64,000 nt of DNA from Sulfolobales archaeon HS-7 (GTDB lineage Archaea; Thermoproteota; Thermoprotei_A; Sulfolobales; Sulfolobaceae). The notes under the pieces are model-generated. The model worked only from the letters and a program-made list of their open reading frames with translations, did not search any database and was not told the origin of the DNA. This document shows positions 1 to 64,000 of this stretch, in pieces (within the stretch, counting starts at the first letter, position 1; every line of letters begins with the position of its first letter). The position numbers were made by a program, and so were the translations under genes. The stretch spans positions 384,001 through 448,000 of the forward strand of contig AP024596.1 of NCBI GenBank assembly GCA_019704295.1, in the 5' to 3' direction.

Positions 1-1092
1 GAGAGGGGTATCAAAATCGTCATCAAGAGCATCGTCTATTTTTCTCGACAGTGATAAAAGAGTCCTGTTAGCGTTTAGTGCGTCTTCGGAGGAGGAGAAT
101 TTCGGCCCTTCCTTGATTATCCCCCTCAGAAGAGAGATGGCATCTCTTACTCTAGTTAAGGCATTAGACGCGGTGGTTAGGTTTTCCTCTGAGAAATCAA
201 CCGTACTCCTATAGTGGGAGGACAGGAACCAATACCTCAATGTAGATGCCCCGTATTTTTCTAAGGCATACCTTAGCGGTATTATATTCCCCAAACTCTT
301 GGACATTTTATCTTTATTTATCGTTAAAAATGAAACGTGTAACCAGTAGTTGACCCATTTATGGGAGAAGAAAGACTCGCTCTGAGCTATCTCGTTTTCG
401 TGGTGTGGGAATATTAAGTCCATTCCCCCTCCGTGAATGTCAAACCGCTCTCCGAGGTACTTAGTTGACATAACGGAACACTCTATATGCCATCCCGGTC
501 TTCCCCTACCCCATGGTGACTCCCAATAGGGTTCTCCAGGCTTAGAGGATTTCCATAGTGCGAAATCATATGGGTGTTTCTTTTCCGTTAAGACCTCGGA
601 TTCCTGTTCCCACTTCTCTTTCTGGGTGTTAGACAATTTCCCGTATTCCGGAAAGGTATCTACGTCAAAGTAGACGCTTCCTGATTTCGCTACATACGCG
701 TGTCCCTTATTTATTAGACCTGTTATGAAATCTATTATTTCATTAATGTGATATGTTACACGAGGATGTGCGTGTACTTCTATCCCCAACCTCGATATGT
801 CCTCCAAGTACTCCCTAGTATAGCGATCGGCTACACTTTCCCAACTTGACCCTTCCTTATTTGCTTTGTTGATTATTTTGTCATCTATGTCCGTAATATT
901 CTGAACCTTAAAAACGGTGTATCCACGGCTTATGAAGTACCTAGCAAGAGCATCGAAGAAAGTAAAAGTTCTCCCATGTCCTATATGGATCGAGTCCTGA
1001 ACTGTAGGACCACATACGTACATTTTCACTAAGCCGTCGGTAATTGGGACAAACTGTTGTTTTTCCCTTCCTAACGTATTGTAAAGTCTCAA
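1..1092 (-). CDS. cysS: cysteinyl-tRNA synthetase (3' end runs off the window)
   Basis: Not in ORF track. Manual translation from TTG at 1092 gives [33 protein letters not shown] (HIGH), [15 protein letters not shown] and KMSKS. Start overlaps the upstream stop by 4 nt. Confidence 0.96.
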
Positions 1093-2018
1093 CTTAGTTC
1101 CTCCGTCATCTGTCTGGCTTTCGGGATGACGTGGAGAGCATAGGGATCTTCCTTAAGTTCATTAGCTAGGTGTATTGACGTAAGATCTCCAAAGTAAACG
1201 AGAAAACCTGCGTTTTTTAGCCTTCCTGAAAATCTTTCCCTCACTATATATGAGTTGATCAGCTTATTCGTCACCTCCGATATTTCGTCATGCCCTAGTA
1301 TTATTGGAAATAGAGATTCAAAGTGCCTGAAACCCTCAATTTCATTATGATGGATTTCAGGAATCCTATTAAAAAATGCAGGGTATTTTGCGTTTTCGTT
1401 AATTTCCTGCTTCATCCTTTCAGCGACCGGAAAGTATTTTGAACTGTATATTACAGGTACTTTTCCAAGTATCTTCTCGGAGAGCTCTTTTGGTCCTGCG
1501 GAAATTATGTCCTTAGAATCCCTAATCCCATCTGCCATGTCCGTTATTCTCAAGCCCAACCTGTAACTAAAGTTTATTACATTTAATAGAGGAATGACGA
1601 GATAGGGAAACATAACTCGTGGTTGTTCCCCCCCTGGAACCTTTATGCAATCGAGATCTTTCTCCTCACATATCTTCCACATCTTTCCCCCAGACGTTAT
1701 TCCTATCACATGCGCTCCTCTTTCTAGAGATGATAAAACGATCCTTAAAGTTTCGACAGTATTTCCAGAGTAGGTAACTGCTATTAGGTTTGAAAGTCGA
1801 TCCACGGCCCTTGGAAGAGATACGGTTCTTAACGTTTGGAATGAAAAGGGGGGATCTAAAAGTTCAACCACGTCACCAGTAATCCCGCTTCCTCCAAGAC
1901 CCGCTATGAAGACCTTGTCCCTTACAGGTATTATCGGAACCTCTAAATCTAAAGCCTTATAGAATAGTTCATCCCATCGAGAGTAAACATCAAGCACCTT
2001 TAAACACCATAGATACAT
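1089..2018 (-). CDS. bifunctional phosphoglucose/phosphomannose isomerase (SIS domain)
   Basis: [39 protein letters not shown] and [10 protein letters not shown] motifs. True start may be a few codons downstream. Confidence 0.9.
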
Positions 2019-2427
2019 TTACCGTTAGCATGGTCTGATTAACGGTAAATGTTATGGAATCTAGACCCATATCCTTCATATTCGACTTAACGATAGCAAC
2101 TATCTCCCCGATCAATCCGGTACAAAAGTCGAGAAGGGAATCCATTAATTCGAAAATCTCCTCCGACTTTATGGTAGATGTTAATGTGGGCTGAAATGCG
2201 GAAATAGTAAGCATGTTGGCCTTAGTAACAATTAGAGAGACACTGGAGATCACATCGTTCCACGCTTTTTCCCTAACCTTATCATCAAAGGAATCGATGA
2301 TTTCAGAAAAGCGCTTTAACTCCCTACTTAGGTACTTTAAAATCTCCCCCTCTTGAACGGATAAGGGCCTCTTTTCTAGGTCGTTAATATTTTGGAGTAA
2401 TACCGATAGTTTGGCTTTGCTATTCAT
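1990..2427 (-). CDS. hypothetical protein, first gene of hyp-pgi/pmi-cysS operon
   Basis: 145-aa ORF, co-oriented with and overlapping the next gene; no motif recognised. Confidence 0.7.
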   Translation of the reverse strand: MNSKAKLSVLLQNINDLEKRPLSVQEGEILKYLSRELKRFSEIIDSFDDKVREKAWNDVISSVSLIVTKANMLTISAFQPTLTSTIKSEEIFELMDSLLDFCTGLIGEIVAIVKSNMKDMGLDSITFTVNQTMLTVNVSMVFKGA

Positions 2428-2479
2428 AGTTTAAGCTTACTAACTAGAAATAATAAGTTAAACTAAATATTAGCTCCAT

Positions 2480-3766
2480 ATGGATAGAGTTATTGTTATA
2501 GGTGGTGGGGCTGCGGGGATGAGTGCAGCCTCTAGGATAAGAAGATTGAACGAACACGTGAGAATAACAGTGTTTGAGAGAACTCCTCTCGTAAGTCATG
2601 CACCTTGTGGAATCCCTTACTATATTGAGGGGTTGTTCGATGATTACTCTCTTTTCATGACCTATACTCCTCAATTCTTCATGGAAAAGCGAAATATAGA
2701 GGTTAAAACAGGAGTAACGGTTGAGGAAATCGAAACTAAAGACAGGAAGATATATGTTAATTCAAACGATAAGAAAGAGGTTGAAGAGTACGATTACTTG
2801 GTGTACGCAACAGGGGCAAAACCAGCCATGCCAAAATTTCCAGTAAACGGGGAGGTCTTTCTAATACATCATCCTGCTGACGCTGAGGAAATTAGGGAGA
2901 AACTTTGGAGTACACGTAAAGTAATTATCGTTGGGGGAGGAATAGTCGGAGTAGAAATGGCTGAGGCCTTAACGAAGAAGGGTAAAGAAGTCGCGTTGCT
3001 TCACAGGGGTAAATGGATTCTCAATAAAGTTATTGATCAGGATATGGCTGAGGAAGTTCAAGAGGAAATGAAGAGGGTTGGAGTAGACCTTCACCTTGGG
3101 GAGGAGGTCATTGAGGTAAATGCGGAAAAGGTTTTAACGAAAAGTGGAGAGTATAAGGCAGATGCAGTTATTTTAGGCGTAGGCGTTAAGCCTAATGTCC
3201 AACTTTTAAGGGATTCCGTAAGAATAGGTGAAACAGGAGCGGTGTGGACTGATCAGACCATGAGGACGTCTGACGAATACATATATGCTGTGGGAGATGC
3301 CGCCGAATCTATTAACATAGTTACTGGGAAAAGGGACTGGGAACCGTTCGCTCCAGTAGCTAACAAGATGGGATATGTTGCAGGCTCGAACATCGCGGGA
3401 TACCCAATGAAGTTTCCAGGTGTAGTAGGAACAATCATAACTAAATTTAACGAGACATTCATAGGCAAAACAGGCGCATTTATAGGAACAGGGGTAAAAA
3501 TAAAAGGGAGAACTAGGGCCAGATATTATCCGGGAGGGACAGACATTTACGTCAAACTATATGTTGATGAAGGTAGTAAAAGAATAACAGGAGGCCAGAT
3601 CGTCGGAAAAGAGGAAGTGCTAGGCAGAGTAAACACTATTGCCTCCCTAATACTTAAAGGTGGTACAGTTGAGGACCTCTTCTTTTCCGAGTTAGGTTAC
3701 TTGCCAGCTATTTCCCAAGTTTGGGACCCCTTAATAGTAGCGGCAAGGCAATTCCTTCGAGGCTGA
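2480..3766 (+). CDS. CoA-disulfide reductase / NADH oxidase family flavoprotein
   Basis: GGGAAG FAD motif, SHAPCGIPY redox Cys, GGGIVG NAD motif, IYAVGD, C-terminal YLPAISQVWDP. Confidence 0.9.
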   Translation: MDRVIVIGGGAAGMSAASRIRRLNEHVRITVFERTPLVSHAPCGIPYYIEGLFDDYSLFMTYTPQFFMEKRNIEVKTGVTVEEIETKDRKIYVNSNDKKEVEEYDYLVYATGAKPAMPKFPVNGEVFLIHHPADAEEIREKLWSTRKVIIVGGGIVGVEMAEALTKKGKEVALLHRGKWILNKVIDQDMAEEVQEEMKRVGVDLHLGEEVIEVNAEKVLTKSGEYKADAVILGVGVKPNVQLLRDSVRIGETGAVWTDQTMRTSDEYIYAVGDAAESINIVTGKRDWEPFAPVANKMGYVAGSNIAGYPMKFPGVVGTIITKFNETFIGKTGAFIGTGVKIKGRTRARYYPGGTDIYVKLYVDEGSKRITGGQIVGKEEVLGRVNTIASLILKGGTVEDLFFSELGYLPAISQVWDPLIVAARQFLRG

Positions 3767-3779
3767 TTAATTTTTCAAA

Positions 3780-4118
3780 TTAGATTACTGCCTGAAACTT
3801 CTTACTACAATTACTTAGACCGCTTCTCACTACAGAGAGTATATCTTCCTTGAGGACGTAATTGTATTTTGGTCTACCAACCTTTCTGTCTTCAACCTTA
3901 TGTCTTTCAACGAGTCCAACTTCTATCAGCTTCTTGAGACTGCTTTCCACAGTAGTTTTGCTCAGATTCATGTTCTTAGCTAACTCTTCTGAAGTAGCTT
4001 TTCCTCCGATTTGAATCAACCTTAAGAAACAGTCCACATCTGTATCGGTTATTTGAAAACAACACCTTATAGCATCCCTACTCTCCCTTAATCTCTGAAT
4101 ATCTATAGTTTGCTCCAT
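3780..4118 (-). CDS. TrmB-family winged-helix transcriptional regulator
   Basis: SEELAKNMNLSKTTVESSLKKLIEVGLVER HTH and GRPKYNY wing; Cys residues near both ends. Confidence 0.85.
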   Translation of the reverse strand: MEQTIDIQRLRESRDAIRCCFQITDTDVDCFLRLIQIGGKATSEELAKNMNLSKTTVESSLKKLIEVGLVERHKVEDRKVGRPKYNYVLKEDILSVVRSGLSNCSKKFQAVI

Positions 4119-4668
4119 ATTTTAATTAGTTATGTATTACCCTATAAAAGTTTTTTCCTCCGTATCTAACTTTTTAATTTTTTTATTTCGAAATCAATTA
4201 TCTCATAAAGAAATAGTTATCTTTTTGAACTATATATAGGGAATTATTCCCGACGATATCGACCTCACAAGGTATTAGGTAATACCAAAACTTCATGAAC
4301 AGGGTTAATGTGTTATTTCAGCTCATCTAATTAAACACGTTCGGTAGCGGGAAGAGGTAAGCTGTTAAATAACTATTTATTAGATTGAACCGAAAAAGTT
4401 TCGAAGAGAGAAAGAAAAAGATGTTTGCATAAACCTTATACGGAAAAATAATATCGTGGGATTAACTTGAGGAGGTCTAAGAGAGAATCTTACTTTTAAT
4501 TTACCTGACGTTAAAATCTTATTAATCACAACCTCTGCTATAAACTGAATTCGTGGAAGAGTAAATGGCAATGACGAGGTTTAACTATATTCAAACGTTT
4601 CTACTTTAACGAAAACTCATGTTATCACGATTTACTATTTTTAAGCTATGTAAGAGGAATTTCTTAGT

Positions 4669-4965
4669 ATGCAACCATTTTACTTTAAGTCATACGATAG
4701 AATTGTTAGTGAAGTACACGATGTGAATGAATTAAAGGAAAAATTAGAAGAAATCGGTAAGTCCGACCCTGCATGCGTAAACTGGCATTTATCACAGGGA
4801 CACATATCGGCTTGGCTCCATTACATAGGTGAGCATGGATTGGCAGAAGTGTTAAGGAACGTTAATGACTATAGGGAGGCTGTATCGAGAATCAACGAGT
4901 TTGAGACTATAGGGAAGAAGATCCGGCAAAAACAGAGTAGTAGAAGAAGTAAATCTAAAAGATGA
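4669..4965 (+). CDS. small conserved hypothetical protein (DUF5752-like)
   Basis: PFYFKSY..WHLSQGHISAWL..LAE pattern; basic tail; TATA-like element upstream. Confidence 0.7.
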   Translation: MQPFYFKSYDRIVSEVHDVNELKEKLEEIGKSDPACVNWHLSQGHISAWLHYIGEHGLAEVLRNVNDYREAVSRINEFETIGKKIRQKQSSRRSKSKR

Positions 4966-5196
4966 TGGTAATACCTTTGATCTTACGAATGAGAAATTTT
5001 CAGATGCTTCATTCAAAAATTTCAGCTTACGATGACGTTATTATGTAATACCCTTACGAAACTGGTCTGAGATTTTGGGTTCTTTGATAAGTAAGTTGTG
5101 AGTTTATGAATTAAGCATTAAAAAAATAAATATCAGGAGACAGCCGTAACATTTTCACCATTCCCTCACCTTAATAAAACACGTCCGGATCATTGT

Positions 5197-5457
<261 letters not shown>

Positions 5458-5726
5458 CATCATGAGAAATAAATAATTATCCCCCAGAAAGATATTTGTT
5501 TCTGCTTTAGTTCCGAGACACAAGTTTTGAAAGCTGAGTTTACAGGATCTCCAATACTTCATCGGTTTTACATTAAGTTTCTAACGTTTAACTTATCATA
5601 TTTTCTTATATATATTAAAAATTCTTAGAATTTCGATTCCACCAATAGTCACTAACTTTAAGCCAGGAGATGTTCATCAAAAAAGTCTTTTTCCTTTTCA
5701 GGATATAGTTATAAAATTTCATCACT

Positions 5727-6191
5727 TCACTCGAGTTTTTTAATAAATTCATAGTGTATCTCTCTAAAGTCCCTCTTTTTGTAGAAGGAAACTGCTATTA
5801 GGTTCTTTGCAGGAAATCTTGCTGTTATCGACCTTACGTTTTTCTTTTTAAGTTCTTGGCTAACGTAGTTGAGAAGCATGTCGCCTACTCCTTCTCTCCT
5901 GTAAGCTGGCATCACGTATATTTCTTCGATTAACGCAACTGCCTCTGGTACATAGTATCTCCTCTTGTTTATTCTTACCCTAGCTGCTCCAATTACCTTT
6001 CCTTCATCCTCTGCAACCACAACTACGCTGTTTTCGCTCCTTAAATCCTCTATGATGCTTTTCCTTAATCTCTCATCAATGTCATCAGGTATTTCCAAAA
6101 GGGGATCGAATTCAGAATTCAGAGAATACATTCTTGAAAACATGTCAACTATAAATTCTACGTCTTTTTCCTCAGCTCTCCTAATCTGCAT
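5727..6191 (-). CDS. GNAT family N-acetyltransferase
   Basis: [16 protein letters not shown] acetyl-CoA motif; [11 protein letters not shown]. Confidence 0.9.
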
Positions 6192-7452
6192 TCTTTTCCA
6201 CCTCGCTAATGATCTTGCGAGAGTATATTATTCTTTGCTTGGCTTGGTTTACGAATTCCTCTTTCGACATTTTAACCCTAGCATATCCCCTCTCCACCGC
6301 CTTTTCTGCTACAGCTCCAGCCACCTCGTAATATACGTCCCATTGGTCCATCCTAGGAATTATGTAATCTTTCTTTAATCCTACTCTTTTTGCATAGCTA
6401 GCTAGGGTCTCTGACGCTGCTATTACCATATCGTCATCGACTTTCGACGCCCTACTGTCCAGAACACCCCTGAAAACAGCAGGAAAAACTAATGAATTAT
6501 TGACTTGATTTGGGAAATCACTCCTTCCTGTTGCTACGATTTCTGCGCCTGCTTCTACTGCCTCATCCGGAAATATCTCCGGTACTGGGTTAGCTAGTGC
6601 GAAAACTATTGGCCTTTTCATAAGGGATATCCACCTTTTGGAGATCACTCCAGGTCCTGGAGATGAGGCAGCTATTAGTATGTCCGCGTCCTTAAACGCG
6701 TCATCAACATCCTTTATATTATATCCGTTGGTTTTTATTGCTATTTCGTATTTCCACTTATGACTAAACATCATTGCATCTAAATCCTTTCTCTCGGAAT
6801 GAAGTACACCCTCCCTGTCAATTAAGATCATATGCTTTGGATTAAATCCGTAGCTAGTAAGTAACCTGACAGTCGCTATGTTTGCAGCACCTGCGCCAAA
6901 TAAAACTATTTTACTATCCTTGTCTTTCCCTGCAAGCTCCATGGCATTGATGAGGGCAGCAAGAGTGGCACCAGCTGTTCCCTGCTGATCATCGTGCCAT
7001 ACAGGAATGTTCATACTCTGCTGAAGCTTATCTAAAATGTAAAAACACTTTGGACTCTCTATGTCCTCTAGGTTTATTCCACCAAAAGACGGTTCCAAGG
7101 CCTTACTTACCTTTATGAATTCCTCCGGATCCTTAGCTTTAAGAGGAATTGGAACGGCGTCAACTCCTCCCAAATACTTGAACAGCAAGGCTTTCCCTTC
7201 CATAACTGGCATTGCGGCTTCGGGGCCGACATCTCCGAGCCCTAGTACCCTTGTACCGTCTGTAAGGATCGCTATCATGTTCCATCTACTTGTTAGTATA
7301 AAGCTCTTATCCCTGTCGCTAGCTATCTCCCTTACTACATCAGCAACGCCAGGAGTATATATCAAGGAGAAATCGTCATAGCTCTTTATTGGAACTTTTG
7401 GTATCATCTGGATTTTGCCCTGATATTTCATTGACAATTCTATTGATCTCAT
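6181..7452 (-). CDS. NAD(P)-dependent malic enzyme
   Basis: [52 protein letters not shown] motifs. Confidence 0.95.
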
Positions 7453-8347
7453 TGAAGTATAGGCTTTTTTCTTGTTTATAAATTATAGTTATTTCCACTA
7501 AACCCGTTCATCCTTCAGAAGTAATGAACCCCCTTCTTGGCCGATAGAACCAAAATATTTTTTCTTATAATATTTAAATAACTATTATTATTACACAAGA
7601 AAAATGACCTGCTCCGAGAAGCACACATTTCTTCACTTGCGATTCAACTTCCATGGAGAAAACGTATACCACTAGCAATGTAGATAAAACGCGTATCACG
7701 TCTATTAAGCATAAAAGGCGACAAGGGGGAAACATAGTAAGCTCAGTGATTAAGGGAAAACCCGTAGTTGAGGCTTGGCTATTACGCACCTAGAACGGTC
7801 TAACAAGAGGGGAATAGACTCCTCCGATGTTCTAACCAGTTTCTCTAGGGACTAACGGTAGCTAGTATTATGAAACGAAAGGTGGAGTATTACGCCGACT
7901 AAGGAGATATATCACGAGATAGCATCCAATATGTAACAAATATAATATATTTTATTAGCTAAGTTTTAATATATAGGAATAATCCTCCTAATGCATAATC
8001 AGGACAATAATACAAGGAAATTACGAGAAATTAAACTCCTTTGCTGACTATCTAAGCTCAAAAATATCCAGTTTTATCCTCTGCTAACTTATGGTTCATT
8101 AGGCTAAAAAGCCCTTTTCAGCTTTTATGGTTAAGAAATATACGGTTACTTATGTCTATTATTAATAAGCTTATTCATATTACTTTTTTACTCGTAATTA
8201 AACTAATTTAGCTATGGAGAAACGTATTTTATAACTTTTTAGTTTATTTGGCTATTCAATTAATTACCTGTTAGATACCATCATAAGTCTTACAGCCCTT
8301 GCCTACAATGAATGTGAATTAAAGAAAAAGAAAATAATTGTATGCAC

Positions 8348-8575
8348 TTACTCCCTTTTCTCCTGTGGAGATCCCTGATTTACGGTTGTATTAGATGTGT
8401 CATAACCGCTTTTTAACTCCCTGTCCAACTCCTTCTGGATTTCTAACTGACCTCTCTTAAATTCTCCGACGGCTCTTCCAAGATTTCTGAATAATTCAGG
8501 TATCTTCGATGCTCCACCGAAGAGTATAACAGCGACAACTATCACTATTATCCAATCATTAATACTTCCAAACAT
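8348..8575 (-). CDS. tatA: twin-arginine translocase TatA subunit
   Basis: N-terminal TM, FGGASKIPELFRNLGRAVGEFKRG amphipathic helix; start set at second Met. Confidence 0.93.
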   Translation of the reverse strand: MFGSINDWIIVIVVAVILFGGASKIPELFRNLGRAVGEFKRGQLEIQKELDRELKSGYDTSNTTVNQGSPQEKRE

Positions 8576-8682
8576 TGTTCTCAAACAACTTTTTCCATCT
8601 TCTCATTAATAAACGTTGTGAGTAAATTCGTGTATTTTTGGTCACTCAAGTTATTAATGAATTTTTTTCCAAAGAGTTATTA

Positions 8683-9060
8683 TTACTCTATTCCTGAAAT
8701 AATAGCTCTCCAAGCCTTAGGATTATCGTCCGGTCCCTCAATATCGTCATAATATCTTCTCGCAAGGAGTAATTTCACTTTTATTTTTGTTCTCGAGGAA
8801 ATAGTAATCGGGATGCTAATCGATAGGGATTCATAAAGGTCTGAATCGACTTTTGGCGATTCCACTTTCGCGTCTATATTTAATTCCGATAGTATTGAGG
8901 CTATCGTGACTTTAGCTTGAGCCACAATTTCCTTTACTGTAGTTCCAGAAAACTCTTCCAGGAGAAGTTTCTCCTCCAGCACCTGTTTGATTTTAGTGGA
9001 TTTCGACTTATTCCGGGGTAACCTCCTAGTTGTCGTCTTACTCCTTCTCAAAAAGCCCAC
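8683..9060 (-). CDS. hypothetical protein
   Basis: 125-aa ORF, GTG start, basic N-terminus, TATA-like element upstream; no family recognised. Confidence 0.6.
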   Translation of the reverse strand: MGFLRRSKTTTRRLPRNKSKSTKIKQVLEEKLLLEEFSGTTVKEIVAQAKVTIASILSELNIDAKVESPKVDSDLYESLSISIPITISSRTKIKVKLLLARRYYDDIEGPDDNPKAWRAIISGIE

Positions 9061-9204
9061 AACATAATTTTTACCTTATAATAACATTATAACCTTTTCT
9101 GCTAACAGTGAAAGGGATTTTCCAGTTTAATTACCGTTTGATTTGATTTTAGCGAAGACCAAGTGTTATGCGGATATTAGGTTAGTAACTCTAGGTCATT
9201 TCTG

Positions 9205-9690
9205 TTAACTTCGTGGGGTTCCTCTCCTTTGTCCTGCTCCTTCTTTCTCTCCCTCACGCCTAACACCATCCAACCGCTTTGGGGTAAACAATGAGACCGC
9301 TCATGCGTCTCCTTAGGGGCATGGCTGGCCCGTGGAAGACCCTCCGGTTAGCTTCACAAAAACGGTCCACTATGTCCTTTCAACTTGAGGATAAAGTTCT
9401 TAACATTTCTCATCCTGGCTCCTTGGATTATAGCGTGTTTCCTTAACGGGTTTTGGTTCAAACCTTTCTCTCTTTAAAAGTAATGTATACCCGCTACAGG
9501 GTATATTTGTCTCATACGCTAACCTCAGCTGGAACTTTGACGTCCTTAACGTTCGTTGACATAAGTCCTGAACCTAAATCTCACATCAGGCATCGGAAGA
9601 AATTACGTTAAGGTTGTTTATACTTTACTACATATTGAATATCCATCACCCCCTTGAAAGGCTAAGTTTTTCGCCCCCTTCAAACCTCAT
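9205..9690. mobile_element. ORF-less IS200/IS605-family remnant (MITE-like)
   Basis: GC-richer structured segment (9211-9380) plus terminal motif ATCCATCACCCCCTTGAAAGGC..TTCGCCCCCTT (9640-9680) resembling the end flanking the tnpB pseudogene; boundaries approximate. Confidence 0.5.
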
Positions 9691-9934
9691 TTCATAATGT
9701 GGTAGGAGTCATGTCCAAGACGTCGGAAGGTTTGCTCAAGTGAAATCATGAATACGGTATATTTATTCTCTATCTAGTTATAATGTAATACCGGGCGTTA
9801 TATGAAACGTCGGAAAATTTATGATTAACCGGAAAAGCAGGGTTTTAAGATCCTTACAATATTCTTGATGAAAAGTTGGAAAAATACGCAAATTTTCAAA
9901 AAAGATAAAATCTATGTCTAATAGATTGAAGTGA

Positions 9935-10777
9935 ATGAGTTACCAACGACATCAGGAGAACAGAAACTACATCTTAGAGTACATAAGGGAACTTTCCGGA
10001 AGAGCTAGAAGAATAATCATAGCTATCATAATTTCCTTCGTAATTTACATGTTATTTGGCATTCAAACGGTAACGGTCTTCAATCATACAATTCCCATTA
10101 TTTTCCCCTCGTTTTATCACAGTATTTCAGTTGAACTAGTGAGGTTTTTTATACAACACAACGTCCCTAAGGGAATGCAGGTAATCAACATAAACCCCTT
10201 TGATCCCCTATTTAGCTCTATGGAAATAGCGCTGCTATTAAGTGTATTTACCGTAATGCCCGTAATACTGAGAGAGGTTTGGGGGTTCATATCTCCAGCC
10301 CTTTATGAGCATGAAAAGAGAACCCTCAGGCTTACCGTAATCCCGTCAATGATCCTCTTCGCATCTGGAGCAGCGTTTGCTTACTTCTTGATAATTCCTT
10401 TCCTTCTTCTGTTCGTAAAATACTACGCATTAAGCTTGGGTGTTCAACCCACATTAAGCGTCAGGGCTTTCATAAATATTATAGTGTCGTTTATTTTCGC
10501 TTTCGGACTTGCGTTTCAATTACCAATTGTCATGAGTGTCCTCACAAAGTTCGGATTCGTCTCATCGAGCACGTGGATGAGAAATTGGAGGTGGGGGATT
10601 CTCGTATCATTCGGCATTGCACTAATAATATCTCCTGGAACAACGGGCGGAATCATGGAGACAATAATAGGATTAGTTCTCTCCTCGCTATACGTCGTAG
10701 GAGCGCTAATCTCTCGCAGACTTGACGCAAATAGGAGATACATTGTTGGGGAAGAGAAAACCAAGATTGCCGAATAG
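9935..10777 (+). CDS. tatC: twin-arginine translocase TatC subunit
   Basis: EYIRELSGR, WGFISPALYEHEK, FAYFLIIP, GLAFQLP, ISP motifs; about 6 TM segments. Confidence 0.95.
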   Translation: MSYQRHQENRNYILEYIRELSGRARRIIIAIIISFVIYMLFGIQTVTVFNHTIPIIFPSFYHSISVELVRFFIQHNVPKGMQVININPFDPLFSSMEIALLLSVFTVMPVILREVWGFISPALYEHEKRTLRLTVIPSMILFASGAAFAYFLIIPFLLLFVKYYALSLGVQPTLSVRAFINIIVSFIFAFGLAFQLPIVMSVLTKFGFVSSSTWMRNWRWGILVSFGIALIISPGTTGGIMETIIGLVLSSLYVVGALISRRLDANRRYIVGEEKTKIAE

Positions 10778-10819
10778 CGTGCTCTTTTTTTATTCTAAAG
10801 TGTGAAATACTTATGAAAC

Positions 10820-11968
10820 ATGCTAATCCAATTAAACAGAGCCTATGAGATGTTAGCTGACGTCAGATTAAACTTGAATGTAAAGGAAGTTCCAACTTCT
10901 AATTCATCGGGAATGATCTGCTGTGAGGATTTAACATCTCCTCAAGACATACCTTGGATTAGCAAATCCGCTATGGACGGATATGCAGTAAACTCGCTTG
11001 GCTTAAAGAAATATAAGAAATTGAAAATAATAGGCAGAGCGTATCCTTGGTCCCCTCCCAGCTCTATAAGGGATTTCGAAACGGTTTACGTGAGCACGGG
11101 TTCTTCACTGCCGGAGGGAGCCGACGCTGTGTTAAGAAAGGAATACGCGAAAGTAGATGGTGAATACGTAATTTCGACCGAGGAGGTGGAATCTGGAAAG
11201 GACGTCATTCAAAAAGCCGACGATTTTCACGCAGGTGAATCCGTAGTAACAAAAGGGGAAATAATTAGACCTTACCATTTGGGGGCATTATACGCTATTG
11301 GAGCGGAGAGAGTTCGTGTGTGTGATATAAAAATGGGATTTGTAGCCATCGGGACGGAGTTAGTCCCATTTTATGAATCTGTAGGGGTTAGGGATTCCAT
11401 ATCCCCAATATTGATATCCTTAGTTTCTAGCTTTACCTCATCTAAATATTATGGTACTCTACCGGACTCAATGGAGGAAATACAGGATACAATGATTAAG
11501 GGTACTGAGGAAAACGACATTCTAATAACCATAGGTGGAACCTCCGTCGGAGAGAGGGACTTTACGAAAAGAGCCGCCGAAAAGGTAGGGAAAATATTGT
11601 TCGAAGGAGTCACAGTTAACATGATAAAACATACGTCGGTGGCGATAGTAAATGATAAACCCGTGGTAATGCTCCCTGGGCAGCCAGTTGCTGCCGTATT
11701 AGCCTTTCACGTGTTTGTTCTGGAAATTCTATCGAATGCCCTGAAGAGGAAACTGTATCGTGAGGAGACAGCTAGACTTGCCAACGACTTAGAAGTTCAA
11801 CATAAGATGGATTCCATATATCCAGCCCTTACCAAGGGAGAGGAAGTAACCCCTCTCCGATGGGGAACAGCTTTATACAGTCAACTGATAAAGGCAAATT
11901 CCTATGTAATCCTTTCCCGAGGTTCCCATAAAAGAGGAGAAGAGGTCGTTGTCAGATATTTCCTTTGA
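10820..11968 (+). CDS. moeA: molybdopterin molybdotransferase MoeA
   Basis: SAMDGYAV, STGSSLPEGADAV, GGTSVGERD, LPGQP. Confidence 0.93.
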   Translation: MLIQLNRAYEMLADVRLNLNVKEVPTSNSSGMICCEDLTSPQDIPWISKSAMDGYAVNSLGLKKYKKLKIIGRAYPWSPPSSIRDFETVYVSTGSSLPEGADAVLRKEYAKVDGEYVISTEEVESGKDVIQKADDFHAGESVVTKGEIIRPYHLGALYAIGAERVRVCDIKMGFVAIGTELVPFYESVGVRDSISPILISLVSSFTSSKYYGTLPDSMEEIQDTMIKGTEENDILITIGGTSVGERDFTKRAAEKVGKILFEGVTVNMIKHTSVAIVNDKPVVMLPGQPVAAVLAFHVFVLEILSNALKRKLYREETARLANDLEVQHKMDSIYPALTKGEEVTPLRWGTALYSQLIKANSYVILSRGSHKRGEEVVVRYFL

Positions 11969-12575
11969 CGTAATAGTTTTGGCGGGAGGGGAATCCAGGA
12001 GATTCGGCATTCAGAAGTGCCTCTATGAAATAAGCGGAGTTCCGATGTTAGTAAGGATTTGTAGAGAATTAAATGAAGCTATAGTGGTTGGTAATGTTGA
12101 GGTAAAAGGGTACAAATGCCTTGAGGACGACTACAGTTCAGCAAAGTGCCCAATGAACGGCATAAGGACAGGGATTAAAGAGGTAAGAAAGGATAAGGTG
12201 TTCGTAACAGGATGCGATTTCCCCTACATAAAAAGGAAAGTAGCGGAGAAATTATGTGCTAAAGAAGCTGAGGCGTCATTGGTGTATTACAACGGGATTT
12301 TACAGCCGTTAATAGGATGTTATAACAGAGATGTAATATTGCGTATAAACAATTCTGAGTGTTCGCCATTATCGATTATAAGGGAAGCCAGAACAGTCTA
12401 CTTGATGGGAATAAATGAACTTCGACTCTATGATGGGCAACTTATGAGTTTAATTAACGTCAATACGTGGGACGACCTTAAGCCTGGCAATACTGAAAAC
12501 TACTGGAGCATTAGTCGATATTATGATAATGGGGAGTTAGTTAATCTACTTCCCATAAGCTTTAGAAATTATTAA
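11949..12575 (+). CDS. mobA: molybdenum cofactor nucleotidyltransferase (MobA-like)
   Basis: LAGGESRRFG..K, GCDFP, QPLIGCY, NVNTWDDL; overlaps moeA. Confidence 0.85.
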   Translation: MSDISFDVIVLAGGESRRFGIQKCLYEISGVPMLVRICRELNEAIVVGNVEVKGYKCLEDDYSSAKCPMNGIRTGIKEVRKDKVFVTGCDFPYIKRKVAEKLCAKEAEASLVYYNGILQPLIGCYNRDVILRINNSECSPLSIIREARTVYLMGINELRLYDGQLMSLINVNTWDDLKPGNTENYWSISRYYDNGELVNLLPISFRNY

Positions 12576-12994
12576 TGGTATCATTTCATGTAATTAAATA
12601 GTTGTAGAGTCGGTTTATTTCGCAGCTAACGGTTAATTTTTTGTTATATTATCACTGAGTGAAAAATTCTTGAAATACGTTCCAATTACACCTGCTTTGA
12701 TAGAGAGACAGCCGTTCACGCGCCTCTTGCGAATTGTACTAGGTAATTCACGTCTTCTTCGCTTATTTAGTTTATTTTAAAAGTCGTAACAAATTCGATA
12801 CCGGCAAAATGGGCAGCAGTTTACGCCAAGCAATTTTCTTTATTTAATCTATCAATCTCTTAAATTACAATTCGCAAAAGAACCCTGAATAACCCTCGAA
12901 TTGCACCACGGAAAGTATTTTTCAACCTTAATCGAGTAAAGTTAAAATCAGAAAAAGTCAATCTTTAATTTCGTTAGAGAGAATAATAATACCT

Positions 12995-13531
12995 ATGAAG
13001 AAGTGGGTAAGAACTTTACTATTCTCCGCCATATTTTCTGTCGCAGCCTTTGCGGTCGATGCAGGGTTTACCGTGGGGTTATCAAGTTACGCTATAAGTC
13101 CGATATTAGATCCCTTTCTCGAATTCACTATTCCTCTTATGATAATAGTTATCGGCTTTAATGTAATAAATTCCCGACCAGCCGCATTAGAAATTGCTCT
13201 AATCTCAGCCCTAGTCTATGCTGCCTCATCCCTCCTTTTCCTAGTTCCAGGTATTATAATATCCGGTGTAATAATAGAGGGTTTTTGTTTCCTTATAGGT
13301 TATAGGGGATTAAAAGCCTCATTAGCCCAAGGGGGAACGTTCGCAGTGATTAACGGTATTCTTAGCTTCGTATTTGGCGCGCTCTTCCTCGGCGCACACT
13401 CTATAATAAGGGTAACGCCGACACTAATCCTCATATTAACTCCAGCCTTTTTAGTAGAAGGAATAGTAATCGGCAGTATTTCTTGGAAAATATTTAACTA
13501 TATGATGAAATCGGGGATAATTAAATCATGA
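12995..13531 (+). CDS. membrane protein, probable ECF-type substrate-specific component
   Basis: 178 aa, about 5-6 TM; first gene of an operon with T-like and ATPase genes. Confidence 0.65.
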   Translation: MKKWVRTLLFSAIFSVAAFAVDAGFTVGLSSYAISPILDPFLEFTIPLMIIVIGFNVINSRPAALEIALISALVYAASSLLFLVPGIIISGVIIEGFCFLIGYRGLKASLAQGGTFAVINGILSFVFGALFLGAHSIIRVTPTLILILTPAFLVEGIVIGSISWKIFNYMMKSGIIKS

Positions 13532-14094
13532 GAGTGAATTTCGTCACAGGTATTTTTTTCGTTTCCGCCTTGACGGCAGCGGGAATATTGACAACTGCCG
13601 TGATCCCATTTCTGGCAACTATTCCACTTATAAGGAGAAAAATTATTATTATAGTTGAAATCGCCATAATATCAATAAGTCTGCTCATACTGTATTATAC
13701 CTCGAGATTCTATTTTTATCCGTATTCCTTTAGAGGACTTCTATACGTTAATCTCTATTTCATTGCATCAGAATACATTGATAAGGCCTCGATAGTTGAC
13801 GTGTTGGGGGAAGCGGGAGTACCTATCGCAGTTGCGTTATCGTATTATCCCTACTTGACGTCAATAGTCAGGGATGTTGTTTTTTACTCTAGAGCAAGAA
13901 AAAAGAATGTGTTCAGAGTTACACTACCAATTATAGTACAACTTGTTAAATCCGTTCAGGATATATGGATTACTTATAATCTTAAGCTATTTGGTAATTT
14001 TAGGAAGGATAAAATTAAAATCACTTCCTCTGAAATCGTTTTATTGCTATACGGGTTTGCTACATTATGCTTGTCATTTCTCCTAAAGGTTTAA
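13528..14094 (+). CDS. membrane protein, probable ECF transmembrane (T) component
   Basis: Hydrophobic; SRARK resembles the ARG coupling motif; ATGA overlap with upstream gene. Confidence 0.6.
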   Translation: MRVNFVTGIFFVSALTAAGILTTAVIPFLATIPLIRRKIIIIVEIAIISISLLILYYTSRFYFYPYSFRGLLYVNLYFIASEYIDKASIVDVLGEAGVPIAVALSYYPYLTSIVRDVVFYSRARKKNVFRVTLPIIVQLVKSVQDIWITYNLKLFGNFRKDKIKITSSEIVLLLYGFATLCLSFLLKV

Positions 14095-15179
14095 CAGGAA
14101 AGATAGAACTAGGGGAAAATGAGAGAGTCGCCCTTGTAGGGAGGTCAGGATCTGGTAAAACCCTTTCAATAAAGACCGCTCTTTGCCTGAATTCTGGGCT
14201 TTCGATGATCGATGACAAGTCGTTTTGTGAGACGCAAGACTTCTCAATTGTAAACGCAGTTTTTCAGGAACCTAACACCCAGATACTGTCAACGAGCCTT
14301 GAGGAGGAGTTAAAGCTTATCTCTAGATATCATCCCGTTGATTTGGAATTAGCTAAGCAGTTAATGGGTAAATACTTTACTAGGGATTTCTTCAAGCTGT
14401 CCGATGGATATAAGAGAAGATACGTAATCTCATCCGTTCTTTCATTTGAGCCAAAATACGTCTTGTTAGACGAACCCTTTGCTAATGTAGATCGGGAGGG
14501 AACATCGCTTATCGCTGGAATTATTCCCAGAGGTTCCCTGATCGCAGAACACAGGATTCCAGTAATCAGGGAGATCGTAGATAGAGCGTATGTAATTGAA
14601 GATGGGAGGATAGAGGAAATAAAGAAGGACAAACTCTTCGATGAGGATTTTTTGAGGAAAAATGGCTTGAGAGGATTCAAAGTGGACAAAATTGACACCG
14701 ATAAAGGTAAGGAGTTACTTAACGTGAACGTTAGGGGGATAAACTTACGGGTTAGAGAGGGAGAAATTGTATGCCTGGTTGGCAGGAACGGCTCTGGAAA
14801 AACTACTTTGATAAAATCCCTGGCAGGAAAGATATATGCAATTTTTCAAAATCCCGATCTTCAATTCTTTTACGAGACAGTCGAGAGGGAGGTTGGAGAC
14901 GATGAAACGATGAGGAAACTTGGTCTTTACAAGCTAAGGGAAAGGAGTCCATACGCTTTAAGTTACGGGGAGAAGATGAGAGTTCTCATAGCCTCTGCAC
15001 TTGCATCTAAATATAAGGTCGTAGCACTCGATGAGCCTACGGCAGGACTAGATGGTGTTAACTTAATATCCTTTGTGGAGTTGTTAGGTAGTGTGTTAAA
15101 CAGTAAACGGGGAGTAATTATCGCGACCCATGATGAAGAAATTATAAACATATGTGATAAAATAATTAACTTATCTTAA
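14067..15179 (+). CDS. ABC/ECF transporter ATP-binding protein with two NBDs
   Basis: Two Walker A (GRSGSGKT, GRNGSGKT), FQEP/FQNP Q-loops, LSDG/LSYG signatures, LDEP Walker B. Confidence 0.9.
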   Translation: MLVISPKGLTGKIELGENERVALVGRSGSGKTLSIKTALCLNSGLSMIDDKSFCETQDFSIVNAVFQEPNTQILSTSLEEELKLISRYHPVDLELAKQLMGKYFTRDFFKLSDGYKRRYVISSVLSFEPKYVLLDEPFANVDREGTSLIAGIIPRGSLIAEHRIPVIREIVDRAYVIEDGRIEEIKKDKLFDEDFLRKNGLRGFKVDKIDTDKGKELLNVNVRGINLRVREGEIVCLVGRNGSGKTTLIKSLAGKIYAIFQNPDLQFFYETVEREVGDDETMRKLGLYKLRERSPYALSYGEKMRVLIASALASKYKVVALDEPTAGLDGVNLISFVELLGSVLNSKRGVIIATHDEEIINICDKIINLS

Positions 15180-15353
15180 TTTATCCAGCCCACTTACCTA
15201 TTCATTGCGAAATTAGTTTATGTAGAAAAATAAAATGAATTTAGTTGATGCGATCGTATGGACTAGGTAGAGATTCGCATTTAACAATTCCCTTTATCTA
15301 ATACCTAATTTACCATAATTACAATTAGCAATGGAAACCTGAAATCACCGAAT

Positions 15354-15584
15354 TTATCCCCACACGTAACCACTGGACGACGAACTGGAAGTTGTCGTGG
15401 TTGATGAACTTGACGTTGTTGATGAAGTGGAAGTTGTCTGGGTAGAAGTAACGGTCTGAGGACTTACGTGGGATGCGGACATCTTCATTGCAGCCATACC
15501 CATGAATACACCGCCTATCACTATTATTAAAACACTTAAGGCGAGTAACCCGATTTTTAATTTTCCCATTTTCTTTGATGCCAT
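15354..15584 (-). CDS. small membrane-anchored Ser/Thr-rich protein
   Basis: Basic N-terminus, single TM, poly-Ser/Thr tail ending SGYVWG. Confidence 0.75.
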   Translation of the reverse strand: MASKKMGKLKIGLLALSVLIIVIGGVFMGMAAMKMSASHVSPQTVTSTQTTSTSSTTSSSSTTTTSSSSSSGYVWG

Positions 15585-15628
15585 AAATTGCGCTATTATA
15601 CTGCTTTAATAATCTTTTTCCCAAATCC

Positions 15629-16366
15629 TCATACCTCACCCCGACTTATCTCATCGGGATCGGGTTTCCTACTGATCAGCCTCCCCCCATCTATAATTAT
15701 CTCCGTTCCTGTGATGAAGGTATTCATGTCTGAGGAGAGAAATACAAGCAAATTCGCGACTTCCTCAGGTCTTCCCATTCTGCCTAAAAGGGTGGCGGAA
15801 CGCAGATCCAGGTTTTCAGGTACATCATCCCCTTTTGTGTATATAGGTCCAGGTAATACCGTAATGACCTGAATGCCGTATTGACCTAAGTCGACGGCCA
15901 TGCTTCTTGCCATTGAGATCAGTCCACCTTTCGTTACGGCGTAAGGAAGGGAACTCCTCAGAGGGGAAAAAGCCTGTATTGCTGATACGTTAATTATCTT
16001 TCCTCTGTTCCCATTCCTAATCATTGCCTCAGCTGCCGCTTTCGACAAAAACATAGGAGCCGTTAGATTTAACTCTATCATAGAGTTCCATTCCTCCTCA
16101 GAAACTTCCAATACTGAATACCTGGAGTTACGCGACGCGTTATTGATAAGGGCATCTATATTCATCTCCCTTAATTGTAAATACACTCTTCTGATTTCCT
16201 CCCTTTTAGACAAGTCTGCTACAATGTAGTCTACGCTTATCTGAGGTACGGAACGGCCTATAACTGTTACGTTAGCTCCCTCTTCTAGGGCTCTTTTAGC
16301 GAAAGCAAGACCTATTCCGTGAGTTCCGCCGGTTATTACAATATGCTTATTTCTCAGGAGGTTCAT
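15629..16366 (-). CDS. SDR family oxidoreductase
   Basis: [12 protein letters not shown], catalytic Ser and YAVTK (YxxxK), [13 protein letters not shown]. Confidence 0.93.
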
Positions 16367-17507
16367 CTTTGATATCCCCGAAGTACCTGTAATCCTTGCT
16401 GAAGTACTCCAGATGAAGCTTTCTATATGGATACTTATTTAGTGCGTCTTCATTAACGTCAAATCCGATACCCGGTTTCTTAGGTGGATATATGTAGCCG
16501 TTCCTCAGTTCAAAGTACTCCGTGAGCAGATCTTTTCTCACGCTGGGTGCATCTAACCAAAACTCCATTATTAACCCGTTAGGCATAGTAAGCATAGCAT
16601 TAAGCGTGTGAGCGGTAGCTATAGGACCGTTTGGATTATGTGGGGCAACAGATAGATATTTCGCAGAAGCCAGAGAAGCTATTTTGGAAAGAGTTCCCAA
16701 GCCTCCAACATGACAAACGTCAGGTTGAATTACATCTGCTGCTCCTGAGTTTATGAGTTCAACGAACCTATTTAACGTGACCAATCTCTCACCGGTAGCT
16801 ATAGTAATTATGGATTTTGACCTTACTACCTTCAACGAGTCTATGTCTTCCTCAGGTACAGGCTCCTCTAGCCAAAAAACGTTATATTTCCTCAACATTT
16901 CTGCAACTCGAATTGATGAAGCTATGTTAAATCTGCCATGAGCATCTACTAATATGTCGAAGTTGTCCCCTACCGCATCCCTAACTGCGGAGACCCTATC
17001 TTCAGCCCTTTTAAGTTCCTCGTCCGTAATCGTTGGCCCACTTCCTCCAAACGGATCGAATTTAGCGGCTTTAAATCCAAGTTCCTTAACTTTTTTAAAT
17101 GCCTTAACAAACTCGTCTACTTCCCTATCGCCTGATATGAAACCGTTAGCGTAGACCTTTATCCTATTACTGACCTCTCCACCTAGCATCTGGTATAAGG
17201 GGACTTGAAGTTCCTTAGCTTTTGCGTCCCATAGAGCCTGCTCCACTGCGCTTACGGCCGTCATAAGTATCGGTCCTCCTCTCCAGAAGAAGTTCTTCGT
17301 TAAGAAGTTATATGCCCAATTAGGGTTGACTTCTTTGCTGAGAAGGTGGGGCTTGAAGTCGAGAATGGCAGCCTCTACTGTGGATTCGAAATCACCCATA
17401 GTTCCCTCCCCGTACCCCTTAATACCGTTGTCCGTTGTGACTTCCACTACTACGAAGTTCCTCCAGACTGCATAGATCTTGTATACTTTTATGTCAGCGA
17501 TCTTCAT
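16347..17507 (-). CDS. mandelate racemase/enolase-superfamily sugar-acid dehydratase (DgoD/gluconate dehydratase-like)
   Basis: [37 protein letters not shown]; start moved to ATG 17507, preceded by GGTGAGG SD. Confidence 0.9.
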
Positions 17508-17511
17508 GTCC

Positions 17512-18591
17512 TCACCTTGACGTACTAAAAGATTCATAAATTGGTTGTAAAACTACGGGAGGCAATTCGTCCTTAATACGAAAAGTCCCCCCAGTTCTCT
17601 CTGCCAAATGCTCTAAAAGAAAACTATCCTCTTCTAGGATTTCCCCTATTACGTTGAACCTACCATCAGCATTTACGTCTTTCTTGAAAATCCAGACTTG
17701 AATGTAATGAGGATTGTCATTGACTACACATACCGAACCAGAATACCTTCTCACGACGTTTCTGGGAGTTATGTTGTTTTCCCCCGCTGTAGTTAATCCT
17801 ACGGAGTTTTCCTTTATTCTAACGTCCCGAAATTCCCTTCCGAAAACCTTCTTCTCTTCCTCTGTTACGTTTGGATACACCCTTACTCGTAATCTTGTAT
17901 ACATTAAAGATGACGATACGTCCTCTAGTTCTGTTTTTGTGGGTTCTGGTTCTCCTATCCAGATCCTGTCTATTACTTTGGTGTTAATTAGGACATTCGC
18001 CGATGTTCCTATATCTAGTTCCCTTAAAGTTTCAATAGTGCTCCTTGCTCCTCCTTTTCTAACTATAAAAGCTGCTACCGAGATTCCCCTGCTGTGAAAT
18101 TCCTTCGATTTAGCTACGGCGTCCTCAAGCGATAGCCCTGTTTCCATCCAAGGGTAAAAATCATGAGATGCCATGACCAGTTCTGGATCCCTTACCTTCC
18201 TAAGAAACTCGTCAATGTGATCTACGGGAAATACACTAGCATTAAGTTCCGTTTTCAGACCTAGTTCGTTATTAGCTATTTCTACCATCTCGTCTAGGGA
18301 GAAACCCCAGTCTAGCCTCAAACCTCCCACTCCTATATCCTTAAAGACCCTTAGATTTCTTGGAGACGCGCCTAGCTGGTTGAAAACGTCAGGGCTAACG
18401 TCTACAACGTAATAAAAGCCGAGGTTATTCAACAGTTCTGCGATCTCTTTTGCCTTACCAACAGTTTCCCTTGCTATCCCTGACCAAACCTCAGTGTACC
18501 CTAGTTCTCTTGCCAATGGTAGGAGTTCCTTTTGTTTTTTTAGATAGTCGTCATTCCATAGGGTTAGTAACATACCTAACTTTTTCGTCAT
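17512..18591 (-). CDS. DUF871/MupG-family (GH170-like) TIM-barrel glycoside hydrolase
   Basis: VDVSPDVF, GLRLDWGFS, ELNAS, HDFYPWMETGLS, TIETLR and C-terminal RRYSGSV..N..FNVIGEI match DUF871 motifs; alternative GTG start at 18612. Confidence 0.8.
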   Translation of the reverse strand: MTKKLGMLLTLWNDDYLKKQKELLPLARELGYTEVWSGIARETVGKAKEIAELLNNLGFYYVVDVSPDVFNQLGASPRNLRVFKDIGVGGLRLDWGFSLDEMVEIANNELGLKTELNASVFPVDHIDEFLRKVRDPELVMASHDFYPWMETGLSLEDAVAKSKEFHSRGISVAAFIVRKGGARSTIETLRELDIGTSANVLINTKVIDRIWIGEPEPTKTELEDVSSSLMYTRLRVRVYPNVTEEEKKVFGREFRDVRIKENSVGLTTAGENNITPRNVVRRYSGSVCVVNDNPHYIQVWIFKKDVNADGRFNVIGEILEEDSFLLEHLAERTGGTFRIKDELPPVVLQPIYESFSTSR

Positions 18592-18696
18592 TGAGATAAT
18601 AGTTAAGACCACGTTTAAAAGTGTAGTACGAATTCCAAAGGGAATACAATTGTGTATGCGTTAGATATTTAACTTTCATTTATAATATAATGCACT
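18592..18696. promoter_or_regulatory. compact divergent promoter region (DUF871 operon / suyAB)
   Basis: TTTTAAAC on minus strand (18613-18620) and TATTTAA/TTTATAA on plus strand about 20-30 nt upstream of the respective ATGs. Confidence 0.55.
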
Positions 18697-18987
18697 ATGG
18701 GAAAAGGTCTCATTCACTCTAAAGACGACGACGTCTGCGTTGTTGTTGCAGACGTAAAACAGGGGGAAGAGGTTGTATGTTCTTCTATAGAAGATCCGAG
18801 GTATACTGTGGTTATAAAGGCCATTAACGATATACCTCTTGGTCATAAAATAGCTCTAAGGAAAATCGGAGAGGGTAACGACGTTAAGAAATACGGAAGA
18901 AGTATAGGTGTAGCAACAAAGGAGATTTCATTAGGCGAACACGTGCATGTCCATAACATTAAGTCGAAGAGGTGGGGAAAACGATAG
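18697..18987 (+). CDS. suyA: SAF-domain small subunit of UxaA family; sulfolactate sulfo-lyase alpha-like
   Basis: HSKDDDVCVVV, DIPLGHKIAL, KYGRSIG, GEHVHVHNIKSKRW; stand-alone SAF subunit as in SuyA. Confidence 0.75.
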   Translation: MGKGLIHSKDDDVCVVVADVKQGEEVVCSSIEDPRYTVVIKAINDIPLGHKIALRKIGEGNDVKKYGRSIGVATKEISLGEHVHVHNIKSKRWGKR

Positions 18988-20141
18988 AAATAAAGGGTTA
19001 TGTAAGGGAAGACGGTTCCGTCGGAATAAGGAATCACGTTGCTATAATCCCGCTGGATGATCTTTCAAACACTGCCGTAATGGGAGTTGCTAAACTAGTA
19101 AGGGGCACCGTACCCCTTCCTCATCATTACGGCAGACTTCAATTCGGTAAAGACCTAGATCTAATGTTCCACATTCTCGGGGGCAGTGGTGCAAATGCCA
19201 ACGTAGCAGGAGCAATAGTTATAGGAATTGAGGAGAACTGGGCAAATAAGGTAGCGGACTTAATCGCGAAAACGGGTAAACCCGTTGAGGTCTATCCCAT
19301 TGAGGGGTACGGCGACTTAAGGACAATTGAGAGAGCGTCAAGAAAGGCTAAGGAAATGGTTCAGGAGGCATCAGAAAAACAACGTACTACTGTGGATCTC
19401 TCCTCAATTGTAATGAGCATAAAGTGCGGGGAGTCAGATACAACCTCGGGTTTAGCTTCAAATCCTGCCACCGGAATAGCCGTAGATAAAGTGATAGATA
19501 ACGGAGGGACAGTCATGTTTGGAGAAACGTCGGAATTAACTGGAGCGGAGGACATAGTTGCCGAGAAGATAAGGGATGAGGAGTTGAGGAAAAAATTCAT
19601 GAAAATATATGACGAATACATCACTGAGGTAGAAAGCAAGGGGGCAGACCTCCTGGGTTCGCAGCCTACGCAGGGCAACATCAAGGGAGGACTAAGCACT
19701 ATAGAGGAAAAAGCTCTAGGTAACATTCAGAAACTTGGTCGTCGAGAGGTTAATTGCGTTCTTGATTACCTTGACGAATTACCTAGTAATAGACACGGTA
19801 CACTATGCTTTGTTAATACGTCTTCTGCAGCCGCTGAGGCGGTAACTCTATTCGCATCCAAGGGATCTGTAATTCACTTATTTACAACAGGCCAAGGTAA
19901 CATAGTAGGCCATCCATTAATACCAGTTGTCAAAATAACGGCGAATCCAAAAACGGCAAAACTAATGTCGGAGCACATTGACGTTGATCTCTCTGAGCTA
20001 CTGGAGATGAGGATATCCCTGGAAGAAGCAGGGGAGAGAGTGTTCCAGTATTCTTTAAAAACAATCAACGGTAGACTAACCGCTTCTGAAGTATTACAGC
20101 ACGATGAGTTCGTTCCAATAAAACTATACATTAGTGCATGA
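18972..20141 (+). CDS. suyB: UxaA-family hydro-lyase large subunit; sulfolactate sulfo-lyase beta-like
   Basis: GIRNHVAIIPLDDLSN, PHHYGRLQFGKDL, KCGESDTTSG, QPTQGNIKGGLSTIEEKALG, TSSAAAE, TGQGN; the first two are SuyB-type signatures as I recall them. Confidence 0.78.
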   Translation: MGKTIEIKGYVREDGSVGIRNHVAIIPLDDLSNTAVMGVAKLVRGTVPLPHHYGRLQFGKDLDLMFHILGGSGANANVAGAIVIGIEENWANKVADLIAKTGKPVEVYPIEGYGDLRTIERASRKAKEMVQEASEKQRTTVDLSSIVMSIKCGESDTTSGLASNPATGIAVDKVIDNGGTVMFGETSELTGAEDIVAEKIRDEELRKKFMKIYDEYITEVESKGADLLGSQPTQGNIKGGLSTIEEKALGNIQKLGRREVNCVLDYLDELPSNRHGTLCFVNTSSAAAEAVTLFASKGSVIHLFTTGQGNIVGHPLIPVVKITANPKTAKLMSEHIDVDLSELLEMRISLEEAGERVFQYSLKTINGRLTASEVLQHDEFVPIKLYISA

Positions 20142-21491
20142 TCACTTTAACATTAGGTTCTCATACTGCTTTACGTATTGTAAGCTTCTTTTTACGTCTG
20201 CGAAGTATTTATACGCTTCCTGAACATCTGAGGCAGTTACTGTATCCCTTCCATTCCTTTCAGCTATTATGTTACTAGGTTCAAGTATCTCAACGCTATA
20301 TCTAAGACTTTCCTCTGTTCCCACTTTGGTTAGCTCAGCTACTGCATCATCCTGAAGCTTTATACCTAGTTCCGATGCCCTTATTTTCACTATTTCCCTT
20401 ATTTCATCAGCTGTGTAAGGCCGTGTAGGTATTATCAGCATTCGATCGAGGACGTCGAGAGGAATTCCATGTGGAGATTCAATATCCGTTCCCCTTATTT
20501 TTGCCATACCTCTATTTGTAGCTAATATAATTATAGGGGAGAGTTCGGCCTCTAAGGCCTTCGTTAAGAACGAAAAGGTCTCTATGTCAAGCATATGTGC
20601 GTCGTCTATGAAAAGTATTCCTGGTATCAATTCCCCGTTACCCTTATTTACCGCTTCCTTAACTAGTCTATCGACCTCTTTCCTAACATCTTGATTTATC
20701 TCTCTCTCGGTAAAAAGAGAGAATATTGAGGTAAAGGAGATACTCTGAGCGGCAACGTTAAGATCAAGGTCGTGCAATGTAAAGGTGTTAACGATCTCCT
20801 TTTCCTTCTTTACAGGTCCGACGGGCATTTCTACAACCCTAGGTCCTCCCACCTCATATTTGGACTCAGCACTCCTCCCTATTCTAAATACGTTTCCGGT
20901 GTCTGCATCTATCCATATAACGTCGCCCTTCCTTATCCCTAATCTGACTATCTGTTCTGCAACGCCCTCTCCAGCGGTTAATCGAGATTGATCATCCTTC
21001 GTTTTTAGCACTATTTCCGCCTCACGCGGCATTTGAGCATAGGGATTCATTCTACTTCTTGCCACCTTTACCTTAACTTCATCTACAACCCCTTCGTAAA
21101 CCATCCTCTTTTGCTTAAGCCTAACACCAATTGATTTTCTAATAGCCTGTGTTAATATCTCCGTCTTCTTAAGCTCCACAGAGTAGAGTTCGGTGGCATT
21201 TATCGTGTTGAATGGTGTGTCCTCTCCAAGTTCCTTGGCAATGGCTACGGCAATCGCTGTTTTACCTGTCCCAGGTGGACCAACAAACAGAACACCCTTG
21301 CCAGCCATTTTACCCTTTCGCACTAATTCAACTACAAGTCCAGCTGCTTCCCTTGCCTCCACCTGTCCTACAAGACCGTCTGCCTTGAACTCGGCCTTTC
21401 CATTTAGTTTTAAACCCAATCCCGTTATGTGACTGTGTATGCTTGCCTTTTCCACCTCGGATGGCCTTTTAACTTCCTTGATCTCGGCCAT
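20142..21491 (-). CDS. RuvB-like AAA+ ATPase TIP49/RUVBL
   Basis: [53 protein letters not shown]; start moved to MAEIKE. Confidence 0.95.
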
Positions 21492-21767
21492 CTTGGCTCC
21501 AATTAAATTTAATGACTGAGCTTTTGAGATTATCTTAACTTCAGCATTCCCTGAATCTCTTAACAAAGGAGTTTTTACCGAGACGTCTAAAGGCGAAACG
21601 TAGCAATGCTTTTTCAGGCTTAAGAGACTATGACGTTTCAAGGAACTATAAATTAATTTATATTATATTTAAAATATTAAAAAGAAAATTGTATATCTAG
21701 TAAATAATTACAGGAAAATCTGAAAGATTTTTTTAACAACGAGAGTTAACCTTACCTTAAAGATACT

Positions 21768-23105
21768 ATGGCATCATCGAAGGACGTTAACGAAGGTCAG
21801 TCCAAATCTCAGTTAAAGAGGGAGATTAGTTTTTTTGACATATTTTTCATGTCAATGGGAGGTCAGGCGCCGTTCCTATCTTTACTGTCATATGGTACGG
21901 CAGTCTTTACTGTAACTTTACTTTTCTCCCCGATCACAGTTATTATTGGGACTATCGTAGTCCTGTTTAATGGTATTGCAATATATTACCTCTCATCAAA
22001 GTTTACAATGGAAGGAGGGTATTACACCTACGCATTTTACGGTTTAAGTAAGAGATTAGGTCTAGAAACGGGGTGGATGTATCTCTTCTACTCAATCCTT
22101 TACGGAATGGGTTACATAGCAGGGGGTACCTTCGTCCTCAAATACGCCTTAGGCTTGCCTCCTTTTGAGGCCCTCTTCATAATACTTATCCCTGCGCTAA
22201 TTCTTCTCGTTTTAGGAATAAGACCTTCCACTAAATACGCTATTGCCGCAGCCTCACTCGAGGTCGCCATTCTTGTAGCGATATCGTTATTTTTCCTAAA
22301 TCTGGCAAAGTTTTCATTTTACGATCCTTTCGTCAAAATACCTCCAGCAAGTAATATAGTCGCAGGTGTCTTATTCGCTATAGGTCTACCCACGGGGTAC
22401 GGTTCAATAACCCCGATCAGTGGTGAGGTAAAGGACGCGAAAAAAGCCATAGGAAGGACCACATTAGCCGTAATTATAACTGGGGGTCTGCTAATAGCGC
22501 TGGTGGTCTACTCACTTCTCGATGCCGCCGTTCATGTAAACTTTGGAATTCTCTCCCAATACGAACCAATAATTGATTTAGTGAGAAACTACTTGGGATT
22601 AGGAGGGGAAGTCTTCTTGTTATTCGCGGCGATAAATGACGGAATACTGGCATCTCTTGCGTTTATGACAGCCGCCTCAAGAACCTTATTTACCATGGCA
22701 AGTCACGGATTTATCCCAGGAAATCTCGATAAGATCAGCGATAATAAGCCCCTCAGGGCGGTGCTGACTACAGCAGGAATTTTCGCATTACTGTCAACCC
22801 CTCTCCTAGTGGAAAACCCTTACCTGATTTTCCTTTCGTTAGGAACCCTTGCAGGACTAGGAAACCTTTTCGTTCACGCTTCGGCGGACTTCTCGCTGAT
22901 AAAGATATCCCTAAAGAGACTCATCAAAAGATTGAGACAATTCACCGTAGGAATTGTCGCGACCATCATATCGGTTTCCGTGTTAGTTTACTCCATAGTA
23001 ACTGGAGCCCCTGACATCGCGTACATATTCTTCGGTTGGATCATTGCAGGCTTTCTCTATTCCGAGATTCTAAACATGACTAAAGAGGAAGAGGAAGAGG
23101 AGTAG
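21768..23105 (+). CDS. APC family amino acid permease
   Basis: 12-TM profile, GGYYTY, SGEVKDAKK, ASRTLFTMA. Confidence 0.88.
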   Translation: MASSKDVNEGQSKSQLKREISFFDIFFMSMGGQAPFLSLLSYGTAVFTVTLLFSPITVIIGTIVVLFNGIAIYYLSSKFTMEGGYYTYAFYGLSKRLGLETGWMYLFYSILYGMGYIAGGTFVLKYALGLPPFEALFIILIPALILLVLGIRPSTKYAIAAASLEVAILVAISLFFLNLAKFSFYDPFVKIPPASNIVAGVLFAIGLPTGYGSITPISGEVKDAKKAIGRTTLAVIITGGLLIALVVYSLLDAAVHVNFGILSQYEPIIDLVRNYLGLGGEVFLLFAAINDGILASLAFMTAASRTLFTMASHGFIPGNLDKISDNKPLRAVLTTAGIFALLSTPLLVENPYLIFLSLGTLAGLGNLFVHASADFSLIKISLKRLIKRLRQFTVGIVATIISVSVLVYSIVTGAPDIAYIFFGWIIAGFLYSEILNMTKEEEEEE

Positions 23106-23135
23106 GTTTTTATTTGGCCAAGTAAATATACTTCA

Positions 23136-23882
23136 GTGAAAGCACTCTTCGTATCACATGGTTCGCCGATGATACTTGTAGAGAAGAATTCATGGAAGGA
23201 ATTACTTTCTGAAATAGGTAAAGAATTCGCTGATTTTGACAGAGTTGTTATAGTTAGTCCCCACTTCGCTACATGGGATAAACATTACGTAGAGGTTCAG
23301 GAAAGATTGGAGTGTATTCAAGACTATTACGGTTTTCCAGAGGAGCTTTACAAGTTCTGCTATTCTGCCCCTAATGATGTAGAGTTCGCTGAGGCCATAG
23401 TTAGAGGATTAGAACGTGAAGGAATCCCAGTAAAAGCTGACACTTCGTGGGGACTTGATCATGGCGCGTGGATTCCCCTCATGTATATGTTTCCGTTTCC
23501 TAAGAAGGTCGTAACGGTGTCAATTACCCCTAACGGTCCTGAAGAACATGTAAGAATAGGTGAGGTAATTGGATCTCTAGCTGACGATAAAACGCTCGTA
23601 ATAGGTACAGGTTCTCCAACCCATAGGTTGGATTTAATGTATATGAAAGTGGGAAAATGGAACTCAAAATTCGACGCCATGCTAATGGAATTAATAAACC
23701 AAGGTGACGTTATTGGACTACTCAATCTCCCGAGTAAAAAGGAATGGATTGAAGCTCAGCCAGAAGGAGATTTAGCGCCATTTTACGTGGCTTTAGGTTC
23801 GTCAAGTGGTAAGAAGGGAAGAGTTCTCAGTTACACCTCTCCAGAATACGGAGTAAGCATGTTGGCTGTAGAGTTCGATTAA
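23136..23882 (+). CDS. LigB/DODA-type extradiol dioxygenase family protein
   Basis: LFVSHGSPM, SPH, DYYGFP..Y, WGLDHGAWIPL, GSPTH. Confidence 0.88.
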   Translation: MKALFVSHGSPMILVEKNSWKELLSEIGKEFADFDRVVIVSPHFATWDKHYVEVQERLECIQDYYGFPEELYKFCYSAPNDVEFAEAIVRGLEREGIPVKADTSWGLDHGAWIPLMYMFPFPKKVVTVSITPNGPEEHVRIGEVIGSLADDKTLVIGTGSPTHRLDLMYMKVGKWNSKFDAMLMELINQGDVIGLLNLPSKKEWIEAQPEGDLAPFYVALGSSSGKKGRVLSYTSPEYGVSMLAVEFD

Positions 23883-24100
23883 TATTACTTTGGTATCAAC
23901 CTACATGGTGAATCACCCTACCCCAAAAATCCAAAATAATTCGCCTTATAATATTTAATAATGATATAACATTAAAAGTAGCCAACCTATAATGTAGTGA
24001 AACACCTGTTAAAGAATATATGGGATCAGTTTAGCGGTATTAAGTCCTTACTACTCTCGAATGCGTAAAAAATTTTTGCCTTTAATTACGTGTTTTCCTA

Positions 24101-25165
24101 ATGATAATTAAAGCAGAGAAGATAGTCCTGAATACGACGATCATCTCAGGGTCTATAGAATTTGACGACAATGGAATAATTACAGCGGTTAACAAGGGTT
24201 CTACGAACAACGGGCTTATTCTGGTACCAGGCTTCGTAGATACCCACACTCACGGAATAGCGGGAAGGGACTTCTCCATTTCAGCAGAGGATGTAATCGA
24301 GGATTACGTCAAACATGGAGTAACGACTTACATCCCAACTGCAGTGTCTTTGAGCAGAGAAGGACTTAGAAAATTCTGTAGTCAAATGGCCTCTTCGAAA
24401 TCGAATGTATTCAACTTAGAGGGTCCTTACATAAGTGCGAGTAAGAGAGGTGCACATGCACTCTCTAATTTAAGAAAGCCTGATATAAGAGAGGTTGTTG
24501 AATGCATGAAGCTTTCCAAAAACAAACTTGCTGTAATAACCGTAGCACCAGAAATTGCAATGGAAGTAATTCCAGAGCTGATAAAAATGGGAATTATTGT
24601 GTCGATTGGACATACCGATGCAGATTTCCCCGTTTCCGAACTTGCTTACTTAAGTGGGGCAACTAGAACTACTCATATATTTAACGCAATGAGGACGTTC
24701 CATCACAGGGACCCCGGAGTAATTATCGCTTCTCTCCTTTACTCTAACTTCATTGAGGTGATTCCAGATTTTTTCCATGTTGATCAGCAAATTATCAAAT
24801 ACTTAATTCAGAACCACTGGAGAAGGTTGGTCGCCATAACAGACTCAATATCCGCTACAGACCTAGGTGATGGAGAGTATTCTCTAGGAGACGAAAAGGT
24901 ATTCGTAAAGGGAGGAAAAGCTAAACTCAAGGATGGAACCATTGCGGGTAGCACACTAACGATGGATAAGGCTTTTAGAAACGTTCTCGAGTTAACAGAT
25001 CTTCTTACGACATCTTCGATCGTAAGCTATAATCCGGCTAAATCTATTAATCTCAACGATAGGGGGGAACTGGGTATAGGGAAGAGAGCCGACTTAGTTG
25101 TCCTAGATTCGCATTATACTTTGAAGGAGGTTTACGCAGAAGGCAAGCTACTATTTCAGCATTAA
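24101..25165 (+). CDS. nagA: N-acetylglucosamine-6-phosphate deacetylase
   Basis: PGFVDTHTHG, LEGPY, GAH, VAPE, GHTDA, THIFNAM, ITD, IAGSTLTM, NPA. Confidence 0.92.
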   Translation: MIIKAEKIVLNTTIISGSIEFDDNGIITAVNKGSTNNGLILVPGFVDTHTHGIAGRDFSISAEDVIEDYVKHGVTTYIPTAVSLSREGLRKFCSQMASSKSNVFNLEGPYISASKRGAHALSNLRKPDIREVVECMKLSKNKLAVITVAPEIAMEVIPELIKMGIIVSIGHTDADFPVSELAYLSGATRTTHIFNAMRTFHHRDPGVIIASLLYSNFIEVIPDFFHVDQQIIKYLIQNHWRRLVAITDSISATDLGDGEYSLGDEKVFVKGGKAKLKDGTIAGSTLTMDKAFRNVLELTDLLTTSSIVSYNPAKSINLNDRGELGIGKRADLVVLDSHYTLKEVYAEGKLLFQH

Positions 25166-25166
25166 G

Positions 25167-25260
25167 TGCGGGGACGGGGATTCGAACCCCGGATGGCCTA
25201 CGCCAGCGGATCTCTTAACGGGTCTTGAGTCCGCCCCCTTGACCGCTCGGGCACCCCCGC
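25167..25260 (-). tRNA. tRNA-Leu(CAA) with 12-nt intron at 37/38 (intron 25212-25223)
   Basis: Reverse complement: GCGGGGG acceptor, GCGGA-CTCAAG[ACCCGTTAAGAG]A-TCCGC anticodon arm, long variable arm, CGGGG-TTCGAAT-CCCCG, A discriminator. Confidence 0.95.
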
Positions 25261-25339
25261 ACGCTAATATCTCCTGTTTTACTCCTTTTATTCTTGTCGC
25301 TGGTTAAAAGTATAGTTGATTTTTTAATCATTTCCTCAC

Positions 25340-26327
25340 TAACCCAAAGACGATGGTTCTCCTCGCGGATCCGAGTTCATATCCCTTATCTGAGGGGTAG
25401 TGGAGAGAGCAATATACACCTCCCATTTAAGTTCGTGATCGCGATAATGTCCGGGTTGTTTTCATAATCACACGGACATAAGAACAACGATGTGAGACTT
25501 CAACCGTCTTCTTACCGCACTTATGACAAGTCATGAACGAATAACTGGGGTTAACGTACTCAACCGTAATCTCACGCTTCGCAGCCTACCATTGGATCTA
25601 TTACTGAATACTGCAGTACAGGATGAGATGGAGCTTATTCCTGAACTCGGGAGCTAAGTTATTTACCTGGTGTCATATTCCTCAAGCTCTCCATTTTAAT
25701 GACGTTTACATAAAAGTCCTGCGGTACCACAACGACTTACTTTCTTAGCGAAGTCCAACATAACGTGTTTAGCCGTCACGTGAGAGTGGGGGGATCCTTG
25801 CCATAACATGTTTACTTCTTTGTCTCCTGGTATACTTACTCTGAAAGGACTCAGCTAAGAGTCTAAAGCATTTAACCTCTTCTAATCGTGCAGTAATGCT
25901 AAGTTAGTCAGAATCGTCCTTTCCTGCAACGACTTCACACAAGTTAATGTCCATAACGAGGCTTCCCTAGGCTTACCTTTCAGTGACTCTCTTAAACATC
26001 ATCTTAAGGGAAGCCTTATCGTCCTTGATTAGGAACCTTACCTCCTTCATATTTCATGTTCAAAGAAATGAAGGGTCCTCGGATAACCCAGAGTAAGTAT
26101 CTCTATCCCTGCTATCCTCACGGTCACCCCTCGAAGACCACGAGGTAACTAGTCATGGACATAAGTTATATCGTAAGGTTGTAGACACTGAGGAACCTAC
26201 TCTTCTTGGGATTATTCAACCATTTCCTTTAACCAGAATAACGCATACCTTAATGCCTTAAGATAACGATTTAAGAGGATTAGGAGGGAATCATTCTTCC
26301 AATCTTGATGGAAATCATTCCTCTCAT
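25340..26327 (-). pseudogene. tnpB: degraded IS200/IS605 tnpB (RNA-guided nuclease) pseudogene
   Basis: Fragments across frames: YALFWLKE, VTVRIAG, KEVRFLIKDDKASLK, VMDINLCEVVAGKDD (RuvC-I), [15 protein letters not shown] (Zn ribbon), [16 protein letters not shown]; many stops and frameshifts. Confidence 0.88.
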
Positions 26328-26482
26328 TGTGTTCTTTCTACTCCTTCCAGACATTAAATAGCCAAAGGATAAGTACTTACATACAAGAGGATTATCCCAA
26401 CCTCACAGAGGCAGAACTTTCCGCTTCCTTAACTCATATTTTTGTAAAAAACTTATTTATTCTCTGCGAGTACTTTGAAATT

Positions 26483-26677
26483 ATGAATGAATGGCAGAAA
26501 TGGATGTTAGTACTTTTACCACTAGGAATAGTACTCTCTATATCTGTACTATCGGTTTTCATATTAATGAGAATACCACAATATTATGAGGCGATTCCAA
26601 TAATAGTAGGGTTCTCAGTGGTCATGGGATTAATAGCCGTTTTCGTAAGGGTTTTCCTAGGTAAATGGGCTTTATGA
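26483..26677 (+). CDS. small two-TM membrane protein
   Basis: Start moved to MNEWQKW, preceded by TTATTTA TATA-like element; the upstream part of the ORF-track call overlaps the IS end. Confidence 0.7.
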   Translation: MNEWQKWMLVLLPLGIVLSISVLSVFILMRIPQYYEAIPIIVGFSVVMGLIAVFVRVFLGKWAL

Positions 26678-27183
26678 GAGATAATGATAAGATTCGGAAC
26701 TCCATCGACGCATCTTACAGGAAATTAAGTCGCTCCTGATACGAGTCTAACTATGTGGAACTTCCGCTAATTCACCTTCTTGTTGCCCACGTTAATCTAC
26801 GTCATTGTGCACCACAGAATGAGAAGTTCAGACATTCCTGAAATTCATGGATGGTTATATCTGGGTTTTTTGCTAATTCAGTTTGTTTAGAAAAACAAAA
26901 CGAATTTAATTAAACTATTCCGTATCAACTAGCTGAAGATCCGTAGTTTATAGTTTCCTTTATTTGACCTGTCTTAGCCACAATTACAATTAACTATTGA
27001 CATCTGAATTGTCCTCATATAGAAACTTGCGAGTAATGTAGTCGATTAGGAAATAGGTTCGCAGTCGTTATTTACACTAACATATTAATAATAGTGAGAT
27101 TTTGAATTTGCATTTAGGGCAGTCAACGGACTGGAAATGTATAGATAGGAAAAAAATATTTACTTCCCTGGAAATAAAAGATT

Positions 27184-27627
27184 ATGGATAGCAATAATAT
27201 TCTTGAGATATTAAGGAGTTATCATGTAATAGCAACTGTGGGATTTTCAAAAGATCCCAGCAAACCCTCTCATCAAGTACCGAAGTTCCTCATTGCTAGA
27301 GGATATAAGGTGATACCAGTAAATCCTACTGTCGATCAGATATTAGGCTTAAAATCTTATAAAACAGTTACGGAAATTCCAGAACCAATTGAGATTGTCC
27401 AGGTATTCAGACCATCCAAGGATATACCTCAAGTCGTTAACGACGTTTTAGAAAGAGTAGAAAAGAAGGAAGACGTCAAGGTGTTATGGCTTCAAGAGGG
27501 TATAAGAAATGATGAGGCTGTAAAGCCCTTGTTAGGAAAGCTAAAGGTGGTTCAGGACAGGTGCATGTATAAAGAGTATATGAAGCTGATAGAGGGAAAT
27601 CAGAATCCAGAACCGTTAACGAAGTAA
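27184..27627 (+). CDS. CoA-binding protein (YccU-like)
   Basis: IATVGFSKDPSKPS, IPVNP, VFRPS, WLQEGI, DRCM. Confidence 0.92.
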   Translation: MDSNNILEILRSYHVIATVGFSKDPSKPSHQVPKFLIARGYKVIPVNPTVDQILGLKSYKTVTEIPEPIEIVQVFRPSKDIPQVVNDVLERVEKKEDVKVLWLQEGIRNDEAVKPLLGKLKVVQDRCMYKEYMKLIEGNQNPEPLTK

Positions 27628-27848
27628 GACCCCTGCTCTAACTGGTAAGATTCAAAATTTATCTTGTTAATTATACATACAAGATGTTCAAAATCCACAA
27701 TGTATTGGAAACTGTTAGTTATGACTTTCTTTTTATTTTAATTTATAAAATCTAATTGGATAATCTGGATGTATTTCTCCTATCTTAAATTCCGCACGAT
27801 TAATCCCCCATCAAAGTTAAATCTTCTTACTATCGATCTAGGGAATAT

Positions 27849-29501
27849 ATGTTCAACTCTTACGCAATCATTACGATATTTGTCATCTCGACAGCTTTAT
27901 TGATCACGAGGAAAGTAAGGTATGACATCATAGGTGCACTCGTATTTATCGCCTTACTCCTAGTAGGGGCAGTCCCAATAAAAATCGGATTAGAGGATCT
28001 CAGCAGTCCTGCGGTAATAGTCCTGATTTCTGTACTATTACTTAGTAAAAGCATAGAGTCATCAGGATTTCTAGAAAACTTCGGAGAGTTCCTATCGGTG
28101 AAATTAAGGAGAAGTACTGCGGTTACTTTTACACTACTCCTTCTAGTGGGTTTCGCCTCTGGTTTCGTAAGCGACGTAGCTTTAACTGCAATAATGATTC
28201 CGGTGTTCTCCTATGTCAGTGAGAAGTTCAATGAAAGCAAGTCCAAGTACCTCATCCCTCTTTCCTATGCTGCAATACTCGGAGGGAGATATACAATCAT
28301 AGGAACTACTCCGAATATTGTTATAGATCAGCTTTGGTATGAAAAAACCGGTAACTTCCTTCCGTTCTTCCAGTTCTTGAAGGTGGGCCTTATAATGATG
28401 TCTTTCGGATTTATTGGGCTTTTCGTAATATCCAAGTTACTACCATCTATAAGCAAACCACTGAACTCGATAGAGGACTTCAAAACTAAGAATTACGTAG
28501 TAGAAGCTAAATTAGAAGACGGAGAACTTATAGGGAAGCCGATTAGTTACTTAGAAGGAATTGGGGTAAAAGTATTAGATGTCTTTCCTAGAAGAATGTC
28601 CTTCGGTCAACGCGTTCTCATGAAAGGAGATACGATTCTAATGGAGATCTCGCCAGATAAGTTGCCTAACATTACTTCCATTGATGGGCTTAAACTCGCA
28701 CCTTCGTCTTCAACAGTGGAAGGGGGCGACGTAAGGGAACTTCTCGTCACTTCAAGCTCCTTAGCAGTAGGAAAGACTATAGCTGATATCGAACCTGATT
28801 TCGTGTATAGCGTGAAGGTTTTGGGAATTTCTGGAAGGCTTATTCAAGGCAATGTAAGTAAAATAAATATAGCTCCAGGAGACATCCTCCTAGTCCAAGG
28901 TAAAGACGAGAATATAACGAAAATGATGAATTCTCTGGGGCTAGTTCCCCTTTATGAAAGGAAGATAAAGGTGTTTAATCCCAAGAAGGGGATAGTAGCT
29001 ATTGCTTCCCTGACAACAGCCGTAATCTTGTCGAGTTTAGGAGTTAACACAGCCGAATCTTTTCTAATAGGGATTCTACCTACGGCTATTATTGAATACA
29101 AAAATATATATAGGTATATAGATTGGCCTCTAGTAATCTTCGTAGCTACTTATATTCCAATGGGTTATGCTCTGCAATCAACGGGATTTTTGCTAAAGAT
29201 TCCCTATCTGAACAACCTACTGGTGCTTTTCCTTTTTACAGTCCTTATAGCCAACTTGGTCAACAATATATCGGCTTCCGTAATAATGGGACCAGTTGCG
29301 CTAACCTTACCACATCCCCTTCTCTCTTTAACAGTAGTAGCCATGGGGAGTTCATCTACTTTCCTAACACCATTTAGTCATCAGGCTAATCTCTTAGTTA
29401 ATGATGCGGGAGGATATTCGGTAAAACATTACTTAATATCCGGCACGATAATTTTGTCACTTGTATTTATAGGCCTTCTAATTTTCTTGTTCGTTCACTG
29501 A
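27849..29501 (+). CDS. SLC13/DASS family permease with TrkA-C domains
   Basis: SGFVSD, LIPLSYAAILGG.YTIIGTTPN, central TrkA-C repeats, FLTPFSHQANLLV..GGY. Confidence 0.88.
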   Translation: MFNSYAIITIFVISTALLITRKVRYDIIGALVFIALLLVGAVPIKIGLEDLSSPAVIVLISVLLLSKSIESSGFLENFGEFLSVKLRRSTAVTFTLLLLVGFASGFVSDVALTAIMIPVFSYVSEKFNESKSKYLIPLSYAAILGGRYTIIGTTPNIVIDQLWYEKTGNFLPFFQFLKVGLIMMSFGFIGLFVISKLLPSISKPLNSIEDFKTKNYVVEAKLEDGELIGKPISYLEGIGVKVLDVFPRRMSFGQRVLMKGDTILMEISPDKLPNITSIDGLKLAPSSSTVEGGDVRELLVTSSSLAVGKTIADIEPDFVYSVKVLGISGRLIQGNVSKINIAPGDILLVQGKDENITKMMNSLGLVPLYERKIKVFNPKKGIVAIASLTTAVILSSLGVNTAESFLIGILPTAIIEYKNIYRYIDWPLVIFVATYIPMGYALQSTGFLLKIPYLNNLLVLFLFTVLIANLVNNISASVIMGPVALTLPHPLLSLTVVAMGSSSTFLTPFSHQANLLVNDAGGYSVKHYLISGTIILSLVFIGLLIFLFVH

Positions 29502-29866
29502 GAAGCTATTACGGATATTTCAACTTTGCTACCTCGTGGGAGTTCTTTTACTCCCACCGTAACTCTCGCAGGCGGATTTGAGGTAAAGTACTTTGAGTAC
29601 TCTTCATTAAACTCCTGAAAATCCCTCATGTCTGATAAGAACACAAAGGACATAACCACGTTCTTCACATCGAGTGAAGATGCCTTCAATATAGCCCTTA
29701 TGTTCTCTAATACTTGCCTTGTTTGTTCCCTAATCCCAGGGGGGATTTCTCCAGTTTTCGGATTAATGGGAATTTGTCCCGAGATGAAGAGTAAGTTTCC
29801 CGCTTTAACGCCCTGGGAATAAGGACCAATGGGCTTAGGTGCCTCCTCTGTGAATACTGTTTCCAT
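29495..29866 (-). CDS. ridA: RidA/YjgF/UK114 reactive intermediate deaminase
   Basis: APKPIGPYSQ, FISGQIP, FNEEY, PPARVTV, LP..VEI. Confidence 0.93.
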   Translation of the reverse strand: METVFTEEAPKPIGPYSQGVKAGNLLFISGQIPINPKTGEIPPGIREQTRQVLENIRAILKASSLDVKNVVMSFVFLSDMRDFQEFNEEYSKYFTSNPPARVTVGVKELPRGSKVEISVIASQ

Positions 29867-29944
29867 GTGTGTTAGTTTCATTTCGGGTATAAAAGATAGG
29901 AGTTTCTCCGTATAGTGAAACTTACTATGTTGTAAAGGGAGAAG

Positions 29945-30215
29945 TTTCCTATTTCACGGCTCCGCCCTGCCAGTACTGGTAGAAGGCGTAACTTGACTAG
30001 AACTAAGGATTACATCGACCCCTAAGTGAACTTGGTTTTGGTGTCCCACACGGAACTGATTGAAGCGTAATGCATTAACCACCAATTTAATCGAGACGTC
30101 TAGGTGAAGCCTACTTCTTCGGCAACTGTCATTAATATTATGTTTTTTCTGCATTTAAACTACAAAGGGGACTATTCACTTCTATCTAAAAAGAAGGAGT
30201 TTTCGTCCCTTTGAG
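29945..30215. mobile_element. possible degenerate IS200/IS605-end remnant
   Basis: Ends in GGGGACTATTCAC...GAAGGAGTTTTCGTCCCTTTGA, similar to motifs at about 9650 and 56175. Confidence 0.35.
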
Positions 30216-30285
30216 CACATAACTTTATAAATAGTGTGTTTAAGAGGATTAACATTTTTAGGGAAACCCCTGAATTCAGGGCAAG

Positions 30286-30597
30286 TTACTCTTCTAAGAG
30301 CTCGTCCAAGAGTTTCTCTCCGTAATCCTGTTCACCAGTAACTATAAGATCATCCTTACCATCTTCGTAGTATTTGAGTACTTCCTTTTTCACTCCTTCA
30401 ATACTAGACGGAATAATGTCAACGACTTCTCCTCCTCTATATTTATCGTCCTCATAAATAACGAATGTAGTATTAGCGTAATACACTATTCTATATGTAG
30501 CTATTACCTTCCCGTCTTCTACTTTCTTATAAACGTTAACTGTTAGAAGTGGTTCTGTCATTCCGTGTCTTATCCACTCATAATACTTTACCTTCAT
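30286..30597 (-). CDS. conserved hypothetical protein
   Basis: 103-aa acidic ORF, translationally coupled (ATGA overlap) to the xdhC-like gene. Confidence 0.75.
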   Translation of the reverse strand: MKVKYYEWIRHGMTEPLLTVNVYKKVEDGKVIATYRIVYYANTTFVIYEDDKYRGGEVVDIIPSSIEGVKKEVLKYYEDGKDDLIVTGEQDYGEKLLDELLEE

Positions 30598-31169
30598 AGA
30601 GAATCTACCAGCTGAGGGGTGTTCTTGATTTCGCTTAATGGTCTACCTGTTCCTCCTCTATCATATGCGATTATTTCAGCGATTATACTTAACGCTATTT
30701 CCTCCTCGTTCTCAGCCTTTATGTCTAGTCCGGCAGGAAGCCTCAAAGCCTTGAGTTTGTCCTTGGATAAGCCGTTGTCGACTAATCTTTTTAAGACGAC
30801 TTTAGCCCTTTTTGGACTCATAACTACCCATACAGCCTTTGCTCCAGCACCAAGGGATTTGGTTATAGCCCAGCTATCGTAAACGTGCTTGGTAGCAACT
30901 ACTGAGTAAGCCCCCTTAATTTCGTCGTCTGGAACTGAGAAGTTAACGTCACCTATAATTTTATCTGCCTCATAATGGGTCTCATCTGCAAAAGGGTCAA
31001 CAACGACGACCTGATTTTTCAGATACTTAGCAAAATGAGCTAAATGTGGTGCAATACTTATTGATTTTCCAGTACACTTACTAGCATCAACTTTTACGGA
31101 ATCCCTATCACAAAATACAGGTTCTTCGAACTCAGTTTCCCTACTGGAGGTAAAAATCACTATCTTCAT
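30594..31169 (-). CDS. XdhC family Mo-hydroxylase maturation factor (C-terminal Rossmann part)
   Basis: VVATKH..D, MSPKRA, PAGLDIKAENEEEIALSIIAEII. Confidence 0.85.
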   Translation of the reverse strand: MKIVIFTSSRETEFEEPVFCDRDSVKVDASKCTGKSISIAPHLAHFAKYLKNQVVVVDPFADETHYEADKIIGDVNFSVPDDEIKGAYSVVATKHVYDSWAITKSLGAGAKAVWVVMSPKRAKVVLKRLVDNGLSKDKLKALRLPAGLDIKAENEEEIALSIIAEIIAYDRGGTGRPLSEIKNTPQLVDSL

Positions 31170-31370
31170 AAGGTTAAAATAAGCATAACCAATTATATAC
31201 TTTCCCTGGATCCCTTACGACTTCCCTAACCACAAATCGAAAATTCAGTAATTGACTACTTATGCAGGTATTGAAGTTAAGACAAATTCTAATCTACCTT
31301 ACAGTAGAGAGTAAGCGGTTAACTCAAAAACAACCGTTCTTCTAACCTGTTCGTTTCGTCAGATTTCACG

Positions 31371-32585
31371 TCACATCTTCTCTATCTGATTAACTAGTTC
31401 GTTAGCATAATCCTTAGTACCTAATGGCTGAACATTCATAAATCTTGCCAGATCTTGTGTTACCTTCCTCTCCCTGATACTATTGAGTATGGCCCTTTCT
31501 ATCATATCAGCGGCCTCGACCCAGCCCATGAACCTAAGCATTAGTTCAGCTCCTTTAATTATTCCAGTAGGGTTTGCGACGTTCTTCCCTGCGTATTTTG
31601 GAGCCGTACCGTGAACGGCCTCGAACATTCCCCCGCTATCTCCTACATTCGCTCCTCCTAGCATACCTATGTTACCTATTAGGGCTCCCGCAGCGTCTGA
31701 TATCAGATCACCATTAACGTTTGGCGCCAAAATCACGTCGTATTCTTCTGGCCTAATTATTATTTGTTGGAACATGTTGTCGGCTATTCTATCATTAAGT
31801 ATCACCTTTCCTTGAGGGGAGATCCCCTGATTGACCTCCTCTTCCGTTATTACTCTTTCAAAAAATTCCTCCTTCGCTAATTCGTAAATCCACTCCCTGA
31901 ACGCTCCCTCAGTGTACTTCATTACGTTACCCTTATGCATTATTGTCACCTTTTTCCGTCCGTTGGCTATAGCGTAATTTATGGCCATTCTTCCTATTCT
32001 AAAAGTCTTCGCCTTACTCATTGGCTTTATCCCTATCCCGGTGTCGTCCTCAAGTTCCACTTTCATTTCCTTTCTAAGGAAATCCCTCACTTTCTTAGCT
32101 CCTTCGCTATTGTAAGGCCATTCTATTCCCCTATAGAGGTCGTCTGTGTTCTCCCTGAAGATTATCATATCCACTTTCTCCGGTTGCTTTATGGGACTTT
32201 CGAGTCCATTAATGTACTTAACAGGTCTTATATTAGCGTAGAGGTCTAGGATCATCCTAATTGTCACGTTTATAGAACGCCATCCGCCTCCCACAGGAGT
32301 AGTTAGTGGTCCTTTTAGCACAACCCTGTACTTCTGAAGAAGCTCTTGGGACTCTTTAGGAAAGCGATCCCCCTTTACTTCATATGCCTTGTCTCCAGCT
32401 AATATTTCGATCCACTCGATTTTCTTCTTCCCGTTATAAGCTCTCTTTACTGCGCTGTTGGTCACTGAAATCGCTGCGTGTGTAATCTCTGGGCCTATAC
32501 CGTCCCCTTCTATATACGCAACTTGAGGATAATCTGGTGTTTTCCACTTGCCGTTTTCGAAAGTAATTAACTCTCCCATAATCAT
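31371..32585 (-). CDS. icd: NADP-dependent isocitrate dehydrogenase
   Basis: EGDGIGPEI, KGPLTTPVGGG.RSINV, RENTDDLY, HKGNVMKYTEG, NGDLISD, EAVHGTAPKYAG. Confidence 0.97.
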   Translation of the reverse strand: MIMGELITFENGKWKTPDYPQVAYIEGDGIGPEITHAAISVTNSAVKRAYNGKKKIEWIEILAGDKAYEVKGDRFPKESQELLQKYRVVLKGPLTTPVGGGWRSINVTIRMILDLYANIRPVKYINGLESPIKQPEKVDMIIFRENTDDLYRGIEWPYNSEGAKKVRDFLRKEMKVELEDDTGIGIKPMSKAKTFRIGRMAINYAIANGRKKVTIMHKGNVMKYTEGAFREWIYELAKEEFFERVITEEEVNQGISPQGKVILNDRIADNMFQQIIIRPEEYDVILAPNVNGDLISDAAGALIGNIGMLGGANVGDSGGMFEAVHGTAPKYAGKNVANPTGIIKGAELMLRFMGWVEAADMIERAILNSIRERKVTQDLARFMNVQPLGTKDYANELVNQIEKM

Positions 32586-32618
32586 GTTAAATATCTCTGA
32601 ATTAATATTTCCATCGCG

Positions 32619-34073
32619 ATGAACAGTTTTACCAGAACGTTAAGAATTGTCATAGAACTGCTACCCCGAGCTCTCGCCTATAGAGAAATTCGAAGATCGA
32701 TTAAGAATGGTCGTCCTATCCCTGAAAAGGAACAAAGGGAGGAGGCTAAGAAATTCGTTAATTCTCTTATAAGATTGGGACCTTCTTTTATCAAATTCGG
32801 ACAAATCCTTTCCGTAAGATCTGACATAATGCCGGAGTCATATCTCCTAGAACTTAGGAGACTTCAGGATGAAGTACCTCCAGCTCCATTCGACCAAATT
32901 ATCAAAATAGTTAAGGAAGAGGTGCCCGATCTAGAAATAGAGAGGGAATCCATAGCGGCAGCAAGTTTAGGTGAGGTACATAGGGGGAAATATAGGGGAA
33001 TGAACGTTGTGGCTAAAGTCAACAGGCCTAACATAGAGGAAATACTTAAAACGGACATAGCCATTATCAAGAGGTTGCTGCCGGTTGCTAGATTGATCTT
33101 CGATGCTTCCCTAGTGGAATCGTTAAAGGTCGTGGTGGAACAGTTCACTAAGAAGATCTTCGAGGAGATAGATTACGAAAAGGAGGCATTCTATATGGAG
33201 AAAATCAGGGATGAACTAAGGGATTTTAGGGTAAGAATTCCGAAGCTTATCCTCGCTAAGAAGAAAGTTCTGGTTATGGAATACTTACCTGGACATAAGG
33301 TTACGTCAGACGAGGCCTATAAGATTGTAAACAGAAAAAGCCTCGCGTGGAGAGTTTTCAGGATATTTATAACTCCCGTCCTTACTCAGAGGTACTTTCA
33401 CGCAGATCCCCATCCAGGCAACATAGCGGTTGATAATGAAGGGAACATTATCCTCTACGATTTTGGAATGGTGGACGGGCTTGATAGCGTTACGAGAGTC
33501 CGACTCATTAGACTTTACATAGCAATAAGTCGCGGAGACCCTATAGGAGTCGTTAATGTCTTAGACGAACTTGGTGCAATACAACCCGATGCAGATAGAA
33601 GGGTTCTAGTAAAGGGCTTTGAGCTTCTCATGAAAGAACTTCAGGGGATCAGAGTAGAAGAGATGGAACTAGAGGACTTTCAGAGGATAGCTAATGACGC
33701 ATTCTACAGGTTTCCCCTTAGATTACCATCAAGGCTCGCTATATACTTCAGAATGTCCGCAGTACTTGAGGGGACTTGTACCGAAATAGATCCTGATTTC
33801 GATTTCTTCAGAAGTTTAGTCACAATAGTGCAAGATGAGGGACTGTTAAGGGAGGCCTACTTTGACGAGTTGCGGAATACGTATAATAAGGTCATCAATG
33901 CCATAAGATTGTCAATGTTAGAGAAGCCCACACAGAGAAAAAGGAGAGATTCTTACTGGATCGGTGTCCTAGCTATAGGTGTTTCCATAGCTATTTACCT
34001 AATTACTAAAAACGAAGTGTTACCGCTTCTGGTGGCGATCCTAGGTTTGGGGATTTCACTTTCAGCGCGTTAA
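32619..34073 (+). CDS. ABC1/UbiB family atypical protein kinase
   Basis: LGPSFIKFGQILS, LQD, AAASLGEVH, FHADPHPGN, YDFGM; C-terminal TMs. Confidence 0.93.
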   Translation: MNSFTRTLRIVIELLPRALAYREIRRSIKNGRPIPEKEQREEAKKFVNSLIRLGPSFIKFGQILSVRSDIMPESYLLELRRLQDEVPPAPFDQIIKIVKEEVPDLEIERESIAAASLGEVHRGKYRGMNVVAKVNRPNIEEILKTDIAIIKRLLPVARLIFDASLVESLKVVVEQFTKKIFEEIDYEKEAFYMEKIRDELRDFRVRIPKLILAKKKVLVMEYLPGHKVTSDEAYKIVNRKSLAWRVFRIFITPVLTQRYFHADPHPGNIAVDNEGNIILYDFGMVDGLDSVTRVRLIRLYIAISRGDPIGVVNVLDELGAIQPDADRRVLVKGFELLMKELQGIRVEEMELEDFQRIANDAFYRFPLRLPSRLAIYFRMSAVLEGTCTEIDPDFDFFRSLVTIVQDEGLLREAYFDELRNTYNKVINAIRLSMLEKPTQRKRRDSYWIGVLAIGVSIAIYLITKNEVLPLLVAILGLGISLSAR

Positions 34074-35320
34074 TTCTGGAGGAATATGCTTCTACCGCTG
34101 ATCACTATGTACCTCTCATTGCGGGGTATTAACTCGTCTCTGTTCGGAAAACATCCCCTTATTATAGACATCCGCCTTGCAGACCCATAGTCCCTAGTGA
34201 AGGGAATTATAAGGGCTGACGGTCGAAGTGAGGCCAACTGTTTAATCTCGTCTTCACTCGCATTCCTTACGACTATTGCCCTTGCCCCCATTGAGTCCGC
34301 CATAGACGCTACGGAAACCCAGAACGGATCTTTTCCCTCACTTTTACTTCTTAATATTTCCCCCTTCGATTCACTACCTATAATAAGTTTGTTCAGGAAC
34401 TGAAGCGCTTCAAGGGGATATTTCCCTATTGCTGTTTCCTCGCTTAGGATTATCCCATCGACTCCTTCGGCGACCGATGTGGATACGTCTATGACCTCTG
34501 CCCTAGTAGGACTGGGATTAGTCACCATCGACTCAAGGACCTGAGTAGCTAAAAGAACAGGCTTATTCATCGATTGTGATAGCTCTATTATTTTTCTCTG
34601 CCACTCAGGCAGATTCTCAAGGCCTATATCAACCCCAAGATCCCCTCGAGCTACCATGATTACGTCACTTTCTTGAATTATTTCAGTTATGTTATTTAAT
34701 GATTCCCTTCTCTCAACCTTAGCTATTACTCCAACGCTCCCAGCAGTGATTCCCTTAACTTTCCTTATCTCGTCAGCATTACTGACAAAGGATACGCTTA
34801 CGAAATCTGGCTTAAGTGCCATAACCTTGGGGAGAATCTGCAGGTCCCTATGAGTCAGCCCAGAAGTTCTCTTCCTCGAAAGCGACATCCCCTTTCCCTG
34901 CACAACAATCCCCCCGTTTTCGAATTCTATGAAGAGCTTCTCCCCTTTCTTCATTATTCTTCCTACAGCATCACTATCCCCGAAAACTACCGCGTCTCCA
35001 TCCTCAGCCAATTTCTCGATATTCCAAGACAATTCAATATCCTTTCCGAGTTCGATTATCTCCCCCTTTTTTACATACCTAATTCCTCCTGCAACGGTCT
35101 CTACCCTTATCTTCGAACCTGGTAGATCAACTATAACTGGATAAAGCTCCCTCGCTTTTTCTATGTAACCCATCTGCTGTTCAATCGTTCCATGGGCTAG
35201 GTTAACTCTCATTCCGTCAATTAAATTTCGAATGTCCTTAAGTCTGCCCTCTATTGATGGACCCATAGTTGCTATTACTTTAGTTTTCCGCAAATGATGT
35301 TGGGCATCTCCATATGTCAT
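34070..35320 (-). CDS. pyk: pyruvate kinase
   Basis: RKTKVIATMGPS, RVNLAHG, AKVE, MVARGDLG, ATQVLESM, PTRAEV.D, LSEETAIGKYP. Confidence 0.95.
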   Translation of the reverse strand: MTYGDAQHHLRKTKVIATMGPSIEGRLKDIRNLIDGMRVNLAHGTIEQQMGYIEKARELYPVIVDLPGSKIRVETVAGGIRYVKKGEIIELGKDIELSWNIEKLAEDGDAVVFGDSDAVGRIMKKGEKLFIEFENGGIVVQGKGMSLSRKRTSGLTHRDLQILPKVMALKPDFVSVSFVSNADEIRKVKGITAGSVGVIAKVERRESLNNITEIIQESDVIMVARGDLGVDIGLENLPEWQRKIIELSQSMNKPVLLATQVLESMVTNPSPTRAEVIDVSTSVAEGVDGIILSEETAIGKYPLEALQFLNKLIIGSESKGEILRSKSEGKDPFWVSVASMADSMGARAIVVRNASEDEIKQLASLRPSALIIPFTRDYGSARRMSIIRGCFPNRDELIPRNERYIVISGRSIFLQN

Positions 35321-35472
35321 TACCTTGATGTTAAAGTTACGGCTTTTACGCAGGAATATATATTGTTAAAATAGTAATTTACTCAGTTTATGCGATATAT
35401 ATATCGCATTTCAGGAAAGAGATGAGAGAAACTTGCAAATTTAGTTATTAACCAGAGAGGTAACTTATAGAT

Positions 35473-36237
35473 ATGAGAAGTAAGGCAATGTCAGTTAACG
35501 ATGCCTTGTCTATACTAAATTCTGGAGACGAAATAACCATTAGCGGCATTTCAATTCACAGAAACCCAATTTCCTTCTTACGATACTTAACCAGCTCCGG
35601 AATTAGGGGATTATCCTTTGTAGATCGAGAGCCTGGCCTCGGATTGGAATTATTGCTTAGGTCGGAAATAGTTAAAAGGATTAGAGTAGCTATGTCAACG
35701 CTTGAGTGGTTCGAAAGTATTCCTCCTTATTTTAGAAGGAAAGTAGAGGCAGGAGAAGTTGAAATACTTGAAGATACTTGTGGCGCCTTCATGGCGGGAA
35801 TAAGGGCAGGGGCATTCGGTATCCCGTTCGTCCCAGTTAGGGGTGTTCTAGGTTCAGATCTCGTAGAAATTCACGAAAAGAAAGGAACGTGGAAGGTAAT
35901 AGAAGATCCCTTTTCAGGTGAGAAAATCTTAGCGGTAAGGGCAATAAATCCCGACGTTGCGATAATTCACGTTCACAAAGCTGACGAGTATGGAAACGCT
36001 GAAATCCTTGGACCCCTTTATGAAGACGAATTTAAGGCTAAAGCCGCGAAGAAGGTAATAATCACTACAGAGGAAATTGTTGACCGGGAATACTTCAAGG
36101 GGAGAAGACCTAACATAACTACCTTGCACGTAAGCGCAGTAGTCGAGATGAATAGAGGAGCCGAACCTACAAGCATGTTCGGTCTTTACGACGCAGATTA
36201 CGACGCCATAATGAAGTTCCTAGAAGGCGTATCTTAA
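35473..36237 (+). CDS. family I CoA-transferase subunit A (glutaconate CoA-transferase-like)
   Basis: RAGAFGIPFVP..LGSD, DPFSGE, PDVAIIHVHKADEYGNA, TTEEIV, GAEPTS. Confidence 0.9.
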   Translation: MRSKAMSVNDALSILNSGDEITISGISIHRNPISFLRYLTSSGIRGLSFVDREPGLGLELLLRSEIVKRIRVAMSTLEWFESIPPYFRRKVEAGEVEILEDTCGAFMAGIRAGAFGIPFVPVRGVLGSDLVEIHEKKGTWKVIEDPFSGEKILAVRAINPDVAIIHVHKADEYGNAEILGPLYEDEFKAKAAKKVIITTEEIVDREYFKGRRPNITTLHVSAVVEMNRGAEPTSMFGLYDADYDAIMKFLEGVS

Positions 36238-36867
36238 CCCCTGAGGATCAATAGAGTCTAGAAAATTCGTAACAGCGGGTGAAGGAGAGGAAATGGAGGA
36301 GATTTGCCTCCATCCGGGTCTCTCGAAACAGAGAACTCTTGATTCCGTGTAAACTCTTACCTCATTATTGGAATTCCTAACAGTACCAGTTATAAAGTCC
36401 ACTCTCTGTACTAATGTCTTTTGCTCATTCGTAGTCCAGAGGAAAAGTCTCTTTATCAGAGGTGAGATAAAAGCTGTGGCAGCCCCTCCTGGGAGCTTCA
36501 CCTTAGGCTTTGCGTAATTACCTATGACTGTCAAGTTAAGGTTTCCATCATTATCAATCTGAGCTGGTCTCAGGAACATTACGTCAACTTTCCCCTTTTG
36601 AACTAGATCAAAGGCCTCAATTGTAGGTAAAATAGGTGAACTTTCAGTAAGACGTGGGTCACCACTCGACGGGGTAACTTCAATTAAGGGATTCAAAGCC
36701 TCAGCTACCCCTACTATCACGATATCCTTTTTTAGGAAATCTCTTGCCATCGCAGCAGCTAGAAGTGGTATGATCGAGTTAAGTCCGACGTAAACCACCT
36801 CCCCCTCTCTTATGTCCTCAGCCATGGAGAAAATTATACCGTCTATGAAAGAGTTGTTCACAGTCAT
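36220..36867 (-). CDS. family I CoA-transferase subunit B (glutaconate CoA-transferase-like)
   Basis: VYVGL, DVMFL.PAQIDNDGNLN, KLPGGA, VQRVDFIT. Confidence 0.88.
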   Translation of the reverse strand: MTVNNSFIDGIIFSMAEDIREGEVVYVGLNSIIPLLAAAMARDFLKKDIVIVGVAEALNPLIEVTPSSGDPRLTESSPILPTIEAFDLVQKGKVDVMFLRPAQIDNDGNLNLTVIGNYAKPKVKLPGGAATAFISPLIKRLFLWTTNEQKTLVQRVDFITGTVRNSNNEVRVYTESRVLCFERPGWRQISSISSPSPAVTNFLDSIDPQGLRYAF

Positions 36868-36940
36868 TTCGATCCCTCTATATTCTTAAGTCTTCCTCTA
36901 ATACGTCTTCTTTTTTATCGTGTTCTTACATGTTATAATC

Positions 36941-37474
36941 ATGTCGCATAAAGAGCATAGGGAAAACGCTCCGCGAAAATTAAACTACTTCGTTATAACG
37001 ATATCCTCATCGCGATATGAGAAAGTAGTAAAAAAGGAACCTGTAATAGATGAATCCGGTGACATAATAAAGCAGATGGTTATTGAAAGTGGAAACGCTG
37101 TAGTGGGATACGAAATAGTTCCTGATAATAAGTGGAAAATCCTAAAGGCGGTAGTCGATCCCGTTGAAAGAGATGACGTAGACGTCATCATAACATCTGG
37201 AGGTACAGGATATACTCCCGACGACGTAACAGTAGATACTATACTCAGGATAGTGGATAAGGAAGTGGTTGGCTTTGGTGATATATTCCGCCACCTAAGC
37301 TTCTCTGATCCTGACGTTAAGTCAGCTGCGTATCTAACCCGCACGTCGGCTGGGGTAATAGGAAATAAAGCAATATTTATGTTACCAGGATCCCCAGATG
37401 CTGTAAAGTTAGCTATGAGAGAGTTAATTATCCCTGAAGCTCCTCATTTGGTATACCTAATAAGAAGGAGGTAA
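36941..37474 (+). CDS. moaB: molybdenum cofactor biosynthesis protein MoaB/MogA
   Basis: VITISSSR, DESG, VPD, TSGGTG..PDDVT, GFG, LPGSP. Confidence 0.93.
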   Translation: MSHKEHRENAPRKLNYFVITISSSRYEKVVKKEPVIDESGDIIKQMVIESGNAVVGYEIVPDNKWKILKAVVDPVERDDVDVIITSGGTGYTPDDVTVDTILRIVDKEVVGFGDIFRHLSFSDPDVKSAAYLTRTSAGVIGNKAIFMLPGSPDAVKLAMRELIIPEAPHLVYLIRRR

Positions 37475-37479
37475 CTAGT

Positions 37480-38199
37480 TTGAAATTAAGGGTGTTCCTT
37501 CCTGTAAGAGGAGCTTTCGTAATAGGATATGTAGTGCTCGGAGCGATTTTTACATTTATCTCAATACCCTATTTCGTGCTTATCCTGCAAAGAGTGGGGT
37601 TTACCTTATTAGAAAGTTATGCTATTTCAATAAGTGCGGCCCTCCTAAGTTTAGCCTTTAGTCCGCTAAATCTAGTAGTGAAGGAAATAAACAAACCAGT
37701 GCAAACGTACACCGTAGATCAAGTAGAATATTTTGGAATACCGTTTTACATTCCGAGGTTAACTTTTACGACCCAGAACACAGAAGTTGCGCTTAATCTG
37801 GGGGGAGCGATACTTCCCACATTGATTTCTGTTATACTTATGATAAAGCTAACTCCAGTTCAACTCTTTCTCTTACTAATAGACGTTATGGTGGTTTCCC
37901 TAATCATTTCAAAGATAGCAAAGGTTCATCCTGGAGTAGGGATAGTAACACCTGCGTTCATACCCCCCATAATAGCATTTGGTTTAAGTGCTCTGCTGTT
38001 CCTGAGGTACGAGTATGTAATCCCCGTTGCCTCATACATAGCGGGCGTTCTTGGTTCTTTAATAGGTGCGGATCTTCTCAATATGGGCAAAGTTATCAGG
38101 TACTCTCCTCCATTCGTAAGTATAGGGGGGATGGGAACCTTTGACGGAATATACGTAACTGGAATATTGGCAGTGTTCCTTGCAGTGTTAATCCTTTAA
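37480..38199 (+). CDS. DUF1614 family membrane protein
   Basis: ALNLGGAILP, PGVGI, GSLIGADLLN, VSIGGMGTFDGI. Confidence 0.88.
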   Translation: MKLRVFLPVRGAFVIGYVVLGAIFTFISIPYFVLILQRVGFTLLESYAISISAALLSLAFSPLNLVVKEINKPVQTYTVDQVEYFGIPFYIPRLTFTTQNTEVALNLGGAILPTLISVILMIKLTPVQLFLLLIDVMVVSLIISKIAKVHPGVGIVTPAFIPPIIAFGLSALLFLRYEYVIPVASYIAGVLGSLIGADLLNMGKVIRYSPPFVSIGGMGTFDGIYVTGILAVFLAVLIL

Positions 38200-38255
38200 T
38201 TTTGTTTAAGGAATTACAATAAGGTTTAAAATATGTAAGGTGCAATATTCCAAAT

Positions 38256-38873
38256 GTGAATTTTCAAAGAAGGTTGTTCATATTAGTAATAATAGTAGCA
38301 TTAGCGATAGGAGTAGGCTACGCTCTTATTTACGCAAGCATTGAAATGAACTCTAATGAAGGAGAAACAGTTACTTCTGGAGGTACGGCATATGTTGAGG
38401 TCTATGTTAACTCCACGGTGACCTCAACTAGCGTTCCAATACTTCTGAAAGCAGCATTAGTGAATCCGTCGAGACATTTCTTGAAAGTGAGATTAAACGA
38501 CAGTAATTTACTGGGACGGGCTCCTTGTAACAATTACATACCCATAGGAATTGTCATGTATAGGGGTATTGTAGCGCTTAGTAACGTATCAAACGCGACG
38601 ATGTTACCCTTATATCCACCTATAGTTTTCTGTCCCTTTGAGTTTCCAGTTTTAAACGAAACTTTACTTCCGCATAGCTGTTTACTCAACGTAACCTATA
38701 AGGGGTTAAATGGGATTGCTTATAAGGTTATAAACGCTTCATTAAATGTTGTTATAAAGGGTTACTATACTATACCAGGTGATAAGTTAAACCCCTTGTC
38801 CCCAGGGTTCTACACCATAGAAGTTTCTACACCGTTGACCTCTCCTGTCTTCGTTTATATTCACGTCGAATAG
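38256..38873 (+). CDS. hypothetical membrane-anchored surface protein
   Basis: N-terminal TM, several N-x-S/T sequons, beta-rich, PGFYTIEV. Confidence 0.75.
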   Translation: MNFQRRLFILVIIVALAIGVGYALIYASIEMNSNEGETVTSGGTAYVEVYVNSTVTSTSVPILLKAALVNPSRHFLKVRLNDSNLLGRAPCNNYIPIGIVMYRGIVALSNVSNATMLPLYPPIVFCPFEFPVLNETLLPHSCLLNVTYKGLNGIAYKVINASLNVVIKGYYTIPGDKLNPLSPGFYTIEVSTPLTSPVFVYIHVE

Positions 38874-39029
38874 TAGTAAGCTTCCCCAATTTGGAAGTTT
38901 TAGAACTGATACTAGCAATTCCATGAAGTTCTCGTTCATTAAGGAAAAAGTCAAATCGTAAAGGGTAAGGTAAATACTTACTGGAAACGATAGCGAAGTT
39001 GCAATCCTAAAACTCTAAAAGCCATTCTA

Positions 39030-40979
39030 TTGAAAATGCTTATGAATTTCGTTTTTGCTGACGATATATCTGGTGACTACGAATACGTTTTTTTTAAAAG
39101 AGCGGAATATCCTCATGCGTACTTTCACATATTTGGTAATGCCTACACTTCAGACGACGTATTTTTTGAGGTACCGATGCTTTTCGATATCTCTCATTTG
39201 AAGCTTCCAAAGATCTATCCATTGCCAATTAAGAAGGCGTCGTACCTCGGACAGCCGATCGCCATAGTTACTTCACACGACAGGTATTCAGCCTCAGATA
39301 AAGTAGAACAGGTTGATGTGCAATACGAAGTAGTGAATGAACCCATTTATGACTCTATACCTGATAATATATTAACAATGGAAAAAAGGGGGGAGTTCTC
39401 ACCTCCTTATAGAGATCAATTCCGCTTCACATTCAATAGATCCTCTCCTTATCCGCTCGAATCTAGGGTTGTCGCAGTTAGACATTACGGGGATGAACTT
39501 CACATAACCGCGACTACGCAAGCACCTACGGTTTTGTCTTATTTAATATCGAGGATGCTTGAAATACCTTTATCCAAAGTTCAGGTGAGGAGTTTCAGAT
39601 TGGGAGGAGGTTTCGGTGGAAAACAGGAGGTTAGTTACGAGGAGTTAAGCGTAATAGCTCTTTCATATGCAAAGAACAGGAACTTTAAATGGGTCGAGAC
39701 GAAACAGGAGACTTTACTGACAATGCAGGCAAGGGGACAAAGGCATCACATTTACGTAGATTACGAAAACACTGGAAAGATTACGGCGATTTACGATGAG
39801 ATAGAGTACGATCTCGGGGCCCTCCCCCTTCCTTGGATAGCTTATTCGCCCCTTCATGTAACTGAGGCAAACCTGAAAGGTCCTTATCTTTATGATGTAT
39901 CCTATTCAGCCAAGGTAATACTGACTAATAGGCCTCCCCTTGGCGCTTTCAGGGGATTTGGAAGACCTGAGGCAGTTTTCGTGATAGAGAGGACTGTCGA
40001 TGAGATCGCCAGGAGGTTGAAAATAGATCCCTTCGAAATCAGGAAATTGAATCTAAATAAAGAACTTAGGGCAGGAAACGTTCAGGAAATTTTGAAGAGA
40101 GCAGAAGGCAAATACTCAGAGCTAAAAAGAGGTAATAAGACAGTCGGTTTAAGTTTCTACATTCATTCATCAGGCGAAAATTCCAAGACGTTAATAGAGG
40201 GAGATAAGGTTGATGTAGGTGGTTATGAATGTGTCTCAGTCAATCTGGAGAGAGACGGGTGGATTACCGTCAGAACTTCCATAACTGATCACGGACAGTT
40301 TAATATTGACAATATAAAAAAGGTAGTTTCAACTACTCTAAGTTACAATAAGGTTAGAGTAATCTCTGGGGATCAGTCAGTCACAGGTTTTGGCACATGG
40401 GCAAGCAGAAGCGCCATTACAGCCGGAAATGCAGCTTACTTGGCTGCTAAGGACTTCACAGAAATAGCCAGGTCAATACTGGATAGTGAAAAGATAGATT
40501 GGGAAAAGTTAATTGACATTTACCGCAATTCTCCATGGCTACTAAATGGAAAGTACCTGCACAGCTACCGATGCTACGAAGCGGATGAGGAGGCAAGGGC
40601 TTTTTCTATACAGATGGCTGTCGCTAAAATTGATGAAGAAATACCTGAAATAAAGTACGTATACCTAATCTCTGACGTGGGCAACGTTATTGACGAAGAC
40701 GTAGTTAAGGGCCAATTAATTGGTGGTATAGTTCAGGGGTTAAGCGGTCTGCTTTTAGAAGACGTTGAACAAGGGCCTGAATACTCTATTCTCACCGCTA
40801 GCGATGCACCTGAAGTCGAGATTGAACTTATTCATACACCTGCAGATAACCCCTTAGGCGTAAAGGGAGTCGGAGAAAACTCTATAACCGGAATATACGC
40901 GTCTGCAGGAAATGCGCTCTCCTCGATCTACAACGCAGATAACGTACCCCTAATACCGTGGAAAAATAGTAAGATGTAA
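39030..40979 (+). CDS. xanthine dehydrogenase-family molybdopterin-binding large subunit
   Basis: TTQ, LGGGFGGK, GPY, GAFRGFGRPE, DHGQ, GTWASRS, GQLIGGIVQG, GVKGVGE. Confidence 0.9.
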   Translation: MKMLMNFVFADDISGDYEYVFFKRAEYPHAYFHIFGNAYTSDDVFFEVPMLFDISHLKLPKIYPLPIKKASYLGQPIAIVTSHDRYSASDKVEQVDVQYEVVNEPIYDSIPDNILTMEKRGEFSPPYRDQFRFTFNRSSPYPLESRVVAVRHYGDELHITATTQAPTVLSYLISRMLEIPLSKVQVRSFRLGGGFGGKQEVSYEELSVIALSYAKNRNFKWVETKQETLLTMQARGQRHHIYVDYENTGKITAIYDEIEYDLGALPLPWIAYSPLHVTEANLKGPYLYDVSYSAKVILTNRPPLGAFRGFGRPEAVFVIERTVDEIARRLKIDPFEIRKLNLNKELRAGNVQEILKRAEGKYSELKRGNKTVGLSFYIHSSGENSKTLIEGDKVDVGGYECVSVNLERDGWITVRTSITDHGQFNIDNIKKVVSTTLSYNKVRVISGDQSVTGFGTWASRSAITAGNAAYLAAKDFTEIARSILDSEKIDWEKLIDIYRNSPWLLNGKYLHSYRCYEADEEARAFSIQMAVAKIDEEIPEIKYVYLISDVGNVIDEDVVKGQLIGGIVQGLSGLLLEDVEQGPEYSILTASDAPEVEIELIHTPADNPLGVKGVGENSITGIYASAGNALSSIYNADNVPLIPWKNSKM

Positions 40980-41110
40980 ATTAACGTTATGTCGAGTCTT
41001 TTCTCAGGTTTGATATGTGCAAAACCGACAGCCATTAGGACTCCGCCTGCTATAATTACAATCGCCGACGCTATTATCATAAACCACTCCAAGGGAGTTA
41101 GCTTGGCCAT
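40928..41110 (-). CDS. small single-TM protein, possibly truncated paralogue of 15354-15584
   Basis: IIASAIVIIAGGVLMA resembles LALSVLIIVIGGVFMG; TTATTTAA upstream; 3' end overlaps the Mo-subunit gene antisense. Confidence 0.5.
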   Translation of the reverse strand: MAKLTPLEWFMIIASAIVIIAGGVLMAVGFAHIKPEKRLDITLIYILLFFHGIRGTLSAL

Positions 41111-41162
41111 AACACATGTTTGTCAGGTGAAGTTAAATAAGTTCTCCCTAAGTTGCTAAATA

Positions 41163-42524
41163 TCAATACTTCGATAACATTTTGGCTGAAATGTATGTAA
41201 CACTGGCCAAGGAAATTATCGAAAAAACAAGCGAATATATTGGATAATAAAAGTAAAGTGCATATGCGATCAGTGGAATAATGATAACCTCGATTAGTCG
41301 TATGAAGTAAGAAATAGGATTAGTTAAACGTAACCCCCTTCCAGACAATATGGATCTGTAACTGATTATTAACGAGATCTCGGTACCCGCAACTACTGCT
41401 GGGAAAACCGCAATAGCTGGTAGGAATTGGCCAAAGAAAAGAAGTATGAAGGCCGTTATTAAGTATACAGCTGAGGAAAGAACGATTTTAGATATAAAGG
41501 AGTCCCTTACAGCTCCAGGGATCTGCAAGAGCAGGGAAAAGCCCCTCATTTCCAACACAACTAATGAAACCGTACCTGCAGAAAATAGAAATATGTCATA
41601 TGACACAGCTGCAGGTCTGTCAAAGAAGGCGATCATCAATGTAATAAAAGGTGCGGACAGTAGAAATCCGGCTTGAGGAACGCGAGTAATAGTCTTAAAG
41701 TCCTTTGAGATGAAGGAAAAAACAGGACCTCTAATTCCGATTTTATATGGTTCTATCTTAGAGGACTCTATTCTGGGTGCTGTAAAACCCATAACTGACT
41801 TAAATCCTAAAAACACTACTATGCCGGTGTAGATAAAGGAAAAAGGTATTGAAAGGATGTTGCTAAACGCGAACGGAAATACAGGAAGGTATGCTATGGG
41901 TAAAACCAATCTATGGCTTATTACATTACCTGTAAATAAACCTGGAATGGAGAAGAGTAGTAGGTAGACAACGAATGGCAAAATCCTTGCAAATGAGGAT
42001 ACTATTCCCAACTTAGTCTTTCTTCCGAGGTAAAACATGATAGCTATCGCTCCCGCAACGCCGAAAATCATCTCGAGTAATACCTGAAGTGCTACTATTA
42101 CATTATGAGTCAATAGGAAAGATATTATAGGGGGGAAAATCACGCTAATTGCCAAACCTAATAGGAAGAAGTCCATAATCCCTCGAGTTATAGCATACGT
42201 GGCTTCCTTTTCATCAAGAGGTAAGGAAAGGAGAAGAGTCCTCAGATCGTAGTTCGACGCATTATAAACCACATTTATCCCTATTGATATAACGTATACG
42301 AAAATAGCAAAGGCAAGGTAGCTAAACCCTATTCCTGGGTTTTTAAAAAAGTAGGACAGGAATGCGGAGAGGAGTATCATGAACATATAGCTTATTGTAT
42401 TCGATATCTTTATTGTAGTAGCGTTATTCCGTATATTTATATTGCGCTGGCTCTGGATACCATAAAGTCTACTGCTGTACATTAAGTAGACTAATTCTTT
42501 ATAGACTGCCTGATAGGGTTTCAA
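41163..42524 (-). CDS. ABC-2-type exporter permease
   Basis: Multi-TM, LLSLPL and KDFKTITR motifs; coupled to the ABC ATPase. Confidence 0.8.
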   Translation of the reverse strand: MKPYQAVYKELVYLMYSSRLYGIQSQRNINIRNNATTIKISNTISYMFMILLSAFLSYFFKNPGIGFSYLAFAIFVYVISIGINVVYNASNYDLRTLLLSLPLDEKEATYAITRGIMDFFLLGLAISVIFPPIISFLLTHNVIVALQVLLEMIFGVAGAIAIMFYLGRKTKLGIVSSFARILPFVVYLLLFSIPGLFTGNVISHRLVLPIAYLPVFPFAFSNILSIPFSFIYTGIVVFLGFKSVMGFTAPRIESSKIEPYKIGIRGPVFSFISKDFKTITRVPQAGFLLSAPFITLMIAFFDRPAAVSYDIFLFSAGTVSLVVLEMRGFSLLLQIPGAVRDSFISKIVLSSAVYLITAFILLFFGQFLPAIAVFPAVVAGTEISLIISYRSILSGRGLRLTNPISYFIRLIEVIIIPLIAYALYFYYPIYSLVFSIISLASVTYISAKMLSKY

Positions 42525-43252
42525 CTTTCAAGACCTTTTACGATTTCTCTTACCTGTTCATCTAAGCCCGTAACGGAGAGGAATACATCCTCTAGCGTTT
42601 TTCCTGCCTCTCTTACCTTTCCTGGTTCCGTTTCTAGTACAATAGAACCCGCTCTCATTATACCTATTCTATTACATACTTTCTCTGCTATCTCCATTAT
42701 ATGTGTTGAGAACACTATCCCCCCTCCTTCCTTAATCTGAGAGTTCATGATTTCCTTTAGTATTCTAGTCGTAACTATATCTAAGGAGTTAAACGCTTCA
42801 TCTAAGATCAACAGTTTCGGAGAATGTAGCAAAGCTATAAGTATTGAAACCTTTTGCCTATTCCCCATTGATAGTTGAGCTATTGGAGTATTCATGTATT
42901 GCTCCAACGAGAAGGCATTAACCAGCTTATTAGCCCTATCGGCATTCTTTAAGCCCCTCACGCTAAGCACGAATCCTATTAACTCTGATGGCGTCATATG
43001 TTCGTAGAGGGCAGGCTGTTCCGGGACATATCCCACTAGGTTCTTTACCTCTTTCCTCCTATTGGACATGCCATTGATTTCAATAGTTCCTGAAAAGTTA
43101 ATCATGTTCATTATGGCCTTTAATGTACTGCTTTTACCTGCACCGTTAGGTCCTAAAAGGCAATATACCTCATTTCCTACGCCAAAGGTAAGGTTATTAA
43201 CTGCTATCACTTCGCCATATTTTACCGTTACGTTATTAACGCTCAGTAACAT
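42521..43252 (-). CDS. ABC transporter ATP-binding protein
   Basis: GPNGAGKS, LSMGNRQK, LILDE, STH. Confidence 0.93.
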   Translation of the reverse strand: MLLSVNNVTVKYGEVIAVNNLTFGVGNEVYCLLGPNGAGKSSTLKAIMNMINFSGTIEINGMSNRRKEVKNLVGYVPEQPALYEHMTPSELIGFVLSVRGLKNADRANKLVNAFSLEQYMNTPIAQLSMGNRQKVSILIALLHSPKLLILDEAFNSLDIVTTRILKEIMNSQIKEGGGIVFSTHIMEIAEKVCNRIGIMRAGSIVLETEPGKVREAGKTLEDVFLSVTGLDEQVREIVKGLES

Positions 43253-43316
43253 TAAAGAAAATGGGAAAACTACGTTTAATAGTTTTATGCTATTTCTATA
43301 TGCTGAACGTTTACTA

Positions 43317-43368
43317 GCTCAGTGTTTGCACTTGTCATCACTCTCAGTTCCCGAGTTCGACATCACGG
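43317..43368 (-). ncRNA. C/D box methylation guide sRNA
   Basis: Minus strand: GTGATGT (C) - CGAACTCGGGAA - CTGA (D') - GA - GTGATGA (C') - CAAGTGCAAACA - CTGA (D); two 12-nt guides with canonical archaeal spacing, intergenic. Confidence 0.85.
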
Positions 43369-43768
43369 CTAATAAAAAATAATGTAATCAACGCTTTAAT
43401 CTTTACTTATTATTAACTATCTACCTAACGAAACGGGATTGATGAGTAATTGACGCCATGAAGTGTTAGCTATTGGGACTCCTAAATTCCTGGAAGCTTT
43501 CATTTCAAAGAGCATAAATATAGTGACCCCTCGATGTCTTACCGTGAGTTCTTATAGTCAAGGTCCGACCTTTGTCTAGGGATAATTATACTTTATCGAA
43601 CTCTAAAGTTCAACATATATTTCATTCCTCCTTTAGCATTAACCCCGTTCAAGGAATCACCTTGATAAAGGGAAATTCGATCCATTGAAGTGTGAAGAAG
43701 TGTAACTTACCTACGACAAAAGGTGCGTAAAATTCAAGTATATTAATCATAATATCCCCTAATGTAGT

Positions 43769-45280
43769 GTGAACACTTTAGAAATTTCGCTCCTTGATTT
43801 AGGGGTAATGCTGATACTGGCAAAACTAGCCGAGGAAGCTTTAGACAGGATAGGACTAGTAAGGTTTGTCGGGCCAATTATAGTCGGCATAATCCTAGGA
43901 AAGGGAGTTCTCGGACTAATACCAGTAAATCCGATTATTTCCTTTGTGACATCCTTAGGTATCGTGTTTCTGCTTTTCTTAGCTGGTGCAGAAGAAATAG
44001 GGGGTGAATTGAGGGGCAGTTCTACATATCTTATATCCTCAATACTACAAGTGATTGTTCCCGTTGCCATCGTTACTTTGCTCCTCTACTCCCTGGGTTA
44101 CTTTTCCCTACCACTGATAATTCCGCTGGCTATGACAAGCGTTGGTCCACTAACTAGAATGTTGATGGACTTGAACCTAACTAAAGACAGAAGGGGGATA
44201 GCAGTTTTCTATCAAGCCACATTGGCTGAAATACTTGCCGTTATCCTCTTTGCTATATTCCTATCTAAGGAGGATATACTATTATCAATTATAGAAATCT
44301 CGATCCTATTCATTGCGATTTTCCTTTTAGGTTCGAAACTCTCAGTAATCCTTGAGAGAATTGAAGGATACGTGAAGGTAAGGGAGATAGAATTTGCCTC
44401 ACTAATATCGTTCATATTCGTCATAGGTGCGATTGCTCAACTTTACAATTTCAATTCAGCCATAGCAGCCCTCTTCTTAGGCTTTCTCTTAAGGGATTAC
44501 TTCGCCGATAGACCTGAGTTAAAGGAGAGACTCCATGGCTTCACATACGGATTCTTTGAACCTCTCTTTTTCGTAAGCATTGGTTTGTATTTCGTTAAAA
44601 TTACAACTTCCATCTTAATAATAGGAGGGTTAGTGTTACTTACAATTGTCATAGGGAAACTATTAGCGGGGACTTTAACATCAAAGTTAGCTGGAGTCGA
44701 AATTCCCTTTAACGCGCTCGCTACATCAACTAAGGGTGGAGTTGACGCCTCTCTTCTAATAGCAGCGCTAACTGCAGGTGCCATAACCGGATACGAGTAT
44801 TCGTTAGGAGCATTAGCAATAACCTTAGCCGCGCTTATTATACCCTTATTATTTAGGTTGAAATACGGCGTAGGGTTTCAGACAGAAAGTTCAGTGAAGC
44901 TGAGTCAACCCATATCATCTATAATAAGGGATAAAAAACCCATTTTCGCTACTTGTTCTGAAAACCTAAGAAATGTCATAGAAAAGTTATCAGAGAAAGG
45001 AGCAAGAGCCATAGCCGTTGTAAACGAAAACAGAAAACCCATAGGAATGATAACCGTACAGCAACTCATCGAAATTGATCCTTCCCTTTATACAGTTTTA
45101 AATCCGTGTAACGTAGATTTGCAAGAGGTATTAATAATAGACGACGATCCTAAGGTTATAGAGGTGTTGAGGAAATTCAGGGAAACCGAAAGTCCGCTAA
45201 TAATAATTGTGGATAGGGACGGTACTTTAGTCAATACGATTTATGAAAGGGAAATACTGAGAGAAATTAGCAAAATCTGA
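43769..45280 (+). CDS. cation:proton antiporter (CPA2) with C-terminal CBS domains
   Basis: GIILG, GIVFLLFLAGAE, FFEPLFFVSIG, KGGV; C-terminal CBS pair. Confidence 0.88.
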   Translation: MNTLEISLLDLGVMLILAKLAEEALDRIGLVRFVGPIIVGIILGKGVLGLIPVNPIISFVTSLGIVFLLFLAGAEEIGGELRGSSTYLISSILQVIVPVAIVTLLLYSLGYFSLPLIIPLAMTSVGPLTRMLMDLNLTKDRRGIAVFYQATLAEILAVILFAIFLSKEDILLSIIEISILFIAIFLLGSKLSVILERIEGYVKVREIEFASLISFIFVIGAIAQLYNFNSAIAALFLGFLLRDYFADRPELKERLHGFTYGFFEPLFFVSIGLYFVKITTSILIIGGLVLLTIVIGKLLAGTLTSKLAGVEIPFNALATSTKGGVDASLLIAALTAGAITGYEYSLGALAITLAALIIPLLFRLKYGVGFQTESSVKLSQPISSIIRDKKPIFATCSENLRNVIEKLSEKGARAIAVVNENRKPIGMITVQQLIEIDPSLYTVLNPCNVDLQEVLIIDDDPKVIEVLRKFRETESPLIIIVDRDGTLVNTIYEREILREISKI

Positions 45281-45837
45281 TACTGTGTTGGCCGGAGTCT
45301 CTTTTTAGGTGAACATGCCCTTACGGACGACAGGTCTGAACTTTTAATTTTTTTAAACAATTCTTCATAACTCATTCCATCTCTCTAATACGTTGTACGA
45401 AAGAGGTGTTACGGATATCTCCTCACTTCACAGATTAAGTGGACGATAGGGATAAAGAGGACGAGCTTGTAGTAGATATATTAATGATAATAGTCGCCGA
45501 TAAACGAGTGTACCTAAGGGACATAAGCGAGGTTAACGTGATGAAATCTAATGCGTGGTTAAAATACCTCGTTCCCTATGGAGAGCTAAGAAGCCCTGTT
45601 CATAACGTAATTCGCTGCCTTGGTTGTAGCAGCACAATTTGCCCCTATAATTAAACTCCTAGATATCACCTCTTTTCTACTAAAGAATTTCAATGAATTA
45701 TTACTTTTCTGTATTATTCATAACTGATACTCGTACTTGTCAGGATGTTCGTGATGGAATTGAAAGTCTTCAATTGCTATTTGGGAAATATAATGCAAAT
45801 TCTTGAAATACTAGAAAGTTCTGTAAACACGCAAAGA

Positions 45838-46974
45838 TTAGACCCTTACGCTTCTCAGGTTACGCAACCCTATGACTAGGTTTACTAAAACTAGAGAGCC
45901 CCCAATTAATGATACCACCCATATATATACCGGGAGTAAATATCCTGCTAACTCTATGAAAGTAGTACGCGAAATACCTGTTACCATTTCATCAAACCCA
46001 TAAACGCTACTAAGGAATTCACCTGAACCCTGCTTTAACGTAGACGCATAGAGTATTTCGTAAAGTCCGTCGGCACTTCCAATGCAGGTAGCCCCGTATA
46101 CCCCTGAGTACGGATTATGGATTAGGAGTACGGCAAATAACGACATCTTCGCTATTCCATTGAATAAAATCATTGAGGTAGAGTCCTTAAGAATCCTCAT
46201 CAAGTTATTCCCTCCTAATAATCCCAACTGATAACCAATAGTGGCTACAGAGTAAATCAATGGAGTCCCTCCATAATATGATATTATCGCAGGTAGAAAA
46301 GAGTAGAACATGAATATTCCTCCTTGATCTAATGTTAATCCTAAGATCATTGATCTCACCTCCCTACTGCTCTTAAAAACCTCAAAACCTTTTGTTATTT
46401 TCACCTTTTTCCCCTGCTTCGTCGGAAGATATAACGTAACTATTAGACGGACTATAAATATGATACCGGAAATGAAAAAAACGTAGACGCCAATCATGTT
46501 AAAGAGAAAGGGCCAGATTACTATCGTTAAGATTGCTATAGGCTGGTTTACCCATCTTAATATGTTGAGACCTCTTTTTATCGAATCTCTGGGAATTACA
46601 TCATATAGCGTCGCTTGACCTACTATAGTTATCATTTCTGAAAAAAATGTCCTTGTATAATATATTAGGATAAATAAATAAAGATCCTTTGTTAAGATAC
46701 CGTAAAGTACTGCGAAGATTAACAGGGCGGAAACCGTTCTCCCTAGAATTAACACCGATCTACGTTCGAATCTGTCACCCAAATAGCCACCAAGCAAAGA
46801 CGTAATTGTTCTCATGATGGGCTTTGCAATCACTACGAAGGAAAAATCTAAGAAGTTGGGAAAATACTCATAGGTTCCCCAAAGCACAGTCATATCAAAT
46901 AGGTACCTACCAATGTAACTTAGCGCTGAAGAGACCATAAAAGCCCTAAACGCCCTTATCTTGAGAGGGTCCAA
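45838..46974 (-). CDS. MFS transporter
   Basis: GGYLGDRFERR motif A; about 12 TM. Confidence 0.85.
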   Translation of the reverse strand: MDPLKIRAFRAFMVSSALSYIGRYLFDMTVLWGTYEYFPNFLDFSFVVIAKPIMRTITSLLGGYLGDRFERRSVLILGRTVSALLIFAVLYGILTKDLYLFILIYYTRTFFSEMITIVGQATLYDVIPRDSIKRGLNILRWVNQPIAILTIVIWPFLFNMIGVYVFFISGIIFIVRLIVTLYLPTKQGKKVKITKGFEVFKSSREVRSMILGLTLDQGGIFMFYSFLPAIISYYGGTPLIYSVATIGYQLGLLGGNNLMRILKDSTSMILFNGIAKMSLFAVLLIHNPYSGVYGATCIGSADGLYEILYASTLKQGSGEFLSSVYGFDEMVTGISRTTFIELAGYLLPVYIWVVSLIGGSLVLVNLVIGLRNLRSVRV

Positions 46975-47382
46975 TTCTTTCGTTATTAAAGATCAAACAG
47001 GTAAAATAAACTTTTGATCTTTCTATCTGGTCATATATTTAAGTTCACAAAGGTTGAAGGTCCTTTCTTTACAGTATTCAATCAGTTAGACTTTAGGGCT
47101 AAGTAGTTGGATGAACAAATAATATTATCCATGTAATTCACTTCGTTTCGATTGGTATAACGCCGATTTTACTAAAAATGAGATAATTTAGGCAATTCAG
47201 GTATTTTTCTGAATTATAATTCGCGAAAAAGATAAATAAAGTAAATTACTGAGCGTAAATCCCACAGAGAAGATAGTTTTCAGTTAAATTTGTAACACAC
47301 CCTTAAATAAGGAAAGTATACTTGAATAGCCCTCGCATAACAGATAAGAAAACTTATTCACTACAAGAACGTTATTAATTTA

Positions 47383-49383
47383 ATGGAACTGGAACACTTA
47401 CCTCTTGTTCAAGGTAAGGGAAAATATGTTGATGACATCAAGGTGGAATCCTTATATTTAGGCATGATCAGATCCCCTTACCCGAGAGCAAGAATCGTTA
47501 GAATACTTCGTCCAGAGAAGGCGAGATTTTTCTTTACTAACGTGGACCTTCCGGCATATTTGCCAATCGTAGCTCCTAAGGAGGCCAAAGTAGTGAGGAT
47601 GCCAGTATTCGCAGAGTCTGTTGTTAATTTCGTCGGGCAACCCGTTGCAGCAGTGGTCGCTAATAGTCCGGAGGAAGTGGAAGATCTAATTGAGGAGACT
47701 AATGTCGAATATGAAGAACTGGAACCCTCTACTGAACTAATCGATCCGAAGATTGAAATTCATGCTGGAGTTTCGAAAAATATATCCTTTAAAACTAAAG
47801 TAAAGGGAGGAAATCAAAACGAATTCTCACACGCGGATATAGAAGTTGAAAGGGAGATAACTATGGAAAGGGTAGTAGCGAATCCTATGGAAACAAAGGG
47901 AATCCTGGCTTACTATGACGGTATGTTAAGGGTTTTTGTCTCAGCACAAACCGTATTTAGAATAAGAAGAGAACTGTCTCAGGTGCTTAATATCCCCCCA
48001 GAGAAGATCGAGGTAAATGTTCCTGACGTGGGGGGAGGATTTGGAAATAAAGTACCATTACATGCAGAGTACGCTATTACCGCCTTTGCCGCGATCAAGA
48101 CCGGCAAACCAGTAAAGTGGATTGAAACGAGAACAGAACATCTAAATAATCCCACTCAGGGAAAAGGGGTTTATGCCAAAGTAAAACTTTACGGTAGGCG
48201 AACAGGAGAGATAATTGGCTTCAAGGGAACGGTTATCAACGACTTAGGTGCATACAACTACACTATTAATACCACTACGGCATCATTCATAGCATCCCTC
48301 ATTACTGGTCCGTATCAAGTGAAGGCCGTTGAGATTGATGCAATCAGCGTTTTCACTAACAGACCTCCAACTGGACCGTATAGAGGAGCAGGGAGGCCAG
48401 AAGCAGCTCTAATTCACGAGTCCCTAATAGAGGACTTTGCTGAGGAGGTAAAGATGGATTCTATTCAGGTAAGAAGGATTAACGTGATAAAAGGGCCTTA
48501 TAACACCCCTACAGGACTAAGCATAGACAGGGCAGGGTATCAAGAGGTCTTAGAGACGGCAGGAGAGGTGTTGAGATCCAGGGGCGGTGCGATTGCCTTT
48601 TTCTCAGAACAGACTAGGGGTTTACCTGGGGAAAGCGCTAAAATCCGACTTAAAGGCGATGAGGTGGAGGTCATAGTTGGTTCTAGGAATCACGGTCAGG
48701 GACATGCAACGGTTTTCAGGAAGTTAGTCTCGCAAGTCCTTGGCATCCCCGAGGCTAAGGTAAAGGTAAGGCCTGCTAACAGCCCCGATCTCAAAGACGG
48801 TATAGGAAGTTTTGGGAGCAGAAGTGTGATAGCTGGGGGATCTGCAGTTATAGAAGCGTCGCTAAAACTTAGAGAGAAAATTGGAGAGTTGTCAGTAGAG
48901 GAGGCATTCAAACGCCTAGGTCCTATTGATATAGAGGTGTTTAAGGAAGTGCCCGATATTTTCAGCCCTGGAGCGCACGTAACGGAAGTAGAAGTAGATC
49001 CTGAAACCTGCATACCTAGAGTAAAGTACTATTTTGCTGTAGACGACATAGGAAAGGTGATTAACTTTGATGACGCTAAAGGGCAAGTAATTGGCGGAGT
49101 TATTCAGGGAATTTCTGAGGTACTGTGGGAATGGGCAAGATATGACAAGAATGGTAATCCTCAATTTAGTTCGATTGCGGATGAAGGAGTTCCAACTCCA
49201 GTAGAGGTTCCTGAAGTATTGTCTAAATTTGTCGAATTTCCGTCCTCCTTACCTCACGGAGCTAGAGGTATCGGAGAAGGAGGTACTATAGGCGGTATGG
49301 TAGCTACTTTTATAGCGTTAGAGAAAAAAACTAAGAAAAAATTCAAAAGAATTCCTATCTTACCTGAGGATATATGCCTCTAG
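47383..49383 (+). CDS. aldehyde oxidoreductase (CutA/glyceraldehyde dehydrogenase-like) molybdopterin large subunit
   Basis: GKGKYVDD, RSPYP.A, PMETKG, DVGGGFGNK, PYRGAGRPEA, HGQG, GSFGSRS, GQVIGGVIQG, GARGIGE. Confidence 0.92.
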   Translation: MELEHLPLVQGKGKYVDDIKVESLYLGMIRSPYPRARIVRILRPEKARFFFTNVDLPAYLPIVAPKEAKVVRMPVFAESVVNFVGQPVAAVVANSPEEVEDLIEETNVEYEELEPSTELIDPKIEIHAGVSKNISFKTKVKGGNQNEFSHADIEVEREITMERVVANPMETKGILAYYDGMLRVFVSAQTVFRIRRELSQVLNIPPEKIEVNVPDVGGGFGNKVPLHAEYAITAFAAIKTGKPVKWIETRTEHLNNPTQGKGVYAKVKLYGRRTGEIIGFKGTVINDLGAYNYTINTTTASFIASLITGPYQVKAVEIDAISVFTNRPPTGPYRGAGRPEAALIHESLIEDFAEEVKMDSIQVRRINVIKGPYNTPTGLSIDRAGYQEVLETAGEVLRSRGGAIAFFSEQTRGLPGESAKIRLKGDEVEVIVGSRNHGQGHATVFRKLVSQVLGIPEAKVKVRPANSPDLKDGIGSFGSRSVIAGGSAVIEASLKLREKIGELSVEEAFKRLGPIDIEVFKEVPDIFSPGAHVTEVEVDPETCIPRVKYYFAVDDIGKVINFDDAKGQVIGGVIQGISEVLWEWARYDKNGNPQFSSIADEGVPTPVEVPEVLSKFVEFPSSLPHGARGIGEGGTIGGMVATFIALEKKTKKKFKRIPILPEDICL

Positions 49384-49437
49384 TCACTTCTTCTTTTTCT
49401 CCTCTTGTTTATGCTCTTCTTTCTTGCCTTTTGCCAT
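49384..49437 (-). CDS. putative 17-aa Lys/Glu-rich microprotein MAKGKKEEHKQEEKKKK
   Basis: ATG at 49437, AGGTGA SD 5 nt upstream, AGAAAG+TTTATTAA BRE/TATA at 49467-49480; below the ORF-track cutoff. Confidence 0.55.
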   Translation of the reverse strand: MAKGKKEEHKQEEKKKK

Positions 49438-49752
49438 GTTTGTCACCTATCAATTACAAGAGCTAGTTAATAAACTTTCTTTATAAACAAAAGATGATAT
49501 CGTCCTTGTAAAAAAACCAGTTCATAGCCCCTTATGTTATAACTCTAGTAGGATACGCTATTTTAGATTTTCTTTGCAATTTCAATTAGGTTTCAGAATT
49601 TTAAAAAATACTTTAACGTTATCGTGAACCACCTATACTAAGATGCGTTAATTTAATTAGATATTCCCTAGCATAGTCAATTACTTAAGTTGATAATGAA
49701 GCTGCGAACTGTCCGATAAAATTACTATTTAAAATTCAAAGACTGAATAAAT

Positions 49753-50946
49753 TCAGTTCCTCATCCCTATTCTCAACGTTTCAGGACCTGCCAGTAATCC
49801 ACCGATTGCTAATAAAAAGCCTGCACCCAGAACTATTGCTGGAGCCTCAAAAGCTCCTATAGCCTTTGATAATAAGGCAATGTAAATTTGGGTAAATCCC
49901 GCTATTATGAATGCGCCATTATATGCAAATCCAACCCCCGTGGCTCTGCTAAATGTTCTAAACCTCTCAGCCAGATATACAGGCGAAATGGCAGATGCTA
50001 TATTTACTCCGAACCCAAAGGCTAGTATAGACGCCACATCACTTCTACCTAAAATATAAAACGGTATGCCAATAGCTATCCCTACTATAGAACCTAAAAC
50101 GGCTATGGTTTTCCGACCTATGTAATCTGACAAAAATCCAGATAGTATCATTGCGGGTATTCCAATGGCGTTCATAATTACTAGGAGTGAACCGAAATAC
50201 GCTGGGCTTAAGTGCAGTACGCTTCCGAAGAATACGGAGAGATATTGAGGTCCTGCGTAAATCGCAACCCAAAACCCTATCATAACTAATAGCGTTTGAA
50301 ATATGGGTCTAAGGCCTTTGAATGGGTTTTCCTTTTTTGCTTCAACGTATATTTTAGGTTCCACTGCGTATGCCCTTATAATTAGGGCTAGGATGGCGGG
50401 TATCATACCTATTCCAAAGATCAATCTCCAACCGTAGGAGAGGAACCAAGGTTCCTTAGCAAGAGAGGTAAATAGAAGGTCCACTATCACGAAACCTGCT
50501 AGAGTTCCAGATTGGAGAATGCCTGCCATAAGTCCCCTCTTATTGGTGACGCTTTCCATAGCTATTGTAAAGCTGGAGGAAACATCACCACCAATAAAAA
50601 TTCCCTGAATTAACCTTAACACTGAAAGGGCCACTGCTGCGATAATACCTACCTGAAAATATGTTGGTAAGAAAGCAGTTATTCCTATTGAAGCCGCGTA
50701 ACCTAAAACTGTCAGAATAAAAGCGAACTTTCTTCCTCTTAAATCTGCTAAGTACCCGAATAAAAAACCGCCCAAGGGTCTAGTTATTACCGTGAACACT
50801 ATTGGGAGAACAGCGCCTAACAAACCCAATGTGGGAAAGAAGAGTTTCCCTAGAATTGATGCCGTAATAACAACTGCTCCTAAGTCGTAGGAATCCATAA
50901 GCCAGGAAGTATAAGCCCCTATATAGTTGAACCTTTCGGAAGGCAT
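49753..50946 (-). CDS. MFS transporter (metabolite:H+ symporter-like)
   Basis: [51 protein letters not shown]. Confidence 0.92.
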
Positions 50947-51125
50947 ACTTTTATCTCTTTGTATAAGATTAAAAAATTTTCAACAAGGAGTTTTAGTATA
51001 GAATAAATGTTTTCGTTAAAAATAACATTAATTTCTCGATATATCTAAGAAAGAACTCAATGTTTATACTTTATCTACTATAATTATTTAAATGCCTTTT
51101 AACTAACTATATTTTTGGTGGTAAC

Positions 51126-51665
51126 GTGACACAGAAAAATGTACAAGCTAACACCACGAGAATGGAGTATTTGTTTCCGGTAAGATTTGCTGTAGGATGG
51201 ATGTTTCTTGACGGCGGGTTAAGGAAAGCAGTTTTAGCTCCAGTCAAGTTAAATCCCAATTCCCCTTCATTTGCAGGAGGGAAGTTAGTCAACTTTTTAC
51301 CCCACGCAGGTCCATTTCAGGGATTTCTCTTAACAATACTTGAAAACAGGGGTCTAGATATAGCCTTTATTACAACTTTCAGCTATCTGGAGATAATAGT
51401 AGGGCTCCTTTTAGTATTGGGGCTTTTAACAAGGTTAAGCGCGTTTGGAGCTGCATTAATGGCGGCCGGGTTTGCCCCTGCGTACTGGTTAGGTTCTACT
51501 TGCGAGGATGAGTGGCAGATAGGCGCTCTGTTAGTTGCTGGAGCGATAACGTTAATGTTAACAGCTTCTGGAAGGACATTTGGACTAGATAAATTCCTCT
51601 ATGAGAAGTTTGGAGACAGGGGGATAGCTAACGTACCTATACTAAAGTGGATAAAGTTATGGTGA
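51126..51665 (+). CDS. doxD: thiosulfate:quinone oxidoreductase subunit DoxD
   Basis: [38 protein letters not shown]. Confidence 0.92.
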
Positions 51666-51670
51666 GCATC

Positions 51671-52171
51671 ATGGATAGAACAACAGTTGTCGCACTAATC
51701 TTCGGCCTGATAATCGTTGGATTCGTATGGGGCACAGGCCAGTGGGCCTATGGAAATTTATACGGACCTTTATTTAATGATTCTAAATTACCTGAGCTAA
51801 GAATAACGTATATTACGTCTGAACAACTAAACAACGGAACGATGATAATAATGAATGTAACTGATATCGATGGACCTGACGCCTATCCGGCAAGTGCACC
51901 ACTCATGGAAATCTACAACTCAACATGGCACGTTTATCTGAACTCATCTCAGATATCGCGCTATACAGTGGCAATAATCCAAGCACCTTGGAACTCCGTA
52001 AAGAAGGACTTCGTGAATAATTACACGGGCATTGCCGTCATCTTGGGAACTATGGCTCAATTTCACCTTAGTCTTCCATATCATCTTACAAAAGGAGAAT
52101 ACAAAATAATACTGTATACACCCGCTATTAGTCTAAGTAGGGAGGCAGTAGCTGAGTTTTCAGTTAGCTAG
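51671..52171 (+). CDS. doxA: thiosulfate:quinone oxidoreductase subunit DoxA
   Basis: [36 protein letters not shown]; follows doxD; start set at ATG after GGTGA. Confidence 0.88.
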
Positions 52172-53156
52172 ACTTAATTATTGCCTTTATGACATTTCCT
52201 TTCTTCGCCTCATCGACGGCAAGAAAGAATTCATCTAAGGAAAATTCGTGAGTAATAATTTTTTCGAATTGAATTTTTCCCTCGACCAGTAAATCTAGTG
52301 CGGACTTGGTGTCCTCCTCCACAGCAGCGTTACTTGAGATTAGGGATATTTCATTATTTAAGAGGTATTCGGGGGAAACCACTGCCTGTTTGTAAGGCAC
52401 CCCAAAGAGGAGTACCTTTCCCCCTCTTCTAACGGATTTTATAGCGGACTCTATCGCTGCCGGAACTCCAGAAGCTATTATTGCAACGTCAGCTCCCCTC
52501 CCATCAGTTAAGGATCTGACCTCAGTATCTACATCCTTTGCGTTTATTGTAATTCCACCTAATCTCTCTGCAAAGGAAAGTCTATATTCGCTTACATCCG
52601 ATATTATTACGGTCCCATACTGCTTGGCTAACAAAAGATGAAGATCTCCCATAGGACCTGCGCCCGATATGAAAATTGTATCCCCCTTCACCATTCCAAG
52701 TCTCCTCTGAGCCCTTATTACCGTGGCTAAAGGTTCTATTAGAGTACCCTTCTCGAAACTAAGATTGGACGGTAGCTTTAAGACTCCTAGTAAATTTTCC
52801 TTTGGAACTCTGAAGTACTCTGAAAATCCCCCAGGAAAGATATTGGTCCTCCTATACTGAGGACACATCGTAGGACTTCCGTGAGCACAGTAATAACAAG
52901 TGTAGTCTGGGACATGATGATGAACGAAAACCCTATCACCAGGCTCGAAGAGTTCCGTTTTACTCTCCGCTACAACTCCGGCTGGTTCATGGCCCAGTAT
53001 TGGTAGTGACGCGGTATACTCCCCTGACATTTTTTCTAGGTCAGTTCCGCAAAGTCCACATGCCTTCATCTGAATCAAAAGTTCATTATTCCCTATTTTA
53101 GGTACCTCTGTATCTAATAGGCGCGTCCCTTCCTGTGTAATAACTACAGCTTTCAC
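52164..53156 (-). CDS. zinc-dependent alcohol/polyol dehydrogenase (MDR family)
   Basis: [11 protein letters not shown], structural Zn DxxCxxC..C, EPLA, GAGPMG; start moved to GTG (VKAVV). Confidence 0.9.
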
Positions 53157-53242
53157 AGGTATGATCTTTCGATACTTATTATAAATGTGAGTGGGTTTAC
53201 CGAAACTGGAACCCTTATAAACACTCAAGTTGAATAATACTT

Positions 53243-53869
53243 GTGCTACAATCACTCATTGAACTTGTATTAATCTGTTCGTCTATAACTAACCCTGCGA
53301 CTTATCTTTTGACACCAGTCGTAGTTGATAAATTGTGGGATACACAGAAGGATGAATACGTGGAGGGAATTTTCAGGAAAATTACAGAAAAGACAGGAGT
53401 AAAAGCTTCTAAAATTGTAATTACGCAAAGAGGTGAGCCTAATGCGTTTGCAATCGAATCATGGAAGAACGAAATAATAGTCGCAGGAGGCCTTGAGAAA
53501 AGGACAAGTGAGGGAGAACTTGAGGCAATTCTGCTTCACGAGATAGCCCATATAGAGAAGAGACATTCGCTAAAGAGAACTCTATTAAGAGAGTTAATTC
53601 TCCTAAGTTCCCTAGTAATTCTGTTTCTGAATTATCAGGTGGAATTACTCCTATTCATTATGTTGCTCTTATTCGTCACGGATATAGAGTATTCTAAGAA
53701 AACGGAACTAGATGCTGATAGAATGTCGGCAGAGCTCACTAAACCTGAGAACTTAGTCAGTGCAATAAAGAAGTTCTCCGTAAGCGAACCTTTTTTCTCC
53801 ACCCATCCGAGCTCCGAAAAGAGAGTCTCAATGATAGAATCTAGAGTAAGAACGTCTTCCCAATCATAG
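53243..53869 (+). CDS. M48 family zinc metalloprotease (HtpX-like)
   Basis: PNAFA, HEIAH, ELDAD, FSTHPSSEKR. Confidence 0.9.
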   Translation: MLQSLIELVLICSSITNPATYLLTPVVVDKLWDTQKDEYVEGIFRKITEKTGVKASKIVITQRGEPNAFAIESWKNEIIVAGGLEKRTSEGELEAILLHEIAHIEKRHSLKRTLLRELILLSSLVILFLNYQVELLLFIMLLLFVTDIEYSKKTELDADRMSAELTKPENLVSAIKKFSVSEPFFSTHPSSEKRVSMIESRVRTSSQS

Positions 53870-54312
53870 CATGGGTTGCTTTTAGATTTACTGTCTTACG
53901 GATTGACCTGTATCTAACTTAACATAATCAATTAAGCTGCGGAGTTAGCTACTTTTTAAAGTTTTTCAGAAAAATTTCTTGGAAAAAATTATGATAATAA
54001 ATTCTCAAGAGCTACTCATGGATCCGGAGAATTACGTTCATGACATTGCTTAGTAACCTCTCCTCCATAAGTCATTACGGAGTGGTTTAGTGGAACATCT
54101 GACGAGGAATCGTAGTTTCTCCGGGAAGCATGAGACCGTAGGCTAATTATATTAAGATAGTAAAAGTTTTCCAAATTTTAAACTGTGAGAAGCACCTCCC
54201 TACTTTTAGGGATTTGTATGTACTTCTAGGAGAACATGTGAAGCGATAAATTCCAATATCTATATCTAAAAATATTATTCACGTTACTAAAGTAAAATTT
54301 TTAAGGTCGCTT

Positions 54313-54900
54313 TTAATGAAAATGTGACGTATTAAGGGAATTAAGCCATTCTGAGATTATGTTATCTATCTCTTTGTATTGCGATCTCATTGGAGAATGT
54401 TTCATGTCTATGATTTGAAGTTGACACCTCCCTCCACTTTCTCTAATTTTCTCGCATAGAATCTCGCTTTGTCGTTGTTGCACTATATCATCCCTTGTTC
54501 CGTGGATTAGCAGGACATCTTTCAAGCCTTTAACGTAGTTTATCGGTGAAGTATTTCGCAGATACTCCTCTCCTAGACTTGATAGATATTCGTAGTTTCT
54601 ATGTTGTGGAGTTCCTGATGGGAAAGTACTTAAGTAATGTAATTGGAGTAATCTATCAGCAGGAGGTGATACGGCAATAACGGGAATCACCTTTTTCGAA
54701 CCCAGAATTAAGGCAGATGCTCCACCCCTTGAATGGCCTGCTACAAGATCGCAGTTAAATGACGAGTATTTTTCAACGGTTTCCATTATCTCCTCGTCAA
54801 CCTTAGGAACGTAAACTTCACCATACTTCCTCAGAGGTTCCGACAGCCATTCTATCTTCTCAGGTGAGGAATTCAAACCGTGAATAACTAAAATTTTCAT
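54313..54900 (-). CDS. alpha/beta hydrolase
   Basis: IHGL, GHSRGG nucleophile elbow, IHGTRDDIV, C-terminal His. Confidence 0.9.
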   Translation of the reverse strand: MKILVIHGLNSSPEKIEWLSEPLRKYGEVYVPKVDEEIMETVEKYSSFNCDLVAGHSRGGASALILGSKKVIPVIAVSPPADRLLQLHYLSTFPSGTPQHRNYEYLSSLGEEYLRNTSPINYVKGLKDVLLIHGTRDDIVQQRQSEILCEKIRESGGRCQLQIIDMKHSPMRSQYKEIDNIISEWLNSLNTSHFH

Positions 54901-54963
54901 ACCTTAAATGTATTGCTAGCAGAATAAATTCCGCATCGTTGATGGTGGAAAAAGCGCCACTAT

Positions 54964-55767
54964 TTAGCCCAAGGCAATAATAAGAGCGCTAATGCTTATA
55001 GCGACAATTCCCAAGACGAAGTCTACTGTATAGATAGAGTTTCTTCTGGCAAAAGATAATAGCAATTTTATTGTAGCTAATCCGGTAAGGAATGCCGCAA
55101 TAATCGAAACTCCCAGACCTAAAGGAGAAAGGGAATGGATGGCAACGTCAAGTATTTTCCTTTGTAGAAAAATCGTTGCTCCTGTTGCGCCTAAAGCAGC
55201 AGGTATATACGCGAGGTAAGAGTACCTAAATGCCTGTTCTGGTTTATATCCTAGAATTAGCATAGTTGATACCGTCATTCCAGATCTACTAACTCCTGGC
55301 AATGCTGCTAGTCCCTGCATAACACCAATTAGGAACATATCCCTTAATGATAAGTTCTTTCCATTAATGAGGTTCCTCCTAAGTCTAGAAAACCTTATGT
55401 AAATTCCGTCCGCAATCAGAATAATGCCCAATATAAGCATAGGATAACCTACGTTATACTGATTGTAAAGTACTTTTGTTGAGATTAAAAACAAAGGAAC
55501 TCCTATTATTCCAGTTATAACTGTAACAACTATCAAAAATGTCAACAGATTCCTGTCTTTGAACACGTTCTTTATGTCGTTTCTGAAGTACACTGCAGCC
55601 GAACCAACCGAACCGATTTCCATGAATAGACCAAACACGTAAGCACTACTTACGGTAATATCAAGGAGGAAGGTAGATGCTAGCAAAACCTGAGTTTTAC
55701 TGCTTATTGGAAGCCATTCTGCTACTCCTTGAATGATCCCGATAATTATAGCTCCTATTAAGTTCAT
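54964..55767 (-). CDS. uppP: polyprenyl-diphosphate phosphatase (UppP/BacA family)
   Basis: GIIQGVAEWLPISSK, QGLAALPGVSRSGMT, AFRYSYLAYIP. Confidence 0.92.
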   Translation of the reverse strand: MNLIGAIIIGIIQGVAEWLPISSKTQVLLASTFLLDITVSSAYVFGLFMEIGSVGSAAVYFRNDIKNVFKDRNLLTFLIVVTVITGIIGVPLFLISTKVLYNQYNVGYPMLILGIILIADGIYIRFSRLRRNLINGKNLSLRDMFLIGVMQGLAALPGVSRSGMTVSTMLILGYKPEQAFRYSYLAYIPAALGATGATIFLQRKILDVAIHSLSPLGLGVSIIAAFLTGLATIKLLLSFARRNSIYTVDFVLGIVAISISALIIALG

Positions 55768-55899
55768 AAGTGAGAAGGGGAAACAGTTCTTATATCACTC
55801 CTCTATATATTTTAAGTAGGAAAAATAGAGAATATACAGTATATAGGCCCATCAGGCAGTAAGCATTCTTATCTCTATCGTTCTTTACTAGAGAAAAAC

Positions 55900-56230
55900 A
55901 TTTAGGAGGTTTAATGGACTACCCAGTCCTCACAAACGTGCCATCTACGCACCCCGATAGAGATTCTCTGCTTCTCAGAGAAACCTAGGTCTTGATTCAC
56001 TCACAGCAGAGGTTCCATTGTACGGAACCGTTCTGTCATCTCAGTGTGGAAGAGAGGTTATTGAGGGTTTTCTCTCCACAGGCTTAAGTTTCCCCAGTCC
56101 AGAGGGTACTAACCCAGATCTTAAAGCCAGAGTCCAAAAATTTTACAAAGAGGTATAAAAACGTTTCTATAAGGGGGACTATACATCAGCTCCTTACTGA
56201 AGGGGTCCTCAGCCAGCCTGCCCTCTAAGC
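55900..56230. mobile_element. ORF-less IS200/IS605-family end remnant
   Basis: GGTTCC..GGAACC hairpin, GGAAGAGAGGTTATT..TCTCC, and AAAACGTTTCTATAAGGGGGACTAT..GAAGGGGTC terminal motif, recalled as typical of Sulfolobales tnpB flanks. Confidence 0.55.
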
Positions 56231-56292
56231 GTAGGTTGCTATTTACACTAGATACCGTAGAGGTTTTAATTTTCTATGAGGGACAGATTGCG

Positions 56293-57267
56293 ATGAGAAT
56301 TCTCGTAATTGGAGGGGGAATTGCAGGCTCATCAGTAGCATTACTTCTTAGGCAGAGGGGAATAGATGTTACTATTATAGATGAGGGAAAACCCCGAGTG
56401 AACTCAGTTCTGATCCACTCCTTACTCCTTAAGGACGAAGACGTAAATCTCGCAAAGAGAACCTTGGAGCTATATAAAAAGTGGAATATCATACTTAGGG
56501 AGTACAAGTCATATACTATAGGAAATATAGACGAAAGATACTTAGATCAGTGGCATGAGGCGGGAGTGAAAGTAAGGAGGATTTCGATTAGGGAGCTAGG
56601 AGCAGAGGCTTATGAAGCAGTGGGAGGAGATAGATTAGTGAATATAGGGAAATTAATTACCTTGTCTTCTCCTATTCGAGCCAAAGTAAAGCTTACAATA
56701 GAAAACAACACTGCCTCAATACAAGGGGTCAGTTCTAACTTTGACGTAATAGTTCTAGCTTCTGGTGCGTGGAACGGTCAAATGATTAACGCGCCCTTAA
56801 AGTCTTATTACTGCTGGGCTTCCCTTGCAATTACTAATGCGTTTGCAGGAAGCAATATAATTTACGACTATGAGCTCGGTTTCTATTCCAGACCATTTAT
56901 CGGAGAGGGTTTACCACTGTCGATTGTTGGGGACGGAGAGGTTCTAGAATGTCCTCCGAAGAAAGTTCCAAAATTCTCCATTTTTAACGTAATAACCAAG
57001 GTTAACATGAGGTTTCGAGCAATACCCATTATAGTGGGAGGAAACTTCTGTGAAGGCACACCAGATATGCGACCTGTTTACGGTAAAGTACTCGAAAATT
57101 TGTACTTTATTGGAGGGTTAAACGGTTACGGTGCAGAAGTAGGACCTGCAGTTGCTGAAATGTTAGTTAACTACATAATTGATGGATTTGAGGATAAAAG
57201 GTACTCTTTGGGAAGATTTAACGACACAGGAGAATTCTCTCTAGGTAGAGAAGCTCATGAGTTTTAA
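56293..57267 (+). CDS. FAD-dependent oxidoreductase (DAO/glycine oxidase family)
   Basis: VIGGGIAG, VLASGAW, TPDMRP, GGLNGYG..GPAVAE. Confidence 0.88.
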   Translation: MRILVIGGGIAGSSVALLLRQRGIDVTIIDEGKPRVNSVLIHSLLLKDEDVNLAKRTLELYKKWNIILREYKSYTIGNIDERYLDQWHEAGVKVRRISIRELGAEAYEAVGGDRLVNIGKLITLSSPIRAKVKLTIENNTASIQGVSSNFDVIVLASGAWNGQMINAPLKSYYCWASLAITNAFAGSNIIYDYELGFYSRPFIGEGLPLSIVGDGEVLECPPKKVPKFSIFNVITKVNMRFRAIPIIVGGNFCEGTPDMRPVYGKVLENLYFIGGLNGYGAEVGPAVAEMLVNYIIDGFEDKRYSLGRFNDTGEFSLGREAHEF

Positions 57268-57834
57268 CAAAGTTCCTCTTAGAAATTAGTTTAAGGGACC
57301 ACGCTACTCTTTGTTTTATTATTGAACAGGATCACTTCTATAACCAAAATACAGATAGTTCAAACATTTTCCTCAATTTCAGGTTTTACTACTAAACAAA
57401 AATCAAATAATGACTTAGAATTTCACTATTCCCATAACTAGTGACACTAATTTCGTAAAGTATAGAAAAGTGTCCAAGATTTTTCAGAGAAGAAGTGTCA
57501 TCTCGCGTAGTTCGAGTATGGGGGATCACGTTAATACAAAACGTGAATCAACCTTAAGACAGGACCTCCTATCCAACCGTCGGCGGTGCGATCATGCACT
57601 AAGCTTCTTCACATCAACCTCGCCGTAAATCTCAGTTACATTCCCTTCATTAGCAACTATTATCGCCAATATATTTCACTAAAGCCTAGTCACCTTAATC
57701 CTGACTGATTTCCCCCATTAATGTGAAACGAGGGAAAATGGTAGAAAGCCCAAATCCCATGCTAAATTGGAATACGGAAAATCCGTAAAAAGTGAGATAA
57801 TAGTTAAGGAAAAGTTTTTATTTTTCTCGTCATT

Positions 57835-58680
57835 TTGATAACACAGTTAGAGGTTTGGGAGAGTGGAATAGTTACACACACCCTTTGCAAGGGCCGTGTG
57901 AAAGGTCCTTGTGGTAGGGTGTATTTAGACTTCAGGCCGAGGTATCTCCCTATAGCCTACCCGTTAGGGAACGCGTCGGCCTTTAAAGGCGCGGTAATGT
58001 TGGTTCTGGAAGGGAGTAGTATAAGGTCTTCTATAAAAGTACCACCAAACTTAGACATTATAAGGAAGGCGGCCATTAAATATAAGCCAGATACAGTGGT
58101 TTTTGACCCATTCATAGCAGGAAGAATGACAGATAAGACTGTCTTCAAAGTCATGAGAGAGATAAGTGAACAGATAGGTGCAAATTTTGTATTTAACGAT
58201 AGCGAAACCTACCTTTTCGATGAATTTGGATCAGTCGGTTTTTACACCTCATATGAAATACCAGTCATACGTAAGGTTAACAAAAAACTAATAGCCTTTG
58301 GCATTAAGAACGAGGAGGAGGAAAAAGTAGATTTAGAGCCTTATGATAACACATATGCAAATGCCAGTAAATTTGGTTCTATGTTAAGAAAAAGGTTCCA
58401 CGAAACCATGGATGGGATGGTAAATGTGCTTGGTGCAGGAAACATTATATCAATATATATAGGACCTAAGATAAGGCAATTCAGAGATCTGATATTTGTT
58501 AATCATGAAGCAATGAGACAACTGTCGTTAGCTTTAATTTTAAATGGAGTAATGGCGCACCCTGCTAAAATATTTATTGCGCCTTGTCACACCGAAGATG
58601 ACATTAACGTATTAGCGGAAAAGATTGAAAAAATAGTTCCAACAATTCTAGAGTTGAAGGCAGGAATACCGAAGTCATAG
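57835..58680 (+). CDS. divergent class-III aminotransferase / GSA aminomutase-like protein
   Basis: G..YLDF N-terminus, VVFDP, LREI..IGANFVFND, LILNGV..P..IFIAPCHTEDDI; shortened. Confidence 0.55.
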   Translation: MITQLEVWESGIVTHTLCKGRVKGPCGRVYLDFRPRYLPIAYPLGNASAFKGAVMLVLEGSSIRSSIKVPPNLDIIRKAAIKYKPDTVVFDPFIAGRMTDKTVFKVMREISEQIGANFVFNDSETYLFDEFGSVGFYTSYEIPVIRKVNKKLIAFGIKNEEEEKVDLEPYDNTYANASKFGSMLRKRFHETMDGMVNVLGAGNIISIYIGPKIRQFRDLIFVNHEAMRQLSLALILNGVMAHPAKIFIAPCHTEDDINVLAEKIEKIVPTILELKAGIPKS

Positions 58681-59150
58681 AGATTTTATCTCTTAGATTT
58701 GAGTAAGAGATTATCGTTAACAATAATGCAAAACTCATTTTCATATAAGTAATTCAATACAATTGTTTCCCGAGTTTAGGCGATTCTAACGTTTTCTTGA
58801 TAAAGCGATTAAAAAAATCATTTTAATTCCAATATTACTGTTTCAATACACTTGAGTTGAATTTAGGGAGATATAATAGTGTAACGGTCCACGAAAGGAC
58901 GCGACAGGACTTCTCCGAATTTCAAGCGCTAAATTAAAGACATTCGATTCCAGCAATCTCTTCCAAATAACGTAGTTCCCTATAGATTTTTGCTTTCTAA
59001 GGAGTGGCGCGTTCCCTTAACTTCATTAATCAAGGTGAGTACCGAAGAGCAAAAATTCGACCCCCAAATTTAAAGTACGGAGCTGAACAAAGCCTAGAAA
59101 GTGTCGTAACAAATGATAATTGCTCTAAGCGTGAGATGAAACCTTCACAC

Positions 59151-61481
59151 TTACCACCAAATAAGTCTTCTCATTATTTGAAAATCCAATTCATTAACGT
59201 CAATTGTAGAACCGTCAATAAAGTCAATTTTTGTGCCTATGATTGATCTTATCCATTTCCCCGTAACAAGGGATAAGGTTTCCGGCAAATCTACGTTATT
59301 TAATTCCTCTAGTTTTAACTTAACCTTATCTTTGCCCATTTCTACCAAACTAAGTAGTTTCGGATCTCTAAGGAACTCATATTTAAAGAACTTCCCCGAA
59401 GTATGATTTAGGTAGATAGAGCTTCTCAATATATCTTCGAACTGTTCCAGCTCGTAATACTTAAAGAATCCCTCAGTTTTTCCCCTATTGTAAAATCTCT
59501 TTATGTCCTCATCCGAAGATATGCCAGAACTGTCAAAGAACAAGACCTTTTTCATTCTAGGCAATACTACAGAGTAAAAGTGATCTCCCATCTCTATCCC
59601 AATCCACCTTCTCCTGAGTTTCTGAGCCACGGCAGTAGTTGTTCCTGATCCGAGGAAGAAATCCATAATAATGTCCCCTTCGTCCGTGGTTGACAAAATT
59701 ACCCTTTTAAGAAGGCTCTCAGAGTTTTCGGTTTCAAATCCCCATCTCCTTGAATAGCCTGGAATATCAGTCCAGTTATTTTTAACCACCGTGTCACTAG
59801 GGTAGTAATACACTTTGTCACCTACTACCTTTAACCTTCTCTCTCTCTCCAAGTAATTTATTTGTTCTTGGGTAAGTCCCCACTTCCTACCATGAGGACA
59901 TCTCATCCTACTTCCCAACACCACTCTGAACTCGTCCTCTTCGTCCTTAGGTTTCCCAGGCAAAAAGGGCTCCCACCACTTACCCATGCGGGGAATAGAA
60001 AGTTCTCTGAACTTAGGGGCGTTTGTTTTAGACCAGTAAAACAGAGTATCTGTATCTACCATGAAACGCTTTATGTTCCTCGCTGATTTGTAGAACTCTT
60101 TAGTTCTGCTTATTACAATCTCGTTCCTAAAATTATCCTTACCGAAGATTTCGTCTCCTAACATCCTTACATATGCGTTACCGTTATAATCACACCGTAT
60201 GAAAATTCCCCCATCATCCCTCAGTATTTCCTTTGCAAGAACTAACCTGTTTTCCAGCATAGTAATCCAAGTGGAGTCCTTATATTTGACGCTATAGAAG
60301 TAATCAGCTTCTTGTTCCTTGTTAAACGGAGGATCTATGTATATAGTTTGAACTCTGCGTTGGAATTTTTGCCTTAATGTGTTGAGAGCCTGATAATTTT
60401 CAGATTTTATGAGCCATCCATCAAGTTCTGAATCAATATTGAAAAGTGAAATGATGTCCTCTTCGACATCCTTAAAATACTTTGTATCTATTGGTAGAGT
60501 TAGGTAATTACCATCCCTTATTTCATTGGCTATTTCCTGGGCTGTATGCGAAATGAAACCAAGTTCTAGCCATTCCTTTACTTGAAGAGGGAAATTCCCA
60601 TGAGTAAGGATCTTCTCTAGTACCCTTTTTCCCCCTTCCTTCCTCAAAATCTTATTAATGGTCACGACGTAGTTTGATTTAAGTACGAAGCGGGGCTTAT
60701 TCCACATTTTTACAAGTTCTTCCTCAAAATTAGCCACTACGTCGATAACCTTTTCAGCCACATGAAGTAGAACTTCCAATTCCTCAATTCTAGACTTATC
60801 AAGAACAGTTCTACTATCAAGGAGATACTGATAAATCCAGATTTTAAGCTGTTCCTCTAAAAAACCACGAGGGTCCTTTGCTAGGAAGTAGTCGATATTG
60901 CTCTGTCTCTCAAAGGTCTTAATAGCTCTCTTGATTAAATCTTGATTAACGTTTAATAACGCCTCACTCGAGTTAATTTCCTCGTCTGACGAATTTACAC
61001 ATATCTCCACAACATTCTCCCTAACTCCACATATCCTATAGCGTAATTTTCCACCCTTAGAGCTATTCACCTTAAACTCAAACTCAACGGGATTAGAGGT
61101 TTCATCGAGTATCACCTTCATCGATTTAAGAACTCTTTCTGACTTTATGTAGTACAAACCTCGAGTTTTCCAAAAGAGAGCTACGTCCTCTCCAAATGCG
61201 TATATCCTGTCGTAAACTGAATATGAATCGGTATTGCAAAGGAAAACTGTCCCAGTCTCACAGAAGTATTTGAAGAAGAAGGTGTACAATTTTGAAAATA
61301 CCTCTTCTCTCAACTCCCTTTTCAGGTTAGAATCGGCATAATTTCTTATCTCCTGAATCGCGTTAAGGAAATACTCTCTCTTCATCCTCATTAAGCGAAT
61401 AAGGGGATCGTTACCTTCCACTTTTTCGCCAACAAATATTTCAGTAAGTTTGGAGAAGAAATCCTCATTGCTATGAGGCAA
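59151..61481 (-). CDS. type III R-M Mod-like (beta-class amino) DNA methyltransferase
   Basis: LIKSENYQAL, IYIDPPFN (motif IV), FRNEIV, DFFLGSGTT (motif I), RWIGIE; long N-terminal extension with LFWKT..LYYIKS. Confidence 0.9.
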   Translation of the reverse strand: MPHSNEDFFSKLTEIFVGEKVEGNDPLIRLMRMKREYFLNAIQEIRNYADSNLKRELREEVFSKLYTFFFKYFCETGTVFLCNTDSYSVYDRIYAFGEDVALFWKTRGLYYIKSERVLKSMKVILDETSNPVEFEFKVNSSKGGKLRYRICGVRENVVEICVNSSDEEINSSEALLNVNQDLIKRAIKTFERQSNIDYFLAKDPRGFLEEQLKIWIYQYLLDSRTVLDKSRIEELEVLLHVAEKVIDVVANFEEELVKMWNKPRFVLKSNYVVTINKILRKEGGKRVLEKILTHGNFPLQVKEWLELGFISHTAQEIANEIRDGNYLTLPIDTKYFKDVEEDIISLFNIDSELDGWLIKSENYQALNTLRQKFQRRVQTIYIDPPFNKEQEADYFYSVKYKDSTWITMLENRLVLAKEILRDDGGIFIRCDYNGNAYVRMLGDEIFGKDNFRNEIVISRTKEFYKSARNIKRFMVDTDTLFYWSKTNAPKFRELSIPRMGKWWEPFLPGKPKDEEDEFRVVLGSRMRCPHGRKWGLTQEQINYLERERRLKVVGDKVYYYPSDTVVKNNWTDIPGYSRRWGFETENSESLLKRVILSTTDEGDIIMDFFLGSGTTTAVAQKLRRRWIGIEMGDHFYSVVLPRMKKVLFFDSSGISSDEDIKRFYNRGKTEGFFKYYELEQFEDILRSSIYLNHTSGKFFKYEFLRDPKLLSLVEMGKDKVKLKLEELNNVDLPETLSLVTGKWIRSIIGTKIDFIDGSTIDVNELDFQIMRRLIWW

Positions 61482-61586
61482 TGAATTCCCTATCTCATAG
61501 GGAATTTGTAAATTAATAAACCTTTACTGTCTTAAAAATCTCCCTAGGGGATAGTTCGTAAAATCTTCAGTAGGTTTAATATATAT

Positions 61587-62567
61587 TTGCGTCTAGTGGA
61601 GATCAGAATACCTGAATTGAAGCTTTTAATAATAGCAAGCGGAGGAGGGCATACGGGATTCGCCAGAGCCATTGCCCAATATCTTCCCTTTAAGGCGGAT
61701 TTCGTAATACCCTGTAACGACTCTACGAGTAAAAAAATGATAGAACCTTACGCTGACAAATTGGTTTGCGTAACCAAGTTAAGAATGCCAAATGAATCGT
61801 CACTTGTTATGATACCTCGAACTTTCACAGCGTTATCTCAATCTATAAGTCTTGACTCATATCAGACAGTTGTATCCACGGGAAGCAATCACTCTTTATT
61901 ACCATCATTAGTTGCCAGGATTAGGGGTTCTGAAATATTCGTAATAGAGAGTCAGGATAGGTTTCTGACACGGGGGAAAACAGTTTACCTACTCTCGCGA
62001 GTATCAAAAGAGGTGTTGTTACACTGGAAGGAACAGGAAAGCCTATATCCGTCTAAAGGAGTTCATGTTGGGCCGATAGTAGAGAGACCGAAATATCAAC
62101 CAAGAGATCAAGGATATTACCTAATAACGACGGGAAGTATGGGCTTTCCGAGACTTGTCAGAAGAGCACTTAGACTAAACTACGATTTCGTAATACAGGA
62201 TGCCACAGACCTAGAGGAGCTCAAAGGACATCCAAACTACTTCAAATTCGACCCAGACTTAGAGAAATGGATAGCTAATGCAACCGCGGTTATAACCCAT
62301 CAGGGGAAAACTGCAATGGAAGCAGTGGTTATGTACAGGAAACCTACACTCGTCGTGTATAATAAGGATTGGAAAAGTGCCACTACATTTAGGGATTCCA
62401 TGAAGTATGCGGAAGTTCTTGGCGCTGGATTCCTCCCAGATCCGGTGGATTGGAAGGATGACGAGCTTGATAAAGCATTAAAACAACTTTCAACTCCTAA
62501 GGAAATAGAACCCGGGACTCAGAATGCAGTCAAAAGAATTACTTCACAGAATAGTACTTCTCAATAA
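61587..62567 (+). CDS. agl24: Alg14/Alg13 (MurG)-like GlcNAc transferase of archaeal N-glycosylation, Agl24-like
   Basis: LIIASGGGHTGFARAIA, TGSNHS, IESQDR..TRGK, GPIVE.PKY, TTGSMG, ITHQGKTAME. Confidence 0.82.
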   Translation: MRLVEIRIPELKLLIIASGGGHTGFARAIAQYLPFKADFVIPCNDSTSKKMIEPYADKLVCVTKLRMPNESSLVMIPRTFTALSQSISLDSYQTVVSTGSNHSLLPSLVARIRGSEIFVIESQDRFLTRGKTVYLLSRVSKEVLLHWKEQESLYPSKGVHVGPIVERPKYQPRDQGYYLITTGSMGFPRLVRRALRLNYDFVIQDATDLEELKGHPNYFKFDPDLEKWIANATAVITHQGKTAMEAVVMYRKPTLVVYNKDWKSATTFRDSMKYAEVLGAGFLPDPVDWKDDELDKALKQLSTPKEIEPGTQNAVKRITSQNSTSQ

Positions 62568-63213
62568 AGAATTTGATAGAAGTCGCGATTTCCTAGCAAA
62601 GTATCGGTGGTTTGTCTCTCCTGAGGACTCTCCAAAATGGTGGGGGGGTTTGGATAGTCGAGATGAAATAGTAATATCCGCTATACTGGTTCAACAAACT
62701 AGATGGGAACAAGTGGAGAAAACTATATCCGAAATGAAGAGATCAGGAGTTAATGACCTGAGGAAAATAGCATCTCTGAGCGAGAAAGACCTAGACTCAA
62801 TTATAGCTAAAATAAACTTCCATAGAAGTAAGGCTAAGACGCTGATAGAGGCAGCAAGACTCTTGATTAAAAGTAATCCCTCTCGGGAAGCCCTCCTCTC
62901 GATAAAGGGTATAGGAGAGGAAACCGCTGACAGCATATTACTGTTTGGATTTAACGTGAGGACGTTGCCCATTAATTATTTTTTTAGGATTATCTTTTCT
63001 AGAATATCGGGTAAAGTAGATTCCCCTAAGTACATAAGGGATATAGTGCTAAAACAGGACTTCTCCTTATTTGAGTTGAAGCTATTATACGCTGGATTAT
63101 CGACAGTAGGAAAAGCTAATTGCAAGAGAGTTCCTGTGTGTAATACCTGTATAATTAAGAACTTGTGCAATGTTGGAACGGGAAAAGCAGATTATACTAC
63201 TATACATTTCTAA
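62524..63213 (+). CDS. HhH-GPD endonuclease III-like DNA glycosylase with Fe-S Cys motif
   Basis: AILVQQT.W, LLSIKGIGEETADSILL HhH, C-terminal C..CxxC..C. Confidence 0.88.
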   Translation: MQSKELLHRIVLLNKEFDRSRDFLAKYRWFVSPEDSPKWWGGLDSRDEIVISAILVQQTRWEQVEKTISEMKRSGVNDLRKIASLSEKDLDSIIAKINFHRSKAKTLIEAARLLIKSNPSREALLSIKGIGEETADSILLFGFNVRTLPINYFFRIIFSRISGKVDSPKYIRDIVLKQDFSLFELKLLYAGLSTVGKANCKRVPVCNTCIIKNLCNVGTGKADYTTIHF

Positions 63214-63740
63214 TTACAGGAAATATTCCCTACTGAACCCAACGTTTAGCGATCCATATCCCCATTGCAAATTCAGTTTATTTCAATGATTACGAAAAGT
63301 TTAATTCATTACTACCGTAATAACTAGGTAACGATTCACGCTTAACAATTTACTTTATTCCCTTCATATCTCATAAATTACAATTTGCAGGAGAACCTTA
63401 GATTATTAGGGTTTGCCACTAACTGTTCCCTGATAGATTAGTACCCAAAACTAGGGAAGCAAATTTCGTTCTCTTTATCTATTCATCATTTTGAGATTAG
63501 TAAATATATGCTTTGTCAAACCTTGAGGGTTAAGTGAAAATCCCTTACAGGAAAATATACAACACGCCTAACTCTCTGGAATACTAGGAATATCGCTCTG
63601 GAAGGTCTGTTATATACGAACCAGTAACCTTGGGTTTTTTTAGGTCTGACGAAGCATAATTATATCAAATTCCTCTCAATTCCGCAGATGAACAGTAAAG
63701 TGAAACTCATCTTTTTAAACTAAGAACGGAATAAGTTTCT

Positions 63741-64000
63741 ATGAAATCGTTACTCGTAATAATACTTTTATTAGGTGTGTTAGCGCCAGTTCTAGTAGCT
63801 AGTAGCCAGGCATCTGGAATGAAGTACGTTGATTACAGACTCCTAATTGGTGATAATACAAATACAGTAAATCTGAACGCAAATTTTACTTCTACCCCAT
63901 CAGGGAACCTTTACAATAATACAGTATATGTTACTGCATCAATAAAAATAGGTAACTTCTCCTCAAGTTACCACTTTACTAAGAGTCATACGTCAAATAG
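63741..64000 (+). CDS. secreted/surface protein, N-terminal part (runs off window)
   Basis: MKSLLVIILLLGVLAPVLVASSQA signal peptide, open to window end, N-x-S/T sequons. Confidence 0.75.
   Translation, partial: MKSLLVIILLLGVLAPVLVASSQASGMKYVDYRLLIGDNTNTVNLNANFTSTPSGNLYNNTVYVTASIKIGNFSSSYHFTKSHTSN

Follow-up and report, generated by a model that had tools for sequence, protein, structure and literature searches.

A candidate sulfosugar degradation locus with SuyAB-type genes in Sulfolobales archaeon HS-7

A pathway leading from a sulfonated sugar to pyruvate and sulfite has so far been described in no archaeon, and a compact five-gene locus of Sulfolobales archaeon HS-7 raises the question of whether such a pathway is encoded there. 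The locus spans positions 15629-20141 of the window, the whole 64,000-nucleotide stretch of DNA analyzed here, and was read in a first-pass annotation as a DUF871, DgoD-like dehydratase and SDR operon facing a split SAF and UxaA pair. All five genes are confirmed where they were first described, with open reading frames and domains in agreement. We consider it moderately probable that they constitute both ends of an Entner-Doudoroff (ED)-type pathway for a 6-sulfonated hexose.

Organization of the locus and its divergent promoter

The genes and promoter elements are as follows:

15629..16366, minus strand: SDR, candidate NAD(P)+-dependent sulfosugar 1-dehydrogenase (Pfam adh_short_C2, E 6e-42)
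16347..17537, minus strand: enolase-superfamily (DgoD-like) dehydratase, candidate 6-sulfo-aldonate dehydratase (MR_MLE_N and MR_MLE_C)
17512..18612, minus strand: DUF871/MupG (GH170) TIM-barrel protein, candidate 6-anionic (6-sulfo) beta-glycosidase (MupG_N, 160.8 bits; MupG_C, 44 bits)
18613..18696, no strand: divergent promoter region, read from sequence
18616-18622: TATA-like TTTAAAA, for the minus-strand operon
18630-18647: imperfect palindrome
18653-18659: operator-like TGTATGC
18665-18672: TATA-like ATATTTAA, for suyA
18697..18987, plus strand: SuyA-type small subunit (Pfam SAF)
18972..20141, plus strand: SuyB-type large subunit, candidate (2R)-3-sulfolactate sulfo-lyase catalytic subunit (GD_AH_second and GD_AH_C)

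The three minus-strand genes, of which DUF871 is the first, are as tightly packed as initially claimed: the SDR and dehydratase frames overlap by 20 nt, and those of the dehydratase and DUF871 overlap by 26 nt if the longest ORFs are taken, but lie 4 nt apart if the dehydratase starts at 17507, a conserved Met and its likely start. The suyA and suyB genes overlap by 16 nt, and a convergent TIP49 gene directly abuts the suyB stop codon. The divergent promoter, estimated earlier at roughly 100 bp, measures 84 bp, or 105 bp with the likely DUF871 start, an ATG at 18591 that the database entry for the protein also uses. None of the five reading frames is interrupted or shortened, and catalytic motifs are conserved; among the sampled genomes, this exact five-gene arrangement is found only in HS-7.

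Both TATA-like elements lie approximately 25-30 nt 5' of their own start codons, and because of this spacing we propose that the transcripts may be leaderless. Of 12 archaeal loci, 10 have the heptamer TGTAT[AG]C immediately 5' of the suyA TATA box, and in Acidianus manzaensis and A. brierleyi it precedes other cluster genes as well. We infer that one operator is probably common to both arms, under a GntR/FCD regulator encoded elsewhere in the HS-7 genome.

Family-level identity of the gene products

In a 138-sequence tree, the large subunit groups with reference SuyB proteins in a single clade (SH-aLRT 100) that includes those of Cupriavidus pinatubonensis, encoded in an hpsN/hpsO sulfonate cluster, and Paracoccus versutus, with a sulfate-exporter gene next downstream. 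It is 53.8% and 50.8% identical to these two proteins, respectively, and 58% identical to Rhodococcus proteins in SuyB context, whereas its match to GarD reaches only E 2e-30. Three of the four family cysteines proposed as iron ligands in family dehydratases are absent from it and from all 24 members of the SuyB clade, a pattern consistent with that work (Watanabe 2019, PMC6336799). The small subunit (43% identity to P. versutus SuyA, 39% to C. pinatubonensis SuyA) ends in HVHNIKSKRW, the K-[ST]-x-R-W tail common to reference SuyA proteins, in place of which other split family members carry a C-terminal E..RGRGD. The SuyA- and SuyB-type motifs noted at first pass are thus borne out, and by clade membership the SAF and UxaA pair is a relative of the bacterial sulfolactate-splitting SuyAB. 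None of the fucose-context, haloarchaeal, E. albertii, UxaA and GarD sequences belongs to the clade, and identity of the pair as an altronate/galactarate dehydratase was rejected on the position of UxaA and GarD. The names given to these proteins by NCBI are just 'UxaA family hydrolase' or 'D-galactarate dehydratase'.

The same split SAF plus large-subunit architecture is attributed to SuyAB of Paracoccus pantotrophus and C. pinatubonensis JMP134 (Rein 2005 and Mayer 2010, as cited in PMC12890257). The likeness to bacterial SuyAB extends to clade, identity (51-54%), cysteine pattern and SuyA tail; the window's candidate pair differs in belonging to an archaeal thermoacidophile and in having no adjacent SuyZ/TauE exporter.

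For the opposite arm, the SDR comes nearest to the NCBIfam models for glucose, aldose and L-rhamnose 1-dehydrogenases, reaching none of their cut-offs. The dehydratase retains the DgoD D-x-H, metal ligands and His-Asp dyad and best matches gluconate/galactonate dehydratases, every score lying under cut-off and that for NF040790 far under it; it is a separate paralogue, sharing about 35% identity with the next-best enolase homologue that HS-7 encodes. Although the characterized sulfogalactonate dehydratase SfcF belongs to the same Pfam families (PMC12421959), the window's enzyme is no closer to it (37% to an SfcF homologue) than to ordinary DgoD (36-38%). The DUF871 protein matches PDB 1x7f (E 6e-27), and we propose it as a possible sulfoquinovosidase; to our knowledge, 6-sulfo-glycosidase activity has been reported for no GH170 member. 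MupG of S. aureus and ChbE of L. paracasei are GH170 6-phospho-beta-hexosaminidases, the former by biochemistry and the latter as inferred from genetics (PMC6262408, PMC12791066). They share both Pfam domains with the window's protein and act on a glycone that is anionic at C6, as in a sulfoquinovoside, but identity is low, and the window offers no PTS, MurQ or peptidoglycan context.

Linkage and co-occurrence in relatives

We surveyed 43 other Sulfolobaceae and 257 other genomes sampled in the class. SDR orthologues (59-66% identity) occur in 16 of the 43 Sulfolobaceae, 15 of them suyB-positive, and the four dehydratase orthologues are all in suyB-positive genomes; neither gene has an orthologue in the other 257. 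No more than 7 kb separates the SDR orthologue from suyB in 8 Sulfolobaceae genomes, and seven genera have SDR or dehydratase orthologues this close to suyAB, as does one contig from a different phylum, Thermoplasmatota, where SDR, dehydratase and suyAB all fall within 5 kb. The two arms read as one unit at first pass are thus linked elsewhere. Five genomes of one genus (g9), and one fragmented assembly, have their SDR orthologue a long way from suyB or on a separate contig. Dehydratase orthologues beside suyAB are 62% (A. brierleyi), 59% (A. manzaensis) and 57% (Thermoplasmatota) identical to that of HS-7. DUF871 family members occur in 17 of the 43 Sulfolobaceae (14 suyB-positive, 8 of these with the gene within 15 kb of suyB), but the nearest orthologues (46-54% identity) are mostly distant from suyAB, as in Caldivirga, where the gene adjoins unrelated ones, and the linked members are more distant paralogues only.

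The clusters that carry orthologues of the window's SDR and dehydratase are fuller than that of HS-7. By predicted function, the A. manzaensis neighbourhood (DHDPS / suyA-suyB-enolase2-GntR / SDR-SGL / Aldedh-dehydratase, with MFS and ABC transporters) is a complete set of SDR, lactonase, dehydratase, KDG-type aldolase, aldehyde dehydrogenase, SuyAB, MFS and GntR. The A. brierleyi cluster holds SGL, UxuA-like, dehydratase, Aldedh, SDR, two MFS and suyAB genes; that of Thermoplasmatota DHDPS, lactonase, dehydratase, Aldedh, SDR and suyAB; and that of S. tengchongensis a DUF871 paralogue, suyAB and an HpcH/HpaI aldolase. The SGL lactonase gene is paired with the SDR in A. manzaensis and near it in A. 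brierleyi and one further relative (G007), and the cluster Aldedh is lactaldehyde-dehydrogenase-like. In related archaea these genes thus appear to form complete sets for converting a sulfonated sugar to pyruvate and sulfite; further cluster-bearing isolates are Stygiolobus caldivivus and Saccharolobus caldissimus. Smaller modules are MFS-GntR-suyAB-enolase2 in Vulcanisaeta and Aldedh-MFS-suyAB-enolase2-GntR in Metallosphaera, the latter without an SDR orthologue.

Judged by gene content, the HS-7 copy is a trimmed version of its relatives' cluster. The first-pass annotation correctly saw no aldolase, lactonase or aldehyde dehydrogenase in the locus; these steps are supplied in relatives' clusters by a lactonase, DHDPS- or HpcH-type aldolases and Aldedh, the last in place of the Mo aldehyde oxidoreductases it had suggested. 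The HS-7 locus also contains no sulfite exporter and lacks enolase2, an enolase-family gene that comes after suyB in each of the 20 other suyB-positive Sulfolobaceae sampled. In HS-7 a lactonase, an aldehyde dehydrogenase and the regulator are either unlinked to the locus or absent, with no counterpart of the relatives' lactonase or cluster Aldedh, and the genome encodes no Ldh_2/ComC homologue; a KD(P)G aldolase (C1:484025-484876, 371 bits to NF040954) is encoded away from the locus.

Proposed pathway and its alternatives

The analysis establishes the families to which the genes belong, the place of the large subunit in the SuyB clade, and that linkage and co-occurrence are conserved; all substrates, the glycosidase role and the regulation we infer. 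The GH170-like protein may free a sulfosugar from a beta-glycoside, and the SDR would convert it to a sulfo-aldonolactone, opened spontaneously or by an unlinked lactonase. The DgoD-like enzyme would turn the sulfo-aldonate into 2-keto-3-deoxy-6-sulfo-aldonate, from which the unlinked KD(P)G aldolase would yield pyruvate and sulfolactaldehyde; an unlinked aldehyde dehydrogenase would then produce sulfolactate, and the divergently transcribed SuyAB sulfite and a second pyruvate. The substrate would be sulfoquinovose, its C4 epimer sulfofucose, or both. Sulfolobales possess a promiscuous branched ED pathway with an enolase-type gluconate/galactonate dehydratase and a KD(P)G aldolase, alike in enzyme families and chemistry, and the HS-7 aldolase of this pathway could provide the missing cleavage step; the window's dehydratase differs from the branched-ED enzyme in that its associations are with suyAB and not with central sugar metabolism.

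Bacterial precedent exists for an enolase-type sulfo-aldonate dehydratase feeding SuyAB. The tandem sulfofucolytic ED and SlcC/ComC-SuyAB pathway of Paracoccus wurundjeri Merri (Stewart et al. 2025, mBio, PMC12421959) follows the same logic with mostly the same families: an SDR (SfcH), an SGL-family lactonase (SfcD; the archaeal relatives have one), a PF13378/PF02746 dehydratase (SfcF), and conversion of sulfolactaldehyde through sulfolactate to SuyAB within one organism. The A. manzaensis neighbourhood appears to match it by family, and the initial reading of sulfosugar salvage and desulfonation is supported by this published pathway together with the SuyB clade placement, the linkage of the two arms elsewhere and the missing steps supplied in relatives' clusters, none of the computational findings named there as refuting it having been obtained. 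Merri differs in using an HpcH/HpaI aldolase, where the archaeal clusters mostly have a KD(P)G-type DHDPS aldolase; in having an ABC importer and no GH170 gene; and in racemizing sulfolactate by SlcC/ComC, where the archaea, without Ldh_2, carry the enolase-family gene after suyB (not in the window). Front-end enzymes are only about 37% identical to S. mexicanum SfcH/SfcF-like homologues. The sulfo-ED of Pseudomonas putida SQ1 (Felux et al. 2015, cited through PMC6336799 and PMC12421959) resembles the proposed oxidative route in reaching pyruvate and sulfolactaldehyde by way of a sulfo-aldonolactone, a sulfo-aldonate and a 2-keto-3-deoxy intermediate, but with an IlvD/Edd (PF00920) rather than an enolase-superfamily dehydratase, a GH31 alpha-sulfoquinovosidase, and sulfolactate excreted without desulfonation.

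The two arms might instead be adjacent but separate, SuyAB serving environmental C3 sulfonates (sulfolactate, or those derived from sulfolactaldehyde or DHPS) and the DUF871-dehydratase-SDR arm a non-sulfonated glycoside by promiscuous non-phosphorylative ED. The C3-type module does stand alone in several archaea, such as Vulcanisaeta and Metallosphaera, and the unlinked SDR orthologues (genus g9 and the fragmented assembly) and closest DUF871 orthologues point the same way; yet the confinement of SDR (15/16) and dehydratase (4/4) orthologues to suyB-positive genomes, linkage recurring in seven genera and a different phylum, and the operator-like motif before both kinds of gene in A. manzaensis and A. 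brierleyi make this rather unlikely. We regard it as quite improbable that the SAF and UxaA pair forms a heteromeric dehydratase of sugar acids, of the split L-fuconate dehydratase type, in a locus degrading a non-sulfonated 6-deoxyhexose, by way of lactaldehyde rather than sulfolactaldehyde, or a uronic or aldaric acid. Split family members with such activity exist (PMC6336799), a Bacillus plasmid pair with 41% identity lies in an L-fucose cluster, the SDR, lactonase, enolase dehydratase, DHDPS aldolase and lactaldehyde-dehydrogenase-like Aldedh are equally parts for a 6-deoxyhexose, and the NCBI names are only the two given above; against this, such sequences fall outside the SuyB clade, three of the four proposed iron-ligand cysteines are absent, and the enolase enzyme already fills the dehydratase step of a 6-deoxyhexose pathway, leaving a second and third dehydratase without a role.

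That the HS-7 locus is a decaying remnant with no working pathway we hold to be very improbable. Enolase2 and GntR, both present behind suyB in the 20 other suyB-positive Sulfolobaceae, are gone here, TIP49 abuts suyB instead, the lactonase and cluster Aldedh are missing, the genome is small (2.15 Mb), and loss does occur in relatives, since suyB is split in one (G126) and the SDR persists without suyB in another (G138); the intact frames, however, together with the preserved operon packing, promoter and operator-like elements and an orthologous GntR (51-54%) retained elsewhere in the genome, argue against decay.

Returning to the sulfosugar pathway, its stereochemistry, a point that the first-pass annotation had not raised, counts against it: sulfo-ED ends in (S)-sulfolactate (PMC12421959), but the specificity described for SuyAB is for the (R) form. 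The equal closeness of the dehydratase to DgoD, the unlinked nearest DUF871 orthologues and the missing enolase2 were likewise counted against it, as were the unlinked or absent further steps, the lack of a sulfite exporter in the locus and of Ldh_2/ComC in the genome, and the restriction of this arrangement to HS-7. In favour of the pathway, the HS-7 genome also carries genes for a UDP-sulfoquinovose synthase of the SQD1/Agl3 type (E 1.8e-97 to PDB 1qrr), TauE-family exporters and a sulfite-oxidase-family protein.

Architecture of the locus and assignment of the split pair

The window (G000:C1:384001-448000) belongs to a genome that consists of a single contig of 2.15 Mb, and which is placed in the Sulfolobaceae because its proteins have their named relatives in Acidianus, Metallosphaera, Stygiolobus and Saccharolobus. 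All five genes claimed in the first-pass annotation were found as described, in a minus-strand operon divergent from a plus-strand pair.

15629-16366, minus strand: SDR-family protein
16347-17537, minus strand: enolase-superfamily dehydratase, with gluconate/galactonate dehydratases as best NCBIfam matches
17512-18612, minus strand: DUF871/MupG protein (MupG_N and MupG_C)
18697-18987, plus strand: SAF-domain protein, small subunit (suyA)
18972-20141, plus strand: UxaA-type large subunit (suyB; GD_AH_second and GD_AH_C)

The minus-strand genes overlap or lie 4 nt apart, suyA and suyB overlap by 16 nt, and the divergent spacer measures 84 bp, or 105 bp if the DUF871 gene starts at 18591, its likelier start. 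Against the NCBIfam models for archaeal gluconate/galactonate dehydratase and galactonate dehydratase, the dehydratase scores 308 bits (cut-off 750) and 280 bits (cut-off 311), respectively. An unrelated TIP49/RuvB-like AAA+ gene (20142-21641, minus strand) is convergent with suyB and abuts its stop codon with zero spacer; its longest ORF (499 aa, TTG start) has about 50 extra N-terminal residues ahead of the TIP49 domain, so the true start probably lies further downstream.

Sequence comparison makes it quite probable that the split pair is a sulfolactate sulfo-lyase, an enzyme type defined by Fe(II)-dependent removal of sulfite from (2R)-3-sulfolactate. The pair has the heteromeric tandem architecture of SuyAB, with separate SAF small and UxaA-type large subunits, and the K-[ST]-x-R-W motif at the C-terminus of the small subunit is also present in reference SuyA proteins. 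A profile-free search of 1.84 billion representatives showed a gap in identity, with a few full-length clusters above it at 52-59% and all others at 43% or less. Placement of the large subunit in a SuyB/UxaA/GarD tree, as the first-pass annotation had proposed, groups it with SuyB: in the 138-row tree the archaeal sequences (Sulfolobaceae, Vulcanisaeta, Caldivirga, Thermoproteus, Marsarchaeota and Thermoplasmatota) form one clade, which adjoins the bacterial SuyB references within a 24-row clade (SH-aLRT 100) that includes Cupriavidus pinatubonensis (hpsN/hpsO cluster) and Paracoccus versutus (suyAB followed by an exporter gene). Neither UxaA nor GarD falls in this clade, and the fucose-type, haloarchaeal and E. 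albertii pairs and the Variovorax sequences are likewise excluded from it.

The contexts of the bacterial plasmid matches to the large subunit (51-58% identity, tblastn) are diagnostic. The C. pinatubonensis match lies in the order LacI-hpsN-hpsO-MFS-dehydrogenase-small-large, which is the dihydroxypropanesulfonate cluster where SuyAB was identified (PMC12890257). In P. versutus, an hpsN-like hisD and an SDR precede GntR-small-large-'putative sulfate exporter', and in Rhodococcus the order is GntR-small-large-Aldedh-MFS-dehydrogenases-Ldh_2. A Bacillus pair at 41% identity is located among L-fucose genes, fitting the heteromeric L-fuconate dehydratase type described by Watanabe et al. (PMC6336799). 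The same authors describe four cysteines conserved in the UxaA/GarD superfamily except SuyAB (PMC6336799). In our alignment, Cys occupies three of these columns in 72-76 of the 114 outgroup rows but in none of the 24 SuyB-clade rows; at the GarD C144, C179 and C215 columns the window's large subunit carries Leu31, Arg55 and a gap, and it retains the fourth cysteine (C288 column) as Cys152. Absence of the cysteines is necessary but not sufficient for a SuyB assignment, because some neighbouring split clades share the cysteine-less state.

Paracoccus SuyAB has an adjacent SuyZ/TauE exporter, whereas no sulfite/sulfate exporter (SuyZ or TauE) adjoins the pair in the window's locus; the two TauE-family genes of the genome are distant from it (C1:752845 and C1:960129). 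Exporter linkage is not universal for SuyAB, since none is found next to the C. pinatubonensis genes. The locus corrects a widespread annotation, NCBI calling these proteins 'UxaA family hydrolase' or 'D-galactarate dehydratase', and together with its fuller versions in relatives points to a thermostable SuyAB.

Linkage of the two arms in relatives

Archaeal suyB neighbourhoods share a fixed core, suyA-suyB-enolase2(-GntR), in which enolase2 is a second enolase-superfamily gene distinct from the window's dehydratase, surrounded by a variable set. The complete list is found in A. manzaensis (ABC transporter, MDR dehydrogenase, MFS, DHDPS aldolase / suyA-suyB-enolase2-GntR / SDR-SGL lactonase / Aldedh-dehydratase), nearly the same set in A. 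brierleyi and one Thermoplasmatota contig, and the S. tengchongensis cluster additionally contains a DUF871 paralogue and an HpcH/HpaI aldolase. The window's SDR is 63-64% identical to its cluster counterparts in Acidianus and 51% to that of the Thermoplasmatota contig, and its dehydratase 59-62% and 57%, respectively; both are the orthologues of the cluster genes. This agrees with the earlier expectation that the two arms would be linked elsewhere, as does their co-occurrence in a sample of 300 genomes across the class, including 43 other Sulfolobaceae.

Co-occurrence in 43 other Sulfolobaceae (counts, not statistics, because related genomes are not independent)
suyB orthologue: 20/43
SDR orthologue: 16/43; 15 suyB-positive; <=7 kb from suyB in 8
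Dehydratase orthologue: 4/43; 4 suyB-positive; within about 6 kb of suyB in 2
DUF871-family gene: 17/43; 14 suyB-positive; <=15 kb from suyB in 8
enolase2: 20/43; 20 suyB-positive; always directly downstream of suyB

Linkage of the SDR to suyB spans seven genera, the window's genome included, and no SDR, dehydratase or DUF871 orthologues were found outside the Sulfolobaceae among the 300 sampled genomes. In one related genome (G126:C1:2518068-2520405) suyB is in two pieces about 1.2 kb apart, probably through an insertion, with the neighbouring SDR and enolase2 genes intact; a second genome of that genus (G138) keeps the SDR and has no suyB, and the cluster is undergoing loss in this genus. 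A further variant context, linking sulfur-ester to sulfonate chemistry, is seen in a hot-spring metagenome contig (L055:7611-13803). There, suyA-suyB-enolase2 is preceded at about 600 bp by a sulfatase-family gene in the same orientation, and an Aldedh gene converges on it from downstream.

The sulfofucose Entner-Doudoroff (ED) pathway reconstituted in Paracoccus by Stewart et al. (2025) begins with an SDR dehydrogenase, continues with an SGL lactonase (PF08450), an enolase-type sulfogalactonate dehydratase (PF13378/PF02746) and an aldolase of the HpcH family, and leads into SlcC/ComC-SuyAB (PMC12421959). The archaeal clusters correspond to it family for family, except for the racemisation step and the aldolase, which is mostly of the DHDPS/KD(P)G type. 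Since sulfoquinovose and sulfofucose alike yield (S)-sulfolactaldehyde (PMC12421959), the back end fits either sugar as the archaeal substrate.

Competing readings of a trimmed cluster

The window's version of the cluster is trimmed. Its locus contains no lactonase, keto-deoxy-sulfo-aldonate aldolase or sulfolactaldehyde dehydrogenase, steps that the orthologous clusters of A. manzaensis, A. brierleyi, the Thermoplasmatota contig and S. tengchongensis supply, and for which the genome holds only unlinked candidates. No lactonase homologue was found, the KD(P)G aldolase of the genome lies about 80 kb from the locus, and the nearest Aldedh (45% identical, lactaldehyde-dehydrogenase-like) sits among beta-oxidation genes; an HpcH-like match at C1:1678524 was rejected as the pathway aldolase, being CitE-like. 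The genome also lacks enolase2, as the sole suyB-positive Sulfolobaceae genome in the sample to do so, and an enolase-family gene at C1:123403-124476 was rejected as the missing copy (35-44% identical, located with GH36-like and GH116 genes). This absence is of consequence, since the (R)-specificity described for SuyAB does not suit the (S)-acid that sulfo-ED yields; no Ldh_2/ComC gene was found in the genome either.

We favour, by some way short of certainty, the reading of the locus as an archaeal counterpart of the bacterial sulfosugar-ED and SuyAB route, present here in reduced form, and the interpretation first proposed came through every computational test suggested with it. That the locus is a non-functional remnant is very improbable; beside the missing steps stands a dehydratase of the enolase-superfamily type with intact catalytic residues. 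Sulfo-aldonate dehydratases belong to PF00920 in sulfo-ED and to PF13378 and PF02746 in the sulfofucose variant; the window's protein matches the latter at family level only, and no IlvD/Edd-type gene was found in the locus. Specific closeness to bacterial homologues of the sulfogalactonate dehydratase was considered and dropped, as the protein shows 37% identity to an SfcF-like protein of Sinorhizobium mexicanum and 36-38% to ordinary DgoD, which gives no discrimination. The SDR, a candidate NAD(P)+-dependent sugar 1-dehydrogenase that is lactonase-linked in relatives, shares 37% identity with the SfcH-like protein of S. mexicanum. A pathway for a non-sulfonated sugar, to be set against the SuyB placement of the large subunit, strikes us as rather improbable. 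Two independent modules that happen to be adjacent are an unlikely reading, though less so than either of these; the SDR and dehydratase recur in the clusters of relatives, and the closest orthologues of the DUF871 protein are unlinked to suyAB.

Candidate activities and regulation

The DUF871 protein matches GH170 over both domains (PF19200, MupG_N TIM barrel, 160.8 bits; PF05913, MupG_C, 44 bits; PDB 1x7f, E 6e-27). The two studied members of this family have been linked to 6-phosphate beta-glycosides, MupG biochemically and ChbE from genetic data (PMC6262408, PMC12791066). In place of the PTS uptake and the MurQ or Nag genes of the GH170 context, the gene in the window is flanked by those for the dehydratase, the SDR and SuyAB, with no PTS or MurQ gene among them. 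Because no PTS gene was found in any cluster examined, a 6-sulfo analogue would be a rational substrate by analogy, and this role draws on the operon position in the window and on paralogue linkage elsewhere. Orthologue synteny was discarded as support, a Caldivirga maquilingensis copy and a metagenome contig having unrelated neighbours (FCSD-like oxidoreductase, OTCase).

In genus g9 (S. tengchongensis, L040:643-9050; G018, L035:7451-15375) a DUF871 paralogue with MupG_N only lies 1-8 kb from suyA. The conserved block to which it belongs also contains genes for a 905-aa ABC binding protein (SBP_bac_5) and a GATase+SIS protein resembling GlmS, as well as three ORFs that match no Pfam family, and may serve to take up and process a glycan fragment containing an amino sugar. 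On a Thermoplasmatales-like Logan contig (L056:7282-9339), the genes divergent from suyA-suyB-GntR-enolase2 encode a GH31 protein, an FGGY kinase and an ABC transporter. The first of these was rejected as evidence for a sulfoquinovosidase: it is 24% identical to E. coli YihQ, and YihQ's sulfonate-binding triad, Arg301, Trp304 and Tyr508, is not conserved in the pairwise alignment.

The enolase2 gene lies directly downstream of suyB in 20/20 other suyB-positive Sulfolobaceae and in 0 suyB-negative ones in the sample. Copies lie at L041:11167-12294 in A. manzaensis, L020:11164-12285 in A. brierleyi and L021:11176-12318 in Vulcanisaeta. Because the enolase2 product retains the metal ligands and the His-Asp dyad while K-x-H and D-x-N replace the K-x-N and D-x-H of DgoD, so that the general-acid His is missing, we speculate that it might racemise (S)-sulfolactate or eliminate sulfite from it, as a candidate racemase or second sulfo-lyase.

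Sulfoquinovose is among the most abundant organosulfur compounds, and is built into N-glycans by Sulfolobales, as sulfofucose is by Thermoplasma. About 104 kb downstream of suyB, the genome encodes a full-length SQD1/Agl3-type UDP-sulfoquinovose synthase homologue (G000:C1:507498-508661, L050:1495-2658; E 1.8e-97 to Arabidopsis SQD1, PDB 1qrr), so the sulfosugar is very likely self-made, and the organism probably makes what it may also degrade. A broader proposal, possible but doubtful, is that thermoacidophilic archaea carry out complete mineralisation of N-glycan sulfosugar, both their own and that of their neighbours, via an archaeal sulfo-ED that uses two novel activities, a GH170 beta-sulfoquinovosidase and, in relatives, the post-suyB enolase-superfamily enzyme acting on (S)-sulfolactate as a one-protein racemase or second sulfo-lyase. 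If true, both activities would be new anywhere, the former being the first 6-sulfo-glycosidase of GH170 and the first beta-specific one. According to a January 2026 review, the known sulfoquinovose degradation pathways are all bacterial, with none characterised in archaea (PMC12890257). Outside subscription journals, our search found no report of archaeal SuyAB or sulfoquinovose catabolism; no such system is known to have been described in the archaeal domain before. The window's locus and its fuller versions in cultured, partly genetically tractable Sulfolobaceae make archaeal sulfosugar breakdown directly testable, would close a sulfur loop in hot acid springs, from sulfite through UDP-sulfoquinovose and glycan back to sulfite, and indicate a 6-sulfo-glycosidase and a sulfolactate racemase or lyase as candidate new activities.

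An operator-like TGTAT[AG]C lies directly upstream of the suyA TATA box in 10/12 loci (18653-18659 in the window), and also ahead of the MFS, DHDPS, SGL/Aldedh and SDR genes in A. manzaensis and A. brierleyi, against a background rate of 0.18 per kb. This distribution fits one regulon under the cluster's GntR/FCD regulator. In the window's genome, the upstream regions of the KD(P)G aldolase, Aldedh, MFS, GntR, agl3 and TauE genes lack the motif. No sequencing runs, RNA included, were listed for the locus. An orphan GntR/FCD orthologue (G000:C1:1043317-1043952, L042:5300-5959), adjoining an RsmB-like methyltransferase gene, is 51-54% identical to the regulator encoded within the Acidianus suyAB clusters, and is the likely trans-acting regulator of the window's divergent promoter.

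Follow-up and report, generated by a model that had tools for sequence, protein, structure and literature searches.

Both GH170 enzymes for which functional data exist, S. aureus MupG, a 6-phospho-N-acetylmuramidase, and L. paracasei ChbE, which acts on phosphorylated diacetylchitobiose, take N-acetylated 6-phospho-sugars as substrates (PMC6262408, PMC12791066). The founding paper of the family, in which the catalytic residues were still unknown, noted in 2018 that archaea also have MupG-like proteins and expected these to have a different function (PMC6262408). The N-glycan of Sulfolobales is built of Glc, Man, GlcNAc2 and sulfoquinovose (SQ) (PMC2948927, PMC7064770), with SQ being present in the N-glycans of three members of the order (PMC7064770) and beta-linked (PMC10755693); the authors of the work on the GH188 sulfoquinovosidases (SQases) suggested N-glycans as substrates (PMC10755693). 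As for the later steps of breakdown, SuyAB has been identified in Cupriavidus pinatubonensis (PMC12890257), and the sulfofucose route of Paracoccus combines an SDR, an enolase-type dehydratase and SuyAB, the same enzyme types as those considered here (PMC12421959). A 2026 review knows of no characterized archaeal SQ pathway (PMC12890257), and our own literature search, with most subscription journals outside its reach, turned up no publication that connects GH170 or SuyAB with the use of SQ by archaea and, by locus tag, nothing on these genes.

Here we analyze a GH170-type hydrolase gene in a 64,000-nucleotide stretch (hereafter the window) of the genome of Sulfolobales archaeon HS-7 (contig AP024596.1). 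An earlier note had proposed a beta-SQase of a new kind; it took no account of the neighboring genes, neither the operon with the dehydratase and the SDR nor the SuyAB pair on the opposite strand. The context of the locus suggests that these archaea may eat a sulfur-bearing sugar from the surface coats of their neighbors.

The hydrolase and its active site

The hydrolase is encoded on the reverse strand (17512..18591) by a stop-free ORF of 359 aa, running from ATG at 18591 to TGA at 17512. All the motifs behind the original DUF871 call, namely RLDWGF (92-97), ELNAS (115-119), HDFYP..TGLS (143-154) and TIE.LR (185-190), are present in this intact frame, and profile searches bear the call out: MupG_N (PF19200) matches with E = 5e-47 and 160.9 bits (cut-off 24), and MupG_C (PF05913) with E = 2.8e-11 and 44 bits (cut-off 24.4). 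The DUF871 structures 1X7F and 2P0O are the only solved structures matching it by sequence. Its AlphaFold model (138 sequences; pLDDT 96) displays a (beta/alpha)8 barrel followed by a C-terminal beta domain, and aligns to 1X7F with a TM score of 0.78 and Z of 32.7 and to 2P0O with Z of 28.8, the next fold reaching Z of 17.4; in Foldseek, GH27 alpha-galactosidase-type barrels come next after the GH170 family. The protein is thus confirmed as a genuine, intact GH170/DUF871 (MupG-family) member, and by sequence belongs to neither the GH31 nor the GH188 SQases. As a search of the sequence found no hydrophobic segment, it is predicted to be cytoplasmic.

At the strand ends, bacterial and archaeal GH170 proteins share D64, R92, D94, N117 and H143, and within the post-strand-7 loop T185, E187 and R190 are likewise kept between them; the hydrolase has every family-wide residue tested (D64, R92, D94, N117, H143, E187 and R190). 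Around this core, the archaeal loop is shorter, with R183 as a new arginine in it: R-[TSN]-T-x-E-x-x-R occurs in 38 of 42 archaeal sequences against 1 of 115 others (a set that itself holds one archaeal protein), while T-x-E-x-[HQ]-R occurs in none of the 42 against 102 of the 115. Gone from the archaeal proteins, too, are the histidine that precedes R190 in bacteria and two C-domain arginine motifs. The Asn of H-N-x-Y-P has become Asp144 in the subclade of the window protein and in subclade C (29/42 versus 0/115), with subclade B retaining the bacterial form. In the hydrolase itself, none of the bacterial motifs H-N-x-Y-P, G-L-P-T-x-E-x-H-R, I-R-S..R and R-Y-x-G-E was found. Phosphate-binding barrels hold their anion at strands 7-8, and in structural alignment such enzymes are the closest barrels after the GH170 family; hence, the rebuilt loop may be an anion site. 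Since our search found no ligand-bound GH170 structure, this pocket is placed by its position in the sequence and by the likeness to phosphate barrels. Changes along a long branch need not alter specificity.

The phylogeny, which the earlier note had put forward as a check, places the archaeal GH170 proteins together at the end of a long branch, as a single clade separate from the bacterial proteins and divided into three subclades, with up to three paralogs per genome lying in distinct subclades. This tree is a quick IQ-TREE reconstruction with SH-aLRT support only and a midpoint root, leaving out most bacterial matches, and we claim from it neither a donor nor a direction of transfer. The window protein is 52-64% identical to Caldivirga-type and metagenomic sequences (P0002-P0010) as against 45-51% to other Sulfolobaceae copies, a pattern hinting at exchange between orders. 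We also observed related barrel-only paralogs of about 235 aa (L013:9840-10547 and L071:10011-10721), one directly after a GlmS-like gene, and, in a metagenome-assembled genome, a GH170 gene within a PTS/GH4 cluster (L132:1015-10885), one cluster member being labeled 'Candidatus'.

The locus, its relatives and their distribution

The hydrolase is likely the first gene of a three-gene operon on the reverse strand. The second (16347..17507), whose likely ATG at 17507 lies 4 nt past the hydrolase stop, codes for an enolase-superfamily sugar-acid dehydratase of the gluconate/galactonate type, a candidate sulfogluconate dehydratase; the main gluconate dehydratase of the genome is a separate gene encoded elsewhere. 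The operon's dehydratase is galactonate-dehydratase-like, with an ortholog passing the NF010624 cut-off, and 37% identical to the putative SfcF (sulfogalactonate dehydratase) of S. mexicanum. The third gene (15629..16366), overlapping the end of the dehydratase gene by 20 nt, codes for an SDR oxidoreductase, a candidate SQ 1-dehydrogenase from an ortholog group (57-66% identity) tied to SuyAB and the hydrolase; compared with solved structures, it displays no special likeness to a solved SQ dehydrogenase. Of the sulfo-ED genes for a dehydrogenase, a lactonase, a dehydratase, an aldolase and an aldehyde dehydrogenase (ALDH), the window holds only two, as candidates, and close orthologs of the cluster lactonase and of ComC are absent from the HS-7 genome. 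A NagA-like GlcNAc-6-phosphate deacetylase gene (24101..25165, forward strand; 218.7 bits against a cut-off of 225.65) lies 5.5 kb from the hydrolase and belongs to the co-inherited package. At the margins, we noted an ECF-type transporter ATPase gene with two membrane genes lacking a Pfam match (12995-15179, forward), ending near the SDR; a TIP49/RuvB-like ATPase gene (20142-21641, reverse) convergent with suyB, which by sequence features marks the edge of the locus; and a LigB/DOPA-dioxygenase-like gene (23136-23882, forward) upstream of nagA.

Across an AT-rich divergent intergenic region of 105 bp (18592..18696), with TATA-like boxes, judged by eye alone, about 25 nt upstream of both starts, the hydrolase faces two forward-strand genes: one for a SuyA-like SAF subunit of 96 aa (18697..18987; 39% to C. 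pinatubonensis SuyA) and one for a SuyB-clade GD_AH subunit of 389 aa (18972..20141; 54% to C. pinatubonensis SuyB). We rejected the split into SAF and GD_AH subunits as proof of SuyAB, since other UxaA proteins are split as well, and therefore turned to clade membership. In a tree of the large subunits, the archaeal SuyB-like proteins join the SuyB of sulfonate clusters with a support of 1.0, against four split UxaA outgroup proteins from other gene contexts, and 30 diagnostic columns unite the two against these four. Plasmid matches to the large subunit fall into groups at 51-58% and at up to 41%, the former including the gene pair within the C. pinatubonensis hpsN-hpsO cluster and a Paracoccus pair adjoining a sulfate exporter. 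The four-cysteine SuyB test (PMC6336799) was not reproduced with only four outgroup sequences. An Ldh_2 gene flanks suyAB in 7 related genomes, its best model being the ComC-like L-sulfolactate dehydrogenase (240 bits versus 116 for the next, below the cut-off). The divergent pair is accordingly SuyAB-like, of the sulfolactate sulfo-lyase clade, with that activity being predicted from sequence. After suyB, nearly every archaeal locus (L063-L088, L102, L117-L123) has an uncharacterized mandelate-racemase-family gene, usually with a GntR regulator, whose product might racemize sulfolactate for the (R)-specific lyase; HS-7 has a 36% relative at another place in its genome, where it shares an operon with genes of the GH116 and GH36-like types (G000 123403-128878). 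Genomes of genus g3 (L084-L087) combine suyAB with ComC-like and MFS genes and mostly an ALDH, without GH170, SDR, NagA or GH38, and may import C3 sulfonates that other organisms set free.

The hydrolase lies head-to-head with suyA at three loci (the window, G209 and the metagenome locus L102), the hydrolases belonging to different subclades at about 33-34% identity to the query. It lies less than 20 kb from suyB in 9/16 genomes, from nagA in 8/19 and from GH38 in 6/18, compared to 0/19 for the agl3 control; four of the nine suyB-linked cases are close relatives that share synteny, and as kin are not independent we attach no P value. For the same reason, and because some genes of an island of about 15 will come to lie side by side when shuffled, the head-to-head arrangement is not claimed as statistical proof. 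In terms of co-presence, the hydrolase is accompanied by NagA in 18/18 genomes, by the SDR and the extra dehydratase in 16/18 each, and by SuyB in 15/18, with a phyletic Jaccard index of 0.95 for NagA versus 0.62 for SuyB. The SDR and extra-dehydratase genome sets differ by a single fragmented genome, with suyB in 15/16; two genomes (G137 and G143) have the hydrolase without SDR, extra dehydratase and SuyB. In one Sulfurisphaera ohwakuensis genome (G179; L021, L075), one GH170 gene is a fragment and suyB, 20 kb off, is split by an inserted ORF, a possible case of joint decay; an intact GH170 of another subclade is located elsewhere.

Further neighbors recur across genera: GH116 (three paralog groups), GH38, GH36-like and GH1 glycosidases; oligosaccharide-type ABC transporters; NagA, GlmS-like and PIG-L deacetylase proteins; and the SDR, second dehydratase, lactonase, ALDH and SuyAB. 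This set corresponds to the linkages and sugars found in the N-glycan of Sulfolobales. An approximately 45 kb cluster of Acidianus manzaensis brings together the dehydratase, ALDH, lactonase, SDR, suyAB, a DHDPS-family aldolase, an ABC transporter, two GH170 genes, GH116 and GH38, and thereby every enzyme type of the sulfo-ED route, with specificities assigned by type only. Another Thermoproteota genome (G335) has GH38, NagA, GH116, SDR, lactonase, ALDH and suyAB in one cluster; since no GH170 was found in it, the hydrolase's role may fall there to a different enzyme, perhaps one of GH116. Three proteins of glycan clusters without a Pfam family above cut-off (L122:18256-19317, L102:13090-15471 and L026:3391-4578) are possible unrecognized glycosidases, one of which might take the place of GH170 in G335.

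The hydrolase family is present in 18 of the 47 sampled genomes (~40%) of the family of HS-7, to which Acidianus, Stygiolobus and Sulfurisphaera also belong. In a sample of 401 genomes of the phylum, it occurs outside that family only in one genus, including Caldivirga, whose genomes also have SuyB, SDR, NagA and UDP-SQ synthase, all unlinked. UDP-SQ synthase, in contrast, is found in HS-7 (623 bits; cut-off 575), in all 41 near-complete genomes of the family and in 45/47 overall. As nearly all these organisms can make SQ, yet about 40% carry the hydrolase, its distribution fits glycan scavenging rather than housekeeping. Trimming of the cell's own glycan was rejected on these counts and by the control genome of S. 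acidocaldarius, in which a PF19200 search gave no match; S. acidocaldarius, whose N-glycan had served as the model in the earlier note, thus lacks the gene.

What the hydrolase may cleave

The flanking module is probably a sulfo-sugar route, and we tentatively regard the hydrolase, at somewhat less than even odds, as its cytoplasmic beta-SQase. The analysis establishes the protein's family and fold, the layout of the operon, the clade of the SuyAB pair, the co-inheritance and the altered motifs; in the route that follows, every substrate and reaction is a prediction. An oligosaccharide ABC transporter would import fragments of Sulfolobales-type N-glycans, to be trimmed by GH38, GH116 and GH1 enzymes. 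The GH170 enzyme, adapted to a C6-sulfonate, would then cut the SQ-beta-GlcNAc bond. The SDR would oxidize the freed SQ, the lactone would open, and the enolase-type enzyme would dehydrate the sulfogluconate. A KDG-type aldolase would yield pyruvate and sulfolactaldehyde, the latter being converted to sulfolactate by an aldehyde dehydrogenase and by SuyAB to sulfite and pyruvate, while the GlcNAc would pass via a kinase to NagA. We give a probability of roughly 0.4 to the whole: a first archaeal pathway of SQ breakdown, in which imported N-glycans of neighbors are opened by GH170 as a third, cofactor-free and beta-selective class of SQase, with sulfo-ED and SuyAB leading to sulfite and two pyruvates. 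The hydrolase would not be the first beta-active SQase, because GH188 SQases already cleave beta-SQ (PMC10755693). Neither a GH31 SQase motif nor a GH188-like match was found in the HS-7 genome; Gfo/Idh/MocA genes near the cluster and in the genome matched no GH188-named entry, a weak negative given that PDB names are generic.

Under the beta-SQase reading, links with sulfonate genes and with GlcNAc genes are both expected; the head-to-head SuyAB pair, the sulfo-ED-like genes, the UDP-SQ synthase and the rebuilt loop all favor it, as does the failure of the genome search to find a known SQase type. Against it, the phyletic match is better with NagA than with SuyB, and linkage within 20 kb is about as common to nagA as to suyB, so that the co-occurrence with GlcNAc genes (NagA, GlmS) is at least as good. 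SQ has no N-acetyl group, unlike the substrates of the known GH170 enzymes. Also counting against this reading are the genomes G137 and G143, the G335 cluster, the SDR's want of special likeness to a solved SQ dehydrogenase, and the missing close orthologs of the lactonase and ComC. The ancestral chemistry may instead persist, with a ChbE-like 6-phospho-beta-N-acetylglucosaminidase splitting the chitobiose core of scavenged N-glycans once a cytoplasmic kinase has phosphorylated it and passing GlcNAc-6P to NagA, and with the suyAB adjacency reflecting shared membership of one scavenging island. The ChbE precedent (PMC12791066), the GlmS-like, NagA, ROK kinase or PIG-L deacetylase genes adjoining the hydrolase at several loci, and the H-N-x-Y-P kept in subclade B point the same way. 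However, this would leave the window's operon with SDR and dehydratase unexplained, the motifs conserved in bacterial members are gone, no PTS was found in the HS-7 genome, and a beta-GlcNAcase of GH116 is known in Sulfolobales (Ferrara 2014, as cited in PMC9855744), with GH116 occurring in the same clusters; we consider it the main rival, credible but less likely.

Different GH170 subclades may also have different specificities, and the distinct paralogs within a genome agree with an enzyme acting on some other bond of scavenged glycans: sulfofucose (Thermoplasma glycans), alpha-SQ (algal sulfolipid), a uronate or a neutral sugar. The galactonate-like dehydratase, a UxuA gene within one cluster and the GH27-type barrels next in Foldseek would accord with this, but SQ is the sulfo-sugar that all these organisms and their neighbors can make, the SuyB clade points to sulfonates rather than uronates, and beta bonds are the known GH170 activity; such a bond is improbable. 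Far more doubtful still is a true MupG scavenging bacterial peptidoglycan fragments, the alternative that the earlier note had allowed. Family membership and the nearby nagA are what it has in its favor. The earlier remark that no PTS or murQ adjoins the gene extends to the whole HS-7 genome (one contig, 91% complete), in which PTS EIIC, HPr and MurQ gave no match above cut-off, and the scavenging of cell walls was rejected as a main reading because these partners were not found. Moreover, no muramic-acid gene was recognized at any archaeal locus examined, the archaeal proteins form their own long-branch clade, and Kluj et al. already expected another function (PMC6262408). In its partners as in its motifs, the hydrolase is thus a GH170 member that falls outside MupG proper.

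What becomes of the SQ coating Sulfolobales cells can now be put to direct experiment, since the locus supplies a candidate for every enzyme and cultured Saccharolobus and Sulfurisphaera strains have homologs. Archaeal N-glycans could be trimmed with a beta-selective SQase, which would also settle the question, left from 2018, of the role of MupG-like proteins in archaea (PMC6262408). Should the hydrolase turn out to be a 6-phospho-chitobiase, the SuyAB-SDR-dehydratase module would still be a candidate archaeal sulfonate pathway.

Comparison with known systems

With S. aureus MupG (PMC6262408), the hydrolase shares both Pfam domains, the family fold and the core of R-x-D, N117, H143 and T-x-E-x-x-R, and its proposed substrate is likewise a C6-anionic sugar beta-linked to GlcNAc; unlike MupG, it has no PTS or MurQ, has changed its loop 7 and C-domain arginine motifs and acquired Asp144, and has SuyAB, SDR and dehydratase genes linked to it. 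L. paracasei ChbE (PMC12791066) resembles it in family, in a role in glycan scavenging and in depending on, or co-occurring with, NagA; ChbE, however, works behind a PTS, whereas the hydrolase is found with ABC transporters and sulfonate genes. The NAD+-dependent GH188 SQases (PMC10755693) and the GH31 SQases release SQ, as the hydrolase would, but are of unrelated fold; MupG needs no NAD+, GH31 enzymes are alpha-only, and GH188 enzymes cleave beta-pNP-SQ already. Finally, the sulfofucolytic ED route with SuyAB of Paracoccus wurundjeri (PMC12421959) and the sulfo-ED route of P. putida have in common with the archaeal set an SDR dehydrogenase, a lactonase, an aldolase and SuyAB, the enolase-type dehydratase being common to the archaeal set and Paracoccus. 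The archaeal set differs from both in its DHDPS/KDG-type aldolase, seen in one full cluster, in the GH170 enzyme placed in front, and in the extra enolase-family gene that nearly always follows suyB.
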